DNA from: an uncultured Chroococcidiopsis sp.
Lineage (GTDB): Bacteria; Cyanobacteriota; Cyanobacteriia; Cyanobacteriales; Chroococcidiopsidaceae
Reading direction: 5' to 3'
NCBI GenBank assembly: GCA_964248365.1
Contig: CAXTYC010000003.1
Span: forward strand, 32,001 to 96,000
Length of the DNA: 64,000 nucleotides
Under the pieces are notes generated by a model that was given only the letters and a program-made list of their open reading frames with translations, did not search any database and was not told the DNA's origin. Made by a program: the position numbers and the translations under genes. Of this stretch, positions 1 to 64,000 are shown piece by piece. How positions within the stretch are numbered: the stretch's first letter is position 1; every line of letters begins with the position of its first letter.

Positions 1-1257
1 ATGGCATTTTCCCTAAATCGCTTTATTCAAAACGGGGGTAAACCGAGTGCGCTACTATCAGATATCGTCGAATCTGTCAAAGCATCAGGGGATTATGAGA
101 TTAGCATCAAGCTGAAAACGCCGTTTGCTGCATTTCCCTCGGTTTTGGCTTTCTCCGGTATGTGTGCCGTTTCCCCCAAAGCTTACGAAATTGGGACAGG
201 GAAATTCCTGCCTACTAAGTTTGTGGGAACTGGTCCTTACAAATTGGTACAGTTTACGCCGAATTTGGTCAGGATGGATGTTTTTGACAAGTATTGGGGG
301 GAAAAACCGCCAAATGGGGGCGTTGACTTTCAGATTGTCTCCAATGCCGCCAATCTTTATAATTCCTTCCGTACAGGGGCAGTGGATATTGCTTATCTTA
401 CATTCGATCCAGAGCAAGTTGAAAGTCTAAAACAGCAAGCCGCCTCGAATGGGTGGCAAGCAATTGAAGAAAAAAGCAATACAGTTACACATTTGATCCT
501 AAATGTCAAGCAACAGCCTTTGGATAATATAGCTGTTAGAGCTGCGATCGCATCGATGATAGATCGTCCACTTTTAACGGATCGGGTTTACAAAAAACAA
601 GCACAACCACTCTACAGCATGATACCCGATACGTTTTCGAGTTATAAACCAGTCTTTTTAACAAGTTTTGGTGACGGTAACGTAGATAAAGCAAAAGAAC
701 TCTTAGCAAAAGCAGGATATACCAAAGACAATCCTTTGAAACTACAGATAGCTTATCCGGCGTATTCACTCATTCGAGAGCAGATAGCCAGCACTTTAAG
801 AGAATATGCACTACAAAAACTCGAAGGAATAATTCAGATTCAACCGCAACCAGAAGAATCAGCCACCTTCTTTGCCAACCAATCAAAAGGAATTTATCAA
901 GCCATCTTGCAAGATTGGTATCCTGACTTCGGAGACGCTGACAACTATATTCAACCATTCTTGAGTTGTGCCAAAGGTAGTGATGCCAATGGCTGTGAGA
1001 AAGGAGCAAGTCAAAGCTTGGGATCGTATTACTATAGCGATCGCATGAACAAACTAATCTCTCAACAACGGTCTGAACAAAACCCCGCCAACCGTGAAAA
1101 AATCTTTACCCAAATCCAAGAACTCATAGCTCAAGATGTCCCTGCTGTTCCCATAGTTCAGAACAAAGACTACGCCTTTGCCCAAAAAAGTATCCAAAAC
1201 CTACAAATCGATCCAATCCTTAAATTACCTTTGTGGCAAGTTAAGAAAAGGGCTTAG
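1..1257 (+). CDS. ABC transporter peptide/nickel substrate-binding protein (DppA/OppA family), 5'-truncated by window edge
   Basis: SBP family 5 motifs (GTGPYKL, D.YWG, N..VR.AI...IDR, W.PDF.D.D); no signal peptide, so the N-terminus lies upstream of the window. Confidence 0.9.
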   Translation: MAFSLNRFIQNGGKPSALLSDIVESVKASGDYEISIKLKTPFAAFPSVLAFSGMCAVSPKAYEIGTGKFLPTKFVGTGPYKLVQFTPNLVRMDVFDKYWGEKPPNGGVDFQIVSNAANLYNSFRTGAVDIAYLTFDPEQVESLKQQAASNGWQAIEEKSNTVTHLILNVKQQPLDNIAVRAAIASMIDRPLLTDRVYKKQAQPLYSMIPDTFSSYKPVFLTSFGDGNVDKAKELLAKAGYTKDNPLKLQIAYPAYSLIREQIASTLREYALQKLEGIIQIQPQPEESATFFANQSKGIYQAILQDWYPDFGDADNYIQPFLSCAKGSDANGCEKGASQSLGSYYYSDRMNKLISQQRSEQNPANREKIFTQIQELIAQDVPAVPIVQNKDYAFAQKSIQNLQIDPILKLPLWQVKKRA

Positions 1258-1310
1258 GGAGAGTGGGAATCAGTGGGAATCAGGGGAGAGTGGGAATCAG
1301 GGGAGAGGGC
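1257..1310. repeat. Purine-rich short tandem repeat array (GGGAGAGT/GGGAATCA), left arm
   Basis: gggagagtgggaatcagtgggaatcaggggagagtgggaatcagggggagaggg; approximate reverse complement at 1728-1772. Confidence 0.85.
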
Positions 1311-1325
1311 AAGTTTAACTCTATC

Positions 1326-1698
1326 TCACTGATGGAAGTAACCAATCATGTTTACTAGTGTGCCTATTATTTGGTTGTACGTTCGATATAGTTCTCTACC
1401 TACCTCAACATCTAAATAGTTGCATTTAACAGCAAATTCCACCCAAGTCTGTGTTTCTGCCGCTTCTGCTTCACAATCACTCAACGAATGCTACAAAAGC
1501 TCCTTCATACCGACGCTTTCGCCATGCTTCAGCCAAATTTGCACAAACAGAACGCGAAGATATACGCATCTGATCGGTCAATGAATACCGCTCGTCAACA
1601 GGAAACTGCTTGGATAGCTCAAAAATCTGCATGGCAGAATCAAATGCCAATCGCTACACCTCCAAATCACGGTGACATTGAATTTGCTGGCGACTCAT
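1326..1698 (-). pseudogene. Four-helix-bundle protein (23S rRNA intervening-sequence / bAvd-like, TIGR02436-type) pseudogene
   Basis: Manual translation from ATG at 1698: MSRQQIQCHRDLEV*RLAFDSAMQIFELSKQFPVDERYSLTDQMRISSRSVCANLAEAWRKRRYEGAFVA, then a +1 frameshift near 1486, then LSDCEAEAAETQTWVEFAVKCNYLDVEVGRELYRTYNQIIGTLVNMI. Family motifs DL.V, FP..E.Y.LTDQ.R.SS.SV.AN.AE and E..T..E.A....Y are present; in-frame TAG at 1654-1656. Confidence 0.85.
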
Positions 1699-1727
1699 TT
1701 CAATTATTTAATCCAACACTTCTATTG

Positions 1728-1772
1728 TCCCACTCTCCCCCTCTCCCCTGATTCCCCCTCTCCCCCTCCCCC
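1728..1772. repeat. Pyrimidine-rich short tandem repeat array, right arm (inverse of 1257-1310)
   Basis: tcccactctccccctctcccctgattccccctctcccc. Confidence 0.8.
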
Positions 1773-1781
1773 ATCACTCAT

Positions 1782-2807
1782 ATGTCCCGCTCAAAATCCC
1801 TGCAATACTACATCCTCGCTCGTCTGCTGTTAGCACCACTGATGCTATTGACAATCGTCACCCTCGTGTTTTTGCTGCTACGGGCGACTCCAGGCGATCC
1901 CGTAGATGCTGTATTAGGTGGTCGCGCCCCTGATAGCGTTAAGCAAGAGTACCGAGAAAGATTAGGGCTATTAGATCCGTTGCCAATACAGTACATTCGT
2001 TATCTGGGAAGCTTACTGCGGCTTGACTTAGGATCTTCTATCACAAGCCAGGGTGAAGCCGTTTGGGATGTGATTGGGCAATATTTCCCAGCGACAGTCG
2101 AATTAGCAGTGTTTAGTATGGCGATCGCTCTATTTGTAGGTATCGGTGTGGGAATGCTTTCTGCTTCTCGCCCTAACTCCTGGCTAGATGTAGCAGGACG
2201 GCTATTTGGCATTATTACTTACGCCCTACCGTTGTTCTGGGTGGGGATGCTGGTACAATTGATCTTTGCTGTCCAGTTGCGGTTGTTTCCCATCGGTACA
2301 CGCTTTCCCACCTCCCTACCTGTACCACAAGGACCAACGGGACTATACACAGTCGATAGCCTTTTGAGTGGGAACTTAGCGCAGTTTTTTACAGCTTTGT
2401 ACTATTTATTTCTTCCTAGCCTGACGCTGGGAGTGCTGCTGAGTGGGATTTTTGAGCGAATTGTCCGTGTTAATCTCAGGCAAACTCTGCGATCTGATTA
2501 TGTCGAAGCAGCCCGTGCTAGAGGTATACCAGAAAGGCGGATTCTGTTTAACCACGCCCTGAAAAATGCCTTGATTCCAGTAATTACGATTTTGGGTTTG
2601 ACCTTTGCTTCCTTGCTAGGTGGAGCGATTTTGACTGAGGTAACATTTTCTTGGCCTGGGTTAGCAAATCGGCTATATGAAGCAATTTCGTTACGAGATT
2701 ACCCAACAGTGCAAGGAATCTTAATATTTTTTGGCGCGATCGTCGTGTTTGCCAGTATTATTATTGACATTCTCAATGCCTACATCGATCCGAGAATTCG
2801 GTATTAG
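1782..2807 (+). CDS. ABC transporter permease (DppB/OppB family)
   Basis: PGDPV, GL.DPL..QY, FPATVEL and EAA motif (DYVEAARARG); typical C-terminus DPRIRY. Confidence 0.93.
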   Translation: MSRSKSLQYYILARLLLAPLMLLTIVTLVFLLLRATPGDPVDAVLGGRAPDSVKQEYRERLGLLDPLPIQYIRYLGSLLRLDLGSSITSQGEAVWDVIGQYFPATVELAVFSMAIALFVGIGVGMLSASRPNSWLDVAGRLFGIITYALPLFWVGMLVQLIFAVQLRLFPIGTRFPTSLPVPQGPTGLYTVDSLLSGNLAQFFTALYYLFLPSLTLGVLLSGIFERIVRVNLRQTLRSDYVEAARARGIPERRILFNHALKNALIPVITILGLTFASLLGGAILTEVTFSWPGLANRLYEAISLRDYPTVQGILIFFGAIVVFASIIIDILNAYIDPRIRY

Positions 2808-2910
2808 CTATCAGCTATTAGCTTTTAGCAACAGAAATGCAAATGCAAAAGTTATCATACATACGGATATTCACAAAGCTAACCGTGTTCTCGCAACCGC
2901 TAATTGCTAA

Positions 2911-4332
2911 TTGATAAGTAAATTACAGCCTAGAAAAGAAAAAACAAAACGGCATCCGAACCTTTGGATTGAACGAGTAATGGCGCTCGTAGCCACTGTA
3001 AACTTAGGTTTGGTGCTGTTTGACTTGAGTTATGTTCCCTGGCGCAATTTCTATCTGAAATATTTTCCCTCCCTTACCCACGTATACGATCCAGTTAAGG
3101 GTATTGAACCTCATCGGGAAACCCAAAACTATTTAAACACGGTTCAGGCGCTAGAGCAGCAGGTAAAGCAGACGGGTTTACAGTCGCCTCAAACAGATGC
3201 CTTGCTTGACCAACTGCGCCGTCTGAGTGCGGAAATGATTGATACTAATCCATTTGCAGCGGCAAATAAAACTGGGACGCTGGAGAAAATCAAAAACCGA
3301 ATGCGCGATCGCATTGGTCAAGAATCTTCTCGTCAAGCATTTACTGTTTTTTGGAGTCAACCGCATCTATCAAACGGCAGATATCAACAAGAAATTGAGT
3401 TTTTCAAGCAAAATATTCAGCCTTTGATGGCAACCAATTACTACCGTAAGATCGGAGAAAATGGGGAATTTATTGACAATTTCTGGCTGATTGACTTGCC
3501 GTTCACCGTTATATTTGGTTTAGATTACTTAGCTCGGATCTGGACAATCAAACGCCGCCATACCTCTTTCAGTTGGCTAGATGCAATGATATGGCGCTGG
3601 TACGACATTTTCCTGCTCCTACCTTTTTGGCGGTGGCTGCGGATTATACCCGTGCTGATTCGACTGGACGAAGCTAAATTATTACATCTATATCCGCTCA
3701 GGCAACAACTTCATCGAGGCATTGTAGCGAATTTTGCCTCGGAATTGACCGAAGTAGTATTGATTAGAGTTATTAATCAATTGCAACAGTCAATTGTGCA
3801 AGGTGAGTTAATCCGCTGGCTGTTTCAAAGTGGCAGGCGACCGTATATAGATATAAATAATATTAATGAAGTGGAAGCGATCGCCACAATACTAGTAAAT
3901 TTGATCGTCTATCAAGTACTACCCCAAATTCAGCCTGATTTAGAAGCTATCCTACGCCACAACATTGCAACCACCCTCAATCAATCCCCACTGTATCGCG
4001 GTGTACAGAATATACCAGGAATAGGAAATGTGCCTCAAGAACTGAGTGAGCAATTAGCCCACTCGATTGCCCAAAATATTTACTCTGCCATCGTCGCAGC
4101 TGTAGAAGATCCAGTAGGAGCAAAAATATCCAGTCAGCTAGTGCAACACTTTAGCGAAGCTTTGGGCGCGCAAGTGCAAAAGCAACAAACTCTAGAGCGA
4201 ATTCAAGTACTGCTTTGTGACTTTTTAGAGGAAGTCAAAATTAATTACGTAAAACGGCTGGCGCAGGAGGATGTCGAAAAAGTGCTGGAACAAACCAGAC
4301 ACTTACGCCAGCAAGCAATCAACAGAGGCTAG
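2911..4332 (+). CDS. Conserved cyanobacterial hypothetical membrane protein
   Basis: 473-aa ORF with hydrophobic segments and an ion-transport-like RWYD..LLLPFWRWLRII motif; TTG start uncertain. Confidence 0.7.
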   Translation: MISKLQPRKEKTKRHPNLWIERVMALVATVNLGLVLFDLSYVPWRNFYLKYFPSLTHVYDPVKGIEPHRETQNYLNTVQALEQQVKQTGLQSPQTDALLDQLRRLSAEMIDTNPFAAANKTGTLEKIKNRMRDRIGQESSRQAFTVFWSQPHLSNGRYQQEIEFFKQNIQPLMATNYYRKIGENGEFIDNFWLIDLPFTVIFGLDYLARIWTIKRRHTSFSWLDAMIWRWYDIFLLLPFWRWLRIIPVLIRLDEAKLLHLYPLRQQLHRGIVANFASELTEVVLIRVINQLQQSIVQGELIRWLFQSGRRPYIDINNINEVEAIATILVNLIVYQVLPQIQPDLEAILRHNIATTLNQSPLYRGVQNIPGIGNVPQELSEQLAHSIAQNIYSAIVAAVEDPVGAKISSQLVQHFSEALGAQVQKQQTLERIQVLLCDFLEEVKINYVKRLAQEDVEKVLEQTRHLRQQAINRG

Positions 4333-4467
4333 GGACTAGGGGCTAGGGGCTAGGGAAAGGACAAGGGGAGGGGGTGACAGGGAGAGGGGGGAAGCCCAGA
4401 GTAATTATCACCTTGTCGGGTTGTCCTAACTTCACCCCTAGTCCCTAGTCCCTAGCCCCTAGTCCCT
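4329..4467. repeat. Nested inverted STRR arrays (CTAGGGG/CCCTAGT outer, GACAAGG/CCTTGTC inner)
   Basis: Heptamer arrays in opposite orientation on either side of a short spacer. Confidence 0.85.
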
Positions 4468-4584
4468 CCTGATGCGTTACACTCAAAATTAGCGGCGAAG
4501 CAAAACTGTTTCGTCTGTGGGCTTCTTGAAAAAAATAGTTTTTCTCAGGAAGTGGGTAACGACCCGCTTTTTTTGTGTCTTACA

Positions 4585-5046
4585 ATGGCTCATCCTTTAA
4601 TTCCACAAATTATTGACTTGGCGACACCTGTAGCAGAAAGCCTGGGGTTGGAAATCGTTGGAGCGGTTTTTCATACTAACCAACGTCCGCCAGTTCTGCG
4701 CGTCGATATTCGCAATCCCTCTCAAGACACGGGGTTAGATGATTGTGAGCGGATGAGCCGTGCTTTAGAACCAGCTTTAGATGCAGCGGACATCATTCCC
4801 GACGCTTACGTTTTAGAGATTTCTAGTCCTGGGATATCGCGGCAGTTAATTACTGACCGAGAGTTTATCTCCTTCAAAGGATTTACCGTAGTAGTTAATA
4901 CTTCACAACCCTACGAAGGTCAGCCCCAGTGGACAGGACAGCTGATCAAACGGGATGAAAACGCAGTTTACTTAAACCAAAAAGGTCGAGCAGTTGCCAT
5001 TCCCCGCTCTCTCATCACCAGGGTGCAACTCGAAGAACGCCGCTAA
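4585..5046 (+). CDS. rimP: Ribosome maturation factor RimP
   Basis: LRVDI, LDDCE.MSR, Y.LEISSPG..R.L motifs; directly upstream of nusA; start moved to ATG 4585. Confidence 0.95.
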
Positions 5047-5211
5047 CTAGGGGCTAGGGGCTAGGGGCTAGAGGAACTAGAAGAGGACAAGGGGGCAAGG
5101 GGACAAGGGGACAAGGGGACAATTACCTTTTACCTTTTCCCTTTTCCCTTTTCCCTTTTCCCCTTTCCCCTTCCTAGTCCCTAGTCCCTAGCCCCTAGTC
5201 CGTAGCCCCTA
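5047..5211. repeat. Nested inverted STRR arrays between rimP and nusA
   Basis: (CTAGGGG)n,(GACAAGGG)n ... (CCTTTTC)n,(CCTAGTC)n. Confidence 0.85.
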
Positions 5212-5231
5212 ATTAATAAAGAGGTTTATTT

Positions 5232-6509
5232 ATGTCAATGGTTAGTTTGCCAGGTCTGAAAGACTTAATTGAAAATATTAGTCGTGAGCGTAATTTACCT
5301 CGTCTTGCCGTGCAATCAGCGCTCCGAGAAGCTCTAATCAAAGGTTATGAGCGTTTTCGGCGGGCGCAAAATATGGAGAAAAAGCATTTTGATGAAGAAT
5401 ACTTTGACAACTTTGAAGTCGAGCTAGACGTAGAAGAAGAAGGCTTTCGCGTCCTTGCCACCAAAAATATTGTGCAAGAAGTAACCAACTCCGACCATCA
5501 AATTTCTCTGGATGAAGTTCAGGAATTTGCAGGTGATGCAGCCCAGCTTGGTGACTCGGTAGTTGTGGATGTTACCCCAGACCAAGGGGAATTTGGTCGC
5601 ATGGCAGCAATGCAAACCAAGCAGGTACTGGCGCAAAAGCTCCGTGACCAGCAGCGGCAAATGGTTCAAGAAGAATTCCAAGATTTAGAAGGAACTGTAC
5701 TGCAAGCTAGAGTCTTGCGGTTTGAACGCCAATCAGTTATAATGGCAGTAAGTAGCGGTTTTGGTCAGCCGGAGGTAGAAGCCGAGTTACCCAAGCGGGA
5801 ACAACTGCCCAACGACAACTACCGAGCTAATGCTACTTTTAAGGTTTATCTAAAAAAAGTTTCCCAAGGTCAGCAACGCGGTCCACAATTATTAGTTTCC
5901 AGGGCTGACGCTGGTTTAGTAGTTTATCTATTCGCCAACGAAGTACCAGAAATAGAAGATGAAGTTGTGCGAATTGTTGCCGTAGCGCGGGAAGCTAATC
6001 CGCCCTCTCGTCATGTTGGTCCTCGGACTAAAATCGCAGTTGATACCTTAGATCGAGATGTAGACCCAGTGGGAGCCTGTATCGGGGCGAGAGGATCGCG
6101 CATTCAAGTAGTGGTCAACGAATTGCGCGGTGAAAAGATTGACGTGATTCGATGGTCTCCTGACCCAGCTACATATATTGCTAATGCTTTGAGTCCCGCT
6201 AGAGTTGATGAAGTGCGTTTGATGGAGCCAGAAACTCGTCAAACTCATGTATTAGTTGCTGAAGATCAGTTAAGTTTGGCAATTGGTAAAGAAGGACAAA
6301 ATGTTCGTCTAGCTGCTCGCTTGACTGGTTGGAAAATTGACATCAAAGACCGAGCCAAGTATGACTATGAAGGTGAAACGGCTAAGTTTGCAGCACTAGC
6401 AGCTCAATATCAGGCACAAGCAGCCCTTGAGGAGCAAGAACAACCGGAGGATGAAGAGGATCAAGATCAAGAGCCTCAATTCGAGGAAGTGCTTGAAGCA
6501 ACAGAATAA
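5232..6509 (+). CDS. nusA: Transcription termination/antitermination factor NusA
   Basis: [13 protein letters not shown]1 and KH domains ([39 protein letters not shown]). Confidence 0.98.
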
Positions 6510-6661
6510 AACGCACAGCGCGTAATTTTGAGGGGTGAGGGGTGAAGGTTGAAGGTTGAAGGATAAAGGTTGAAGGTTGAAATTTCATACTTCTAACTTC
6601 ATACTTCTAACTTCTTTTGCCCCTAGCCCCTGCGCCTTTGCCTCTAGCCCCTAAATTCTGT

Positions 6662-6934
6662 ATGAAACCTAACTATCGGCGCTGTATAAGTTGCACTCAG
6701 GTAGCATTGAAAACAGAGTTTTGGCGAATTGTCCGCATCAATTCGTCGGGACAGTTACAATTAGATCAGGGGATGGGGCGTTCTGCCTATATTTGTCCCC
6801 AAGCTAGTTGTTTGCAACTGGCTCAGAAAAAAAATCGCCTTGGGCGATCGCTGCGGGTAAAGGCAATACCAGAAACAATATATCAAACTTTATGGCAGCG
6901 CCTATCCACACCACCCAACAGCGAAGCAACATAA
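6662..6934 (+). CDS. ylxR: YlxR/DUF448 RNA-binding protein
   Basis: RRCISC ... GRSAYIC motifs; conserved nusA-ylxR-infB order; start at ATG 6662. Confidence 0.92.
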   Translation: MKPNYRRCISCTQVALKTEFWRIVRINSSGQLQLDQGMGRSAYICPQASCLQLAQKKNRLGRSLRVKAIPETIYQTLWQRLSTPPNSEAT

Positions 6935-7353
6935 ACTGTGTACTATGCCCAAGCTTCAACGCCTTAGACAACGCCATTTCATGAAGAATTTAAGAAATTT
7001 TGGCATTTAGGCAACTCTAAACGTTATCAGCAGATGATAATTACTGCTGTAATAGAGTTAGTGTCAAAATAGTAAATGGGTAAAAATAACCCCCATAACC
7101 AAGCGCGCTCATCAAAGCATTTTTCTGTAGGTTGGTGCAAGATCAAAAAAACTGGGCAAATAATCGTAATCCGGCTTATTGGGCGCCCAGACTCCAAGCG
7201 CGTGACTATTTCACTAAAAAAACATCTTTTTTTCTGATTCGGAGGTAAGACAAGCAACTATAACGGTAACTCATCATACAGAACTCGGAGGATGGAGATG
7301 TAGTAAATCAGTCAACCATCCAGTTATTGCTGGTAGGTAAAGGGGAAGAGTGG

Positions 7354-10300
7354 ATGAACAACGGCAAAGTAAGAATTTACGATCTATCAAAGGAATTGAA
7401 TTTGGATAACAAAGAGCTTTTAGCCATTTGCGACCAGCTCGATATTGCAGTGAAAAGCCATAGCAGCACAATCACCGAAGGTGAGGCAGAGCGAATCCGC
7501 AAAGCAGCAGAAAAACAAATTGCTACCATGCCAGCCTCTAATAAAGAATCAACTGCCAACAACAATAAACCAAACTCACAACAAGTAACAACCAAAGCGA
7601 AACCAAGACCACAAATCGTGCCAAACAAACAACAAATCTTGGAAATTCGTAAACCTAAAAATTTAGACCGCTCCAATCCAAATTTCCCAGAAGCTCCAGC
7701 TGCCGTAGCGCCCCCACCAGTCCGCCCCGTAGCTACTACACCTCCGGCGGCGCGGACGGCAGTACCAAATGAATCAGACCGTCCTCCCATTGAGGCACAA
7801 ACAAATTTAGCAGGTGCTAAAACAGATACTGCTAATGGTAATCGAAACGAACCACCAGCAGTTTCATCTGGGGCTAAGCAGCCAGAACGCCCGCGACTAT
7901 CTTCGCCGCCAAGTAGACCTGCCCCTGTTGGAGCTTCAATTGGGGGCGTAACTAGAGCAGAGCGACCGATTCTCAAGCGCGAGCAAGTCACTCCTCAACC
8001 TAGCCAGCCGACAGAAACACCTACGGTGGCTAAAGGAGAAAAGCCAGCTCGTCGCTCACCAACAGCCCCAAGCTCGGAGCCAGTAGCGAGCAAGCCCAAA
8101 CCTGTTGTAGAACTACAACGCCCCAAACCAGTGAGGACAAACGAACCAGTCACTGCCATTGCGCCCGTTCGCTCAAAAGCAGGTGTAGGGGTTCAACCAG
8201 GCGCAGTTGATGAAGACGAAGTAGTAGATGGTGCAGTAGAAATATCTGATGCACAACCCCTACTAAAACGTCCATCGCTGCCTCGCCTAGTGGGTAAAGG
8301 CGGCAAAAAATGGCAAGAAGAAGAAATTGACGAAGGACAAGATTCAGTCAAGGCGGGTAAGGCAGGCACTAAGGCAAAACGCCTGAAGCCAATGATCGAT
8401 CTAGAAGATGAAGAAGAATTGAATGATGATGAGCTAGATATATACGCTCCCATCCAAGTCAGCTTGTCTGTAGCTCGTCCGCCCAAACAAAAGGCTGTAG
8501 GTCGTCCAGGGCAAACAGCCCCAGCAGCAGCGGCTGTCTTACCAGGAACTGCGGTTAGAAGTAAAAAGTTTGGGAGTTCCAAGGAAAACCGACGAGGGCG
8601 CGAACCAGAACAGAAGCGCGAACGCCCAGAAAAGCTGGTAGTAACGGGCAACATGACCCTGCAAGAACTAGCTGAAGCTTTGGCAACGCCGGATACAGAA
8701 ATCGTCAAAATCCTGTTCCTCAAAGGCATGGCGGTAAGTATCACCCAAAACTTGGATATTCCCACAATTACCTTGGTAGCCAACGAGTTGGGAGTCGAAG
8801 TTGAAACCGCTGAGCCAGAAGCGGAAGCGCGGAAAGTTACAGAAATGGTGGATGCAGCAGACCTGGAAAGTCTCCAACCTCGTCCGCCAGTGGTGACAAT
8901 CATGGGTCACGTAGATCACGGTAAAACTACCCTGCTCGATGCGATTCGCAAAACAAAAGTCGCTCAAGGCGAAGCAGGCGGTATTACCCAGCATATTGGA
9001 GCTTACCACGTTGATGTAGAAAACGATGGTCAAATCCAACAGGTGGTATTCCTAGATACTCCAGGTCACGAAGCCTTCACAGCTATGCGGGCGCGGGGAG
9101 CGCGAGTTACAGACATCGCAATACTTGTGGTAGCAGCTGATGATGGTGTACGTCCCCAAACTGTAGAAGCGATTAGCCATGCCCAAGCTGCCCAAGTGCC
9201 AATTATTGTGGCAATCAACAAAATTGATAAAGAAGGCGCTCAGCCGGATCGGGTGAAACAAGAGCTAACGCAGTATAACTTGACTCCAGAAGAATGGGGT
9301 GGAGATACGATTATGGTTCCCGTCAGCGCGCTCAAGGGAGAAAACCTAGACTCGCTGCTGGAGATGATTCTGCTGGTGGCAGAGGTAGAAGACCTGTATG
9401 CTAACCCAGATCGTCTAGCAAAAGGAACGGTAATCGAAGCTCATCTGGATAAGGCAAAAGGACCAGTTGCTACGCTGTTAATTCAGAATGGTACGCTCAG
9501 AGTGGGTGATACCCTCGTGGCAGGCTCTGCCTTTGGTAAGGTAAGGGCAATGGTTGACGACCGAGGGCAGAGAGTCGAAGCCGCTAGTCCATCCTTTGCC
9601 GTAGAAGTACTCGGCTTGAGTGATGTGCCAGCAGCTGGGGATGAGTTCGAGGTCTACCAAAACGAAAAAGAAGCCAGGGCGATCGCCAGCGACAGAGCAG
9701 ACAAACAACGTCAATCTCGTCTGTTGCACGGACGCGCTACCCTCACCACCTTGTCCGCTCAAGCTCAAGAAGGCGAGTTGAAAGAACTCAACTTGATCCT
9801 CAAGGCAGACGTACAAGGTTCATTAGAAGCCATCATTGGAGCGCTCAAACAACTGCCACAAAACGAAGTACAAATTCGGATGTTGTTAGCTGCACCTGGG
9901 GAAATCACCGAAACAGATATCGACCTAGCAGCCGCCAGTAACGCAGTGATCATCGGATTCAACACCACCCTTGCCAGCGGAGCTAGACAAGCCGCTGATG
10001 AAGCTGGGGTAGATGTACGCGAATACGATATCATCTACAAGCTGCTAGAAGACATCCAAGGCGCGCTAGAAGGTCTTCTAGAGCCAGAATTGGTGGAAGA
10101 ACCACTAGGTCAAGTCGAAGTGCGTCAAGTCTTCCCCGTCGGAAGGGGCAAAATTGCTGGCTGTTACGTCCTGTCTGGCAAAGTAGTGCGTAACTGTAAA
10201 GTGCGGATCAAACGAGGCAGTAAGGTGATCTATGAAGGTACACTCGACTCGCTCAAACGCATGAAAGAGGATGCCCGCGAAGTCAACGCCGGATATGAGT

Positions 10301-10401
10301 GCGGTATCGGCATTGATAAATTCAATGACTGGGTAGAGGGCGACATCATCGAAGCCTACCAAATGGTAACGAAGCGCCGCACCCTCTCAGCTACCAAGTA
10401 G
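7354..10401 (+). CDS. infB: Translation initiation factor IF-2
   Basis: [34 protein letters not shown] GTPase motifs; long Pro-rich cyanobacterial N-terminus. Confidence 0.99.
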
Positions 10402-10406
10402 TGATT

Positions 10407-10481
10407 AGTGGAACCAGTGACTAGTGACTAGAAAAACCAGCCACTGGTTCCACTGGTTCCACTGGTTCCACTGGTTCCACT
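10407..10481. repeat. 9-mer tandem repeat (CCACTGGTT)x4 with an inverted copy upstream
   Basis: ccactggtt x4 plus a partial unit at 10441-10481; agtggaaccagtg at 10407-10419. Confidence 0.85.
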
Positions 10482-10487
10482 ACCTAT

Positions 10488-11087
10488 ATGCGCTCATTTT
10501 GGTCTGAACCAATCTTGTGGATTCATTTAGCTGGGCTAGCAACGCTGCCCATTTTTTTAGAAATCTGCTTGTTAGGATTGGCTGTAGGCGATCCCGTCTT
10601 ACCAGTGTGGTTAGAATTTTCTCTGGTTGCTGCTATTGGTGTTGTACCAGTGTTGTGGGTACAACTGCGGCGACCTTTTTCCATCTTCGCTATCATTGGG
10701 CTAGCCCAAAAGCCAGAACAGCTAAGTGAGCAGCAAAGAAAAATTCTTAGCCGAATTAATACTGGGGCAAATCGGCTGCTAGCAGTAGGGGCAGCTATAT
10801 TTTTAATGGTAGTATTATGGCAGCTCTATAGAGTTGCCCCAGTTGGCACAACTGTTACCCCATTTCCACCCACATGGCGATGGGCAGGATTACTGATAGC
10901 AGGATTAGCTTTTTTAGCTAGCAATATATTTTTACAAATTCCTGTCAGTGTGGCACGAGTTTTCGTTACCAGCGAAACAGAATTTGCCGCTACAAAACCT
11001 TATCCTTTAGAAAGAATACCTGAAGATTTTACTATTGTAGGATTGCAGGTAGATCAAATATTGCCCCCACTACAATCAGACGGTTAA
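10488..11087 (+). CDS. Cyanobacterial 'low-complexity tail' membrane protein
   Basis: SEP.LWIHLAGLA..P..L..C...LAVGDP start and LASN.FLQIPVSV; four predicted TM helices; usual position after infB. Confidence 0.8.
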   Translation: MRSFWSEPILWIHLAGLATLPIFLEICLLGLAVGDPVLPVWLEFSLVAAIGVVPVLWVQLRRPFSIFAIIGLAQKPEQLSEQQRKILSRINTGANRLLAVGAAIFLMVVLWQLYRVAPVGTTVTPFPPTWRWAGLLIAGLAFLASNIFLQIPVSVARVFVTSETEFAATKPYPLERIPEDFTIVGLQVDQILPPLQSDG

Positions 11088-11107
11088 ACCGCAAGCAATG
11101 AGGAATT

Positions 11108-11311
11108 ATGGCTCATCCGGCTACTGACACTTGCCAATTCTCTGAAGATAGCCAAATTTGGCACGAACTCAAATCTGCGATCGCCGCAAGTTCCGGCTTC
11201 CAACGCTGGCGGCTAGAGCAAATGTCATTTAACTGTCAAATCCAAAATTTGAGCCTCGACAACCAAGTACGCCGTTATTTACGTGAAACCTTGGAAACAC
11301 TAGCTTACTAG
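11108..11311 (+). CDS. Small conserved cyanobacterial hypothetical protein
   Basis: W..LK.AIAASSGFQRW ... V.RYLRETLETLAY; GAGGA Shine-Dalgarno upstream. Confidence 0.8.
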   Translation: MAHPATDTCQFSEDSQIWHELKSAIAASSGFQRWRLEQMSFNCQIQNLSLDNQVRRYLRETLETLAY

Positions 11312-11999
11312 ATTTTGAGTGTAGGGGCGTTGAGGGGCTGTAATGACTGGTTTTTCCGTATATCTGTTGAAATAGAAATATTTTGGTCAAACTCCTTTGC
11401 CAGGGAGGGTTGTTTGGGGTAGTGTGTGTTTTGCTAGAAGTATTTGGTGTTATCGCCCCTACTATGAAGCCAAGCTCTTCTTGAATAAATCCTTGCAAGC
11501 GCAGGAGTAGACGATATGTATCCTCTAGGCGATCGCCTTCTATTTGCACATCCGCTGTAGGGTAGTTTTGAAGTACTTCGATTAGACTCAAAGAGTGATC
11601 GCGATTGGCAGAAAGAATCAAAGCAGATCGCAAAGCTTGTCGATCCGCCCGACGGGATCGAGTGTGAATCGTTTGACTGATTTCATCTAATATTAAATTA
11701 CCAGCAGGATTATTTAATACACGGTCTAGTAAAACTGGATTAACTTTCACTGGTGTGGTTAAAAACTGGCGAAGTAGTTGAGGATTTTGTCGTGCTAGGG
11801 CGAAGTTAACCCGCAACGAAGAAGACAAATCACCTGTTTCGGCAAAATTGGTCAATTCTTCAACCTCAAGCGATTGGCGAAAGACACGGTACTTCAGCAC
11901 TACTCGTTCGGCTGCGATCGCACTGCTGCTAGAAAACAAAATACAAACACTGGTCACGAAAATTAAAGCCAGACGCAGTGACCAAAAATGTAGGCGCAT
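11229..11999 (-). CDS. Secreted DUF1400 (alpha/beta-hydrolase-associated) protein with a repeat-derived C-terminal extension
   Basis: Signal peptide then AAERVVL.Y, EL..FAETG, ALRSAL.LSA, L.EVL.NYPT..V; the last ~75 aa derive from an inserted element and overlap the convergent gene. Confidence 0.8.
   Translation of the reverse strand: MRLHFWSLRLALIFVTSVCILFSSSSAIAAERVVLKYRVFRQSLEVEELTNFAETGDLSSSLRVNFALARQNPQLLRQFLTTPVKVNPVLLDRVLNNPAGNLILDEISQTIHTRSRRADRQALRSALILSANRDHSLSLIEVLQNYPTADVQIEGDRLEDTYRLLLRLQGFIQEELGFIVGAITPNTSSKTHTTPNNPPWQRSLTKIFLFQQIYGKTSHYSPSTPLHSKSSKLVFPRFHVNNGVLGCRGSNFGFDS
11321..11462. repeat. REP/MITE-like element with terminal inverted repeat GTAGGGGCG...CGCCCCTAC
   Basis: GTAGGGGCG at 11321-11329, CGCCCCTAC at 11454-11462; same termini as the elements in recF and the amidase. 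Confidence 0.7.
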
Positions 12000-12289
12000 T
12001 TTCTACCTTTGTCAACCTCTATTTTAATAACGTTACGTAAGCATACTTAGTTGCACCACCAAAAGTTAGTAATTCGTATTTTGGTAATGGGTAATTATTA
12101 GGGTAAGGGTAAGAGGTATTGCGGTAAAAGCGAATTGCTTACCTAAGCCCTCTACCCCTACCCTTTTTTCTACCAATTACCAATTACAGCTACTCGCTAA
12201 TCGCTTTTTGTAAAGAAAAGTAACAAGTTTTTGCATTTTGGCGCAGCGATTGCCTTACTGTAATTGCTGATCATGACCAATGCCAACGT

Positions 12290-14038
12290 ATGAAATGCTC
12301 GGATTCTCAAACTTACCAGTCCACAATTTTTAACGCCCTGCAAACAAAAATTTCATCTACTCAGGCTTGGCGGACAGGATTAACAGCTTTGTTAGTTGTT
12401 GCTAGTGGGATAGTGTCGGAAGATGCGATCGCATCCTCAGTACAGCCTAATGAAACCTTCTTCGCTCAAACCCCTACACCCCAAGTTCCAGCAAGTCCAA
12501 CCCAAAACCAAACACTACCCGATACTCGTACAAACAACCCAACTCAAACCCCGCCAACGACCGCACCAGCTCCCACTGGTGCTAATGTAGTTTACGTCAA
12601 CCCACAGACTGGTTCAGACAGCGCCGGATCTGGCACAAGTCAAGCAACCCCCTTCAAGACAATTACCGCCGCCCTGAATCAAGCGCAACCAGGTACAGTG
12701 ATTCAACTGGCTCCTGGTAACTATACCAGTGAAACTGGCGAAGTCTTTCCACTGGCTATCAAACCAGGTGTGACGCTGCGAGGCGATGAATCTACCAAAG
12801 GTCAAAACGTTGTCATTAATGGCGGTGGTAACTATGTCAGTCCCACCTTTGCCCGTCAGAGCGTGGCAGTACTAGCTGGGAAAGATAGTACTATTAGCGG
12901 TGTCACGGTCACTAACACAAATACACGAGGTACAGGGCTGTGGATTGAATCAACAAATCCCACAGTTACGAACAACACATTTACCAACAATAATCGAGAT
13001 GGCGTTTTTGTCACTGGTACAGCTACGCCCAGAATTGAGGCAAACGTTTTTACCAAAAACGGTGGGAATGGCATTTCAGTAGCCAGAGCAGCAGCAGGAG
13101 AAATTCGTAACAACTTGTTTCAAGAAACAGGCTTTGGACTGGCGATTGGTGGCACATCATCGCCCTTAGTGACAGACAACCAAATTAGACAAAACAAACA
13201 GGGTATATACGTTTCAGAATCTGCTCGTCCCATCCTGCGTAATAACGTGATTGAAAAGAACAGCCAGGACGGAATTGTAGCCACCATTAATGCTCAGCCG
13301 GATCTCGGCACGGCAGAAAGTCCAGGTCAAAATAGCATTCGGGGCAATAAGCGCTATGACGTTTATAACTCCACTCGTGGTAATACCTTGCTGGCTGTTG
13401 GTAATGATATCGATCCCAAAAAGATTTCCGGCAAAGTTGATTTTGTTGCTGCTCAAATTGCCCTACGAGATATCAAGGGTTTGTGGGCGCAACCTTATAT
13501 TGAAGCCCTAGCAGCCCAAAAAATTATCGCTGGGTTTCCCGATGGCACGTTTAGACCAGATGAGCCAGTGACACGCGCCCAGTTCGCTACCATTGTCAGC
13601 AAAGCCTTTTCGCCACAACCACAGCGTCCGGCAGTTAATTTCAAAGATGTCAGCCCCAAGTTTTGGGCTAATCAGGCAATTCAAACCGCTTACAGAGGTG
13701 GTTTCGTAGCTGGGTATCCTGGTGGTTTGTTTCAACCACAGCAGCCAATTCCTAGGGTACAGGCGCTAGTTTCTTTAGCCAGTGGTTTGAAATTAAGCGC
13801 TAATAATCCGAATGCTATTTCTGTTTATGCTGACGCTGCTCAGATTCCTGATTATGCCACTGGAGCAGTTGCGGCAGCAACCCAACGGCAATTGGTTGTG
13901 AATTACCCGACACCCAAACAATTAAATCCCAACCGAGAAGCTACGAGGGCTGAAATCGCCGCTTTTGTCTATCAGGCATTGGTGAATGCTGGACGCGCTA
14001 AACCGATCGCTTCTCCGTATTTGGTAAGCCTTCCTTAA
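12290..14038 (+). CDS. DUF1565 / parallel beta-helix protein with C-terminal S-layer homology (SLH) domains
   Basis: YVNP..G.D...G....PFKTI..AL, LAPG.Y....GE.FPL, beta-helix repeats, SLH motifs (GFPDGTFRPDEPVTRAQFA). Confidence 0.9.
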   Translation: MKCSDSQTYQSTIFNALQTKISSTQAWRTGLTALLVVASGIVSEDAIASSVQPNETFFAQTPTPQVPASPTQNQTLPDTRTNNPTQTPPTTAPAPTGANVVYVNPQTGSDSAGSGTSQATPFKTITAALNQAQPGTVIQLAPGNYTSETGEVFPLAIKPGVTLRGDESTKGQNVVINGGGNYVSPTFARQSVAVLAGKDSTISGVTVTNTNTRGTGLWIESTNPTVTNNTFTNNNRDGVFVTGTATPRIEANVFTKNGGNGISVARAAAGEIRNNLFQETGFGLAIGGTSSPLVTDNQIRQNKQGIYVSESARPILRNNVIEKNSQDGIVATINAQPDLGTAESPGQNSIRGNKRYDVYNSTRGNTLLAVGNDIDPKKISGKVDFVAAQIALRDIKGLWAQPYIEALAAQKIIAGFPDGTFRPDEPVTRAQFATIVSKAFSPQPQRPAVNFKDVSPKFWANQAIQTAYRGGFVAGYPGGLFQPQQPIPRVQALVSLASGLKLSANNPNAISVYADAAQIPDYATGAVAAATQRQLVVNYPTPKQLNPNREATRAEIAAFVYQALVNAGRAKPIASPYLVSLP

Positions 14039-14131
14039 GAGAGTGGCTTAGTAGTTAGACAATAAATTATGAATGATGAATGCAGCAATTTTAAATACAT
14101 AATTCATCATTCATAATTGATCATTTAAATT

Positions 14132-15313
14132 ATGTATTTAAAAAGTCTACATCTGAGGCATTTTCGTAACTACCAAGATCAGCAAGTTGATTTTATTGCG
14201 CCAAAAACAATTTTGGTAGGTAATAATGCTCAAGGAAAATCGAATTTGTTGGAAGCGGTGGAATTGCTGGCGACGTTGCGATCGCACCGAATGGCGCGCG
14301 ATCGTGATCTAGTGCGGGAAGGAGAAGCCGCAGGACAAATTACTGCCACTCTAGAGCGTCAAACTGGCATTGTTGACCTCGCTCTTACATTACGCCGTCA
14401 AGGTCGTCGTAGTGTTGCGCTCAATAGCGAGTACTTGCGGCGACATCTGGATTTTTTGGGTGTTTTGAACGCTGTACAGTTTTCCAGCCTAGATTTAGAA
14501 CTGGTGCGAGGGGGACCAGAACAACGCCGCCACTGGATAGATACGCTGTTAATTCAACTTGAACCTGTTTACGCCTATATATTACAGCAATATAACCAGG
14601 TGTTGCGACAGCGAAATGCTTTGCTCAGAAGGAGTCAGGAGTCAGGTAGGGGCGGGTTTAACCAGGATATTAGTGGGACGACAAGCAGGCTAACAAACCC
14701 GCCCATACAGGAAGAGTTGGAGGTGTGGAATGCTCAACTTGCAGCTGTGGGTTCAAGGGTGATTAGAAGGCGATCGCGTGCTATAGAAAGATTAGCTCCA
14801 ATTGCCACTGCTTGGCATACCAGTATTAGTGATAGTACAGAAATATTGCAAGTAAAATACGCGCCGAATGTTCCTTTCACCCAAAATCATCCCGAACAAG
14901 TGCAACAGGCTTTTTTAGAGAAAATTGCCACAAGAGCGATCGCGGAACAGCATCAAGGTACAACTCTGGTAGGTCCCCATCGAGATGAAATTGAGCTAAC
15001 GATCAACCAAACTCCAGCACGTCAATATGGTTCGCAAGGTCAACAGCGTACCTTAGTCTTAGCACTCAAGCTAGCAGAACTCAAACTAATCGAAGAAGTC
15101 ATCGGAGAACCACCGCTTTTACTTCTAGATGACGTACTAGCTGAACTCGACCTTAACCGCCAAAACCAACTTTTAGAAGCAATTCAAGACCGCTTTCAAA
15201 CCCTGATTACCACCACTCATTTAGGTTCATTCGACTCTCAGTGGCTCAAAGCATCGCAAATTCTAACAGTTGAGGCGGGACACCTATCACCTCATTCCAT
15301 GCCCAGATTGTAG
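14132..15313 (+). CDS. recF: DNA replication/repair protein RecF
   Basis: [17 protein letters not shown] (Walker A), [24 protein letters not shown]. Confidence 0.98.
14646..14708. repeat. 63-bp palindromic element inserted in-frame in recF
   Basis: GTAGGGGCGGGTTT ... AAACCCGCCCATAC; encodes [21 protein letters not shown]. Confidence 0.85.
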
Positions 15314-15369
15314 CCACCCATGCCCACCACATAGAACCCACCACATAGAAATAATAAAAAATCATGCGC

Positions 15370-15399
15370 AGAAGAGACGTAATATATTACGTCTCTTCT
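15370..15399. repeat. Perfect 30-bp palindrome, variant of the GTAGAGACG...CGTCTCTAC REP-like repeat; possible terminator
   Basis: agaagagacgtaatatattacgtctcttct. Confidence 0.8.
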
Positions 15400-15611
15400 A
15401 TGTTGGTTGCCCCTTCGTAAATTCCCTAGGACTAGATCGATCAACTCCAGCGGTCACGGCTAGGGTCGCTCATGTACTTCACGGAAGTCCCCCTGAAATA
15501 GCGACCCTAGCCGTAAGACCGCACAGTCAAGATCGGGCTAGTGATTGCATGATCGAGCTAAACGCAAGGACAGCGATCCACCGTCCAAATTGCAAGGCTG
15601 TTTCCCAACAT
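15400..15611 (-). ncRNA. Putative retron msr-msd non-coding RNA (type XIII / Mx162-like)
   Basis: Terminal inverted repeat ATGTTGG (15400-15406) / CCAACAT (15605-15611). On the minus strand, CAGCC follows the 5' arm (candidate branch G at 15598), then short msr-like stems, then a long msd-like hairpin (15431-15542) with a 15-bp perfect core. It lies immediately downstream of a WGR-ARM and SWIM gene pair. Confidence 0.72.
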
Positions 15612-15625
15612 TAGCGCGTGATTCG

Positions 15626-17263
15626 TCAGTATTGACGAGCGTGTTGCATTCGCAACGCGAGAATGTGTTCGCAAGGACCCTTATACAGCTTATTCTGTAT
15701 GTGCCAATTGCAACTACATTCTGCGTTTATTATACGCTCATCTGCATCAACTGTCAAGGCTGGGTTGTAGGTTTTTTCCCGCTCTTTGACACTGCCTTGC
15801 AGGGTAAACGCGCCTGTTGCATCACTGGTTACAGATTTTACCTCTACATTGTTGTAAACCAAGAAACGAGTTGCTTTTTCTTCTCGTTCATTGGCAAAAC
15901 GCAGCCTTTCCATTGGTAAAGGTTTGCGGCTGAGTTCTCGCACTCGATAAACTTGCTTATTCAAGTCATAAATGGCACGTCCGGCTTGGGTATATGCCCC
16001 TAAAGCACCAAGAATTACAACTCGGTTTAAACCTAGCCTTTGTGCCAGACTATCAGGGCTTTCTACCCAATTCTTCTTCAGTTGGTCAAAAATGTGCTGC
16101 TGTGTCCATTTATCTACATCAGCACGAGGAGCCATTAAGTCAAAGTTACCAGATTGTGACCAATCGTTTGCCGTCCAGCCTGATAAACCGAGGGTAAAGG
16201 ACATATCGCCTAAGTCGGCGACATAAAAAGAAGGCATACCCGTACCCAGCAGGTGAACAGTAAACTTTTTGGCGATGGGGATGAGACGTTCTAAAATATT
16301 TATACGACGACGACCCCAAACGCGAATTTCTTGTTCTTGTGTACCAGTGTAAGGCGATCGCGGACACACTACTTCAATTCCCCAAGGATCGAATATCACC
16401 CGCACTGGTTGCCCTGGTGTAAGATGATAGCGCATACTGCGTGGTCCTTTCTTTTCTTTGTGACGACGCAAGACAAAGCAGATATTGTGAATATCCATCG
16501 GATGCAAATCAAACCGCGTCGCTGGTAAAGACATGGCGGAACTAACTTGCAAAAAGCCTCTTACCCAACTATCAGGTAAATCGATTTTGACTTCTTTAAA
16601 ATCCTCTTCATTGGTAGTTTGAACTTCAAAGCCTGATGGATCAATTTCAAATTTGGTAGTCTTATAACTGCGGATTTTTTGAAACTCATCATACAGGGCG
16701 GCTGAGTAGTCGATATTGGTAGTACCGCAGGCAAATTCGTTGATATTTTTAAATACTTCGTAACTAGCACTCAGTCGCCCATAACTTGATTCATCTTGAC
16801 TGAAACATTCAAAAAAGACTTCATCAGGATGAACTGTAATTACTGGATCTAGGACAAACCAAGCATCTCGATCTTTTTGATAAAGATAATCAAAGTAGCG
16901 GCGTTGTGCTTTGTAGAAAGGTTCTCTGCGTTGGTAACTATTTTGATTTAGATGATTGAGTTCTGATTGTAATGATTTGATGCGATCGCTTACTTCTTTG
17001 CGTTGGGCTGCTACTAATTGCCAGTCTATTTCTTGTTGCTTAGCTGCCCATTCTTTGTACGCTGTTTTGTCTTTTGGTTTGAATCGTAAGTCTGAGACTA
17101 CGACGTTATGTAAGGCGCTAATTGCTTCACGAAATGCTACGTTTTGGCGTAATTCTCCGATAAAATATGTTGGTGGGCGCTTGGTGTCTGGGGAGAATGT
17201 CATCTGGGTATTAGCGCCGTCGTTAATTGAGGTATTTCCTTTGTAGGTGTAGTTGAATTCCAT
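15626..17263 (-). CDS. SWIM zinc-finger protein (wH-SWIM type, putative retron type XIII accessory)
   Basis: C-terminal CSC-x12-CEH (AECSCNWHIQNKLYKGPCEHILAL); DPVITVHPD..FFECFS.DESSYG and DLPDSWVRGFLQV motifs. Confidence 0.85.
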   Translation of the reverse strand: MEFNYTYKGNTSINDGANTQMTFSPDTKRPPTYFIGELRQNVAFREAISALHNVVVSDLRFKPKDKTAYKEWAAKQQEIDWQLVAAQRKEVSDRIKSLQSELNHLNQNSYQRREPFYKAQRRYFDYLYQKDRDAWFVLDPVITVHPDEVFFECFSQDESSYGRLSASYEVFKNINEFACGTTNIDYSAALYDEFQKIRSYKTTKFEIDPSGFEVQTTNEEDFKEVKIDLPDSWVRGFLQVSSAMSLPATRFDLHPMDIHNICFVLRRHKEKKGPRSMRYHLTPGQPVRVIFDPWGIEVVCPRSPYTGTQEQEIRVWGRRRINILERLIPIAKKFTVHLLGTGMPSFYVADLGDMSFTLGLSGWTANDWSQSGNFDLMAPRADVDKWTQQHIFDQLKKNWVESPDSLAQRLGLNRVVILGALGAYTQAGRAIYDLNKQVYRVRELSRKPLPMERLRFANEREEKATRFLVYNNVEVKSVTSDATGAFTLQGSVKEREKTYNPALTVDADERIINAECSCNWHIQNKLYKGPCEHILALRMQHARQY

Positions 17264-17363
17264 ATTTTAGATGGGATTGGTTGGGGGGAAAGATTAATTT
17301 TGACGAACCGCAGAGGCACAGAGAACGCAGAGGTAAGAATAGAGAGGAGATAGGAAGTGTATT

Positions 17364-20300
17364 TTAGTTTCTGAGTTGGGCTACTGGTTTTAGGTGGAGG
17401 GGTAGGGATATTTGAGGATAGGTTTTGCGAATTTTTAGCATGATCTGTATGGCTGCTGCTTTGTCTCCAATTGCTATAGTTGCAGATTGTCTGGTGAGAA
17501 TTTCTGCAACGAAGGAGGCGGCTTGCTCGTTTTTTTGGGCTTCGGTTTCCAGAAAGGCAAGAATTCTCTGTTTGGCGACTCTGCCGCGATTGACGCTAGA
17601 CAATACGCTGATGAAATAAGGTGTTAGTTGTTGTAGGCGTTCGGGGTTATCTATGGCGTAGTTTTCTAGATAGTTAGTAGCAAACATCTGCATATCGGCT
17701 GAGGGATGTTCGCTGAATTTGAGTAGGTATTCTTGTCCATAATTTTGTTGAAAGTTGTGAATGACTAAATCGCGCCCAAAAGAGCGGACATCTTCACGTA
17801 TACTGTCACAAATGCTAACTATTACTTCTGGTGTCCAATCTTGGGCTGTGAAGTCGTTACTAAAAATTCTGGTTGCAAATTCGCGGGAGTCATCCCATTT
17901 TGACTCTAGTAATCGCACGGCAGATAACATTTGTTCTGAGTTTGTGCGAATATGATTTAAATTTCGCACAAACATTTGTCGTGCTGCTTCACGTATGGCT
18001 ATAATTTCGTGATTTGCAAGTTTGACTATTTCGCTGATTTGGAATTCGGGTAGGAAGCGCTCGCTATTTTCTTGCAATACTAAACCACCCAATTCTTGGG
18101 CAGAGGAAGATTTAGCATGAAGTAGCAACATGGCTTTGTCTTTACTTATATTAGACATCCAATTCGGTATGTCTTCTCGTAGCAATTGCACTACATATTT
18201 ATGAATGCCTTCGTGTCTTTCTGGTGCGATTAATACATCGATTAAATCAGAGGCGATCGCACTGGCAAAGTCTGTATTATTATTTGCTAAGCGTCGAATA
18301 ACTGGACGAATGGCATGACGAATATCAGTGACGGCGTTAATTGCCATTGCTGTTATTAGTGTGCGATCGTTTAACAATTTCTCATCAGGTAATTGTCCAA
18401 AAATTCTCACACCAATACCACGTACTGATTCATAAGGAGAAGCAAGCAGTGATTCAATTAAATTAGGTGGTAAATCAACTGCCCTCGTTTCGTGGTTAAG
18501 TAAAATACGAGCGCCTAATTCTTGAATTTTTGGCATTGGGTGTCGCAGTAAGTCTAAGATGACACCAAATCCTAAGTTACGCAGTTGGGGTGTAAAGCTA
18601 ATTAGCAAAGTCTCGCCAATTTCTTTCGCCATATAGGTTTGAGTGGGTTCAAGTGCTAATACAGCAGCGATTATGCGTCCAATTAGTACCCTGGCTGTGG
18701 CATCATCTAAAATTGAGGAACTTAACAACCTACGGGCAAAAGCACGAGTATCAGCTTGTTTACTGGTGACTAAGCTGGCGATAAACTCGCTGGATGTAAA
18801 AAAGTATTCGCGTTGCGCTTCAATCCAATGGTAAGCTTGTGTACGAGCGTTTTGTGATATGCAATTGGCAGCAGCTAAAACTAATGTTTGATTAGGTTGG
18901 GCTGGGTTGTAGCGAGTAACTGCCAGCGAAAAGGCAAATTCGACTGTAACTTCGTAGGGTTTATTTAGTAGTAGGATGATGGTGTTGATGTCGAGGCGAT
19001 CGCAAAATTCTGTACTTGTCCGTATCGCTTTAGCGGCAAAATGATGTACAGGGCGACAGTCACTTTCTAATAATAGTTGTAATAGTGCTTCTGGGTGTTG
19101 TTGCCAAAGTTCAGGAAACGCTTCTTCTCTTACATTCGGTTCTGGATATCCTGGTTTGTAAGTTTCTTTGCAACGCCATGCTTTGGGATGGGAAATATAG
19201 CGCGGGCTGTTTTCGTACAGAATATGATTAAATGTTAAGTATGGCGCATAATTATCCCAAGATATGGTAATGCGATCATAGGAACGGCGTTGCTGATTCC
19301 ATCTTGTAAAGCTTGTTTGTCTAACTGGTTGAGCATCCCGATCAGAATACTGAAGCAAAACGCCTACAGCCATTTTTACATATTCAGGATCGCCCTCTTC
19401 GCCCAACTGCTTAAGAGTACGCCACACCCGCCGCCGCAAATATTCACGAGTTTGTTTACTGTAAGCTAGTCTTGCATTAGGGCGCTGCATTTCTGCTTCA
19501 AACTCGCTGATTCCGAGAGTTTCCCATTGGCGTGTTGTAGAGTTGTATCTATTATTTTGTGTTCTTAAGTACTCACCGCCTGGGAGATAGACGTAATACC
19601 CATCACTGTCATAATTTCCCGATTCTTTCTCAAACGTATAAGCAAGAATGCCAAAAATTTCTGCATCGTGGCGATATTCAGCGATTTTGAAAATGTGGCG
19701 AATTTGCTTGAAATAGTTAGGTTTAAGTGGCGCTTCGCATAAAATATCTAGTAGTGCTGGACGTACATATTCGTTATCGATTTGATAGATAGTATCGAGA
19801 ACGGCAAAACGTTTGTAATCACTGCTGTCTAAATAAGTTTTTAGTGCTGCGGCGAATGCGTCTGCTGATCCATTCTGAGCTAATTTTGATAGAGATGAGG
19901 GTAGGCGATTTATGCATTCTGAACGCGCTGCTTTAGCATTTTGATTTGATAATTTTAGTAATGCTTCAAAAGCAATCCGACGAACAAATGCAGGGTGAGA
20001 AGCATTAGACAGGCGTTCGAGGCTAGCGATCGCATATTCATCCCCACACCAACCCAACGCCCAAGCAATACAATAATCTCTCAGGGGTTCGCCAGTGCCA
20101 ATTAGCTCAATTAATAACGGTGTGGCTTCCTTAATTTTCAGTTCTCCAGCCCGCCAAATCACTCGATCTAAAGACCATTTTCTTTCGTCTCGATTCGCAA
20201 GCCGATTTAGAATAGCCTGATGGCGTGGATCACTACTGGTGAGTGTTACATCTGTGCGAGTTGTGACTAGTGCGGGAGTATTACTAATTGGTTGATTGGT

Positions 20301-20537
20301 AGTATCTTGGTAGCCTTTTTTAACTTTTTCTCTAACTAGCTGCTCGAAAACTCGCTCTGCTTCGGCTAGTGGTACAGGCTGGGTTGTCTTCGTTCCTTCT
20401 TTGAGGTTAGTACCGCGTCGTCCATAGCGAAAGTTTACCACATAGCGGTTTTGCCCCGTCTGGCATAAATCAACTTCGTAGACTTTATCTGAACTTCCTT
20501 CTTGATAGCACAGCGTAGTCCGTTTGATTAGTTGCAT
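17364..20537 (-). CDS. WGR-domain plus ARM/HEAT-repeat protein (putative retron type XIII accessory)
   Basis: N-terminal WGR domain (SSDKVYEVDL...VNFRYGRRG...K.KKGY) then helical repeats (YCIAWALGWCG, VRRIAFEAL). Start set at ATG 20537 with GGAG SD; the upstream ORF extension is MITE-derived. Confidence 0.85.
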   Translation of the reverse strand: MQLIKRTTLCYQEGSSDKVYEVDLCQTGQNRYVVNFRYGRRGTNLKEGTKTTQPVPLAEAERVFEQLVREKVKKGYQDTTNQPISNTPALVTTRTDVTLTSSDPRHQAILNRLANRDERKWSLDRVIWRAGELKIKEATPLLIELIGTGEPLRDYCIAWALGWCGDEYAIASLERLSNASHPAFVRRIAFEALLKLSNQNAKAARSECINRLPSSLSKLAQNGSADAFAAALKTYLDSSDYKRFAVLDTIYQIDNEYVRPALLDILCEAPLKPNYFKQIRHIFKIAEYRHDAEIFGILAYTFEKESGNYDSDGYYVYLPGGEYLRTQNNRYNSTTRQWETLGISEFEAEMQRPNARLAYSKQTREYLRRRVWRTLKQLGEEGDPEYVKMAVGVLLQYSDRDAQPVRQTSFTRWNQQRRSYDRITISWDNYAPYLTFNHILYENSPRYISHPKAWRCKETYKPGYPEPNVREEAFPELWQQHPEALLQLLLESDCRPVHHFAAKAIRTSTEFCDRLDINTIILLLNKPYEVTVEFAFSLAVTRYNPAQPNQTLVLAAANCISQNARTQAYHWIEAQREYFFTSSEFIASLVTSKQADTRAFARRLLSSSILDDATARVLIGRIIAAVLALEPTQTYMAKEIGETLLISFTPQLRNLGFGVILDLLRHPMPKIQELGARILLNHETRAVDLPPNLIESLLASPYESVRGIGVRIFGQLPDEKLLNDRTLITAMAINAVTDIRHAIRPVIRRLANNNTDFASAIASDLIDVLIAPERHEGIHKYVVQLLREDIPNWMSNISKDKAMLLLHAKSSSAQELGGLVLQENSERFLPEFQISEIVKLANHEIIAIREAARQMFVRNLNHIRTNSEQMLSAVRLLESKWDDSREFATRIFSNDFTAQDWTPEVIVSICDSIREDVRSFGRDLVIHNFQQNYGQEYLLKFSEHPSADMQMFATNYLENYAIDNPERLQQLTPYFISVLSSVNRGRVAKQRILAFLETEAQKNEQAASFVAEILTRQSATIAIGDKAAAIQIMLKIRKTYPQISLPLHLKPVAQLRN

Positions 20538-20607
20538 CCGGTTGTCTCCACTATTGGTATTTAATAGTATATGTGTACTAATGTGCAAAGGGTAGGGGTG
20601 GGTATAA

Positions 20608-20776
20608 CTTAGATCTTGCATCTTTCCCATAGTCCGCCTGCTAATTAATTAGCAGGCTCACAGCCAAAGTCTTCTTAAGAAGACTACATTGGGTTGCAGT
20701 CCATTGAAATGGACTTGAGCTATTAGCCCAAAAAAGAAGTAAGGGGCGGTGATTGAAACTGGCGCAATATGTAAAT
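20608..20776. mobile_element. MITE-like element with internal palindromes (copy 1)
   Basis: Near-identical to 53551-53820; internal palindromes gcctgctaattaattagcaggc, agtcttcttaagaagact, agtccattgaaatggact; imperfect TIR cttagatcttgca / ggcgcaatatgtaa. Confidence 0.75.
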
Positions 20777-20811
20777 ATAATCAAATCCAGTTATAGCAAA
20801 TGATGTATAAC

Positions 20812-20885
20812 CTCGTAACTAGGCTCACTTCATACTAGGCTTGAGCTTAGTTACGAGCGTTACCCAACTTACGCCTGGTAACGAG
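20812..20885. repeat. REP-like double hairpin (CTCGT(A/T)AC...GT(T/A)ACGAG family)
   Basis: ctcgtaactaggctca...tgagcttagttacgag then cgttacc...ggtaacgag. Confidence 0.65.
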
Positions 20886-20902
20886 TAACCCGTCACTACA
20901 GG

Positions 20903-21559
20903 CTAAGGATTGATTTGACTCAAAATCACTTTCAAGCGATCGTAATCGTCTTTAAGTAGTACGCTCAGAGTACGTCCTGCTTTAACTAACCACTCTCTTT
21001 CTGCTTTGCGTAGCTGATAGACTTGTCGAATTGCAGCTGCTATTAAGGCTTCTATGGGCGCACCTTTCACTTCTAACAAAGTTCTTAAAAAATCTAGCTG
21101 TTCGCTGAAGAAAATAATATCTTCTGGTTGGCAACGGTAAACAGCCTGATGAATTTGAGGCGGACGAGGTGGAAGATATTGATAAATCTGGCGCCCCGCG
21201 CGTTTTGAAGCTTTTTCCGGCTCAAATCCGACAATAGCAGCTCGAAACTCGGTTTTGAGCATAGCGAAGATCTGGGGTTGTTGCTCTCGCAAGTCTTGTA
21301 AAGACAACCCTAAAGCCCTGGCTCGATGAATTGAGTCGATGGGCATGGTGGTAGCATAGTATACTACGGCGTATATTTGATTACCTGACTCTTCATCCCT
21401 GGACTTTACCCAGCTACCAAATGGGGGCATAACTGGGAAACTCAATTCATCTGGTTCTAAGCATTGAGCTAAAAATTCAGTCGTGGCGGTTTCGATCACC
21501 TCAGCTAGGTAGTCTGGGTGGCGATCGCCTGTGGCAAATTGGGGTAGGGGAAGGCGCAT
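20903..21559 (-). CDS. HAS-barrel domain protein (conserved cyanobacterial)
   Basis: AEVIET.TTEFLAQC, PPFGSWVK, P.DS.HRARALG, PP.PPQIHQAVY. Confidence 0.8.
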   Translation of the reverse strand: MRLPLPQFATGDRHPDYLAEVIETATTEFLAQCLEPDELSFPVMPPFGSWVKSRDEESGNQIYAVVYYATTMPIDSIHRARALGLSLQDLREQQPQIFAMLKTEFRAAIVGFEPEKASKRAGRQIYQYLPPRPPQIHQAVYRCQPEDIIFFSEQLDFLRTLLEVKGAPIEALIAAAIRQVYQLRKAEREWLVKAGRTLSVLLKDDYDRLKVILSQINP

Positions 21560-21562
21560 TAT

Positions 21563-21772
21563 TAGGGGCTAGGGGCTAGAGGCTGGGGGCTAGGGAGAGG
21601 GGGAACTCGATCTTCCCCTTTGGGGATAAGGGGGCAAGGGGGAGAGTGGGAGACAATTATCAATGTACAAGGGAGAGAAGCCGCAAGGCTACAATGAACA
21701 ATTATCAATGAACAAGTGGTAGTTGATAGTTGTTCATTGTTTCTCTAGCCTCTAGCCCCTAGCCTCCAGCCT
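21563..21772. repeat. Nested inverted STRR arrays
   Basis: (TAGGGGC)n ... (AATGAAC/CAATTAT) ... (GTTCATT) ... (CTAGCCT)n. Confidence 0.8.
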
Positions 21773-21773
21773 C

Positions 21774-21971
21774 CTATTTTGCTTTTTTGCCTCTGGCTGT
21801 GACTTCTACCGCTTCTAATTCTGATAGGTTAAATGTGATTAATTTGTCCCAGTTACCGCCTTCAAATAGCACAGCTGCTTTGCCATCTGTTATCCGTTGA
21901 ACTAGTCCTTGATAACCGTAGTATATATCGTTGGGGTTTTTCACTTGCACAGCAGATCCAGGCAGAATCAT
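21774..21971 (-). CDS. ndhS: NDH-1 subunit S
   Basis: [41 protein letters not shown]. Confidence 0.95.
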
Positions 21972-22104
21972 AACTTTTCCTCTTGACTACTATTAAATAA
22001 ATTTGGACTTATATTAAATTATTCCTTAACCTCTTGCCAGTACGGGCAACGCAATGCCCCTACCTATTCCCTAGTCCCTAGCCCCTAGCCCCTAGCCCCT
22101 ATCT

Positions 22105-23355
22105 TTAGCCCCTTTTCAGCCGATAATTTGCTACTGATTGTACAATGCCGATCCCAATGAAATTAGTCAACAAAGCTGATCGACCGTAACTAATCCAGGG
22201 CAAAGGAATACCTGTTACAGGTGCAAGCCCAATCGTCATGCTAATGTTAATAATCACCTGAAACACTATCATCGACAATACACCAATTGTGAGTAATGAG
22301 CCAAAGTTGTCTTTAGCACTTTGGGCGATCAATACTAAGCGTAGGCAAATTAGCCAAAAGACAAACAGCAGTAATAGGCTACCAACAAAACCCAATTCTT
22401 CACCTACAGAGGAGAAAATGAAGTCGGTATGCTGTTCAGGAATGAAATTGAGTTGGGTTTGTGTTCCGTGATATAATCCTCGTCCCCACAGTTCGCCTGC
22501 ACCGATGGCAATGCGAGATTGAATCAGGTGGTATCCTCCGCCAAGGGGATCTTTTTCGGGATTGAGGAATAAAACTAGGCGGTCTTTTTGATAGTCTTTG
22601 AGTAATCCCCAGAGGATATGTCCTAATTCTCCTGCCAGGAAGTTGACAGCGATCGCCCCGATTGTTCCCAACCACTTACTCGGTAGAGTTAGCCACGCGA
22701 TCGCACCCATAGCCGCCGCCCAAGCTATCCATGCGGGTAAATACACGTTAAACAAAATTATGGAAACAATCGGAGAAACAAGCAGTACTAACCAACCTGG
22801 ATGAGCATTACCCCAGTAAAGCATTCCCAAGGTAATTGCACCAAATACTAGTGAAGTGCCTAAATCTGGCTGTAAAAATACTAACGCCCAAGGGACAGCA
22901 GTTATCAATAAGGCTCGCACCACGTTGGGAATCTTCGCTGCTGTTTTACTATGTAATAGTGCGGCTAGGGTGATAATTACTCCTAGCTTGGCAAACTCAG
23001 AGGGTTGCAGGTTAAAGCCAGCAATACTAATCCATCTTTGTGCGCCCTTGGCACTTGTACCTGTCACCATCACAGCAATCAAGGATAAATTCGTGATGGC
23101 GTAAATTATCCAGTGCCACTTAATCAGGTACTCATAACGACAACGAGAAATCAACAGTGCGATCGCCAAGCCAATACCACCAAACAGCCAGTGCTGGAAC
23201 CAGTCGGTGATTCCCTGGTTTAATTGGGTACTGCGGATCATTACTCCCCCAAACAGGGTGACACCAGCACTTAAGGCAAATAGCAACCAATCGACTTGAT
23301 GCCAGGATGCAAGTAGAGATTTCCAGCGAAAGGGGATTATTACACTTCGTAACAT
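22105..23355 (-). CDS. rodA: Rod shape-determining protein RodA (SEDS family)
   Basis: GAQRWI, QPSEFAK, QPDLGT, GYHLIQSRIAIGAG, FIPEQHTDFIFS, PVTGIPLP. Confidence 0.95.
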   Translation of the reverse strand: MLRSVIIPFRWKSLLASWHQVDWLLFALSAGVTLFGGVMIRSTQLNQGITDWFQHWLFGGIGLAIALLISRCRYEYLIKWHWIIYAITNLSLIAVMVTGTSAKGAQRWISIAGFNLQPSEFAKLGVIITLAALLHSKTAAKIPNVVRALLITAVPWALVFLQPDLGTSLVFGAITLGMLYWGNAHPGWLVLLVSPIVSIILFNVYLPAWIAWAAAMGAIAWLTLPSKWLGTIGAIAVNFLAGELGHILWGLLKDYQKDRLVLFLNPEKDPLGGGYHLIQSRIAIGAGELWGRGLYHGTQTQLNFIPEQHTDFIFSSVGEELGFVGSLLLLFVFWLICLRLVLIAQSAKDNFGSLLTIGVLSMIVFQVIINISMTIGLAPVTGIPLPWISYGRSALLTNFIGIGIVQSVANYRLKRG

Positions 23356-23360
23356 TTGAG

Positions 23361-23523
23361 AGGGGCTAGGGGCTAGGGGCTAGGGGCTAGGGAGAGTGGG
23401 AGAGTGGGAGAGGGGGAAGACTTGCGAGAGAGGGGGAAGCTTAAAGTAATTCTCACCTTGTCCCCTTGTCCCCTTGTCCCCTTGTCCTTTTTCTAGTCCC
23501 TAGCCCCCAGCCCCTAGCCCCTA
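23361..23523. repeat. Nested inverted STRR arrays
   Basis: (GGGGCTA)x4,(GGGAGAGT)n ... (CCTTGTCC)n,(CTAGCCC)n. Confidence 0.85.
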
Positions 23524-24594
23524 CTAGATTAATGCAGCAACGGAAACTTTGCCAGCGATCGCTTTGGCAACTTGGGTGAGTGCCTTAGCTGAGGCGGAAT
23601 CGGGATCGGCGACGACAATGGGAACACCGCGATCGCCTCCTTGTCGCAAGGAAATTTCTAGGGGTATGCATCCCAGCAATGGTACACCTAGTTCAGAGGC
23701 TGTCTTTTCCCCACCACCAGAACCAAAAATGTCATATTGCTTATCTGGCATATCTGGGGGAATGAAATAGCTCATGTTTTCTACTATTCCCAAGACAGGC
23801 ACTTGCATTTGTTGGAACATTCGCAAACCCTTGCGAGAATCCAATAAGGCAACATTCTGAGGTGTGGTAACAATTACTGCCCCTGCCATTGGTACTGCTT
23901 GCGTCAGGGTTAGCTGGGCATCTCCTGTTCCTGGGGGCATATCTACAATTAGATAATCTAGATCGCCCCACTGCACTTGATAGAGAAACTGGCGAATTAC
24001 CCCATTGAGCATTGGTCCGCGCCAAATTACTGGCTGGTCGCGGTCAATCAAAAAACCCATTGAAACGAGCTTAACGCCGTGATTAAAGGCTGGTTGCAGT
24101 ATTTCACCTTTCTCCCCTGGCTGGACGGTAATTTGAGCTTGTTCCAATCCCAGCATGGTGGGGGCGTTGGGACCATAGATATCCGCATCTAATAGCCCAA
24201 CCTTCGCCCCTGAAGAAGCCAAGGCAACAGCAACATTTACGGCTACTGTACTTTTACCCACACCGCCTTTGCCACTGGATATTGCCAAGATATTTTTAAC
24301 ACCTGAAATTCCTGTGCGATCGGGTAAGCCTTTTTGTTGGGGTGTTTCGGCTGTTACATCTACCGATACATCTGTTACACCTGGTAACTGCTTAACAGCT
24401 TTTTGACAGTCTTGAACAATAAATTCCCGTAACGGACAAGCTGGGGTTGTCAGCACCAAGGTGAAGCTGACGAAGCCGTCGTCAATTTTGACATTGCGAA
24501 TCATGTTCAGTTCTACCAGACTCTTGCGAAGTTCTGGGTCTTGCACTGGGCGCAACACTTCTAATACAGAACTGGTATTAAGGATGTCAGACAT
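23524..24594 (-). CDS. mrp: Mrp/NBP35 (ApbC) Fe-S cluster carrier ATPase
   Basis: N-terminal DUF59 (TTPACPL), SGKGGVGKST, DADIYGP, WRGPM, DMPPGTGD, GIVENMSYF. Confidence 0.95.
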   Translation of the reverse strand: MSDILNTSSVLEVLRPVQDPELRKSLVELNMIRNVKIDDGFVSFTLVLTTPACPLREFIVQDCQKAVKQLPGVTDVSVDVTAETPQQKGLPDRTGISGVKNILAISSGKGGVGKSTVAVNVAVALASSGAKVGLLDADIYGPNAPTMLGLEQAQITVQPGEKGEILQPAFNHGVKLVSMGFLIDRDQPVIWRGPMLNGVIRQFLYQVQWGDLDYLIVDMPPGTGDAQLTLTQAVPMAGAVIVTTPQNVALLDSRKGLRMFQQMQVPVLGIVENMSYFIPPDMPDKQYDIFGSGGGEKTASELGVPLLGCIPLEISLRQGGDRGVPIVVADPDSASAKALTQVAKAIAGKVSVAALI

Positions 24595-25253
24595 GGCATT
24601 CTTCACTCTTGAGCGGGGCAACTAAGGACGCTGGAATTTCTATCTAATTGCATCTTAGCGGTCAAGCGCTTCTTGTCGGTTGTGTTGCAAAAATCTCTGT
24701 TGAGTTAGTAACCTATCTCAACACAGTTAATCACTTTGGCGACCCTCAATTTAAAATCTGAGTTCCAGTGATGTCATAAATCCTCTAAGAGGACAGTTCC
24801 AGATCTATGCGATCAGGTAAACATTAAATTTCTTGTAATACTCTTGTGGTGCAGGCAAGATGCCTGCACAGGGGTGAATGTATAAACTTTTGCCAGAAGT
24901 CTATTTATTATACTACGGTTAATCAATAGGATAATGGTACTTTAATACCTTGTACTTATGGTCTAGTTATGGCATACTCACTCTTATCAATATTAATTAC
25001 GGTATTCCTACCGGATTAATGTAGTTTATAGGTATCCGGCTGTTATCTGCACAACCATGATAGACAGGCAAGCCGTGCTGAACACTTTAAGCGTTGATTT
25101 TCGGGAACGTTTGAAAGTCAAAAAGGTTTAAATTGTACCATAAACTAGCAAAAATTGAATACTACTGACTCGATAATTGAAAATTTTCTCGGAGGAGCAG
25201 GTATTTAGCCAAAATTGCCCCCGACAAGACAAACGCCCTCACACTTTTAGATT

Positions 25254-25841
25254 ATGACCATTTTTCCTGTTTTACCCAATCGATTTGCACAGCAAACAGT
25301 ATCTAAATTTGCTCGCCGCGAGTTTTTACCGACGAGGGATGCTCTGTGGCAAATTGAAACTGGCGTGGTTCGCACCCAAACTATTTTAGAGGACGGAAAC
25401 TCGATCACTTTAGGATTATGGGGAGCGGGGGATGTTGTCGGTAAAGTTTTATGCAACGCTAACCCTTTTCAAATTGAATGTATTACGACCTGCGAGGCAA
25501 CTTTAATACCTGCACACAGATGGCACGAATTGACCCAGGCGATGATTTTGCATATTCAGCGATCGGTAGAGTTAATGGAGATTGTGCATTACCGACAGGC
25601 TGAAACCTCTGTCTTGAAGTTGTTTGCTTGGTTAGCCAAAAGGTTTGGTCAAGAAGTAGACCAAGGACGACTGATTGATCTACGCTTAACTCATCAAGAC
25701 ATTGCAGATTTGCTTGGATTAACTCGCGTGACAGTATCACGGATAATCGGCAACCTGGAAAAGCAAGGAATGATTCAGCGCCAACAACGTTATTTCATCG
25801 TTTCCCACGATCAACCCCCCTTCTGGCATTATGAAATTTAG
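25254..25841 (+). CDS. Crp/Fnr-family transcriptional regulator (CysR-like)
   Basis: LWQIETGVVRT.T..EDG...TLGLWG.GD.VG; HTH LTHQDIADLLGLTRVTVSR. Confidence 0.88.
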   Translation: MTIFPVLPNRFAQQTVSKFARREFLPTRDALWQIETGVVRTQTILEDGNSITLGLWGAGDVVGKVLCNANPFQIECITTCEATLIPAHRWHELTQAMILHIQRSVELMEIVHYRQAETSVLKLFAWLAKRFGQEVDQGRLIDLRLTHQDIADLLGLTRVTVSRIIGNLEKQGMIQRQQRYFIVSHDQPPFWHYEI

Positions 25842-25991
25842 GGGCTAGGGGAAAGAGGAGGGGGAGAGGGGGAGAGTGGGAGAGGGGGAGAATCATTAAT
25901 TCCGTATTCACAACTCCTGACTTCTCAACTGCTGACTCCTGACTCCTGACTACTGACTCCTGACTTCCTTACGAATTACGAATTAATTATC

Positions 25992-27368
25992 ATGTCTACA
26001 AAAGAAACTAGTCATCAAAATCATGCTTGTTGCAGCCCTGGCTATGCAACGCCAGCAGATGCGATGCAAGCAGAAAAAGAAAAGTTACTTTACGCGATCG
26101 CTCTCTACACAGGTACAGGAATTGAACAGCCAGATTACCTAGCAACCGTAGATGTCGATCCCAACTCCCCGACTTACTCGCAGGTAATTCACCGTCTACC
26201 TATGCCCTATATTGGGGATGAATTACATCATTTTGGCTGGAATGCTTGTAGTTCTTGTCATGGCGATGCAAGTAAATCCCGACGCTTCTGTGTAATTCCA
26301 GGTCAACGGTCTAGCCGAATTTATATTGTCGATACCCAAGAAGAGAAAGCGCCTAAAATCCACAAAGTCATCGAACCAGAAGAAATCAAAGCAAAGACAC
26401 ACCTTAGCGCACCTCATACCGTACACTGTCTGGCAGATGGTCATATAATGATTTCCATGCTGGGTGACAGTGAAGGTAATGCCCCTGGTGGATTCTTGTT
26501 ACTCGATGAGAATTTTGATATTGTTGGTCGCTGGGAACGTCAAGCGACTGCAATGAAATTTAACTATGATTTCTGGTATCAGCCACGTCATAACGTCATG
26601 GTAAGTAGTGAGTGGGGCGCACCCAAGACTTATTATCCTGGCTTTGACCTCAAAGATGTGGCAGCTGGGAATTATGGTCGTCAGTTACATTTTTGGGATT
26701 GGTCAAAACATGAAATTATTCAAAGTTTTGATTTGGGTGAGGATGGGTTAATTCCTCTGGAAGTGCGCTTTCACCACGATCCTGATAGTACTCACGGTTT
26801 TGTCGGTGCAGCACTGGGTAGTAATGTTTGGCATTGGCACAAATTTAATGATGGTTGGGAAGTTGAGAAAGTGATTGATGTGCCATCAGTGGAGGTGGAA
26901 GGCTGGCAAATCCCCGTCCCGTCGTTGATTACTGATATTCTGATTTCAATGTGCGATCGCTATATCTACTTCTCGAACTGGCTACACGGTGATATCCGCC
27001 AGTACGATATCAGCGATCCATCCCATCCTAAACTTACTGGTCAAGTTTGGTGTGGTGGCTTGTTAGGTAAAGGTGGTGAAATCCAAGGACACCCGCTTCA
27101 GGGTGGACCACAAATGTTGCAATTGAGTCTGGATGGCAAGCGCCTGTATGTAACTAATTCGCTGTTTAGTACCTGGGATAATCAATTTTACCCACAACTA
27201 GCTAAAAGCGGCTCTTATTTATTACAAATTGACTGCGATACCCAGAACGGTGGCTTGAAGATCAACCAAGACTTTTATGTTGACTTTGGTAAAGAGCCAG
27301 CCGGAGCATCACGCGCTCATGAAATGCGTTACCCAGGCGGAGATTGCACCTCTGATATTTGGATTTAA
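25992..27368 (+). CDS. Selenium-binding protein SBP56 (SELENBP1 / methanethiol oxidase family)
   Basis: [75 protein letters not shown]. Confidence 0.95.
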
Positions 27369-27502
27369 GAGACTTCTTGCTCCAAGTCGGGGAAAGGGTA
27401 AAGGGACTCGGGGAAAGGGAAAAGGAAATTCGCGCATTCGCGCATTGATGATTTTCCCCTTATTCCCCTGCCCCCCTGCCCCCCTGCGCTAATGATCGCC
27501 TC

Positions 27503-28027
27503 TCAAAAATCAAAACAACTGTCTTTGAGTGGTTTGTGCTTTGCTGATAAAGCAGTACTAGCTGCTTGTTCAGCTGCTTGGGCTAGTGCCTCTGCTACCC
27601 GTGCCGCATGGGGTCGAATCAGTGACCAAATTAGCGGTGATAACCAACCGTTTAATGTTACAGAGTAAGATACACAAGTACCACAAACTGTTGATTCTAC
27701 CTGATAAGTTATTCTTTCTTCCACGCCTGGAATTGCTAAAATCCGCACGCTGAGCAACTCACGAGGCAGCACACGCTCGACAAAAATGCGAATTGGAATT
27801 GGACCTAGACGGGTTACTGCCTGAAACATTAGTCCAGGTTCTGGCACTAGTCCATTGGGAACGTTGGTACTTGTTAGCAGTGGATGCCAGGAAACATCCG
27901 CCAAATTAGCTACTTTTTGCCAAAGCTCATCGACAGAGGCAGAACTAATCTGCCTATAAGTTCGCACCAAAGAACACCTCACGCGGCGACCTTTGCGGTG
28001 TATAAATTTGGATAAGCAGCTTAGCAT
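27503..28027 (-). CDS. SRPBCC (polyketide cyclase-like) family protein
   Basis: SSASVD.LW..V..LADVSWHP; START-like fold pattern. Confidence 0.8.
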   Translation of the reverse strand: MLSCLSKFIHRKGRRVRCSLVRTYRQISSASVDELWQKVANLADVSWHPLLTSTNVPNGLVPEPGLMFQAVTRLGPIPIRIFVERVLPRELLSVRILAIPGVEERITYQVESTVCGTCVSYSVTLNGWLSPLIWSLIRPHAARVAEALAQAAEQAASTALSAKHKPLKDSCFDF

Positions 28028-28424
28028 CTTCCTAATCCTCCTTTTGCCTGCCTCCGCCTGGAAAATATGACTTTGTTGGCAAACGTGGTAAGTAAATATA
28101 ATTACTTAAGACAAATTTTTTCTAGATTACTCCTCTAAAATTTAGTATCTTACCTGGCATATTCTCAACCAACCGTTAGGTCAGGTGACGATTTGAGAGA
28201 AAATAAGTTCAGTGCTGTCTAGTCTTATTTACTAAACATTGCACCCAGACTCCTCTTGGGCTAACGCAATTACTGTCTCATCGAATACTAAAAGATGTAA
28301 ATAATTATTAAATGTTACCAGTTAGTACGATCGCCACTTTTAAAGGTTGACGAACGACTGCCAAAGGGTAGAGACTTACACCAGATTATAGATCTTTTAC
28401 TTTTAACAACATTAAGTTGAGAAA

Positions 28425-29462
28425 ATGACAACTGCTTCAACTCCTCAAACAAGTTCCTCCCAGCTACCTCCAGCAGATGCCAAAGCACAAGTGAGGCAGC
28501 TGATGCAACAGTTGCAAGATAAAATTTGTCAGGAATTAGAACAAATCGATGGCGTGGGTAAGTTTCGGCAAGATGAGTGGGATAGAGTTGAAGGGGGTGG
28601 AGGGCGATCGCGCGTTATGCGTGAAGGCGCTGTATTTGAACAAGGCGGAGTCGGCTTTTCGGAAGTGTGGGGTGAGCATCTACCGCCCTCAATTTTGGCA
28701 CAACGTCCAGACGCAACCGGACATAAGTGGATGGCTACAGGCACTTCAATGGTGTTGCATCCCCGTAATCCATATATTCCAACTGTTCACCTAAATTACC
28801 GCTACTTTGAAGCAGGACCAGTTTGGTGGTTTGGTGGAGGTCTGGATCTAACTCCTTATTACCCCTTTGCTGAAGATGCAGCCCACGTACATAAGACTTT
28901 AAAGTCTGCTTGTGATGCTCATCATCCAGAGTATTACCCAGTCTTTAAACGATGGTGCGATGAATACTTTTACCTGAAGCATCGCCAGGAAACTCGTGGT
29001 GTGGGTGGGATATTCTTTGACTATCAAGATGGTCAAGGACAACTGTATCGTGGACCCGATCCAGAAGGTGCAGCAGCTGCTTATAGTAACTCTTTGGGAA
29101 CACCAGCCCCACGTAGTTGGGAAGATACATTTGCCTTTGTGCGCGATTGTGGAGATGCTTTCTTACCTGCCTACTTGCCAATTGTAGAACGGCGGCGAAA
29201 TATGGAGTATGGCGATCGCGAACGCAATTTCCAACTGTATCGTCGGGGACGATATGTGGAATTCAACTTAGTTTATGACCGAGGGACAATCTTCGGACTC
29301 CAAACCAATGGTCGCACCGAATCAATTTTGATGTCTCTACCACCCCTGGTGCGCTGGGAATACGGTTATCAGCCTGAACCCAACACCCCAGAAGCCGAGT
29401 TGTATGAAACTTTCCTCAAGCCACAAGATTGGGCGAATTGGAAGCCTACAGTGCAAAAGTAG
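28425..29462 (+). CDS. hemF: Oxygen-dependent coproporphyrinogen III oxidase
   Basis: [52 protein letters not shown]. Confidence 0.98.
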
Positions 29463-29619
29463 GATAAATCTAGGATGAAGCAGGAAAAAGGAGAAAGGGT
29501 AAAGGGTAAAGATAGAAAAGTTAACCTTTCACCTCTAACTTTTTCTTGCCTTGCTGCAATATATCTTTCCATATTTATCTGAGTTACTATTAGCACAAGT
29601 CAAACTCACCAAACAACAT

Positions 29620-29958
29620 ATGTCTGAATCAGTGCAATACATCACGAATCAACAAGGAGAAAGAGTCGGCGTACTATTGGATTTAGACACATACCACAGG
29701 TTGGTTTCTTTGCCGTCTGATGATGAAATGTCAGGATTAAGTCTGGATGAACTGCAAGCCTTAGCAGATAGTATGCTGGCTCCTACTGCTCAAACTCAAC
29801 TGAATGAGTTGCTAGCTCGGAATGCGGATAACCAACTTTCTGCTGATGAAACGGAAGTTCTAGATCGGCTGTTGACACAGGTTGACCAACTCAACATCCT
29901 TAAAACGAGAGCTAGGTATACCCTAAATCTCCAGCGTCGCATATCGGGCGTAGCGTGA
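29620..29958 (+). CDS. Small hypothetical protein, antitoxin-like partner of the HNH gene
   Basis: VQYITNQQGERVGVLLDL N-terminus; its TGA overlaps the GTG start of the HNH gene (GTGA). Confidence 0.75.
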   Translation: MSESVQYITNQQGERVGVLLDLDTYHRLVSLPSDDEMSGLSLDELQALADSMLAPTAQTQLNELLARNADNQLSADETEVLDRLLTQVDQLNILKTRARYTLNLQRRISGVA

Positions 29959-30380
29959 GTATTTATATTCCAGTTGAGTTGCACAAGCAAATTCGTAACC
30001 GTTTTGCAAATTGCTGTGCTTACTGTCTTACAGATGAATCCTTAACTGTTACAACGTTTGAATTTGAACATATTACTCCTCGAAGGGCTGGTGGAGAGAC
30101 TGTTTTTGAAAATCTTTGCCGCTTGTCCTTCCTGCAATCGCTACAAGGCTGCTCGACAAACAGCAATCAATCCAACTACTGGGCAAGAAGTCCCGTTATT
30201 TCATCCTCATCTTCAGGCGTGGACGGAACATTTTCGTTGGAATGAGGACGCAACAGAAATTATCGGACTCACACCCACTGGTCGAGCAACTATTACTGCT
30301 TTAAAGATGAATCGTCCTCAAATAAGTCGCGTACGCCGATGTGGGGAAAAATGGGTGAACATCCCCCAAAAACTGAGTAA
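29955..30380 (+). pseudogene. HNH endonuclease, inactivated by two frameshifts
   Basis: CCAYC...FEHI.P...GG.T..ENLC in one frame, ACPSCNRYK...LFHP...W.EHF.W...GLTPTGRATI..L.MN after a shift at ~30120, and MWGKMGEHPPKTE* after a second shift at ~30338. Confidence 0.85.
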
Positions 30381-30497
30381 TGGTGTAATTCAGAATTTAG
30401 GCAATTAACTAAACTTCATATCAATCTCTTGTATTTTTGTAATGTTACTCGCCATTGGAGTTAGGGCATCCTAGATAAAAGATAGTTCAAGTATCAT

Positions 30498-30731
30498 ATG
30501 CCCTTACTCCTAGTTGCCTTACTGCTGATTGGCTTGCTAATTATTGCTTCAAAATTTAGTCGAAAACGCAAGAACATAAAAAAACTAACTTGCATAGCAG
30601 TTTTAGGTAGACCTTGGCGTGGTAAGTTGCTTAGAGATTTAGCAGCAAAAGCTAGAAGTGAGTATCCAGGTCAGTCAGAACAATGGTACTGGCGCAAGGC
30701 ACAAAGTGATTTAAAGCGTTACCGAGACTGA
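30498..30731 (+). CDS. Small membrane-anchored hypothetical protein
   Basis: N-terminal TM helix; C-terminal YPG.SEQWYW.KA..DL.R.R motif seen in small cyanobacterial proteins. Confidence 0.65.
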   Translation: MPLLLVALLLIGLLIIASKFSRKRKNIKKLTCIAVLGRPWRGKLLRDLAAKARSEYPGQSEQWYWRKAQSDLKRYRD

Positions 30732-30772
30732 TTTCCTGCTTTGGGGTTCAACGTAGTTTTCATAGCAAAGTT

Positions 30773-31360
30773 TTACCGCTTTTGAAAGCGATACGGGTCT
30801 AAAATAGCTCCCCACAAAGCTTTACCCGTAGTGGGATCAATTCCCTTGTCGTAGCTCAAAAATTCCGCTTCGGTTGCCTCAAAACCAAGCGAAACTTGTA
30901 TTGTATTTTCACCATAGTTAAAACAGCATTTTTCCCCTGGTGGCGGGGCGGCAGTAAAGTGGTAGCTGTTAGCATTCGGTTGTTGCACTTTCACCAGCAG
31001 CATACAGCCAGGTAGCAGTTCAAATTGTTCTGGGGTGAATGACTTGAGTAAAGTTGGATTTGCCCCAGCACCGCGTACAGCCGCCGGATCTTTGGGCATA
31101 TAGTACTGTACTTGTATGGATGTATCCGCGTCAGAGCGTTCCTGTAACCGCATTAGCCGAGGGCGATAAGGTTGATCGAGTTTGACTATATTAGCTTGTT
31201 CGGCAAATAGAGTAATGCTGTCTGAGGCAAATAGAGGGACTGGTTTTTGCCATAGGTGGAGGTGGACGTACCAAGCAGGATCGGCGATCGCTTGTTCTCG
31301 ATTATCAAATTCACCTGCCATATAATTAGCAAGGGCAACCAGTTGAGGCGAGAAATTCAT
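30773..31360 (-). CDS. cpcT: Phycobiliprotein lyase CpcT/CpeT family
   Basis: LA.Y.AGEFDNREQA..P..Y.H, EQA.....PYR.R, SYDKGID..TG..WGA...PYRF. Confidence 0.9.
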   Translation of the reverse strand: MNFSPQLVALANYMAGEFDNREQAIADPAWYVHLHLWQKPVPLFASDSITLFAEQANIVKLDQPYRPRLMRLQERSDADTSIQVQYYMPKDPAAVRGAGANPTLLKSFTPEQFELLPGCMLLVKVQQPNANSYHFTAAPPPGEKCCFNYGENTIQVSLGFEATEAEFLSYDKGIDPTTGKALWGAILDPYRFQKR

Positions 31361-31573
31361 AATATGAAGTTAGAAGTATAAAGTATGAAGTTAGAAGTTA
31401 GAAGTGGGAAGTGGGAAGTGACCAAGTGGGAAGTCAGGAGTCAGGAGTTGTGAAGCTGGAATTCACAAATTAATGATTCTCCCCCTCTCCCCCTCTCCCT
31501 TCTTTCGGTTGCTTGGCAAAAGACCCTTTTAAGCGAGACAATAAATTAATAAGTACTCCCGTTGTGTCTCATT

Positions 31574-32329
31574 GTGAATAATCTGCGTACTGTATCCGAT
31601 ACCAAGCGAAACTTCTACACTTTGCACACCCGTCCAATTAACACCATCTATCGCAGGGTGGTAGAAGAATTGATGGTAGAAATGCATCTGCTGTCAGTCA
31701 ATGCTGATTTTCACTACGACCCAATTTATGCTTTGGGTGTAGTCACCGCTTTTGAGCGGTTTATGCAGGGCTACCAGCCAGAACGGGATAAAGAACCAAT
31801 TTTTGAAGCTCTGTGTCAGTCTATAGAAGACAACCCGCAAAGATTTCGACAAGATGCCCTCCGCTTGCGAAACATAGCGAAGAACTTATCAGCCAAAGAA
31901 TTGCTTGACTGGTTAAGTGGGGAAAATCGCCTGAATGGAGCAGAGGAGTTACAAGCACAGATCAGGGCGATCGCTCACAATCCTACCTTTAAATACAGCC
32001 GTCTGTTTGCTATTGGTGTATTCTCCCTGTTGGAACTAGCAGACGCTGAACTAGTAAAAGATGAAAAGCAAAGGGTAGAGGCGCTTAAACGAGTTTCTGC
32101 TATATTGCACATCTCAGAAGACAAACTCAATAAAGATTTAGAGCTATATCGCGCTAACCTGGATAAAATCGAGCAAGCGCTGATCACTATGGCAGATATG
32201 CTATCAGCCGATCGCAAAAAACGGCAACAGCGTCTGCAAGCTCAAGGAGCAAGTGTTGCTAGCTCAAATTCTAACGACAGTAACGAAACTCCTGGTACAT
32301 CCCCAGACAAAGCTTCTTCTGGTTCTTAA
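31574..32329 (+). CDS. psb29: Photosystem II biogenesis protein Psb29/Thf1
   Basis: RTVSDTKR.FY..H.RPI..IYRRVVEEL.VE.HLL, FKYSRLFAIG, KDL.LYR.NL.K; GTG start 31574. Confidence 0.95.
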   Translation: MNNLRTVSDTKRNFYTLHTRPINTIYRRVVEELMVEMHLLSVNADFHYDPIYALGVVTAFERFMQGYQPERDKEPIFEALCQSIEDNPQRFRQDALRLRNIAKNLSAKELLDWLSGENRLNGAEELQAQIRAIAHNPTFKYSRLFAIGVFSLLELADAELVKDEKQRVEALKRVSAILHISEDKLNKDLELYRANLDKIEQALITMADMLSADRKKRQQRLQAQGASVASSNSNDSNETPGTSPDKASSGS

Positions 32330-32427
32330 TCCTTTCTAAATAATAAGGTGGGCAATGCCCACCTACGTTATTAAATAATAAAGGTGGGCATGGGTGGCAT
32401 ACGTTTACTATATCTAGCGGTATCTAA

Positions 32428-32793
32428 TTAAAAGTTTGGGGTAACAAAACCGTAGATCAAGGTGCTAACAATCGAGAGTGCCAAAGCTCCAAGTATGGCG
32501 CTCAAAGGTCCCTTTTCCAAGCGAAACCCAGTGACTAAAGACGCAGCAATCCCTAGAGATATCGCTGAGACAAGGAAGGTGACAAATCCTGATAGCAAAC
32601 CGAATGTCAGTAAATTTGGGATAAAAAATACTGCTCTGAGAATCGGATTGACGATGGCTGCGACAATTCCCAGTGCAGCTGCGGAAATATATGCTTTTAC
32701 TGGGTTATCGATTTCAACTCCCAGTGGAAGTTTGGTAACAAGTAACAAGCTAGAGGCACTTACCAGCCAAGCAATTAGCAAATCTATCAACAT
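32428..32793 (-). CDS. Phage-holin-like (YvlD/DUF360) membrane protein
   Basis: Four TM helices; G.V.A.V.PIL, NLLTFGL, GF.L...LSA..GA..LS. Confidence 0.8.
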   Translation of the reverse strand: MLIDLLIAWLVSASSLLLVTKLPLGVEIDNPVKAYISAAALGIVAAIVNPILRAVFFIPNLLTFGLLSGFVTFLVSAISLGIAASLVTGFRLEKGPLSAILGALALSIVSTLIYGFVTPNF

Positions 32794-32892
32794 ATTAAAA
32801 CACCATCGCTGAAATTTATTAAAAAGTCATTTCTATGAGTAGACTAACTAATAAAATCTCAGCTATCCATCTACAAATTGGCAGAGAATAAT

Positions 32893-33480
32893 TTAGTTTC
32901 TACCATTCGGATTGATGCTTGTGGGAGAAAGTGTAGGTTGGGGTACAGGTGCAGAAGGGTTGGCTGGAGTCAAATTTGAATTAGGCGTAGCGTCCAAGGG
33001 AAATTGACTAGAACCAGAGGGGGTAGTGGGAATAGTTCCAGGTGGAAGTGTCGAACCTGCTGGGCGATCGGGAGAACCAGCAATTGTTGCCAAAGCCACG
33101 CGATCGCCTCCTACTTGCCGCATTGTATCCAATAGCAAGATCACATCGTTATAACTCGATGTACGCGAAGCATTTAATATTACTGTACCCAAAGGATTTG
33201 CTTGGAAATAAGCTCGCAAAGTCTGGGACAACTGATCTAACCCCACTGGATTTTGCTCGACAAAAATTTGTCCGGCTGAGTCCAGCGTGACAATCAACCT
33301 CGATTGAAATTGTGACGGTGCGCCCGTACTAGCTTTGGGTAAATCAACATTAATCGCTTGCTGACGGGTGAATTGCAAAGCCGCCAAGAGGAAAAAGGTC
33401 AGAATACAGAAAATAACGTCAATCAGGGGAATAATTTGAACTTGGACTTCTTCAATCGGCGAATGTAAGTTGATTTTCAT
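32893..33480 (-). CDS. exbD: Biopolymer transporter ExbD/TolR
   Basis: IIPLIDVIFCILTFF, I.VDLPKA; Pro-rich tail. Confidence 0.92.
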   Translation of the reverse strand: MKINLHSPIEEVQVQIIPLIDVIFCILTFFLLAALQFTRQQAINVDLPKASTGAPSQFQSRLIVTLDSAGQIFVEQNPVGLDQLSQTLRAYFQANPLGTVILNASRTSSYNDVILLLDTMRQVGGDRVALATIAGSPDRPAGSTLPPGTIPTTPSGSSQFPLDATPNSNLTPANPSAPVPQPTLSPTSINPNGRN

Positions 33481-33541
33481 CGTGCCAACCAGTCAAACAC
33501 AAATCACAGAATATAAGTTTTCAGTTGTGTACCAGCTTATC

Positions 33542-34378
33542 CTACACTTCTGGCGCACTGGGATCTTCGCGCCTATCTGAATATGGCGGCATAGTATAAC
33601 CCTCATCCGTACGATGCTGTTCATCCCCAACAGTTGCTTCAGATACATTTCTCTTACTAAGACGGGGAGGGAAGGTAAAGCGTTGGGTGGTTTTAGGCTG
33701 CCGCCCTTCTGGTGGCGCTGGTGGCGCTACTTGGGGTGCAGGCGATGTATCTTGAATATTTAGCCAATACTGGCGGTAGAGTAACTCTAAATCACTTCCT
33801 GCTTTACTAAAAATTTTGACTTGGTTAACTACAAAAGCTTGAAACAAACGATAGAAAACCAAACTGACGATCGCCACGATTAATCCGGTTGCGGTACTAA
33901 TTAGCGACTCACCGATGCCTAAAGTTACTCCAGCGGCTGACGAAGTTCCCAAATCACCAAGGCGAATCGAGCGCAACGATTGAATCAATCCCAATACTGT
34001 ACCCAACAATCCCAGCAAAGGGGCAAGGGCAATTACTCCCTCTAAGATTTTTTCACCTTGCCGCATTGAAGCTATTTCGTCTTCTGCGGTTGACTCTAGT
34101 GCCAAGCGAAAGATTTCAGGATCTGGTGTAGATAGGCGTAACGGCGCATACAGGAATCTGCCCACTGGCTGATAGGAGTATCTCTTGGCTATTTCGGTAG
34201 CATTTCGCCAATTGTCCTGCGCGGCATCTAAAACTCGTTCAACAATCTCCTTTTCTTGGGTGAGGATTCTAAACCAGTACGACAACCGCTCAATAATTAC
34301 ACTTAAAGACAGAATTGACAAAGCAACCAGCGGCCACATTGCTGGTCCGCCTTTTCTAAAAACATCTACAACGTCCAC
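33542..34378 (-). CDS. exbB: MotA/TolQ/ExbB proton channel protein
   Basis: GG..MWPL, APLLGLLGTV.GLI, GI.E.LI.TA.GL.VAI. Confidence 0.92.
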   Translation of the reverse strand: MDVVDVFRKGGPAMWPLVALSILSLSVIIERLSYWFRILTQEKEIVERVLDAAQDNWRNATEIAKRYSYQPVGRFLYAPLRLSTPDPEIFRLALESTAEDEIASMRQGEKILEGVIALAPLLGLLGTVLGLIQSLRSIRLGDLGTSSAAGVTLGIGESLISTATGLIVAIVSLVFYRLFQAFVVNQVKIFSKAGSDLELLYRQYWLNIQDTSPAPQVAPPAPPEGRQPKTTQRFTFPPRLSKRNVSEATVGDEQHRTDEGYTMPPYSDRREDPSAPEV

Positions 34379-34622
34379 TGTTTGTGCTTACCTCCGTTTA
34401 TTCTAAAGGCGATCGCATTGCTGCCCTTTGCTAGGAAGCGATCGCCGTTGGTCAAACTTCATTGTAGGGGGCAATTGAATAAATCCAATTTTTTTGCATC
34501 TATCGCTCAAAGGATATAAATAGCGATCAATAGTAGCAGCTTCCGGTCTGATTAGGGCGGTTATTCCCACCTAACTTTAACCGAGTTATTTGTCAATATT
34601 AAAGATAGCTGGAGGTAAAAAC

Positions 34623-34916
34623 ATGAACTTCTCAATCCAATCTCTTTACAACTCGTATCGCAATTTGCTGCGTAACCCTAAATATCGCTGGTGGGTAGTT
34701 TTAGGTACAGCACTGTATTTTCTGAGTCCGATTGATGTTGTCCCAGATTTTTTGCCAATTGTCGGAGAAGTTGATGATGTCTTCTTACTGACATTACTGG
34801 TATCGGAAGTTTCCCAAATAATCATAGACGGTTTCAAAGCCCGTAAAGCGAATCGTGCCGATCAAAACACTACAACACCAAATACGGTCGATGTTGATGC
34901 CGTATCTCTTAAGTAA
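34623..34916 (+). CDS. YkvA/DUF1232 family protein
   Basis: Y.LSPID.VPDF.P.VG..DD motif; GGAGG SD upstream of ATG 34623. Confidence 0.9.
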   Translation: MNFSIQSLYNSYRNLLRNPKYRWWVVLGTALYFLSPIDVVPDFLPIVGEVDDVFLLTLLVSEVSQIIIDGFKARKANRADQNTTTPNTVDVDAVSLK

Positions 34917-34947
34917 TTAGAAAATTAATTAAATTAATTTAAATTTA

Positions 34948-35004
34948 ATATTCCCTTCCCTTCTTGCCTTCGTATTGCTACATAAGGGAAGGGGATATTT
35001 TTTT
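34948..35004. terminator. Stem-loop terminator between ykvA and convergent tRNA-His
   Basis: atattcccttccctt ... aagggaaggggatat followed by a T-run. Confidence 0.6.
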
Positions 35005-35013
35005 ATAGATCAG

Positions 35014-35087
35014 GGCGAACGAGGGGACTTGAACCCCCGAGTGGTGGAACCACAATCCACTGCCTTAACCACTTGGCTACGCTCGCC
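35014..35087 (-). tRNA. trnH: tRNA-His (GUG)
   Basis: Reverse complement GGCGAGCGTAGCCAAGTGGTTAAGGCAGTGGATTGTGGTTCCACCACTCGGGGGTTCAAGTCCCCTCGTTCGCC: cloverleaf, GTG anticodon, G-1:C73, no encoded CCA. Confidence 0.97.
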
Positions 35088-35201
35088 ATCGCATGGACTA
35101 TTATAACATTTTTTTAGATGATTTATCCAGATACGTTGCTGCCAAAACTGAATTTATTAGCTTAGAGTCCAAATAGCTTACAACAAATGGTACTAGCGGA
35201 C

Positions 35202-35582
35202 ATGAAGATCCCAAAGAGCATTACTTTGATTGGAGCAGTAGCTTTAGGAGGACTGGGAGTATTGATGGCATTGACCAATCCTAACGAGTCTACCTATGAA
35301 CAGTACGCAGCCGAACGGCTGACAGAATACATAAAAGATGAAGTTTGTAAAGGCGCACCCAAAATCTTTGGGATTCTTTTACAACGCAACTGTGATGAAC
35401 TAATAGATTCAAGCCATCCTGCTATTGGGAAAATAATAGCTGCAAATACACAAAGAAAAAACTTAATCTTTTTTAGTATTTACACCACAGATTTATCCGT
35501 AAGTTCAAGTATTCCTTCTTACCACTTTGAAACACTCGGAGTGTTGCAAAACTTTTATACTTACACAGCCGAAAAGCGCTAA
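35202..35582 (+). CDS. DUF4359 family protein
   Basis: Signal/TM then TNP....YE.YA...L, two Cys, T.R.N..FFSIY.T.L; start could be 35187. Confidence 0.8.
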   Translation: MKIPKSITLIGAVALGGLGVLMALTNPNESTYEQYAAERLTEYIKDEVCKGAPKIFGILLQRNCDELIDSSHPAIGKIIAANTQRKNLIFFSIYTTDLSVSSSIPSYHFETLGVLQNFYTYTAEKR

Positions 35583-35970
35583 TTGGAACAGTTAGCAGTT
35601 ATCAGTTACCAGTTGTCAGTTATCAGTTACCAGTTACCAGTTACCAACTACCAGGCGCGCAGTTATCAATAGTAAGGGGTGAGGAAACAGGGACAAGGGT
35701 TAAGTACGCTGATGTAGCATCAGTTACATTTTTCCTTGATTAATTGTTTTTAAGCTCGAAAAATTAATAATAGGCAGGTAACAACTTTAGATAGAGAGCC
35801 AAAAGCTGTCACCTCTCTCTGGAGATACATATAGAGACGAGTTAATAGTTTTAGTATTGTTTGATGTTGGATATTTTCTTAATGAAAATTGGTTGACCAA
35901 AAGGGTAATTCAGTTCAAACACCCCCTTAAATTCTGGCTAAGTTATCCATCGCTTAAGAAGGAGAACAGC

Positions 35971-36660
35971 GTGTTTTTTCATAAGAAAGAAACTATTCAC
36001 GTAGTAAACATTGACGAACCGAATCCACGTTTTGCTCAACTACTCTTAGAACAATTCGGTGGAGCAACTGGAGAGCTTACTGCTGCCTTGCAATATTGGG
36101 TGCAGTCTTTCCATGTTGAAAATGCTGGCATTCGAGATATGCTCCAAGATATCGCTATCGAAGAGTTTGGACACTTGGAGATGGTAGGCAAAATGATTGA
36201 AGCTCATACCAAGAACGTGGATCAAACAGATGCTTATAAGAGTACTCTGTTTGCTATGCGTGGCATGGGACCTCATTATTTAAATAGCCAAGGTAGTGCT
36301 TGGACTGCCAACTACATCAATGAAGGTGGCGATGTGGTACGTGACTTACGTGCTAATATAGCTGCTGAAGCTGGAGCGCGTCAGACTTATGAGGAGCTAA
36401 TTAAATTAGCACCTGACGAAGGCTCAAAGAAAACACTAGTGCATCTGCTAACGCGGGAAATTTCCCATACCCAAATGTTCATGAAGGCTTTGGATTCTTT
36501 GGGTAAGCTAACTGATCCCTTCTTTGGCAATATTCAGCCAGATGAAACTGTAGATATTTACTACAACTTGTCTAGTAACGGTAAAGACGAGCGTGGACCT
36601 TGGAATTCTGAGCCGACTTTCCGTTATGTTGCCGATCCAGTGAACCAAAGTCAATCCTAA
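35971..36660 (+). CDS. katB: Manganese catalase (KatB-like)
   Basis: EQFGG..GEL.AALQY..Q, DIA.EE.GHLE, NIAAE..AR..YE, REISH..MF; GTG start with AAGGAG SD. Confidence 0.93.
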   Translation: MFFHKKETIHVVNIDEPNPRFAQLLLEQFGGATGELTAALQYWVQSFHVENAGIRDMLQDIAIEEFGHLEMVGKMIEAHTKNVDQTDAYKSTLFAMRGMGPHYLNSQGSAWTANYINEGGDVVRDLRANIAAEAGARQTYEELIKLAPDEGSKKTLVHLLTREISHTQMFMKALDSLGKLTDPFFGNIQPDETVDIYYNLSSNGKDERGPWNSEPTFRYVADPVNQSQS

Positions 36661-36689
36661 CGAGTTGGCTGGAAAACTAGATAGAATAA

Positions 36690-36729
36690 AACAAGTCAGT
36701 AGATAAATTACCTACTGACTTGTTTTTTT
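36690..36729 (+). terminator. Rho-independent terminator
   Basis: acaagtcagtag-ataaattac-ctactgacttgt followed by a T-run. Confidence 0.85.
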
Positions 36730-36964
36730 GCTTCTTTTCTAAATTATAAGCTTTTAGCTGTTAGCCTTTGTGCTGCTAACTGCTGATCCATAGTTCCCTT
36801 GCAGATGGTGGTCTTTGATATTCATTAGTCTATCAGTTGCTACCTAGCTAAAAGCTAATAGCTAAAATAGAAGCATTTGATACAGAAAATTTTTGATTAA
36901 AGTAATTTGATAATAAATCTATAAATATAAAAATTCAACCGCTTTCTTGTTATTTACTCGACTA

Positions 36965-37735
36965 ATGCCATCTGCTTACCTGTTGGTATCTCACGGAAGC
37001 CGAGATCCCCGTCCTCAAGTCGCTATGGAGCAACTAAGCTGGTTGCTTTCTCAATCTGTGCAAACAGTCACAGAAACAGTAGCAGCAAGCTCGCAGACAG
37101 GTAGGAGCGCACCCACGAATCATCAATTCCCAATTGGGTTCGGTACAGCTTATTTAGAATTGAGTCCAACACCATTGCATGAGCAAATTATAGAATTTGC
37201 CGATCGCGTACTTAAACAGGGATACAAACGCATTGAAATTGTCCCACTGTTTCTGTTGCCTGGAGTCCATGTGAAGGAAGATATTCCAGCAAAAGTAGCT
37301 ATAGCTCAAAAAGCTTTGGGACAAGCGATAAAACTTGACATCAGACCACATTTAGGCACTCACCCAGGTTTGATTCGCTTATTGGCAAACAAACAAGCGA
37401 ATACAAAGGCAGATGGGTGGATAATGCTCGCTCATGGTAGCCGTCGTGCTGGTGCAAAAGAACCAGTCCTCGCGCTCGCCCAGCAGTTAGGGGCGTTGTT
37501 TGCTTATTGGGCTGTAGCACCTGGTTTAGAGTCGCGGGTGCAAAAGTTAGTCGATGCAGGGTATCAGGAGATTGGGATTATACCATACTTTCTGTTTGCT
37601 GGAGGTATTACTGATGCGATCGCGCAGAAGGTTGACCAGCTGCAAAAAAAGTTCCCATCTGTGAGGTTACATTTAGCTCAGCCTTTGGGTGTTAGTCAGG
37701 AGTTGGCTGATTTGATTTTGGATTTGGTTGATTAA
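36965..37735 (+). CDS. Sirohydrochlorin chelatase (CbiX/SirB family)
   Basis: LV.HGSRDP, AYLEL, PLFLLPGVHV.EDIP, second domain HGSRR and PYFLF.GG. Confidence 0.9.
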   Translation: MPSAYLLVSHGSRDPRPQVAMEQLSWLLSQSVQTVTETVAASSQTGRSAPTNHQFPIGFGTAYLELSPTPLHEQIIEFADRVLKQGYKRIEIVPLFLLPGVHVKEDIPAKVAIAQKALGQAIKLDIRPHLGTHPGLIRLLANKQANTKADGWIMLAHGSRRAGAKEPVLALAQQLGALFAYWAVAPGLESRVQKLVDAGYQEIGIIPYFLFAGGITDAIAQKVDQLQKKFPSVRLHLAQPLGVSQELADLILDLVD

Positions 37736-37772
37736 CGAACCGCAAAGACGCGCTCGTGCGCGAAGGAAGAGA

Positions 37773-38528
37773 ATGGGGAATGTGGGTAAGGTTTATTTGG
37801 TGGGTGCGGGACCTGGAGATCCAGGGTTGTTTACTCTGAAGGGGAAGGGGTTGCTAGAGTGTGCGGATGTGGTGGTTTATGATGCTTTGGTGAGTCCGGC
37901 AATTCTGGGAATGATTAATCCGCAGGCAGAAAAAATTAATGCGGGAAAGCGGCGAGGGCGGCATTCTTTGGTGCAGGATGATATTACTGGGGTGTTGATT
38001 TCAAAGGCTCAAGATCATGCCATAGTGGTGCGATTGAAGGGAGGCGACCCGTTTATATATGGTCGCGGTGGTGAGGAGATGGTAGATTTGGTTGCAGCTG
38101 GGGTGTCTGTGGAAGTGGTTCCAGGGATTACTTCGGGAATTGCAGCGCCAGCCTATGCCGGAATTCCTTTGACTCATCGAGATTATAGTTCGTCGGTGAC
38201 TTTTGTTACTGGTCATGAGGCGGCTGGGAAGTATCGACCAGTGGTAAATTGGCAGGCGATCGCCAGTAGTTCAGAAACGATTGTGATTTATATGGGTGTT
38301 CACAATCTGCCCTATATTGTCCAGCAATTACATTCGGCAGGGTTGAGTTTAGATACTCCTGTTGCTTTGGTGCGTTGGGGAACTCGACCGGAACAGGAGG
38401 AATTGATAGGGACTTTGGGTACAATTGTGGCACAGGTTGAGGCAACAGGGTTTGCAGCCCCAGCGATCGCCGTAGTTGGTAAAGTGGTAGATCTGCACCG
38501 TCTTCTATCAGGTTGTCGTCCAAGTTAG
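37773..38528 (+). CDS. cobA: Uroporphyrinogen-III C-methyltransferase
   Basis: VYLVGAGPGDPGL.T, VRLKGGDPF.YGRGGEE, VPGITS...AP..AGIP.THR. Confidence 0.96.
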   Translation: MGNVGKVYLVGAGPGDPGLFTLKGKGLLECADVVVYDALVSPAILGMINPQAEKINAGKRRGRHSLVQDDITGVLISKAQDHAIVVRLKGGDPFIYGRGGEEMVDLVAAGVSVEVVPGITSGIAAPAYAGIPLTHRDYSSSVTFVTGHEAAGKYRPVVNWQAIASSSETIVIYMGVHNLPYIVQQLHSAGLSLDTPVALVRWGTRPEQEELIGTLGTIVAQVEATGFAAPAIAVVGKVVDLHRLLSGCRPS

Positions 38529-38692
38529 CCCTATAATTATCACCCAATGCGTGGATCTTGGATTGTTAGGCTAACTCAATTCTTCAATTCTTCAATCTAA
38601 AATCAAACGGGGCAAGTAAACCGTTAATTTTAGATTTAAATAGTCTTACCCTAATCTAAAATCTAAAATCTAAAATCTAAAATCCTTAGAGA

Positions 38693-39652
38693 GTGTCATT
38701 TCCTCCATCTGAAGCAAATTTTCTATCTTTACAAGTTGAAACTACAGATCGCCTAGATCGTTATCTCGCCCAACATCTATCCGATTTATCTCGTTCTCGG
38801 CTGCAACAATTGATCGAACAAGGCAATGTGCAAGTTAATGGTAGTGTTTGCACGTCTAAAAAAGCTACGGTTAAAGGGGGCGATCGCATTCAAATTGAAA
38901 TTCCCCCAGCCCAACCATTAGAACTATTAGCCCAAGAAATTCCCCTGGATATTCTTTACGAAGATGACTCGCTACTAATTATTAATAAACCAGCTGGATT
39001 AGTAGTCCATCCTGCTCCTGGTCATAATGATGGTACTTTAGTAAATGCCTTGTTAGCACACTGCCCAAATTTACCAGGAATTGGTGGCGTGCAGCGTCCA
39101 GGGATTGTCCATCGGCTAGATAAAGATACTACAGGGGCGATCGCAATTGCTAAAACAGAACTTGCCCAAAGACACCTGCAAGCGCAACTCAAAGCCAAAA
39201 CTGCCCGTCGGGAATATCTGGGTATCGTTTACGGTGCTACTAAAGCTACTAGTGGTACAGTAGATCTTCCAATTGGTCGTCATCCTATAGATAGAAAAAA
39301 AATGGCGATCGTTCCGATTGAGAAGGGAGGACGCACCGCTGTTACTCATTGGCGAGTGCTTGAAAGACTGGGTAACTACACTTTGATCCATTTCCAGTTA
39401 GAAACTGGTCGCACTCATCAAATTCGCGTCCATTCCGCCCACATCGGTCATCCGATTGTCGGAGATCCAGTTTATAGTTCCAATCGTTCTGTAGGTGTAA
39501 ACCTATCTGGTCAAGCACTTCACGCTTGGAAACTTACACTGCAACATCCTATATCTGGCGAGTGGGTTGAAGTTAGTGCACCACCACCTGCCCAATTTAC
39601 CACTTTGCTAGAAGTTCTCCGCCGTCGAGTTATAGCAGAAAGTAGAGAGTAG
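38693..39652 (+). CDS. rluD: RluA/RluD family pseudouridine synthase
   Basis: S4 domain, NKPAGLVVHP, RPGIVHRLDKDTTG, LETGRTHQIRVH. Confidence 0.93.
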   Translation: MSFPPSEANFLSLQVETTDRLDRYLAQHLSDLSRSRLQQLIEQGNVQVNGSVCTSKKATVKGGDRIQIEIPPAQPLELLAQEIPLDILYEDDSLLIINKPAGLVVHPAPGHNDGTLVNALLAHCPNLPGIGGVQRPGIVHRLDKDTTGAIAIAKTELAQRHLQAQLKAKTARREYLGIVYGATKATSGTVDLPIGRHPIDRKKMAIVPIEKGGRTAVTHWRVLERLGNYTLIHFQLETGRTHQIRVHSAHIGHPIVGDPVYSSNRSVGVNLSGQALHAWKLTLQHPISGEWVEVSAPPPAQFTTLLEVLRRRVIAESRE

Positions 39653-40319
39653 ACAGTTATCAATTAACAATCATAATTAATGGCACTTCTCAAGAGTATT
39701 TTATAGCTCAATTGAGATTGCTGTATTGTTCATTCTGCTTTTTTTTTCCTTGTTAGGAATTTTAAGTTTAATTTTATCAAATAATTTTATTAATCCGCTC
39801 AAAGCGTTGTTCTGCAAATAAATCCGAGCTTTTTGTTCTATATTTACTGTGTTTAACAATTTTAATCACTAAGATTTATTAAGCGCATTCTATAAAACAA
39901 ACCAGTACTTAAGAAAAATTATTATAACAATTACCTTTCAATTTTTTTTCTGAGCATTTAACAGCAACACTATAAAAATTCGCGCATTCGGAAGTCGAAA
40001 TTCGCGGATTGATGATTTTCCCCCCTGCTCCTTTTGCTCCCTCATCTCTCTTAACCGCCCCTGATTTAAGCAACTTTAAGCAATCTTTATACATGAAACC
40101 TTTATATTTCTTTACATAACTGCTATTGCCGTAGTTGTAATAGAGACTATCAATCTGTATAGCTTTCAAGGGTTGAGGAAATCTTAAGAAAATATAAAAA
40201 TTTCTCCAAGGTTCGTTTTAAGTATAAATACTGTGAATTTTTATAACAAAAAACTGAATGTATAACGGTTGAAACACTTACTGAGTAATGATTTGCAGCT
40301 TTTATTACCGAATGAAAGG

Positions 40320-40400
40320 GAATATTAACAATTTGTAATAAATAATGCCCCAACGGCATTGTATAAACATAAGCTGGAGGGGTAAATAACAGACGAAAGT
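40320..40400 (+). promoter_or_regulatory. Probable cpcB promoter region
   Basis: ttaacaatttgtaa...attgtataaacataagctgg resembles cpc promoters; ~250-nt leader before cpcB within a ~970-bp AT-rich intergenic region. Confidence 0.4.
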
Positions 40401-40622
40401 TAAACAAAATGACCCAAGCACACAAGTTCGCCCGTTTCTCATAAAAGTGGAAACTTTTCTCAGATTTCTCAAAGCAATGGTGAGATTGCCAAGATGGAAC
40501 CTGAACAGCAGCTTGCCTGTGAGTGTTTGACTTTGTCTGTGGTTATCCATTCCAGTTTGATAAAACACCGCCAATTTTAATCAAAACTGCGCTCGATTTT
40601 CGCAAGTAGGAGAAATTAGTTC

Positions 40623-41147
40623 ATGTTAGACGCATTTGCCAAGGTTGTTTCTCAAGCCGACTCAAGAGGTGAATTCCTGAGCGGTCAGCAGTTCGATGCA
40701 CTGACCAACATGGTCAAAGAAGGTAACAAGCGGATAGACGCGGTTAACCGGATTAGCACCAATGCTTCTAGTATTGTTTCTGATGCAGCTCGCGCTTTGT
40801 TTGAAGAGCAGCCACAGCTGATTGCTCCTGGTGGTAATGCTTACACCAACCGTCGCATGGCAGCTTGCTTGCGCGACATGGAAATTATCCTGCGTTACGT
40901 TACCTATGCCACAATGGCTGGTGATTCTAGTGTTCTAGATGATCGCTGTTTGAACGGGCTGCGCGAAACCTACCAAGCATTGGGCGTACCTGGTGGTTCA
41001 ACTGCTCGTGGCGTACAAAAAATGAAGGATATTGCGATTGCGATCGCCAATGATTCTAATGCTCCTGGTATCGTCCAAGGTGATTGCAGTGCAATCATGT
41101 CCGAACTAGCAAGCTACTTTGATCGCGCAGCTTCTGCTGTTGCTTAA
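40623..41147 (+). CDS. cpcB: Phycocyanin beta subunit
   Basis: [35 protein letters not shown] (Cys82), GDCS (Cys153 equivalent). Confidence 0.98.
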
Positions 41148-41205
41148 TTGAGTTTGATAGCTTGAGAAACGTTGCCAAAATTATTTAAAGGGAGATACCA
41201 AGACG

Positions 41206-41694
41206 ATGAAAACACCAATTACAGAAGCGATCGCAGCAGCAGATACCCAAGGGCGTTTCCTGGGTAACACCGAATTGCAATCCGCTAACGGTCGGTTTGC
41301 ACAGGCGACGGCAGGTTTGAATGCTGCTCGCTCGCTGACCCAAAATGCTCAAAAATTGATTGATGGTGCAGCTAATGCTGTATACCAGAAATTCCCCTAC
41401 ACCACCCAAATGCAGGGTCCTCAGTACGCTGCTGACTCACGCGGTAAATCCAAGTGCGCTCGTGACATCGGTCACTACCTACGCATGGTGACATACTGCT
41501 TGATTGCAGGTGGTACAGGTCCAATGGATGAGTATCTAATTGCTGGTTTGGATGAAATCAACCGCTCTTTCGAGCTGTCTAACAGCTGGTACATTGAAGC
41601 TTTGAATCACATCAAGGCTAATCATGGACTAAGCGGTCAAGAAGCAAACCAAACTAACACCTACATCGACTACGCAATTAGCGCCCTGAGCTAG
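41206..41694 (+). CDS. cpcA: Phycocyanin alpha subunit
   Basis: [33 protein letters not shown] (Cys84), 162 aa. Confidence 0.98.
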
Positions 41695-41707
41695 TCTTAA
41701 GGTGCTT

Positions 41708-41767
41708 TGCCCGGAAGAATCAGCGAGTGTTGGCGTAGTGGCTAGCAGTTGATGATTTTTCCGGGCA
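41708..41767 (+). terminator. Stem-loop after cpcA (partial terminator / cpcBA mRNA stabiliser)
   Basis: tgcccggaagaatca ... tgatttttccgggca then T-rich. Confidence 0.75.
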
Positions 41768-41822
41768 TTGTTTTTCTCATTTTGACTATAAAAAACTTAA
41801 AAGTTGCGTTGTTGGGATAAGT

Positions 41823-42710
41823 ATGAGCGCTTTAATGGTGAACAATTTAGCAGCAGCAGGACCACTCGGTCTTTCTGCGTTCGATGCCTCATCAAGAATT
41901 GAGCTACGACCTGACTGGACGGAGAGTGAGCTGCAAACTGTGTTCCGCGCCGTTTACCGCCAGGTGTTGGGCAACGACTACATAATGAAAGCGGAACGCC
42001 TAAGTTCGGCTGAATCTCTGCTACGGCAAGGAAGCTATACAGTACGGGAGTTTGTCCGCGCTGTTGCCAAATCAGATTTATACAAAAACAAGTTTTTCTA
42101 CCCCAATTCAAATCAACGCTTTGTTGAACTTAATTTTAAGCATTTGTTAGGTCGCCCCCCTTATGATGAAAGGGAACTAGCAGATCACACTGGTCTTTGT
42201 GAGGAACAAGGCTACGATGCTGAGATTGATTCCCACATCGACAGCGTTGAGTATGAACAAAAATTTGGGAACAATGTCGTACCCTATTACACCGGATTTG
42301 AGGTGGGAACAGGAGCGAGAACGGTAGGCTTTAACCGGATGTTCCGCCTGTATCGGGGTTATGCCAGTAGCGATCGCGGTTCAGTCGGAGGGAAATCTCC
42401 CCGCCTCATGGGCGAACTCGGTCGCAATCAGGTTGCCACAATTGTTAAACCCTCTGATGGTGGGGGTGGTGGAACCTGGAGACACGGCGCTGCCATTCCC
42501 CAAGATGCTGCCCCCAGAAAAGCACTCGGTGGTACTCCAGAAGAAAGCGGACGGATGTACCGGATCGAAGTAGTTGGAATTCTCCAACCTGGCTACCCTA
42601 AAGTTCGTCGCAGCAGCACTGCAATTTTAGTACCCTACGAGCGGCTATCCCAAAAATACCAGGAAATCGTCAAGAAGGGCGGCAGAATTATCAGCGTTAC
42701 ACCAGCTTAA
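41823..42710 (+). CDS. cpcC: Phycocyanin-associated rod linker
   Basis: [35 protein letters not shown]-terminal CpcD-like domain (VPYE.LS...Q.I...GGRI.S). Confidence 0.93.
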
Positions 42711-42897
42711 GGAAAGCAGGGGGAGAGTGGGAATCAGGGGAGATGGACAAGATGAAGAATTAACTATTCTGTCTTCTGTCTTCACAACTTTTGACTTCTA
42801 TCTCCTCACCTCCTCACCTCCTCACCTCCTTTTTCCTTTCCCTTTGCCTTTCTTTGCCTCCCGCCAGTTTATTCAATTACAGGAGCGCTTATTAACT

Positions 42898-43263
42898 ATG
42901 TTTGGTCAAACCGGACTAGGCAGTAGCAGACTCAGCGGAGCAGAAAATCGGATGTTTCGCTACGAAGTCGAGGGTATGCGTCAGACTTACGAATCTGATC
43001 AGTTGAGCTATCCGATTCGCAGTAGTGGTAGCTTTTATATCTCAGTGCCTTACAACCGGATGAATGAAGAAATGCAGCGAATTCACCGGATGGGGGGTAG
43101 AATCGTCAGCATTGAGCCTTTGACTCTTGATGGTAACAGTAGCGCTAAAACAGAAGCTACAACAGCTAACCAAAACCTTGAGGCTCAAGGCAAAAACAAA
43201 GCAGCAGGAGCCGATCTACCGAAAAAGAGCGAAGCTAAAGCCTCTGAGGAATCAGAAAGCTAA
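42898..43263 (+). CDS. cpcD: Rod-capping linker CpcD-like paralogue with ~45-aa low-complexity tail
   Basis: MFGQT...R.FRYEV.G.RQ...IRSSGS..I.VPYNRMNEEMQRI.RMGG.IV.IEPL; AGGAG SD before ATG 42898. Confidence 0.85.
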   Translation: MFGQTGLGSSRLSGAENRMFRYEVEGMRQTYESDQLSYPIRSSGSFYISVPYNRMNEEMQRIHRMGGRIVSIEPLTLDGNSSAKTEATTANQNLEAQGKNKAAGADLPKKSEAKASEESES

Positions 43264-43413
43264 TGCCGCTAATTAGCTATTAGCTTTTAGCTTTTAGTAT
43301 TTGTGTGACTCATGGTTTTCAAAGATAAATATTCTTCACAAGCTATTATTCACACAGATAAACCATAGCTAACAGCTAACTGCTAACAGCTAATCAATTA
43401 TAGGAGAATAACA

Positions 43414-43677
43414 ATGTTTGGTCAAACAACAGTTGGTACTGGCGGCATTTCTTCAGATGGCAGCCGTGTTTTTCGTTTTGAAGTAGTGGGTTTACGTCAG
43501 AACGAAGAAAATGACAAAAATAACTACGAGATTCGGCGTAGTGGCAGTGTGTTCATAACTGTGCCTTACAATCGCATGAGTGAAGAAATGCAACGGATTA
43601 GCCGTATGGGTGGCAAGATTGTCAACATTGAGCCATTGACTGCCGAAAGCGCACTCAAGCCAGACAGCCAAGCGTAA
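43414..43677 (+). CDS. cpcD: Rod-capping linker CpcD
   Basis: MFGQTT...SRVFRFEVVGLRQ...IRRSGSVFITVPYNRMSEEMQRI.RMGGKIV.IEPL. Confidence 0.95.
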   Translation: MFGQTTVGTGGISSDGSRVFRFEVVGLRQNEENDKNNYEIRRSGSVFITVPYNRMSEEMQRISRMGGKIVNIEPLTAESALKPDSQA

Positions 43678-43699
43678 ATGGGGAGCAACAGAGCGATTA

Positions 43700-44527
43700 A
43701 TGTTGGAGTCTAGGGGGGAAGAAGATTCCGTAGCAGTAGCACAGCCGCTGACGGTCGAACAAGCGATCGCCAACTTAAAATCTGAAGATTTAAGTCTCCG
43801 CTACTATGCCGCCTGGTGGTTGGGGAGATTTCGCGTTTCTGAAAAAGCTGCTATAGAGGCTCTCATAGCAGCTTTGTCGGATGAAGACTATCGCACCGAA
43901 CTAGGAGACTACCCCCTGCGCCGCAATGCAGCCAGGGCATTGGGTAAACTGGGCGATAGCTTGGCTGTGCCAGAACTAATTCGCTCTCTAGACTGCTCCG
44001 ACTTCTACGTGCGCGAGGCAGCTGCCCAGTCTCTTGAAATGCTACGCGATCCATCTGCTATACCAGCCTTGATGGAACTCCTAGCGGGTGGTGTAGCAGC
44101 TGCTATACAAGTACCAGGAAGACCTCACTTAACCCAGCCCTACGACAGTGTACTCGAAGCATTGGGTTCTCTCCAGGCAAAAGCAGCAGTGCCTGAAATT
44201 GAGCCATTTATAAACCATCCAATGCCAAAGGTACAATACGCCGCACTCAGAGCAATGTACCAACTAACTGGGGACGATGCCTATGGGCAGCGCTTGATGG
44301 CTGGTTTGTCAAGTGAGGATGTTAAACGGCGGCGGGTAGTGTTGGCAGATTTGGGCGCGATTGGCTATTTACCAGCAGCAGAGGCGATCGCCCATTGTGC
44401 AGTTGAAAATAGCTTTAAACTCTTTGCCCTCAAAGGACTGCTAGAGCATCAAATTCAACCCGACAAACCAGTCGAGCTATCCGATGCCGCCATTCGGGTG
44501 ATGAACCTGATGGATTCCTTGTTATAG
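43700..44527 (+). CDS. cpcE: Phycocyanin alpha-subunit lyase CpcE
   Basis: LRYYAAWWLG, YPLRRNAARALGKL, DFYVREAAAQSL HEAT repeats; ends MDSLL. Confidence 0.95.
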   Translation: MLESRGEEDSVAVAQPLTVEQAIANLKSEDLSLRYYAAWWLGRFRVSEKAAIEALIAALSDEDYRTELGDYPLRRNAARALGKLGDSLAVPELIRSLDCSDFYVREAAAQSLEMLRDPSAIPALMELLAGGVAAAIQVPGRPHLTQPYDSVLEALGSLQAKAAVPEIEPFINHPMPKVQYAALRAMYQLTGDDAYGQRLMAGLSSEDVKRRRVVLADLGAIGYLPAAEAIAHCAVENSFKLFALKGLLEHQIQPDKPVELSDAAIRVMNLMDSLL

Positions 44528-44720
44528 GGGTGAGAGGCTAAGGGCTAGAGGAACTAGAGGCTAGAGGCGAGTGAATTTTGGGGACCATAGATTTTGGATA
44601 AGAGATTGAAATTTATCCTCTGCCCCCCTGCCCCCCTCTTCCCCCCAACCCCACTACGCGAGTGACCCCCCTGCCCCCCTGCTTTACTAGTCCCTAGCCC
44701 CAAGCCCCAAGCCCCCTCCA

Positions 44721-45338
44721 ATGACTAATGCCCAAATCCAAGAACTGATTCGTGCCGTTGAACTTGCCGACTCTCCCGCTCGACTGGTGGCGGCAGTGCA
44801 AAATTTGGCAGCAGCCAAAGATGAGGCGGCAATTTCGACTCTGATTGCCGTGTTGGGCTACAACAACCCAACGGCGGCGGCGGTAGCAGTAGATGGGTTG
44901 ATTGGTTTGGGTTCATCAGCAGTCCAGCCTTTGATGGAACAGCTCGATGAATATAACTATGGTGCAAGGGCTTATTCAATTCGCGCTCTAGCGGCGATCG
45001 CCGATCCCCGCGCCCTAGATTTATTAATACTTGCCGCTGCCACAGACTTCGCCCCCAGCGTCCGCCGCGCCGCTACTAAGGGGCTGGGAACCTTGCGCTG
45101 GAGCGATCTGGAGGCAATTGAGCGCTCTTTAGCTCAAACTAAAGCCCTCCAGACGCTGTTATCAGTCTCTCAAGACCCCGACTGGTCAATTCGTTACGCC
45201 GCAGTCGTCGGCTTGCAAGCCCTCGCCTCAATGCCCGATTTAAAAGAGCAAATATCGGCACAGTTGAAGCAAATAGCTCAAACAGACTCTGACACAGCTG
45301 TGAGGGCGCGAGGGGCGATCGCGCAACAACTGTTTTAA
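44721..45338 (+). CDS. cpcF: Phycocyanin alpha-subunit lyase CpcF
   Basis: LGYNNP.AA..AVDGL, YNYGARA, DFAPSVRRAA.KGLG. Confidence 0.95.
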   Translation: MTNAQIQELIRAVELADSPARLVAAVQNLAAAKDEAAISTLIAVLGYNNPTAAAVAVDGLIGLGSSAVQPLMEQLDEYNYGARAYSIRALAAIADPRALDLLILAAATDFAPSVRRAATKGLGTLRWSDLEAIERSLAQTKALQTLLSVSQDPDWSIRYAAVVGLQALASMPDLKEQISAQLKQIAQTDSDTAVRARGAIAQQLF

Positions 45339-45495
45339 ATTTGGCGCAAAAAAATAAATCCTGCTAGGTATTGGGTAAACCGTTCGGCAATCGGCGTGAG
45401 GCGAAGCCTAGCCGCGAACGAAATATCTCTAAAAGAGGGCAGGATTTATTTTTCAAGCCTTCCTCTATCTACACATATAAAAATAGGTCAATAAG

Positions 45496-46335
45496 ATGTC
45501 AGTGCCATTACTTGAAGTTACACCAACTACTCAAAATCAGCGCGTCGAAGGTTACGAAGTACCAGACGAGGACGATGCAAAAATCTACCGATTGACAGAT
45601 GTCACCTCAGAAACGGCAATCCAAGACCTGATCTGGGCAGGATATCGGCAAATTTTCAGCGAACATTTGATTTTAGAAAGCTATCGGCAACAGTACCTCG
45701 AATCCCAGCTACGGAATCGCGCCATTACCGTACGGGACTTTATTCGGGGCTTGGGCAAGTCGGAAGTCTACCGCCGACTAGTAGGAGAAACCAACTCCAA
45801 CTATCGCTTAGTTGATATTAGCTTTAAGCGGTTCTTGGGACGGGCTACCTATAACAAAGATGAGCAGATTGCTTGGTCGATTGTGATTGCCACCAAGGGA
45901 TTACCAGGCTTCATTGATGCCCTAGTTGATAGTGACGAGTACCGCCAGAGCTTTGGCGATTATATCGTACCCTACCAGCGCCGCCGCTACAAAGAGCGTC
46001 CGTTTAACTTAGTTAACCCCCGTTATGGTTCTGACTGGCGCGATCGCCAATCCTTACAATCCCTAGCAGGGCGTTCTTTCTATCAAGCCCGCCAAACTGG
46101 GGAAGTTACCAAAGAAGTGGTACGGCGAGCTATTCCCGCCAACTTTATGGCGATGGCTGGTGGTATCAGATCTCAAGAAGTCAACTACCAGCGATCGCGC
46201 GATCGGGTACTCTCGCAAATCAAAAATATGGATATTCCTGAAATGACTCGTGAGGGCAATTCTGGACGCACAGTTAAACCTGTAGAAGTAGCTTTGCCTT
46301 ACCGCTATATTCCCAAGACAAACCCACCAGCTTAA
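45496..46335 (+). CDS. cpcG1: Rod-core linker CpcG1
   Basis: PLLE..P.TQNQRV.GYEV; 279 aa ending LPYRYIP, like CpcG1 of heterocystous taxa. Confidence 0.9.
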   Translation: MSVPLLEVTPTTQNQRVEGYEVPDEDDAKIYRLTDVTSETAIQDLIWAGYRQIFSEHLILESYRQQYLESQLRNRAITVRDFIRGLGKSEVYRRLVGETNSNYRLVDISFKRFLGRATYNKDEQIAWSIVIATKGLPGFIDALVDSDEYRQSFGDYIVPYQRRRYKERPFNLVNPRYGSDWRDRQSLQSLAGRSFYQARQTGEVTKEVVRRAIPANFMAMAGGIRSQEVNYQRSRDRVLSQIKNMDIPEMTREGNSGRTVKPVEVALPYRYIPKTNPPA

Positions 46336-46489
46336 GAAGGGAAAGGGGAAAAGGGAAAGGGCAAAAGGGGAATTAAAAAGCCAACAGCGCGTCCCTTGTG
46401 CGTTCCCAACTACCAACTACCTGTACAGACGTAGCACAAGCTCGTCTCTACCAATTCTTCATCCTTTACACTTCATACTTTGATTAGTC

Positions 46490-47233
46490 ATGCCAATTCC
46501 TCTACTTGAATATCAGCCGCGCTCTCAAAACCAGCGTGTACCTGGCTACGAAGTAGCCAACGAAGACACACCCTGGATTTATCGACTGGAAGACTGTACC
46601 TCAGCTAACGACATTCAGGAATTAATCTGGGCTGCCTACCGCCAAATTTTTAGCGAACACCTAACCCTCCAATCTAACCGCCAGATTCAATTAGAATCCC
46701 AACTAAAGAACCGCTCCATAACCGTCCGCGACTTTATCCGAGGTTTGGCGAAATCTGAAGTGTTCCGTCGCCTAGTGGTTGAGACAAACACTAATTATCG
46801 GCTGGTGGAAGTCTGTTTGAAGCGACTATTAGGACGCGCTCCTTATAACAAAGACGAAGAAATTGCTTGGTCTATTAAAGTTGCAACACTCGGTTGGGGC
46901 GGCTTTGTCGATGCCCTTGTAGACAGTGAGGAGTACCAAAACAATTTTGGTGACACCACAGTACCATATCAACGCCGTCGCTTCAAAGACCGACCATTTA
47001 ACCTGGTAACACCTCGTTACGGAAAAGAGTGGGGCGACAAACTTGAAAGAGAGCGCTATAAGTCGGGTGAGGTGAAGAACTTCATGGACATGGCTCGTTC
47101 TCTCAACATCACTCCAGTTATTCCCAAGCCAGTCCAAACCGCTAACATTCAAATTCCCGACATGACAAGGGATAATAAACAAGGAGCGCCTGTTTCTGTC
47201 AACCCCTCCGCTAGTTTCCCTGTGCGGTTATAG
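46490..47233 (+). CDS. cpcG2: Rod-core linker CpcG2
   Basis: PLLEY.P.SQNQRV.GYEV; 247 aa; IPDMTR C-terminal motif. Confidence 0.88.
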
Positions 47234-47389
47234 CAGTCAGTGCCGAGGATGAATGATGAATGATGAAAAAGAATATGTTTCATAATTCATCATTTATAAT
47301 TCATCATTTTCCTGACATGGGGGAAAGACACGAAATATCACGTCTCTACGCTTGATCGTTCTTTAAACTTTTTTAACGGAGAACCTAGC

Positions 47390-48154
47390 ATGGCACTGCC
47401 GTTGCTTGAATACAAACCAACAACACAAAACCACCGCGTCAGTAGCTTTGGCACTGCGGATCAAAACGAAGATACTCCATACATCTACCGTATAGAGGAT
47501 ACTTTTTCTCTCACCGAGATTCAAAACCTGATTTGGGCTGCTTATCGTCAGGTTTTCAGTGAGCATGAAACCCTGAGAGCCAACCGTCAGGTACAACTAG
47601 AATCCCAACTGAAGAATCGCAACATCTCAGTGCGCGACTTCATTCGGGGACTGGCAAAGACAGAGAGATTTTACCAGATAGTTGTTGCTGTTAACAACAA
47701 CTATCGTTTGGTAGATATTTGTCTGAAGCGTTTCTTAGGTCGTTCGTCTTATAACAAAGACGAACAAATCGCTTGGTCAATTAAAACTGCGACGTTAGGA
47801 TTCTACGGCTTTGTCGATGCTTTGCTTGACAGCGAAGAGTATACTGATGCGTTTGGGGATAACACTGTACCTTACCAGCGTAAGCGGATGGAAGGCAGAC
47901 CCTTCAATTTAGTAACTCCTCGCTATGGTGAAGACTTCCGCGAAAGTGCTGGTACAACCAAAAACGACTGGCGCTTTACCTTGGAAGAGTACTACAGCCG
48001 CAAGTCCCAAGAACGTCGGCTACCCGAAGGAGATCCCCGCAAGTATAGCGATATGGCAGCTGCTGTCACTCCCAAGCGTAACTATGCTCAAGGTGTCTCT
48101 GCCTTCGATATTGACTACTTAAGCCTAGTACCTTCAAGGAATAGCAAACGCTAG
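47390..48154 (+). CDS. cpcG: Rod-core linker (CpcG4-type)
   Basis: [30 protein letters not shown]; no hydrophobic C-terminal anchor, so not CpcL. Confidence 0.88.
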
Positions 48155-48195
48155 AATCTCAGTTGAGATTTCAGCTATTTCTTAACATCACTTAG

Positions 48196-48280
48196 CTGGG
48201 TCTAGTTTCCACGCTGATTTGACGATTATCTAACAGTTTTGCTGTTAGCCAATGTCAAGTCAAGTGGCGACTAGACCCAG
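48196..48280 (+). terminator. Long imperfect hairpin at the 3' end of the cpc operon
   Basis: ctgggtctagt..ccac..tgatttgac..ctaacag / ctgttag..gtcaagtca..gtgg..actagacccag. Confidence 0.6.
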
Positions 48281-48427
48281 TAGTTTTAGTAATTCGTAAT
48301 TCGTAATTTTGAGGGTAAAGAGGTATTGCGGTAAAAGGGAAAAGGGAAAAGGGGAAAGGGCAAAGGGCAAAGGATGAAAGCAGCAAGTATAAATTAACAC
48401 TTCTCTCCCTCTCCCCAAGGCTCTCTT

Positions 48428-50308
48428 TCACGCTGGGACCTGAATTTCATTGCTACCAGACAAGCCAAAAGCGGCGTGAATTGCTTGCAGCGCGGCAACG
48501 CCCTGCTGTTGGGCAACAACACAACTGATTTTGATTTCCGAGGTGGCAATCATTTGAATGTTGATCTGATGCTGTGCCAATGCTTCAAACATTTTTGCTG
48601 CTACACCAGGTTGACCAACCATACCTGCACCGACAATACTTACCTTGGCGATCGCACTATCAACCACAACTTCACCCCAGCCTAAATTTGCTGCTGCTTG
48701 TTCCAGAGTTTTTCTAGCAGCTTCTGTATCCATCTGCGCTAGGGTGAAAGCAATATCCCGTGTCGGCACACCATTAACAATCCGGCAGCGCTGGGATTGA
48801 ATAATCATATCAACACTGATATTATGCTGCGCTAACAATCCAAATAGCTTCGCTGCCATACCAGGATGATCTGGCACTTGACGAATAGCTAAACGCGCTT
48901 GGTTGAGATCCAGGGCAACCCCTCTTACGGGAGGATCTGGGGAAGCTGGGGAAGTTGGGGAGAGTTGTTGAGGTAGATTGTCTGTTTGTATTCTGCCCCT
49001 CTGCCCCTCTGCTCCTCTGCCCCTCTGCCCTTCTACTAACTCCTCGCCCCTGACTTCAAATACCTCCCTCAGTGCTGCAACAGCGCGATCGCCATCTGCT
49101 GTATTAATCACACAGCTTACTTTCACTTCTGAGGTGGAGATCATTTGGATATTTACGCCAGCATCAGAGAGGGTAGCGAACATTTGCGCCGCTACCCCAG
49201 GACGACCAATCATTCCCGCCCCAGAAATACTTACCTTAGCGATCTGCTGCTGTACCATCACCTCAGCTTCTCCTACCTTGGGGTTTGGTTGAGAGCGTAG
49301 AACAGGGGCGATAGCAGCCGCTACAGCTTCCGCCTGCTTCAAAATTGGCGTAGCTACAGTAAAAGCAATATCGTTCGTATTCCCCTCATGAATTGACTGA
49401 ATAATCAAATCTACATCCAAATTCTGACGGGCAATTTCCCCAAACAACCGCGCCGCCACACCTGGGCGATCGGGTACTCGCAACAATGCTACCTTAGCCC
49501 CGTCAGGATCGAATTCCACTCCATCGACAGGACGGGCGATTTCTAAATTTACTAAAGATCTCGGTTGAGGTATGGGTGAAACTACCCGCGTACCTGGTTC
49601 ATCTGTCCAACTAGAGCGAACTACTAGAGGCATCCCATAGTTACGAGCAATTTCTACGGCACGAGGATGCAATACCTTAGCCCCCAAGCTAGCTAGTTCT
49701 AGCATTTCATCACAAGTAATTTCAGCCATTAGCTGAGCATCTGGAACCAGCCGAGGATCTGTTGTCAAAATTCCAGGTACATCGGTGTAGATTTCGCAAT
49801 AGTCAGCTTGTAGAGCCGCTGCGATCGCAACCGCTGAAGTATCTGATCCACCACGCCCCAGGGTAGTTATTTCTAATTCCTCAATGCTGCTGATTCCTTG
49901 AAACCCTGCTACAACCACAACTTTGCCATTTTGTAAATGCCGTGCAACTCGCTCGGTTTGAATATGTAAAATCCTCGCGCGGGTGTGTTCTGCTTCGGTA
50001 ACAATTCCCACTTGTGCGCCTGTCAGGGAAATTGCTGGTTGTCCCAATTGTTGCAACGCCATACTCAACAGGGCAATTGATACTTGTTCCCCAGTCGAGA
50101 GCAGCATATCCATTTCCCGACGACTGGGATTAGTGGAAACAGCGTGAGCTAATTTGACCAGTTCATCAGTAGACTTACCCATTGCTGAAACTACTACCAC
50201 AACTGAGTTTCCAGCTTCGACTGTTTTGTGAACTCGATTTGCTACTGATACAATGCGTTCAACTGAACCAACAGAAGTGCCACCGTATTTCTGGACAATT
50301 AGCGCCAT
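48428..50308 (-). CDS. lysC: Aspartate kinase (cyanobacterial 4-ACT type)
   Basis: VQKYGGTSV, TTLGRGGSDTSA, YTDVPGILTTDPR, ACT repeats; repeat-derived linker at ~48935-49050. Confidence 0.97.
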   Translation of the reverse strand: MALIVQKYGGTSVGSVERIVSVANRVHKTVEAGNSVVVVVSAMGKSTDELVKLAHAVSTNPSRREMDMLLSTGEQVSIALLSMALQQLGQPAISLTGAQVGIVTEAEHTRARILHIQTERVARHLQNGKVVVVAGFQGISSIEELEITTLGRGGSDTSAVAIAAALQADYCEIYTDVPGILTTDPRLVPDAQLMAEITCDEMLELASLGAKVLHPRAVEIARNYGMPLVVRSSWTDEPGTRVVSPIPQPRSLVNLEIARPVDGVEFDPDGAKVALLRVPDRPGVAARLFGEIARQNLDVDLIIQSIHEGNTNDIAFTVATPILKQAEAVAAAIAPVLRSQPNPKVGEAEVMVQQQIAKVSISGAGMIGRPGVAAQMFATLSDAGVNIQMISTSEVKVSCVINTADGDRAVAALREVFEVRGEELVEGQRGRGAEGQRGRIQTDNLPQQLSPTSPASPDPPVRGVALDLNQARLAIRQVPDHPGMAAKLFGLLAQHNISVDMIIQSQRCRIVNGVPTRDIAFTLAQMDTEAARKTLEQAAANLGWGEVVVDSAIAKVSIVGAGMVGQPGVAAKMFEALAQHQINIQMIATSEIKISCVVAQQQGVAALQAIHAAFGLSGSNEIQVPA

Positions 50309-50516
50309 AATTTTATCTTCCACCAATCCCGCCTGCAAGTAGACGCAGCGATCACCTAAATCACAGGTTAATTTCGCCTGTAAAGTATTGCCAGCCTATT
50401 ATTTTAACTAACTTTTACTACCGAGTTAGGTTAAATATTTTAAACTTACACTTTTTTTAGTATTTTTACTGTTGTATCTATCGGCAAACTGTATTCCCGA
50501 ATTGCATATTTAACAG

Positions 50517-50657
50517 CTATAGCAATCCTATTTGAGTTGTGAGATTTACTTTTTTAACGTAGACCGAAGGGCTTGCCGCAGGCTACCGCAGAGTCGCAGA
50601 GGACACAGAGGTAAGAAAGAGAGAGAAAATTTCATTAATTATTTAAGCTTGCTATAG
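50517..50657. mobile_element. MITE-like element with CTATAGCAA terminal inverted repeats
   Basis: ctatagcaatcctatttgagttgtga ... tcattaattatttaagcttgctatag; internal accgcagag...cacagaggtaaga motif also found at ~17306-17346. Confidence 0.7.
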
Positions 50658-50950
50658 TCAATTTAATTATTATATTTATTTTATTAATAACTTAGGTGTA
50701 TTCCCTAAGTTGCTAAGGCAAATTTGCTGTGTGACAACACTATATCTAACAAATATTGTAGATATTAACCAATTATATTTGTGTTAATTATACCAGTTTT
50801 AGTATTTAGTCTATCTAACTATTGCAATCATTTTTCCGTATTTTCACTCAATTTATAAAATTTTGAATAAAGTTTTATTCACCTGCCTGACGCTAACATC
50901 ACTGTCAAATAATATGAAATAGAAATTTGTATTCATAATGGAAGCTCACT

Positions 50951-53488
50951 ATGGCGAAGAAAGCACCGAAATCATCTCAAAAAAAATTTCTTAAAGATGC
51001 TTTGCAAACAAAATTTACTCTTTATAATTATGCTGGGCAAGAAAAGTCCTACTATTTAGTAAATAAAATTAATTTAGAAAGAAAGCCTGATGATACCAAA
51101 AAATCAGTAGCACATAGCATTATTATTATTGACCGCTCTGGTTCAATGTATTATGATATCCAGGCATTGAAAGAAACTTTGATAAAGCTGTTGACCTTAG
51201 ATGAATACACCAATTTACAGCTAGTTATTACCCTGATATCGTATTCTTCCAAGGGAGATGTTACTAGCCACTTCCAACGAATTCCTATTCAAGAAGTGAT
51301 GAAAAATAACTCTCCATACATCCAAGAAATCAAAAGAATTCAAGCTGGCTGTCTCACCTGCATATCTCAGGCAATGCAACTTGCCAAATCTCTGATTCAA
51401 GAGGGAGAACTGACTGCCATAACCTTACATAGTGACGGCTATGCCAATGATAGCAGCCCTAGTTCAGAAGCCAAAGCTCTAGAAGAGATATGCGGACAAC
51501 TGAAAAGCATGGATGTTTTCGTAAACACTATTGCTTATTCCTATGCTTCTGACTTCAAACTGCTGTCTAAAATTGCCAATACTGTTTCAGGTTTTTGCAT
51601 CAAAGCAGGCAATGTTCAAGAAGTTTATGACACGATTTACAGCACTTCTAAACTACTAGGTAGTTCAGTTGCTCCTGCAATGGAAGAATCTTTAGGAGCA
51701 GATTACACTTATCAGATTTTTCTGTCAAAGAGTGCGAAGAAAATTAATGGCACATCAGGCACACTGAAAATATTTGGACTCAAAGCAGAGGATGAGATAA
51801 TTATATACAAATACAAGCAAATCACCAAAGAAGCTTTTGAACAACTAGCAGATGTACCTGTTGCCCAAAATCATGAATCTGTTTATGCATTTGCCAAGGC
51901 AAATTTGGCTGAGGGAAATCTGAATACTGCCAAGTATGCGATCGCTAGTACCTTTGATACTACCTTAACAGAAAGACACGCCAAAGCGTTAACAAATGCC
52001 CAAATTGCAGACTTTGCCCAAGATATTGACATAATTCTATTTTATCCTACAGTATTGCGTGAGCATGAAATTGGCGATCGCGTAAAAGTTAATGACAAAA
52101 TTTCCCTGCTAGAACTAATCAAAATATTTGAGCAACATCGCAGCAGCATCATTATCAACATCAAGCACCTGCAAGAAAATTATCAAAGAAAAGGCATCAA
52201 GAGAATTAAAGGCTCTAGAGATGAAAATGGCAACCTTGTTAAACCTTGGTTGACAACAGAATATACAGACAAGTGTGACTATGTTGGCATGGGTTCATTT
52301 GAGATTAATCGCAACACTGCCACCATTAATATGCTCATTACCCGCAAAACCAAACTTATCAAAATTGCAGACAAAACGCCAATTATAGAAGTTGCAGGTT
52401 TGCTAGTAAACGATCTTGTTACCTTTAATAATTACACTATTGTCAGTGACGGTGAATTAAACGTTAAGTCGCTCCAAGTCAAAATCAGCAGTAAAAAAGC
52501 GTTTGACTTACTAAAGGAAACCAATGTACTTGAACTGAATGTCCCAGTAGAAGAATTTGACTTTCGAGCCGAATATACTATCAAACTAGATAATTTACCG
52601 CTTGTGCCTTTTGATGCACATTACAGTAGTATTGATGGCTTGTTCTATCAGCTAGCCGAAATTAAAGTACTTTCTAGTATCATCTCGGCTCACCTAAAAG
52701 AGGAATCCGATGTTTTTTTGCCGGAACAGTTGTCAGAACTAAAAAATCATTATCTCTCAAAGAGTCTTTATCTCAACTTTCCGACAACCAATGAATACAC
52801 CGACATCAAAGAGGCTCTTGCTAATGGCACTGTTGATTCACGAGTAAGCTATAAAATCGACATTGGTAGCAAGGATATTTTAAACCTCGGTAAACTCCAT
52901 AGTGCTAACAAATTCCTCGACAGAATGTATCAGGTTTACGACACAGAAACTGGAGAAATTTTCGAGAAACCTACCTTTGACTTAGCTTTAAATCAAAATA
53001 TCGCTTTCAGACACAAGCAACTATCATCCCGCACGAAGATAACGAAAGTGGATGATTTTATGAAGCCGATTTTTGACGACTTTCTCGGACTTGAGGCTAA
53101 CGGAATAATTACGGCTATTTTATCAAAAGTAGGCGCAGATAATCTGGTACGGGTGTTACAAGATAAGTGGAATAACCAGCTCACTAATAAACAGGAAATG
53201 GTTACAGCTTTGACTGCTGCAAATATAAAGCTTGATGAATATGCAGAAAGAATTTACCGAGATAAGATTTGTCCCTTGGTTTTCTACATAGGCTCTACTG
53301 GACTATTGCCGGATGAAATGGAGGCAACATCAGCAACTGCTGATGAACTTGCTGCTAAATACGGTAATTTACAGTTTTCTCGTGATGAGCAAGAAGGAAC
53401 ATTTTTTGAAGTTGGTAATAGCATTATTAGCGTGTACGCCAAAAATGAGTATTACAGCATAAAACCTGCTGTTGGTGTTGAAGATTAG
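50951..53488 (+). CDS. VWA-domain protein with long uncharacterised C-terminal region
   Basis: MIDAS motif IIIIDRSGSM, later ITLHSDG and VNTIAY; AT-rich coding sequence. Confidence 0.82.
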   Translation: MAKKAPKSSQKKFLKDALQTKFTLYNYAGQEKSYYLVNKINLERKPDDTKKSVAHSIIIIDRSGSMYYDIQALKETLIKLLTLDEYTNLQLVITLISYSSKGDVTSHFQRIPIQEVMKNNSPYIQEIKRIQAGCLTCISQAMQLAKSLIQEGELTAITLHSDGYANDSSPSSEAKALEEICGQLKSMDVFVNTIAYSYASDFKLLSKIANTVSGFCIKAGNVQEVYDTIYSTSKLLGSSVAPAMEESLGADYTYQIFLSKSAKKINGTSGTLKIFGLKAEDEIIIYKYKQITKEAFEQLADVPVAQNHESVYAFAKANLAEGNLNTAKYAIASTFDTTLTERHAKALTNAQIADFAQDIDIILFYPTVLREHEIGDRVKVNDKISLLELIKIFEQHRSSIIINIKHLQENYQRKGIKRIKGSRDENGNLVKPWLTTEYTDKCDYVGMGSFEINRNTATINMLITRKTKLIKIADKTPIIEVAGLLVNDLVTFNNYTIVSDGELNVKSLQVKISSKKAFDLLKETNVLELNVPVEEFDFRAEYTIKLDNLPLVPFDAHYSSIDGLFYQLAEIKVLSSIISAHLKEESDVFLPEQLSELKNHYLSKSLYLNFPTTNEYTDIKEALANGTVDSRVSYKIDIGSKDILNLGKLHSANKFLDRMYQVYDTETGEIFEKPTFDLALNQNIAFRHKQLSSRTKITKVDDFMKPIFDDFLGLEANGIITAILSKVGADNLVRVLQDKWNNQLTNKQEMVTALTAANIKLDEYAERIYRDKICPLVFYIGSTGLLPDEMEATSATADELAAKYGNLQFSRDEQEGTFFEVGNSIISVYAKNEYYSIKPAVGVED

Positions 53489-53550
53489 GAGCTAAATTGA
53501 ATCGTCACGTAGAGGAAACAGAGGAAGATTGCTAACTGTGTCTACCTCTG

Positions 53551-53820
53551 CTTAGATCTTGCACCTATCCCATAGTCCGCCTGCTAATTAATTAGCAGGC
53601 TAATAGCCAAAGTCTTCTTAAGAAGACTAACATTGGGAATCCGATGTAACTCTCTTTCAATGAACAATGAATAATTATCAATGAACAAAGAACAACTGAT
53701 AATTGATAATTGATCAAGGCTGTCTTTATTTTTTATGTCGTCAAATCCTGGGTTGCAGTCCATTTCAATGGACTTGAGCTATTAGCCCAAAACTTAAGTT
53801 TTGGGCGGTTATTGCAACTA
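53551..53820. mobile_element. MITE-like element (copy 2) with a 115-bp internal extra segment
   Basis: Matches 20608-20760 on both sides; extra segment 53638-53752 bounded by repeated TGGG and containing AATGAAC/TGATAAT heptamers. Confidence 0.75.
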
Positions 53821-55065
53821 TAAAGAATGGTGGGCATTGCCCACCCTACTGCTGTTGGAGGCAGAATAAAATGTTTGATTAGGAGCAGTTTTATGTAATG
53901 CTGCTTTTACCAACGGCAGGGTGACAGTAAAAGTCGTCCCCACTCCTTCTTGACTCTCTAGTGAAATTTCACCTCCATGAGTTTCTACACATTTTTTGAC
54001 AATTGTCAACCCTAAGCCAGTGCCGGCAATTGTTTCCACATTGTTAGCACGATAGAAAGGCTCAAACAGTTGCTTTTGGTCTTCTTGGGGAATGCCAATC
54101 CCTTGATCTTGAATTCGGAAGGTAACTGTTTTCTCCTGACCAATCAACTCAAACCAAACTGTACTGCCTACAGGTGAATATTTAATCGCATTCGTCAGCA
54201 AATTAACCAAAATGTGCCGCAGCAAACTTTCATCCCATAGCGAGTCCCCTAATTCCCCATGACAATTGAAAATCAGAGTCAAATCTTTCTGGCGCATACT
54301 TAATTGGGCTTCTTCAACCAGTTTGCGGCAAAACCCTTCCAAAGCTAACGGGGCGTGTTTACACTTAAGTTTGCCTGCATCAGCTTGACAGATAAGTAAG
54401 ACCTCATCCAATAGCCGAGCCATGTCATTAATTGCCGAGCGAATCAGCCCGAAGTTATTGAGTTTTTTCTCCTTGCTCAATTGGTGGTCATTGTTTTGCA
54501 GCAATCCAGTAGCAAGCATAATAGTAGTCAAGGGGCTGCGGAAGTCGTGAGAGAGCATGGAAACAAATTCAGATTTGAGCTGATTAATTTCTTTGGCTTT
54601 AAGTAGCTCATCTGTACGTTGCTGAACTTGGACTTCTAGCACCTGATTCACTGTTCGCAAAGCTTCTGAAACTTGCTTGCGCTCGATCGCATAACATATA
54701 GATCGAACCAGCATTTCATAATTAACCTGTCGCTTGACTAAAAAATCTTGCGCTCCTTGTCGAACAGCTTCGAGTGCAAGTTCATCATCATTCATACTTG
54801 TTAGCACGACAATTGGTAAGCTAGGAGCATAGCTAAGTAGGGGCGCGAGGGATGCCAAGCCTTGGCTATCTGGTAAAGTCAAATCCAACAAGACGACATC
54901 AACATCAAAGCAATCTGTTTTGAGTCGGTCAAGGGCTTCCCCTAATCGCTTGACATGAACTAGGCTAAACTGCTTAAACTTAGCTTGCTTCAGAAGCTCT
55001 TGCAAAAATCGGGCTTCTGCCAAACTGTCTTCAATCAATAGAATTTTTATTGTACTTGCAGGCAT
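53818..55065 (-). CDS. Hybrid response regulator / sensor histidine kinase
   Basis: REC (LLIEDS, LLDLTLPDS), HisKA (SHDFRSPL), HATPase (NLLTNAIKY, DQGIGIP, GTGLGL). Confidence 0.95.
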   Translation of the reverse strand: MPASTIKILLIEDSLAEARFLQELLKQAKFKQFSLVHVKRLGEALDRLKTDCFDVDVVLLDLTLPDSQGLASLAPLLSYAPSLPIVVLTSMNDDELALEAVRQGAQDFLVKRQVNYEMLVRSICYAIERKQVSEALRTVNQVLEVQVQQRTDELLKAKEINQLKSEFVSMLSHDFRSPLTTIMLATGLLQNNDHQLSKEKKLNNFGLIRSAINDMARLLDEVLLICQADAGKLKCKHAPLALEGFCRKLVEEAQLSMRQKDLTLIFNCHGELGDSLWDESLLRHILVNLLTNAIKYSPVGSTVWFELIGQEKTVTFRIQDQGIGIPQEDQKQLFEPFYRANNVETIAGTGLGLTIVKKCVETHGGEISLESQEGVGTTFTVTLPLVKAALHKTAPNQTFYSASNSSRVGNAHHSL

Positions 55066-55120
55066 AACCTTGTGGTTTCACCCCTACGCTTCCCAATCCA
55101 AAGTTATACAGACGCAATAT

Positions 55121-55302
55121 GTAGAGACGCGATATATTGCGTCTCTACAGTCGGTGCGAGCTTGGCTGTAAGGGGTGGTTTTTTTGGGTATTGTTTGTTT
55201 TGCCATAAATATATTTGTTAAATTACCTCTACTAAAGGTAAATTTTGTCAAAGCGCCTCCATCAGAGTTTTGTAGAGACAAGGGTATATTCGTTGTCTCT
55301 AC
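55121..55302. repeat. Two GTAGAGAC...GTCTCTAC REP-like palindromes
   Basis: 55121-55148 and 55272-55302; related copies at ~46423-46451, ~47326-47349 and 15370-15399. Confidence 0.8.
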
Positions 55303-55502
55303 TTAAGAATCTGACTTTTAGAAAAAATCCTCAATTAATCTTTAAATTAAGGATTTGCCGCCATAGACAAAAGAGAAATACAGATGATTTCCCTGCCTAA
55401 ATTAGGTATAGCTTACAGCAAGCCCTGGGCTTCTAACATCTGTAATTTCATCTAAAAAAGTGACTTTTGCCAAAATATGCGACTTTTTCATCCCTGATCA
55501 TT

Positions 55503-55949
55503 TCATGCTAAAGGTAAGGTTACGGTTTCCAACCAAAACTCTTCAATTCCTTTGACTATTTTGAATAACTGGCTGAGGTTGCGGGATTTTGTGATGTAGC
55601 AATTGACGTGTAATTCGTAGCTGTGGCTAATATCCTCTTCATTCTTTGAAGTTGTCAGTACAACTACGGGAATGCGTTTCAGCCTGGGATCAGCTTTAAT
55701 TTCTGCTAGCACTTCTCGACCATCTTTTTTCGGTAGATTCAAATCGAGTAAGATCAGATCGGGCTGAGGTGCATCAGCATACTCACCCTCTTGGCGTAAA
55801 AAAGCAATAGCATCCATGCCATTCCTAGCCGTCACCACTCGGTTTGGTATCAAGCTACTTTTTAAAGCTTCTTGAATTAGGCGGATATCAGCTTTATTGT
55901 CCTCGACCAAAAAGATCGTTTTCTGTTTTTCTTCCAGTTCTATGCTCAT
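55503..55949 (-). CDS. rcp1: Phytochrome-associated response regulator Rcp1/RcpA
   Basis: LVEDNKADIRLIQE, PDLILLDLNLPKKDGREVL.EIK.DP.LKRIPVVVLTTS, LFKIVKGIEEFWL. Confidence 0.92.
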   Translation of the reverse strand: MSIELEEKQKTIFLVEDNKADIRLIQEALKSSLIPNRVVTARNGMDAIAFLRQEGEYADAPQPDLILLDLNLPKKDGREVLAEIKADPRLKRIPVVVLTTSKNEEDISHSYELHVNCYITKSRNLSQLFKIVKGIEEFWLETVTLPLA

Positions 55950-58197
55950 GATTTTGTCCTTTCGCGGGAATCGTAAAGTAGAATGTCGCGCCTCCACCTA
56001 ATTCTGACTCCACCCAAATTTCACCTCGGTGACACTCGACAATTTTTTTACAAATAGCTAAACCCATGCCTGTACCGTAATACTCATCTCGCGTGTGCAG
56101 ACGTTGAAATATAATGAAAATGCGATCGCTAAACTGCGGCTCAATCCCAATCCCGTTATCTCGCACTGAAAATAGCCACGCATCTTCTAACCGCGAAGCT
56201 CCCACATGAATTTGTGGCGGCTTGTCACTGCGAAACTTAATCGCATTCCCGATTAGATTCTGGAACAGCTGCATCATCTGAGTACTATCAGCCATCAACG
56301 TCGGTAACTCGTCATGAGTAATCACAGCTCCACTTTCGGTTATCCTTCCCCGCAAATTACCCAAAGCGCGGTTTAAAGCCGTGTCTAAATCTATCGGTTG
56401 AAACTCAATTCCTTGCCTATCTACCTTAGAGTACGCCAGCACGTCATCAATCAGAGTCTGCATCAAGCTGACTCCCTCGACGGCAAAGGTGATAAACTCC
56501 TTAGCATCCTCATCAAGCTGCTCCAGGTAGCGCATCTCCAACAACTGTACATAGTTCGCTACCTGATTCAAAGGCTCTTGCAAGTCATGGGAGGCGACGT
56601 AGGCAAATTTTTTCAATTCAGCATTGGAACGCTCTAAATCAGCCGCTAACTGAGTCAGTTCATCTGCTTGACGTAGGACAATATTGATAACTGCCTTCTT
56701 TAGTTCCAGTGCTGCTTTAATTTCGACTGATTTCCAAGGTAAAGATGTTAAGCTTACCTTTTCTTTCCACAACTGAAATGATTTACGTGGAGACAAGCGC
56801 GCACTTCCATTTGATTGGTATACTTCAAATGCTTGTTTAGGATCGCCGCACCAATTCACTGTTTGAATTACTTCCGGTCGAAACCACAAAATATAATTGT
56901 TTTTGGAAATGGGAATCGCAAGCATTCCACTAGCTACGTTTTTAAATTTTGCTCCTTCTGGATAAATGTAAGACAAGGAATTTGTATATAAAATTTCTTG
57001 ATCGACGTTACTCTTTAGCCATTGCACTAACAAAGACAAATCTTCTTCGGGGGGAGTTTCGCCAATCAATGTATACTTTTGGGCAAAATATACTGCTGCT
57101 CCTTGAGCTTGGGTTAGCTGGAGGAGATTTGGAGCGTGTTTAACTAAACCATCAATAAAGTTTTCTGCTTGGGACATATACTCAATCAAAGCTGATTGAA
57201 TATATTTCAGCTTTATTCGATAATCGTAATCTTCGGTTTCTGCTTTAGCTGAAATTTCTGAAAATATCATTTGCCCCAAAAATTCGCAGGCTTTACGCAA
57301 TTCATAGGAGACATATTTAGGTGTTTGATGATGACAAGCAATTAGTCCCCAAAGTTTTTGATCTTTGATTAAAGAAATAGTCATAGAAGCACCCACACCC
57401 ATATTGTGCAAGTACTCTATGTGACAGGGTGAGGCGCTTCTGAGTATAGATAGAGTTAAATCAAGTGGACGTTGATTAACCGGATTATTTGCAGGTAAAA
57501 TCTTTACAGACTCACAATGGGTATCTGGTATTATCCTGATCCAATTGGAAGTAAATAATTTTCTAGCTTGTTTAGGAATATCTGATTCGGGAAAGTGAAG
57601 ACCAAGGTAAGATTCTAAACTTTCTAGTTTTTCTTCAGCAACGACAACTCCGTGTCCGTCATCATCAAACTTATATAGCATTACTCTGTCAAATTCGGTT
57701 ACTTTTCGCACCTCTTCCACAATGATTTGACAAAATTGCCGCAAATTTGATGTTTCTTCTATATGGTTAATAGATGCTCTGGCTAAATGATAAAAGCTTA
57801 AAAAAGGAATATTTTCTTGAGAAGCAGGTTCTAATTCTAAAATTAATAATCCTTCAGAATTGCGATGGAAAACTGCATCAAATACTACATATTCATCTCC
57901 TTGTTTTCTCACCCAAAGTTTGGTAGGATTGAGAAAATCTAAATTTCCTTCTGCAAGCCCTGAAAGAATTCTCTCTATTTGGAATGAATCGAGAATGTCT
58001 TCCAGTTTTTTTTGAATCAAGTTTTCAGAAGAAATGCCGAAAACAGCAGATGTGTTGCTGCTAACTTGTAATATTGTTAAATCGGGTTCTTCTAGAACTA
58101 AAAGTACCCCGTGAGGTTGAATTTGTCCACAAATATGGATCGGTTCCTCATCCAAAACAGTCAAATCAATACCTTGCCTTTGTAAATCAATTGACAT
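55894..58197 (-). CDS. cph1: Cyanobacterial phytochrome Cph1/CphA (AphA)
   Basis: EPIH..G.IQPHG (PAS), FDRVMLYKF, SDIP, LRSASPCH (GAF bilin Cys), PRKSF (PHY), ASHDLQEPL HisKA plus HATPase. Confidence 0.95.
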   Translation of the reverse strand: MSIDLQRQGIDLTVLDEEPIHICGQIQPHGVLLVLEEPDLTILQVSSNTSAVFGISSENLIQKKLEDILDSFQIERILSGLAEGNLDFLNPTKLWVRKQGDEYVVFDAVFHRNSEGLLILELEPASQENIPFLSFYHLARASINHIEETSNLRQFCQIIVEEVRKVTEFDRVMLYKFDDDGHGVVVAEEKLESLESYLGLHFPESDIPKQARKLFTSNWIRIIPDTHCESVKILPANNPVNQRPLDLTLSILRSASPCHIEYLHNMGVGASMTISLIKDQKLWGLIACHHQTPKYVSYELRKACEFLGQMIFSEISAKAETEDYDYRIKLKYIQSALIEYMSQAENFIDGLVKHAPNLLQLTQAQGAAVYFAQKYTLIGETPPEEDLSLLVQWLKSNVDQEILYTNSLSYIYPEGAKFKNVASGMLAIPISKNNYILWFRPEVIQTVNWCGDPKQAFEVYQSNGSARLSPRKSFQLWKEKVSLTSLPWKSVEIKAALELKKAVINIVLRQADELTQLAADLERSNAELKKFAYVASHDLQEPLNQVANYVQLLEMRYLEQLDEDAKEFITFAVEGVSLMQTLIDDVLAYSKVDRQGIEFQPIDLDTALNRALGNLRGRITESGAVITHDELPTLMADSTQMMQLFQNLIGNAIKFRSDKPPQIHVGASRLEDAWLFSVRDNGIGIEPQFSDRIFIIFQRLHTRDEYYGTGMGLAICKKIVECHRGEIWVESELGGGATFYFTIPAKGQNHEHRTGRKTENDLFGRGQ

Positions 58198-58630
58198 TAG
58201 GATCGTCCTGTAGGGTTGAAAGTGACGAAATTAAGAAAAAACTTGATTTCTAAAGTTAGATTTTTCAGTTTTTACCGCGTTTTAGCGCTTTTTTGCTGAT
58301 CTGCTTTGCGTTCTGTCAGTCTAGCAACCCATATATCCTATCTGGGGGAAATGTTAAGAATTGCACTATTTTTAGAAGCTTTGTTGCAACAAATGCTTTT
58401 AGAGTGTTGCGTCTTTGTAACAATGGAAGAATCGCCAACAAAAATTACTCAAGAAAATTTGATTGAACTTAACTAATGAGTCGTTTGAGCTTGAATTTCT
58501 GGCGTTGCTGTCTATGCGATCGCACGAGGGCTATGCTTGGGGTGCGATCGCACAATCGTATCAATACGCTTGACGTAGAGAATAACCTATAGAGATACCA
58601 TTAACCCTACACCCTGCGTATGTTAGTGCA

Positions 58631-59605
<975 letters not shown>

Positions 59606-60295
59606 TTAATCACAGTTATCTGTTTCTAGGATCTCATATCTGTCGATCACGCTTTGCTAGTGGTAAGAAAATACCTATTTCTTCTACTGAAAGCTCCTAC
59701 AGAATAACGTTTGTGGGTTGAGCAGTACAATAGACCTCCTGCCAATATCAAATTCGATCCATCATACGTAAAGGCGATCCTTACCAAAAAACTCTGATTT
59801 CAACAGGTATTCTAGGTGAGTGCGCCCTTACTTATGTAGATGTTGATACTATTTGAAGCTGCACAGGGATTTAAATGCAGTTAGATTTTAATTCAGGGTT
59901 TTTTATATAATTATCGTAAATTTTGCCCTATCTAAAAAGTCTTTTTACACGGCTAGTGGGAACTGAATACCGTTATAGAGAATCAGTTTTTGTAATGTTT
60001 GTAAGTAAATATCACTACCAAATACTCTTACTCAAAATTTGAAGTAATGTTTCTTGCGACTTAGTGCTAATCGGGTAAGAAAGAGTTAGGGCTGTTGTCG
60101 ATCGCATCCATATATGACAATGCGATCGTGCAAACCACCCTACATCATCCCAAAGTAATAAAATTAGAATCTACACTCTCAGATCATCTGGTGACACATA
60201 AAACAGATTTAGTAACAAGTTCTACAGAAATGAAGTGACTAAAATTTGTATGCAGTAAGAGTTTGTAGCGTCCTATTCGAGCCAAATACCCGTTT

Positions 60296-62440
60296 ATGAG
60301 TTCTTCGATCCGCTTCCTCATGTGCGCCCCTGACCACTATGATGTGGACTATGTGATTAATCCCTGGATGGAAGGGAATATTCACAAATCCTCACGCGAT
60401 CGCGCTGTCGATCAGTGGCAAAAGCTTTTCCATGTCCTCAAAGATCATGCCATAGTTGATTTGGTGCAACCTGAACTAGGTGTACCTGATATGGTGTTTA
60501 CTGCCAACGCGGGACTAGTTTTAGGGGATACAGTTGTTCTTAGCCGCTTCTTCCACAAAGAACGCCAGAAAGAAGAACCATTTTTTAAACAGTGGTTTGA
60601 AGACAAAGGCTACACCGTACATGAACTACCCAAAGATTTGCCATTTGAAGGGGCTGGAGATGCCCTACTAGATCGGGAAGGGCGCTGGCTATGGGCTGGA
60701 TATGGCTTTCGTTCAGAACTCGACTCACACCCCTACCTAGCCAAATGGCTCGACATCGAAGTACTATCTTTGCGGTTGATGGATGAGCGATTCTATCACC
60801 TGGATACTTGCTTTTGTCCGCTCAACGGTGGTTATTTACTCTACTATCCTCCGGCGTTTGATGCCTATTCCAACCGCCTGATCGAAATGCGAGTTCCCGC
60901 AGGAAAACGCATCCCCATTGCTGAACCAGACGCGGTGAACTTTGCCTGCAACGCAGTCAATATTGACTCGGTTGTAGTGATGAATAAGGCAAGTGACGAA
61001 CTGAAAGAACGCTTAGCAGCAGCCGGATTCCAGGTAATTGAAACGCAATTAACGGAATTTCTCAAAGCTGGTGGAGCCGCCAAATGCCTAACGCTGCGCG
61101 TGACAGAGCCAGTGCGCGAGGAAGTCCACGCCAGTACGCCTGTAGAAAGTCGTATAATTCGGATGCAAGGTCATTTGCTCGATTCTGGCTTGATTAATCG
61201 TGCCTTGGATCTGGTGATAGAAAATGGCGGTAGTTTCCAAGTATTAAATTTCAATCTGGGAGAGCAACGGCAAAGTACTTCTGAGGCAGAAGTTAAGGTT
61301 ACAGCACCTTCTCACGAAGTCATGGAAGCTATTTTATCCCAGTTAATCGATTTGGGTGCGGTAGATTTGCCCCAAGATGAACGGGATGCAAAATTAGAGC
61401 CAGTAACACAAAATGGTGTGGCTCCAGACGACTTCTATGTCACTACTATTTATCCCACCGAAGTGCGCGTTGGTGGAGAGTGGATTAAAGTGCAAAATCA
61501 ACGCATGGATGGAGCGATCGCCATTACTCACATCCCCTATAACCCCCCTTACCAAGGGGGGAACAAAGGGGGGATCGTGGCACGATGCAAGCTTTTACGT
61601 GATTTAGAAGTAGGCGAACAAGTCGTGGTAGATGTAGCGGGTATCCGCACCATCCGCAAACCTGAATCACGGGAACAACGCAATACCCAGGAATTCAGCT
61701 TTATGTCAGCTGGGGTTTCCAGTGAACGCCGCGTCGAATTAGTGGTAGAACAAGTTGCCTGGGAACTGCGCCAAATCCGCGATCAAGGTGGTAAAGTGGT
61801 AGTCACAGCGGGACCTGTAGTAATTCATACTGGTGGTGGAGAACACCTAGCACGTTTGATTCGAGAAGGATATGTGCAAGCGCTGTTGGGTGGTAATGCG
61901 ATCGCTGTCCACGACATTGAGCAAAATATGATGGGTACTTCCCTCGGTGTAGACATGAAGCGGGGAGTAGCCGTAAGAGGTGGACATCGACACCATTTGA
62001 AAGCGATCAATATCATCCGTCGTTATGGCAGCATTGCCAAAGCTGTCGAGCAAGGTGTACTCAACAGTGGTGTAATGTATGAATGCGTAAGCAATAACGT
62101 ACCCTTCTGCCTTGCTGGTTCGATTCGAGACGATGGACCCTTGCCTGATACGCAGATGGACTTGATTAAAGCACAGCAGGAATATTCCAGGCTGCTGGAA
62201 GGTGCAGATATGATTTTGATGCTATCTTCTATGCTGCATTCGATTGGTGTGGGCAATATGACACCTGCTGGGGTGAAGATGGTATGTGTAGATATCAATC
62301 CGGCTGTAGTGACAAAACTGAGCGATCGCGGTTCTGTAGAATCAGTTGGTGTAGTAACAGATGTTGGATTATTCTTAAGCCTTCTGTTGCAGCAACTCGA
62401 TAAATTGACACGTCCTTACCGCGTCGCAAAAGCGGTTTAG
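60296..62440 (+). CDS. argZ: Bifunctional arginine dihydrolase / ornithine cyclodeaminase (ArgZ/AgrE, TIGR00300)
   Basis: Amidinotransferase-like N-domain (INPWM, PDMVFTANAG, FEGAGD, FYHLDTC, GGAAKC) fused to LOR/SDH C-domain (GHLLDS, FSFMS..VSSE, LAGSIRDDGPLP). Confidence 0.93.
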   Translation: MSSSIRFLMCAPDHYDVDYVINPWMEGNIHKSSRDRAVDQWQKLFHVLKDHAIVDLVQPELGVPDMVFTANAGLVLGDTVVLSRFFHKERQKEEPFFKQWFEDKGYTVHELPKDLPFEGAGDALLDREGRWLWAGYGFRSELDSHPYLAKWLDIEVLSLRLMDERFYHLDTCFCPLNGGYLLYYPPAFDAYSNRLIEMRVPAGKRIPIAEPDAVNFACNAVNIDSVVVMNKASDELKERLAAAGFQVIETQLTEFLKAGGAAKCLTLRVTEPVREEVHASTPVESRIIRMQGHLLDSGLINRALDLVIENGGSFQVLNFNLGEQRQSTSEAEVKVTAPSHEVMEAILSQLIDLGAVDLPQDERDAKLEPVTQNGVAPDDFYVTTIYPTEVRVGGEWIKVQNQRMDGAIAITHIPYNPPYQGGNKGGIVARCKLLRDLEVGEQVVVDVAGIRTIRKPESREQRNTQEFSFMSAGVSSERRVELVVEQVAWELRQIRDQGGKVVVTAGPVVIHTGGGEHLARLIREGYVQALLGGNAIAVHDIEQNMMGTSLGVDMKRGVAVRGGHRHHLKAINIIRRYGSIAKAVEQGVLNSGVMYECVSNNVPFCLAGSIRDDGPLPDTQMDLIKAQQEYSRLLEGADMILMLSSMLHSIGVGNMTPAGVKMVCVDINPAVVTKLSDRGSVESVGVVTDVGLFLSLLLQQLDKLTRPYRVAKAV
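61532..61575. repeat. Palindromic repeat inserted within argZ coding sequence
   Basis: atcccctataaccccccttaccaaggggggaacaaaggggggat; encodes IPYNPPYQGGNKGGI. Confidence 0.8.
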
Positions 62441-62509
62441 ATTACGAACCGCCAAGACGCAAACAACGCACTCGTAGGGTGGGCAATGCCCACCTTAACC
62501 ACGATCTTG

Positions 62510-64000
62510 CTAATGGTTGCTACCCAACCACCAGGTAATACCTTCGGCGATCGCAACAGCTAATTTCTTTTGTTCTTGAGGATTTACAATCCATTCAAAT
62601 TCATTTGGATTGATCATAAAACCCAGTTCCAATAATACAGATGGTGCTGTAGCCGGACGAGTCATTGCAAGATTATTCCAATAAACTCCATAATCAGGAC
62701 GATTCAGCTTTTTTACCAGGTAATTATGTAAAAACATAGCAAGGCTATGAGCTTGGGGATGATACCAAAAGGCGGCTAATCCTTTGGTATTCATAGCATC
62801 GCCACCATCGGGTAAAGCGTTGTAGTGGAGTGAAAGAGCGATCGCAGGTTCGATTTTGTCAATCATCGCCACCCGTTGTGTCAGCGACACCTCTTTATCT
62901 TCCTCTCGTGTCATATACACGATCGCCCCTAACTGTTCCAATTGTTCTCGCACCAACTTAGATATCACCAAATTAATATCTTTTTCAGGATATCCAGTAG
63001 GTCCAAGAGAACCAGTTTCAGCACCCCCATGCCCTGGATCTAAAAGAATTTTAATCCCAGACAAAGGTTTTTGTAGGGGCGGTTTTGTCAAAATTACCTG
63101 TTTTCCCACAGGTTTGTCTGTTAAACCCGTCCCTACAGTAGGGGCGGGTTTGTCAAAATTACCTGTTTTCCCATAGGTTTGTCTGTTAAACCCGCCCCTA
63201 CTAGGTGGATGACGCAGAGATAACACTAAGCTTGTACCGTCGTATCGCAATTTATAACCCCATTGCTGCCCAGATTTAAAGTTAAAAGTATATTGCAATT
63301 GAGTAGGTGAGACTTGTTGCCAATCCAAACGAGAAATAATTGGATCATCATCCAGGCGAATTACATCTGTTTGGGCAGTGGTGTTGTAGAGAGTCAAAGT
63401 TAAAGAGCGATCGCCCTGTTGTACACTTACAGGAACAGGCACTTGTAGCGGAAACACAATTTCTGTTGCACCTGGAACCATCCTACCTGATACACTGCGA
63501 ATGAGCGATCGCGGTGGTACAGCACCTGGTATTATCCGCGTTTCCTTACTATCAATCCAACCGCCATAGTCTAGGCGTAACCATTCCCCTTCTTTTCCAG
63601 TAACCGCCGCCCTTGTTCCTTTGGGTAGTGGAGTAAGGCGAGAATAATCTGTACTAGCACCAGTTCGGGCAACTCCTGCATCTGCTGTCACTTCAACCAC
63701 TTCTAGCCTTTCTGGTGAAACTATCGAAATCTCACCAACTCCCTTTTGAGTGATAGTTTTGCCATTGAGTGTTAGCTCAAATTCAGGTATAACTCCAATC
63801 ACCTCAGATTTACGTTGAACTGGGTTAGTGTCAGGTTCAGGTTGAACTGGGTTAGATCTCGGAATAATAGTACCAGTAATAACGCGATTACCCAATTTTA
63901 GGTTATTAACATCTGTCGGTAGGGTAGTACAACCTTGGTATTGTCTTGCTGCTGATTGCAATGTAGGCTGATTTTGTCCGGTTAAAAGTGCAGAATTAGC
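62510..64000 (-). CDS. N-acetylmuramoyl-L-alanine amidase (SH3 + Amidase_3), 5'-truncated by window edge
   Basis: ILLDPGHGG, EKD.NL, LSLHYNA, PSVLLELGFM.NP.E; SH3-like ARTG......TPLPKG...EWLRL. Confidence 0.93.
   Translation of the reverse strand, partial: ANSALLTGQNQPTLQSAARQYQGCTTLPTDVNNLKLGNRVITGTIIPRSNPVQPEPDTNPVQRKSEVIGVIPEFELTLNGKTITQKGVGEISIVSPERLEVVEVTADAGVARTGASTDYSRLTPLPKGTRAAVTGKEGEWLRLDYGGWIDSKETRIIPGAVPPRSLIRSVSGRMVPGATEIVFPLQVPVPVSVQQGDRSLTLTLYNTTAQTDVIRLDDDPIISRLDWQQVSPTQLQYTFNFKSGQQWGYKLRYDGTSLVLSLRHPPSRGGFNRQTYGKTGNFDKPAPTVGTGLTDKPVGKQVILTKPPLQKPLSGIKILLDPGHGGAETGSLGPTGYPEKDINLVISKLVREQLEQLGAIVYMTREEDKEVSLTQRVAMIDKIEPAIALSLHYNALPDGGDAMNTKGLAAFWYHPQAHSLAMFLHNYLVKKLNRPDYGVYWNNLAMTRPATAPSVLLELGFMINPNEFEWIVNPQEQKKLAVAIAEGITWWLGSNH
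63073..63201. repeat. Tandem pair of 64-bp GTAGGGGCG...CCCTAC palindromic elements within the amidase
   Basis: Units 63073-63136 and 63138-63201 are near-identical; total 129 bp keeps the reading frame. Confidence 0.9.

Follow-up and report, generated by a model that had tools for sequence, protein, structure and literature searches.

Where is the reverse transcriptase (RT) of a retron that shows its template RNA and both effector genes but no RT beside them? The question is raised by a locus in the window, the whole stretch of 64,000 nucleotides that was analysed (G000:C3:32001-96000, G000 being the source genome, GCA_964248365.1, and C3 the window's contig). Retrons are usually defined by an ncRNA and an RT that are contiguous (PMC7736814; this and the other papers are cited from parts of their text), and they are mined as contiguous ncRNA-RT cassettes. 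Judged from its sequence, the locus is very probably one half of a type XIII (Mx162-like) retron that is split into two transcription units and functions in trans. Such a split breaks the usual rule, as far as gene order tells, that a retron's enzyme and its template RNA are encoded side by side.

Effector genes and the junction with recF

The genes of the window look cyanobacterial, and the nearest named loci are from cyanobacteria. Three elements stand in a row on the minus strand, facing recF: the gene for a WGR-HEAT protein at 17364-20537, that for a SWIM protein at 15626-17263, and, at about 15355-15622, a structured RNA. Both effector reading frames, described as intact in the earlier note, are so by their ORFs and by PADLOC: the SWIM_XIII protein has 545 aa (PDLC02972, E 7e-248), and the WGR-HEAT/ARM protein has 1057 aa (WGR_XIII, PDLC02973; Pfam WGR, HEAT_2), with its start at the ATG at 20537, where homologues begin with Met, rather than at 20630 as given by the ORF tool. 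Two neighbours lie outside the system, namely the convergent recF (14132-15313, plus strand; ORF, Pfam SMC_N) and, on the other flank of the inserted module, a HAS-barrel gene (20903-21559, minus strand; Pfam). Other genes follow recF in all five relatives examined, and an empty site is seen in one X7 contig, which joins 15292 to 20932 without the module (85% likeness, single contig). A promoter scan of 15250-15750 gave no sigma-70 site. Short tandem or dispersed heptamer-like repeats with many partial matches in the genome occupy 15314-15350, just after recF, and similar repeats lie upstream of the remote RT described below (L004 810-845).

The junction letters reported earlier were borne out: on the minus strand, GAAGGGG (15416-15410), CAACCAAC (15409-15402), and AT (15401-15400) are followed by a perfect 30-bp palindrome (15399-15370), with 56 bp on to the recF stop at 15313. 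These letters had been read as a Shine-Dalgarno-like motif, a spacer, and the beginning of a start codon left by a missing RT gene, a label that does not hold. AT is followed by A, giving ATA, and the GAAGG motif, far from a leftover ribosome site, forms the conserved ncRNA 3' end in 44 of 44 aligned homologues. Nor does an RT begin at this place in relatives; in the 13 loci where no more than 150 nt separate a GAAGG motif from the start of an RT, the ATG comes 45-107 nt downstream of the motif, never 8. A ribosome-site and start-codon scar at the ncRNA end was rejected, the motif and AT being the ncRNA's own conserved 3' pairing arm.

The retron ncRNA and its palindromic insertion

The RNA (15355-15622, minus strand) has retron-type anatomy, with paired a1/a2 ends, a short msr stem-loop, and a long msd hairpin. 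Its stems, which the earlier note had thought intact, lie in a region that folds at z = -8.1, and the 44-sequence alignment holds compensatory change in 33 of 46 pairs. A covariance-model search of the source genome returned one match, so the ncRNA is single copy there; Rfam gave one match on the region, at chance level. The a1 arm (15594-15622, minus strand) pairs with an a2 arm in two pieces. The proximal piece (15400-15416, minus strand) is the segment formerly taken for ribosome site, spacer, and AT; its CCAACAT pairs with ATGTTGG (15611-15605), so the AT at 15401-15400 belongs to the a2 arm, while its GAAGG faces CCTT(G)C. The distal piece, GCGCATGAT with a U-tract (15356-15369, minus strand), is complementary to ATCACGCGC at 15622-15614. 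TACGAAG is invariant at the 3' end of the aligned homologues, a T-run follows the a2 arm in 39 of the 44, and the distal arm with its U-tract is the probable 3' end of the transcript. Across 43 homologues, cognate a1/a2 duplexes average -25.3 kcal/mol vs -12.6 for cross pairs, and the cognate arm is the best partner in 31 of the 43.

Between the arms, the alignment fold places the msr stem-loop at 15564-15593 (helices 1-2) and the long msd hairpin, the predicted msDNA template, at 15431-15542 (helices 3-6), both on the minus strand; the complement of the hairpin folds as DNA at z -5.1. The G at 15593, invariant in 44/44, is a candidate branching G: its place is suitable, yet in the RNAalifold structure it is base-paired within the msr stem. 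The alternative, the CAGC G at 15598, is not conserved. Two ncRNA copies per genome occur in G042, G081, G097, G228, G257, G270, G283, and G388, and also in G030; often one copy lies behind SWIM and one ahead of RT, and their msd stems differ.

The palindrome (15370-15399) is inserted inside the a2 arm, and GCGCATGAT and the T-run resume past it. It belongs to a dispersed (GT)AGAGACG-N-CGTCTCT(AC) repeat family with 23 copies in the source genome vs 0-1 for six permuted controls. It resembles the cyanobacterial GTAG-tagged REPs, dispersed palindromes of 20-40 bp with GTAG ends that often lie between convergent genes (PMC3733652), but this copy has lost its GTAG end and no family was assigned. 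The insertion weakens the a1/a2 duplex of this copy to between -12.4 and -17.1 kcal/mol, vs the mean of -25.3. Of 114 distinct ncRNA tails, 4 have a similar element no more than 90 nt from the ncRNA end, among them those of the nearest split relatives, G012 and G018; with such an element in these two as well, the insertion may date far back in this lineage. As a general cause of the split it was rejected, only 4 of the 114 tails having one; its part in separating RT from ncRNA here is neither shown nor needed and cannot be told.

A remote type XIII RT

The statement that the window holds no RT was confirmed by a whole-genome Pfam search, which gave 14 RT matches and none on contig C3. The RT is, however, not absent from the genome: one of the 14 matches is an intact enzyme of 467 aa on contig C24, outside the window (G000:C24:41805-43208). 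It matches PADLOC RT_XIII over residues 2-464 (E 2e-200; 665 bits vs 332 for the next model) and carries NAQH, YADD, and VTG, in line with the retron RT motifs NAxxH, YADD, and VTG (PMC6868368). It is a clade 10 RT with an extended N-terminus and the sole type XIII RT of this genome; type XIII corresponds to RT clade 10, with Retron-Mxa1/Mx162, Mxa2/Mx65, Sau1/Sa163, and Nex2/Ne144 (Mestre et al., 2020, PMC7736814). Group II intron-like RTs, which 13 of the 14 matches appear to be, were rejected as partners, the two that were scanned having failed to match RT_XIII; these 13 lie on C7, C8, C15, C18, C37, and C68, and most are broken or in pieces.

Whatever the order or orientation of the contigs, at least 84 kb separate the ncRNA from the RT in the source genome. 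No partner gene and no second ncRNA were found near the C24 RT, which has more than 36 kb of other DNA on each side. The leader of this RT is homologous to the leaders of linked RTs in two relatives (G040, G051), and the RT promoter therefore predates the move. The gene that flanks it has other neighbours in the five relatives examined. Both halves of the retron have moved, since in G012 both the module and the RT sit at places other than in G000. In three relatives (L035, L036, L039) the RT is followed by a gene with a similar sequence start, which we take to be vWA-like; it is absent behind the RT of the source genome.

The separation is real and not an artefact. Collapse of the assembly at 15314-15420, removing an RT, might be imagined from the repeats at the junction and from a draft of 102 contigs, but, as far as contigs can show, its probability is close to nil: a single X2 contig from an independent run (85% likeness for placing it) covers 14735-19241 in one unbroken stretch, about 95% identical, that leaves no space for an RT, the C24 RT has its own long flanks, and 8 other genomes have the two parts split on a single contig. 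Three readings had been offered in the earlier note; the split retron whose RT acts in trans is the one that stood, while deletion of the RT and function without reverse transcription, both weighed below, did not. Its further suggestion, of effectors that are not toxic in the absence of msDNA, is unsupported, as RT and ncRNA are both present.

Distribution of linked and split retrons

A census was made of 401 genomes of the order with completeness of at least 95%; these genomes are kin, so co-occurrence among them is not independent. The SWIM gene is found in 80 of the 401 and an RT match in 94. Twelve of the latter were set aside, their sole RT match being without the first 95-140 query residues and none having SWIM or WGR; the remaining 82 are the 80 SWIM genomes and two with RT only, both drafts of 250-500 contigs. 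All 80 SWIM genomes have an RT (damaged in three: G112, G157, and G205) and a WGR-HEAT gene, and 78 have a full ncRNA. In 58 of 81 module loci WGR is close to SWIM, and it was found in 31/31 SWIM genomes searched whole, which cover the remainder, vs 0/14 other genomes. With the covariance model, a strong ncRNA match was obtained in 20 of 22 SWIM genomes (weak in G205, none in the fragmented G380), and 43 SWIM-negative genomes gave no strong and 7 weak matches. Of the same genus, 6 genomes were searched, and none yielded the type XIII system.

The nearest distance between ncRNA and RT is graded over the 80 genomes: at most 300 nt in 18, 0.3-5 kb in 18, 5-33 kb in 3, and, with both parts on a single contig, between 369 kb and 2.8 Mb in 8. 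The parts lie on different contigs in others, with a colinear lower bound of at least 10 kb in 24 and of 3-10 kb in 5, and with 2 unresolved; 2 genomes are without a full ncRNA. Separation thus amounts to at least 10 kb in 34 of the 80, and to as much as 2.8 Mb, where 31 of the 80 placements are on different contigs of draft genomes and 7 of these have lower bounds under 10 kb. In four genomes (G288, G166, G083, G053) all four parts sit in four places. Among eight loci with non-cyanobacterial titles, partner genes adjoin the RT in 7, which have it within 600 nt of SWIM, in contrast to C24; the eighth ends 1.2 kb downstream without an RT. Linked and unlinked states interleave, changing 11 times on the RT tree and 13 times on that of SWIM (76 genomes; unrooted FastTree trees, with all cross-contig cases scored as unlinked and the counts somewhat inflated). 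The graded distances suggest that insertions behind the ncRNA terminator came first and relocation afterward.

Twelve genomes without SWIM or WGR have clade-10 RTs that lack the N-terminal extension and measure about 350 aa or, where other extensions are present, 580-750 aa (L046, L047-L052), possibly a separate sub-type; six of the twelve have a weak ncRNA match just downstream, not upstream, of the RT (L277-L280, L282, L283). That extension-less clade-10 RTs occur without SWIM or WGR suggests that the extension may be the part of the RT that binds its partners. Three named Calothrix-group genomes have two complete type XIII loci each (L310 and L360; L309 and L355; L354 and L363).

Selection on the separated parts

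Rates of substitution indicate that the split RTs stay under purifying selection. RT dN/dS is 0.07-0.22 in 13 measurable split pairs vs 0.06-0.15 in 9 linked pairs, one more split pair being saturated and two including a genome whose ncRNA stayed beside the RT. YADD and VTG are found in 80/80 intact RTs. Distances on the RT and SWIM trees are correlated, with r 0.88 over all genomes and 0.84 over the split ones. In one near-complete genome, G205, SWIM, WGR, RT, and ncRNA are all damaged together (L143, L219, L236, L281). Two genomes, G112 and G157, speak against such coupling, since their damaged RTs have intact partners.

These data bear on the two readings in which RT and module no longer belong together. 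Were the module an orphan, decaying since the RT was deleted at the palindrome, the RT on C24 would be an unrelated relic. The interrupted a2 arm speaks for this, as does the similar element at the same place in G012 and G018, but it is highly improbable: against three linked genomes, the source genome gives dN/dS of 0.10-0.12 for RT and 0.07-0.08 for SWIM, its RT groups with those of G012 and G018 on the RT tree, most split loci are without the palindrome, and no RT starts at this position among the linked loci. Slightly less far-fetched, though still very unlikely, is that the ncRNA and the two proteins function without reverse transcription and the RT is kept for another reason. Two genomes with a damaged RT beside intact SWIM and ncRNA (G112, with one internal stop; G157, with a partial match) agree with it, as does the interrupted a2 arm of G000. 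Against it, the RT is undamaged in 77 of the 80 SWIM genomes, its catalytic motifs are invariant and its dN/dS low in split genomes, and the covariation of a1/a2 and msd is that of an RT template. The split retron acting in trans is the reading carried forward.

LexA-type boxes in both leaders

Both halves of the retron carry a LexA-type box in the source genome. One, AGTACACATATACT, lies 28 nt before the WGR start (20566-20579, minus strand) with 1 mismatch to the cyanobacterial consensus AGTACWNWTGTACT (PMC3091678); the other, which abuts a TATAAT, lies 39 nt before the remote RT (C24:41752-41765) with 0 mismatches. Each box falls in a promoter region. The genome also has lexA, recA, and ssb, whose own boxes of this kind are placed much like published ones (PMC3091678). 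A box with at most 1 mismatch occurs in 0.24% of 2500 sampled ORF leaders. Allowing 2 mismatches, 15 of 81 RT leaders and 14 of 76 WGR leaders have one, vs 0.9% of the 2500 sampled leaders. The WGR-leader box also occurs, at this same place, in an independent contig that has another flank. By these counts the boxes are real but a minority trait among relatives; because both leaders carry boxes in only 6 of 73 genomes, they do not explain most split cases, and LexA control as a general explanation of splitting was rejected.

Predicted structure of the SWIM protein

SWIM_XIII is predicted to hold a PCNA-like, two-domain clamp fold at about residues 33-364, with a coiled-coil insert, followed by a winged helix and a SWIM zinc finger, whose motif CxCx12CxH is found in 79/79 intact copies. 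The model, built from a 115-row alignment, has pLDDT 89.8, vs 34.5 for a single-sequence fold. In VIA-align it superposed on 3aix_A across 215 residues (rmsd 2.6 A, Z 16.3), with 38 clamp-type rows (PCNA, 9-1-1, DnaN) ahead of the first other family at Z 8.6; Foldseek agrees on the clamp fold (E 2e-8). The likeness to these clamps is one of fold alone and shows no function; SWIM_XIII differs in its 5-13% identity, its coiled-coil insert, and its fused winged helix and SWIM finger. The prediction extends to all members of the family, whether their retrons are split or linked. A sequence search of solved structures gave weak winged-helix matches only, and the Atlas gave SWIM clusters only. Prediction of an RT-SWIM complex scored 0.28 vs a mark of 0.32, without folded controls.

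Comparison with known retroelements

We filed the system as a split variant of type XIII, because every part is a type XIII orthologue yet ncRNA and RT in the source genome neither adjoin nor form one transcript. Shared with type XIII are the RT with its N-terminal extension, SWIM (cluster 114), WGR-HEAT/ARM (cluster 216), and the msr-msd ncRNA, as well as the order WGR-SWIM-ncRNA-RT of linked loci and the tendency to vertical inheritance (PMC7736814). By contrast, RT and ncRNA here are not contiguous and apparently not co-transcribed, the RT lies beyond the 30-kb window of that study, some relatives have all four parts apart, and there are LexA-type boxes; for SWIM, Mestre et al. (PMC7736814) proposed a transposase-like DEDE motif, whereas the model obtained here has a sliding-clamp fold.

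Retrons of the orphan Retron-Eco5 (Ec107) branch also have an RT without an adjoining effector, and trans effectors were raised there as a possibility, but they keep the ncRNA with the RT and their hosts are mostly without effector homologues (PMC7736814), whereas in cyanobacteria it is the RT that has parted from the ncRNA, with the known partners retained. CRISPEY editors showed that a retron RT can act on a separately expressed msr-msd (PMC6868368); theirs is an artificial supply in trans, while the cyanobacterial split is natural and recurrent. Cyanobacterial DGRs likewise act on a distant locus, but with another class of RT and other chemistry, and with RT and template together and the target remote (PMC8867640). 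The comparison literature also includes PMC10849725 and PMC13712802, the consulted part of which mentions neither cyanobacteria nor action in trans. Our literature search, with most subscription journals outside its scope, found no account of split or LexA-controlled type XIII retrons or of a clamp fold in SWIM; for split retrons the statement excludes the supplement of PMC7736814, which possibly lists neighbourless cyanobacterial RTs.

Possible mechanism and role

Established here are the anatomy, the remote intact RT, the co-retention, the selection, the boxes, and the predicted fold. From these we infer separate transcription, reverse transcription in trans, one assembled complex, and induction by DNA damage. 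The ncRNA would end at its own a1/a2 stem and U-tract, and because of this the RT, apparently already under its own promoter in linked relatives, could relocate along with that promoter. The RT would find the msr in trans, prime at a branching G, and copy the msd hairpin into msDNA; RT and msDNA would then form one assembly with SWIM, through its clamp fold a likely DNA-related partner, and the WGR-HEAT scaffold, and the LexA boxes would place both halves under one DNA-damage switch in this lineage. Binding to DNA breaks is a property of the WGR domains of PARPs, and SWIM proteins have roles in recombination. The most likely role within the trans reading, given about an even chance, is that of a surveillance complex which would sense damaged or foreign replicating DNA and arrest the cell, with RT and msDNA as its restraint.

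A second role within the same arrangement, distinctly less probable, is that of a domesticated, SOS-induced aid to DNA repair or replication restart rather than to defence; further roles take up the rest of the probability. Domestication would suit the fact that nearly all 80 genomes have each part only once, the congruent RT and SWIM trees, the scatter of parts among housekeeping genes, the LexA boxes, the clamp fold, and the retention of effectors that were free to be lost. It would also suit the vertical inheritance and possible non-defence roles of type XIII noted by Mestre et al. (PMC7736814). However, the distribution is as patchy as that of a defence system (80/401 genomes, none of the 6 of the same genus), and characterised retrons, in the literature consulted, are anti-phage. 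Only tentatively, then, may the cyanobacterial type XIII retron be regarded as a domesticated, DNA-damage-inducible machine of four separately encoded parts, LexA-controlled in some lineages, in which a PCNA-like clamp protein and a WGR-HEAT scaffold would employ msDNA in repair or in the surveillance of replication, and not as a device for phage-triggered suicide.

Parts that are unlinked yet retained together mean that neighbourhood-based tools miscall orphan RTs and orphan effectors. The natural separations allow tests of function for Mx162-type retrons, whose function is unsettled in the literature consulted, and the clamp fold and LexA boxes yield the concrete hypothesis that the signal may be DNA damage or replication. 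Further LexA-type boxes in the source genome stand before uncharacterised genes at C17:43053, C25:18072, C26:44325, and C17:33419.

What the first reader, a model, noticed from the sequence alone, without database searches (positions are those of the whole stretch)
15400..20537. Type XIII-like retron module: WGR-ARM protein + SWIM protein + unannotated msr-msd ncRNA
Seen: two large co-oriented minus-strand genes (WGR+ARM/HEAT, ~1057 aa; SWIM Zn-finger, 545 aa), followed 14 nt after the stop by a ~210-nt highly structured non-coding block. The block has outer inverted repeats ATGTTGG/CCAACAT (15400-15406, 15605-15611). On the minus strand CAGCC follows the 5' arm (G at 15598). Next come msr-like stems TTGCA...TGCAA and GGACGGUG/CGCUGUCC, whose G-U pairs work only on the minus strand. 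Then a long hairpin: ACGGCTAGGGTCGCT (15456-15470) pairs perfectly with 15500-15514, extended by GCGGTC/GACCGC, CGATC/GATCG and ACTAG/CTAGT. Established: retrons have a1/a2 arms, a branch G, msr stems and a long msd hairpin, and type XIII retrons (the clade including myxobacterial Mx162) pair with ARM and wH-SWIM proteins. From memory, and unverified, the ACGGC..GGGT/ACCC..GCCGT stem and CAGCC also resemble Mx162 msd/msr. Inference: a cyanobacterial retron anti-phage or DNA-sensing module inserted downstream of recF.
Basis: partly seen in the sequence, partly recalled or inferred. Interest (0 to 1): 0.9.

Follow-up and report, generated by a model that had tools for sequence, protein, structure and literature searches.

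The report
Split type XIII retron, enzyme elsewhere
This is the partner-gene and template-RNA half of a known bacterial retron (type XIII), but its reverse transcriptase gene sits at an unlinked place in the genome, an arrangement that standard retron definitions and detection tools do not expect.

Summary
The two minus-strand genes match PADLOC's type XIII retron partner models over their full length: WGR_XIII 1301 bits, SWIM_XIII 821 bits.

The block after the SWIM stop is a real type XIII msr-msd RNA gene:
- It is single-copy in this genome.
- It folds far better than shuffles, z = -10 with full flanks.
- It has homologues across phyla. In 40 of 42 non-cyanobacterial RT loci one lies directly upstream of the retron RT.
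- Its structure covaries: 62 pairs, 88.7% paired against 33-45% in slid controls.

It exists, intact (NAxxH, VTG, YADD; RT_XIII 668 bits), on another contig at least 89 kb away, with no template RNA beside it.

The same split recurs in filamentous cyanobacteria, including complete genomes with 0.5-3.4 Mb between the loci. RT and SWIM co-occur almost perfectly, and both are under equal purifying selection.

Verdict: a known retron type in a new two-locus architecture. msDNA production and the defence role are untested.

Earlier scan notes on other genomes describe complete type XIII loci. Two word look-ups and one sequence look-up in those notes returned no note of a split one.

The parts
17364..20630 (-). 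WGR + HEAT/ARM-repeat protein (type XIII retron accessory protein, Mestre cluster 216_1 type). The likely true start is near 20537.
   Evidence: Pfam WGR 8.6e-09 and HEAT_2 2.2e-13. PADLOC WGR_XIII 1300.9 bits over residues 32-1084, profile positions 1-971 of 973.
15626..17263 (-). SWIM_XIII protein: N-terminal helices, a central PCNA-like double domain that carries the 'DEDE' residues, a winged-helix region and a C-terminal SWIM zinc finger CxCx12CxH.
   Evidence: PADLOC SWIM_XIII 821.3 bits, residues 1-542 on profile 1-504 of 509. CSCx12CEH at residues 516-533 and the D139...E motif spacing. AF2 model pLDDT 77.4; Foldseek top hits are PCNA clamps, E 4e-10, TMt 0.69.
15729..15757 (-). Candidate internal promoter for the ncRNA (TTGACA-17-TATAAT) inside the 3' end of the SWIM ORF. 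This is an inference.
   Evidence: 12 of 12 consensus match. The motif is kept as TTGAC[AG]-17-TAT[AGC][AC]T in 10 of 10 order-level orthologues and is absent in the 3 more distant ones, L033, L034 and L041. It overlaps conserved codons, so conservation alone proves nothing.
15351..15624 (-). Whole msr-msd ncRNA gene with bipartite a1/a2 stem and terminal U-run.
   Evidence: Fold -124.1 kcal/mol, z -10.06. Single copy. Homologous to RNAs directly upstream of RT_XIII homologues.
15605..15624 (-). a1: distal GAATCACGCGC (15624-15614) and proximal ATGTTGG (15611-15605).
   Evidence: Pairs with a2 in the MFE and centroid folds. Flanking inverted repeats are found in the family: 62 of 72 homologues have duplex z < -2.
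15598..15598 (-). Candidate priming (branching) guanosine in CAGCC, between a1 and helix P1.
   Evidence: Sequence. A G two bases before the CC of P1 occurs in 9 of 13 cyanobacterial homologues in A1. CAGC context is reported for Mx162 and Sa163 (PMC6868368). Not tested experimentally.
15568..15586 (-). msr stem-loop GGACGGTG-GAT-CGCTGTCC.
   Evidence: Helix 2 of the consensus: 8 pairs, 99.1% of cells paired, 5 pairs with changes on both sides.
15431..15542 (-). msd domain: a stacked long hairpin (ACTAG/CTAGT, CGATC/GATCG, GACT/AGTT, GCGGTC/GACCGC) topped by the hypervariable 15-bp stem 15514-15500 / 15470-15456 and an apical GACTTC...GAAGT hairpin.
   Evidence: Helices 4-7. All 19 pairs of helix 6 and all 5 pairs of helix 7 show changes on both sides. 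Tandem copies in other loci differ mainly here.
15360..15406 (-). a2: proximal CCAACAT (15406-15400), an inserted 30-nt hairpin (15399-15370) and distal GCGCATGATT (15369-15360). T-run at 15361-15356.
   Evidence: The hairpin is also scored as a + strand terminator-like site behind recF.

Best explanation
Window 15351-20630 (minus strand) is the effector-plus-template half of a type XIII retron of the Ne144/Mx162 clade. It holds the WGR-HEAT/ARM gene, the SWIM gene and, directly after it, the msr-msd RNA gene. The matching reverse transcriptase is encoded in trans on another contig (G000:C24:41805-43205).

Proposed working (inferred):
1. The RNA is made as the 3' end of the WGR-SWIM transcript or from an internal promoter at 15757-15729, and ends at the U-run after a2.
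2. The a1/a2 stem brings the priming G (candidate G15598) next to the start of the template, within GGGGCAA at 15413-15407.
3. The trans-encoded RT binds the conserved msr stem-loops and copies the msd hairpin domain into a branched msDNA of roughly 135-150 nt.
4. The msDNA-RNA hybrid is then held by the two partner proteins. The PCNA-like domain, the winged helix and the SWIM finger of one, and the WGR domain and HEAT/ARM scaffold of the other, are nucleic-acid-binding or scaffold folds and not evident enzymes.
5. By analogy with other retrons, the complex would guard against phage.

Shown here: the identity of all three parts, their homology, the RNA structure, the unlinked position of the RT, the co-occurrence of the genes and purifying selection on them. 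Inferred: transcription, reverse transcription in trans, binding, and the defence role.
For: Proteins and RT:
- The two proteins match WGR_XIII (1301 bits) and SWIM_XIII (821 bits) over their full length.
- The genome has exactly one retron-type RT among 14 RVT_1 matches. It scores RT_XIII 667.8 bits (the next model scores 333) and carries NAQPH, VTG and YADD plus the N-terminal extension typical of this clade. The other RTs scanned are group II intron type.

The RNA:
- One copy in the genome, beside SWIM and none near the RT. The region upstream of the RT is AT-rich, weakly structured (z -2.2) and not conserved among 17 detached or separated RTs.
- The same RNA family sits between SWIM and RT, or directly upstream of RT, in 40 of 42 non-cyanobacterial RT loci. 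These include Nannocystis, Archangium, Hyalangium, Acidobacteriota, Bradyrhizobium and Vibrio. It also does so in cyanobacteria G102, G078, G093, G066, G057, G060 and G123.
- Structure on 72 distinct homologues: 62 pairs, 88.7% of cells paired against 33-45% when slid, 48 pairs with changes on both sides, and 0 of 500 shuffles as high on four of five measures.
- a1/a2 duplexes: median -29.9 kcal/mol, and 62 of 72 have z < -2.

The split arrangement:
- RT and SWIM lie 0.56-3.4 Mb apart on one contig in G002, G055, G300 and G042, and on other contigs in G238, G292, G006 and G369. The RNA has a single BLAST hit beside SWIM in G002, G238 and G055, and one copy 2.3 kb from SWIM in G300. BLAST missed G042, whose copy beside SWIM was found by nhmmer.
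- 6 of 19 cyanobacterial RT loci with at least 6 kb of upstream flank have no SWIM, WGR or RNA within 7 kb.
- Co-occurrence in a 401-genome phylum sample: all 18 genomes with a full-length RT orthologue hold the SWIM orthologue, and 18 of 19 SWIM holders have the RT.
- Purifying selection on detached genes (G002 against G006): RT omega 0.128, SWIM 0.120. That equals the same-contig pair G082/G335 (RT about 2.3-2.7 kb downstream of SWIM), 0.114 and 0.108. RT and SWIM pairwise identities correlate at r = 0.976 over 120 pairs from 16 genomes, which are not independent.
Against: - No experiment or read data show that the RNA is transcribed, that msDNA is made, or that the RT acts on this RNA. The public runs laid were contigs of 90-95% alike relatives and gave no verdict.
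- The defining textbook feature, an ncRNA contiguous with its RT, is not met in this genome.
- The a2 arm carries a 30-nt hairpin insertion not seen in the other 12 cyanobacterial homologues. This could impair priming.
- The exact priming G is not conserved in position across the family: 4 of 13 cyanobacterial homologues lack a G at that spot.
- Co-occurrence counts come from related genomes and overstate independence.
- One SWIM-holding genome (G039, 93% complete) showed no RT.
- No defence function is known for any type XIII retron in the papers I could search.
Confidence: 0.78

Rival explanations
1. Decaying remnant. After a rearrangement tore the RT away, the WGR-SWIM-ncRNA locus and the RT no longer work together. 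The RNA is a fossil and the RT is idle or serves another role.
For: - Contiguity of ncRNA and RT, the norm for retrons, is lost.
- The a2 arm has a 30-nt insertion unique to this genome.
- In G341 the RT about 2 kb downstream of SWIM on the same contig carries an in-frame TAA, so decay does occur in the clade.
Against: - All three parts are intact here.
- Detached RT and SWIM are under equal strong purifying selection, omega about 0.12 at dS 0.4-0.5.
- The RNA keeps its covarying structure in every split genome examined.
- RT and SWIM co-occur in 18 of 18 and 18 of 19 holders among 401 genomes.
- The split is found in at least four families.
Confidence: 0.1
2. RT-independent module. WGR-ARM, SWIM and the structured RNA work as an RNA-protein system without reverse transcription, and the RT elsewhere serves another template.
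For: - The RNA travels with the partner genes, not with the RT, whenever the parts separate.
- Both partner proteins look like nucleic-acid binders or scaffolds.
- In print, WGR/SWIM pairs without an RT are known from E. coli (molR/yehQ-type). This is recalled and comes from no call.
Against: - No SWIM_XIII orthologue-holding genome that is at least 94% complete lacks the RT.
- No conserved alternative template is seen upstream of 17 detached or separated RTs.
- RT and SWIM divergence are tightly correlated.
- The RNA retains the a1/a2 stem and the G context, which have a role only in priming.
Confidence: 0.08
3. Ordinary 3' structure: a terminator, a 3' UTR element or a miniature transposon, unrelated to retrons.
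For: - Its position between two convergent genes.
- A T-run after the outer stem.
- The embedded hairpin 15370-15399 scores as a terminator-like site.
- No Rfam family matches.
Against: - Single copy.
- About 200 nt of conserved sequence across phyla, always beside RT_XIII and SWIM_XIII genes.
- A multi-helix covarying structure far larger than a terminator.
Confidence: 0.02

Closest known systems
Type XIII retrons (RT clade 10) of Mestre et al. 2020, PMC7736814: Retron-Nex2 (Ne144), Retron-Mxa1 (Mx162), Retron-Mxa2 (Mx65), Retron-Sau1 (Sa163). PADLOC models RT_XIII, SWIM_XIII, WGR_XIII.
   Same: - The same three protein families at full-length, high scores.
- SWIM CxCx12CxH and the DEDE spacing as described in the paper.
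- RT with an N-terminal extension, NAxxH, VTG and YADD.
- The RNA is homologous to the RNAs directly upstream of RT in Nannocystis, Archangium, Hyalangium and Polyangia loci.
- CAGC context of the candidate priming G, as printed for Mx162 and Sa163.
   Different: - The RT is not in the locus. It lies on another contig at least 89 kb away.
- The RNA follows the SWIM gene and ends in its own U-run, and is not followed by an RT gene.
- The a2 arm is interrupted by a hairpin.
- I did not compare the block with the published Mx162 or Ne144 sequences or with Mestre's covariance models, which are not in Rfam.
'Orphan' retrons discussed by Mestre et al. 2020 (Discussion passage): RT plus ncRNA without a neighbouring effector gene.
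   Same: The RT on C24 stands alone among housekeeping genes (znuABC, usp) with no partner gene nearby.
   Different: The paper says most hosts of orphan retrons lack homologues of the associated proteins. It leaves open whether unknown effectors act in trans. Here the known partners are present elsewhere in the genome, and the ncRNA sits with them, not with the RT.
Engineered retron systems that express the RT and the msr-msd from separate constructs (for example CRISPEY, described in PMC6868368, passage).
   Same: The RT acts in trans on a separately transcribed msr-msd. This shows the chemistry does not need co-transcription.
   Different: Those are artificial constructs of other retron types. 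This would be a natural, evolutionarily maintained two-locus arrangement.
PCNA / sliding-clamp fold (for example yeast PCNA 7ti8_G, human PCNA 6hvo_B).
   Same: The central roughly 245 residues of the SWIM protein superpose on a PCNA monomer: Foldseek E 4e-10, probability 1.00, TM 0.69 on the target, rmsd 3.5 A.
   Different: - Only 9-14% identity.
- The domain is embedded in a larger protein with a winged helix and a SWIM finger.
- Ring formation is not tested.
- The published description calls this region a DEDE, transposase-like motif.

Membership tests
Retron (general definition) | Retron-clade RT with NAxxH, VTG and YADD motifs | tested here: met
   NAQPH, VTG and YADD are present in the 467-aa ORF on G000:C24. 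Best PADLOC models are retron RTs. Best solved relative is the Ec86 RT, 2.6e-46. The gene lies outside the window.
Retron (general definition) | msr-msd ncRNA gene contiguous with (immediately upstream of) the RT gene | tested here: not met
   The only copy of the RNA is at window 15351-15624. None lies near the RT on C24. The feature is met in homologous loci of other genomes.
Retron (general definition) | Flanking inverted repeats a1/a2 that close the ncRNA | tested here: met
   A bipartite stem of about 17 bp appears in the MFE and centroid folds. The family-wide duplex test gives 62 of 72 with z < -2.
Retron (general definition) | Conserved priming guanosine at the inner end of a1 | tested here: inconclusive
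   G15598 lies in CAGCC. A G at this spot occurs in 9 of 13 cyanobacterial homologues. The position shifts in other phyla. The CAGC context matches that printed for Mx162 and Sa163.
Retron (general definition) | Production of branched multicopy single-stranded DNA | not testable with these tools
   Needs nucleic-acid extraction. The read data available were contigs of relatives only.
Type XIII retron (Mestre 2020; PADLOC retron XIII) | RT of clade 10 (RT_XIII) | tested here: met
   RT_XIII 667.8 bits, residues 16-482 on profile 5-427 of 469. The next model, RT_other, scores 332.9.
Type XIII retron (Mestre 2020; PADLOC retron XIII) | Cluster 114_1 protein: DEDE motif, winged helix, C-terminal SWIM CxCx12CxH | tested here: met
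   SWIM_XIII 821 bits. Motif spacing and the zinc finger were found. The winged helix was not tested separately. The central fold reads as PCNA-like.
Type XIII retron (Mestre 2020; PADLOC retron XIII) | Cluster 216_1 protein: WGR-like domain plus HEAT/ARM repeats | tested here: met
   Pfam WGR and HEAT_2. WGR_XIII 1301 bits, plus three HEAT-ARM_XIII models.
Type XIII retron (Mestre 2020; PADLOC retron XIII) | Type XIII-specific ncRNA structure | tested here: met
   Homology (nhmmer E 1e-13 to 1e-59) to RNAs directly upstream of RT_XIII homologues in many phyla, with a shared covarying structure. Not scored against the published covariance models, which were not available (one search shows no Rfam family).
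Type XIII retron (Mestre 2020; PADLOC retron XIII) | Co-location of the RT with the partner genes in one locus | tested here: not met
   SWIM and WGR lie on contig C3, at least 47 kb from its end. The RT lies on contig C24, at least 36 kb from either end.

The most novel reading that the evidence does not exclude
In filamentous cyanobacteria the type XIII retron has become a natural two-locus system. The RT is a stand-alone, separately expressed enzyme acting in trans. The template RNA has been handed over to the effector operon, with its own promoter and terminator.

The unit that evolves and moves would then be 'effectors plus template'. Its hypervariable, always perfectly paired msd hairpin differs even between tandem copies in one locus. 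That hairpin would be a specificity element held by the PCNA-like domain of the SWIM protein.

If so, retron RTs need not be read as markers of where a retron is, and lone retron RTs in genomes may have hidden partners elsewhere.
Probability: 0.4. Interest if true: 0.8.

Novelty: new variant of a known kind. Interest (0 to 1): 0.62.

Why it matters
- **Definition and detection.** Retrons are defined, searched for and classified by an RT with a contiguous ncRNA and neighbouring effector genes (PMC7736814 abstract; PADLOC-type rules, recalled). This genome and at least eight other cyanobacterial genomes keep all parts but in two places. Neighbourhood-based tools would report either a lone RT or nothing.
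- **A natural test case.** It allows a test of whether a retron RT can serve a template in trans. It also shows which parts co-evolve, since the RNA stays with the effectors.
- **Lone RTs.** It could bear on lone retron RTs that Mestre et al. left open.
- **Mechanism.** The PCNA-like fold of the SWIM protein gives a concrete, testable idea for a retron type with no known mechanism.
- **Limits.** It stays a variant of a catalogued system, and nothing here has been shown at the bench.

Tried and rejected
- **Rfam** (8 kb, E up to 10): only three chance-level miRNA/snoRNA matches. No retron family matched.
- **NCBIfam**: no family for the three proteins.
- **MITE or multicopy repeat:** rejected, one copy.
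- **Template RNA next to the RT on C24:** not found by BLAST or nhmmer, by folding (z -2.2), or by comparing 17 RT-upstream regions. Those regions share only short tandem repeats or a neighbouring gene's 3' end.
- **HAS-barrel ORF 20903-21559 as a fourth component:** rejected. No homologue appears in any related locus.
- **recF linkage:** recF is next to the module only in this genome among the stored loci.
- **Expression:** one run search and one read-laying. All four runs are kept as contigs of 90-95% alike relatives. One run's contig spans recF, the RNA, SWIM and WGR. An RNA-library run has contigs on the SWIM ORF and none on 15403-15603. Contigs cannot show absence, starts or ends, so there is no verdict.
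- **Variable stem against phage collections:** not searched. The variable part is only about 15 nt, too short to beat chance.
- **Literature on a split retron:** searches 'retron / type XIII / SWIM' (3 papers), 'retron / cyanobacteria / msDNA / reverse transcriptase' (11), 'retron / Mx162' from 2021 (2), 'retron / unlinked / reverse transcriptase / ncRNA' (1, irrelevant) and 'retron / orphan / msd / effector' (8) gave no description of an RT unlinked from its ncRNA and partners. Supplements of PMC7736814 were not opened and may list cyanobacterial clade-10 RTs without partners.

Full report
**1. The observation**

The region holds two co-oriented minus-strand ORFs, 17364-20630 and 15626-17263. 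A non-coding block lies between the SWIM stop and the convergent recF gene (14132-15313, + strand).

The reverse complement of 15395-15625 folds at -95.8 kcal/mol. Shuffles average -70.6, giving z -5.15, and 0 of 200 fold as well. The plus strand folds less well, -80.7 and z -4.43.

Extending the flanks shows the outer stem is bipartite. GAATCACGCGC and ATGTTGG pair with CCAACAT and GCGCATGATT. A 30-nt hairpin (15399-15370) is inserted in the 3' arm, and a U-run follows. The whole element, 15350-15625, folds at -124.1 kcal/mol with z -10.06.

It is not a dispersed repeat. BLAST of the block and an nhmmer profile of the family each find one copy in the 5.58-Mb, 102-contig assembly. No Rfam family matches.

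**2. The proteins**

Pfam sees only WGR plus HEAT_2 in the large protein and a sub-threshold SWIM finger in the other. PADLOC's retron models match both end to end: WGR_XIII 1300.9 bits and SWIM_XIII 821.3 bits.

The SWIM protein has the CxCx12CxH finger at residues 516-533. It also has the D-x7-D-x4-E...D...E spacing that Mestre et al. describe for cluster 114_1.

It is very conserved across phyla, 49-84% identity over 44 sequences. No solved structure matches it by sequence.

An AlphaFold2 model from that alignment has pLDDT 77.4 and pTM 0.71. Its central roughly 245 residues superpose on PCNA sliding clamps, with Foldseek E 4e-10, probability 1.00 and TM 0.69 on the target. So the 'DEDE' region reads as a clamp-like DNA-binding fold and not as an evident nuclease. 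An earlier scan note on another genome said the same, and I tested it here.

**3. Where is the RT?**

There is none in the window next to the block. Searching the whole genome for RVT_1 gave 14 matches. Those scanned are group II intron maturases or fragments of them, apart from one.

That one is a 467-aa ORF at G000:C24:41805-43205. It scores 667.8 bits on RT_XIII, while the next model scores 333. It carries NAQPH, VTG and YADD and a roughly 150-residue N-terminal extension. Simon et al. describe that extension for the Mx162, Mx65, Sa163 and Ne144 RTs, which group with cyanobacterial RTs (PMC6868368, passages).

The RT sits between znuABC and a usp gene, with no partner genes nearby. Both loci are far from contig ends: C3 position about 47.6 kb of 274 kb, and C24 position about 42 kb of 79.9 kb. 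The genes are therefore at least about 89 kb apart.

The 300 nt upstream of the RT are AT-rich, hold a short tandem repeat, fold weakly (z -2.2) and do not match the RNA profile.

**4. Is the block a retron template RNA?**

SWIM orthologues are patchy. They occur in 3 of 28 genomes of the family, in 0 of 6 other genomes of the genus, and in 25 of 401 sampled genomes of the phylum at E <= 1e-20, of which 19 are orthologues.

Downstream of 13 of the 21 orthologues examined, the same block is present directly after the stop codon. It has a near-constant frame and a central stem whose two arms change together.

A profile of these 13 sequences then found more copies:
- about 900 nt downstream of SWIM in G292;
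- directly upstream of the RT in G123, G060, G093, G057 and G066;
- as a second copy upstream of the RT in G310.

In G102 and G078 the order is SWIM, RNA, RT, with the RT start about 60-70 nt after the RNA.

An RT-centred collection of 80 named loci shows the canonical order WGR, SWIM, RNA, RT across many groups. These include Acidobacteriota, Myxococcota (Nannocystis, Archangium, Hyalangium, Polyangia), Bradyrhizobium, Undibacterium, Vibrio penaeicida, Variovorax, Bacteroidota and Planctomycetota. In 40 of 42 loci whose titles are not cyanobacterial, the profile hits directly upstream of the RT. The two exceptions are L155, with only 112 nt of flank, and L124, with 1,457 nt of flank and no hit.

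On 72 distinct homologues the RNAalifold structure has 62 pairs in 7 helices:
- 88.7% of cells form standard pairs, against 33-45% when the 3' partners are slid by 1-3 columns.
- 48 pairs show changes on both sides, in 839 cells.
- No shuffle of 500 reaches the observed value on four of five measures.

The flanking a1/a2 complementarity is a family property, with median duplex -29.9 kcal/mol and 62 of 72 below z -2.

The candidate priming G (15598) lies in CAGC, the context printed for Mx162 and Sa163. The position is not invariant, however: 9 of 13 cyanobacterial copies have a G there.

I conclude that the block is a type XIII msr-msd gene.

**5. The split arrangement is recurrent and maintained**

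All 22 genomes checked hold a SWIM homologue: the 20 orthologue-holding genomes other than this one, plus the distant pair G212/G288. 21 of them have the RT; G039 (93% complete) does not. Including this genome, the arrangements are as follows:

| Arrangement | Genomes |
|---|---|
| SWIM-RNA-RT contiguous | G102, G078 |
| SWIM-RNA, then 1.8-2.7 kb, then RT on the same strand | G082, G335, G341, G310 |
| RNA-RT-WGR-SWIM | G093, G066, G057 (G060 and G123 likely, on split contigs) |
| SWIM then RT with a 44-65 nt gap (distant relatives; RNA not examined) | G212, G288 |
| RT elsewhere, with the only detected RNA copy within 2.3 kb of SWIM | G000, G002 (640 kb apart), G055 (3.4 Mb), G300 (670 kb), G042 (557 kb), G238, G292, and less surely G006 and G369 (other contigs) |

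In the named set, 19 cyanobacterial loci have a full-length RT and at least 6 kb of upstream flank:
- 5 have the RNA within 400 nt of the RT.
- 7 have SWIM and the RNA 1-2.4 kb upstream.
- 1 has the RNA 5 kb upstream.
- 6 have none of the partners within 7 kb.

In the 401-genome sample, all 18 genomes with a full-length RT orthologue hold the SWIM orthologue, and 18 of 19 SWIM holders have the RT. These genomes are kin and not independent.

For the two detached genomes G002 and G006, dS is unsaturated (0.49 and 0.37). There RT omega is 0.128 and SWIM omega is 0.120. The pair G082/G335, where the RT follows SWIM on the same contig, gives 0.114 and 0.108. RT and SWIM pairwise identities correlate at r = 0.976. 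These results argue that the two loci still work together.

**6. Transcription (inferred)**

A perfect TTGACA-17-TATAAT lies on the minus strand at 15757-15729, inside the end of the SWIM ORF. The motif is kept in 10 of 10 order-level orthologues and absent in the 3 more distant ones (L033, L034, L041). It overlaps conserved codons, so conservation alone does not prove a promoter.

The outer stem is followed by a T-run here and in most order-level relatives. The RNA can therefore end without an RT gene behind it.

Public reads gave no verdict.

**7. Comparison and novelty**

The parts are a textbook type XIII retron (PMC7736814, passages). The RNA family and its subtypes are already modelled by others: 'TypeXIIIA_firmi / B_Ne144 / C_Mx162/Mx65' appears in PMC13712802 (table passage).

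What I did not find in print, by five searches, is a retron whose RT is unlinked from its ncRNA and partners. Mestre et al. discuss 'orphan' retrons. They state that most hosts lack homologues of the partners, and they leave effectors in trans as an open question.

The split state fails two membership features, ncRNA-RT contiguity and co-location. I therefore file it as a new variant of a known kind and not as a plain member.

Earlier notes of this scan describe complete type XIII loci, tandem template genes and a clamp-fold partner on other genomes. The look-ups returned no note of a split one.

Noticed in passing
L135:2249-3071; also L116, L105, L152, L141, L153, L109, L085 (= G310): Two or three tandem copies of the type XIII template RNA lie in one locus. 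They have near-identical frames but quite different, always perfectly paired central msd stems. This suggests one RT makes several msDNAs that differ only in the hairpin. An earlier scan note, e1-7329155, reported a tandem pair in another cyanobacterium.
   Followed up: partly
L053:3001-3774 (G082), L055:750-1463 (G335), and upstream of the RT in L063 (G055): A full RNase III gene (Ribonuclease_3 plus dsrm) sits directly upstream of the RT. In two genomes it lies between the template RNA and the RT. In a third it lies next to an RT that is 3.4 Mb from SWIM. It could be chance synteny, or a processing enzyme for the long a1/a2 duplex.
   Followed up: partly
G349, G091, G046, G133, G397; L125, L128, L142, L145, L148: A paralogous RT class matches only residues ~126-465 of this RT (61-64% identity) inside open frames of 584-618 aa, apart from 373 aa in G397. 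Its N-terminal part is therefore different. Of these genomes, the five searched for SWIM (G349, G091, G046, G133, G397) showed no SWIM orthologue. In L125 and L142 a fragment matching only the first ~45 positions of the RNA profile lies ~400-480 nt downstream of the RT.
   Followed up: no
Upstream of detached RT genes: L009:800-850, L054, L061, L079, L081, L103, L119: Short tandem repeats of 5-8 nt units (for example CCAGTTA/CCAACTA here, and CTTCC- and CATTCCC-type units elsewhere) lie just upstream of many detached RT genes. There is no shared sequence otherwise. In the own family (G000, G002, G006) about 100 nt before the start codon are conserved, with a CTGACA...TAAGGTAT motif and a small palindrome.
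   Followed up: no
window 20903-21559 (-): A 218-aa ORF with a HAS-barrel domain (PF09378, 5.4e-07) lies just upstream of the WGR gene. No homologue was found in any related retron locus, so it is probably not part of the system.
   Followed up: yes
window 15323-15350: A 14-nt unit (TTCTATGTGGTGGG on the minus strand) is repeated twice in tandem between the recF stop and the T-run that ends the RNA.
   Followed up: no
G102:C45:1224-4047; G114:C25:60628-63070: A second, divergent SWIM-like (34-37% identity) plus RT-like (42-43%) gene pair lies side by side, in G102 alongside the main type XIII locus. This suggests a sister subfamily in the same phylum.
   Followed up: no
L030 (G292), between SWIM and the RNA: About 900 nt are inserted between the SWIM stop and the template RNA. 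They hold a small ORF whose product, by eye and recalled only, looks like a Phd/YefM-type antitoxin. In G300 about 2.3 kb separate SWIM and the RNA.
   Followed up: no
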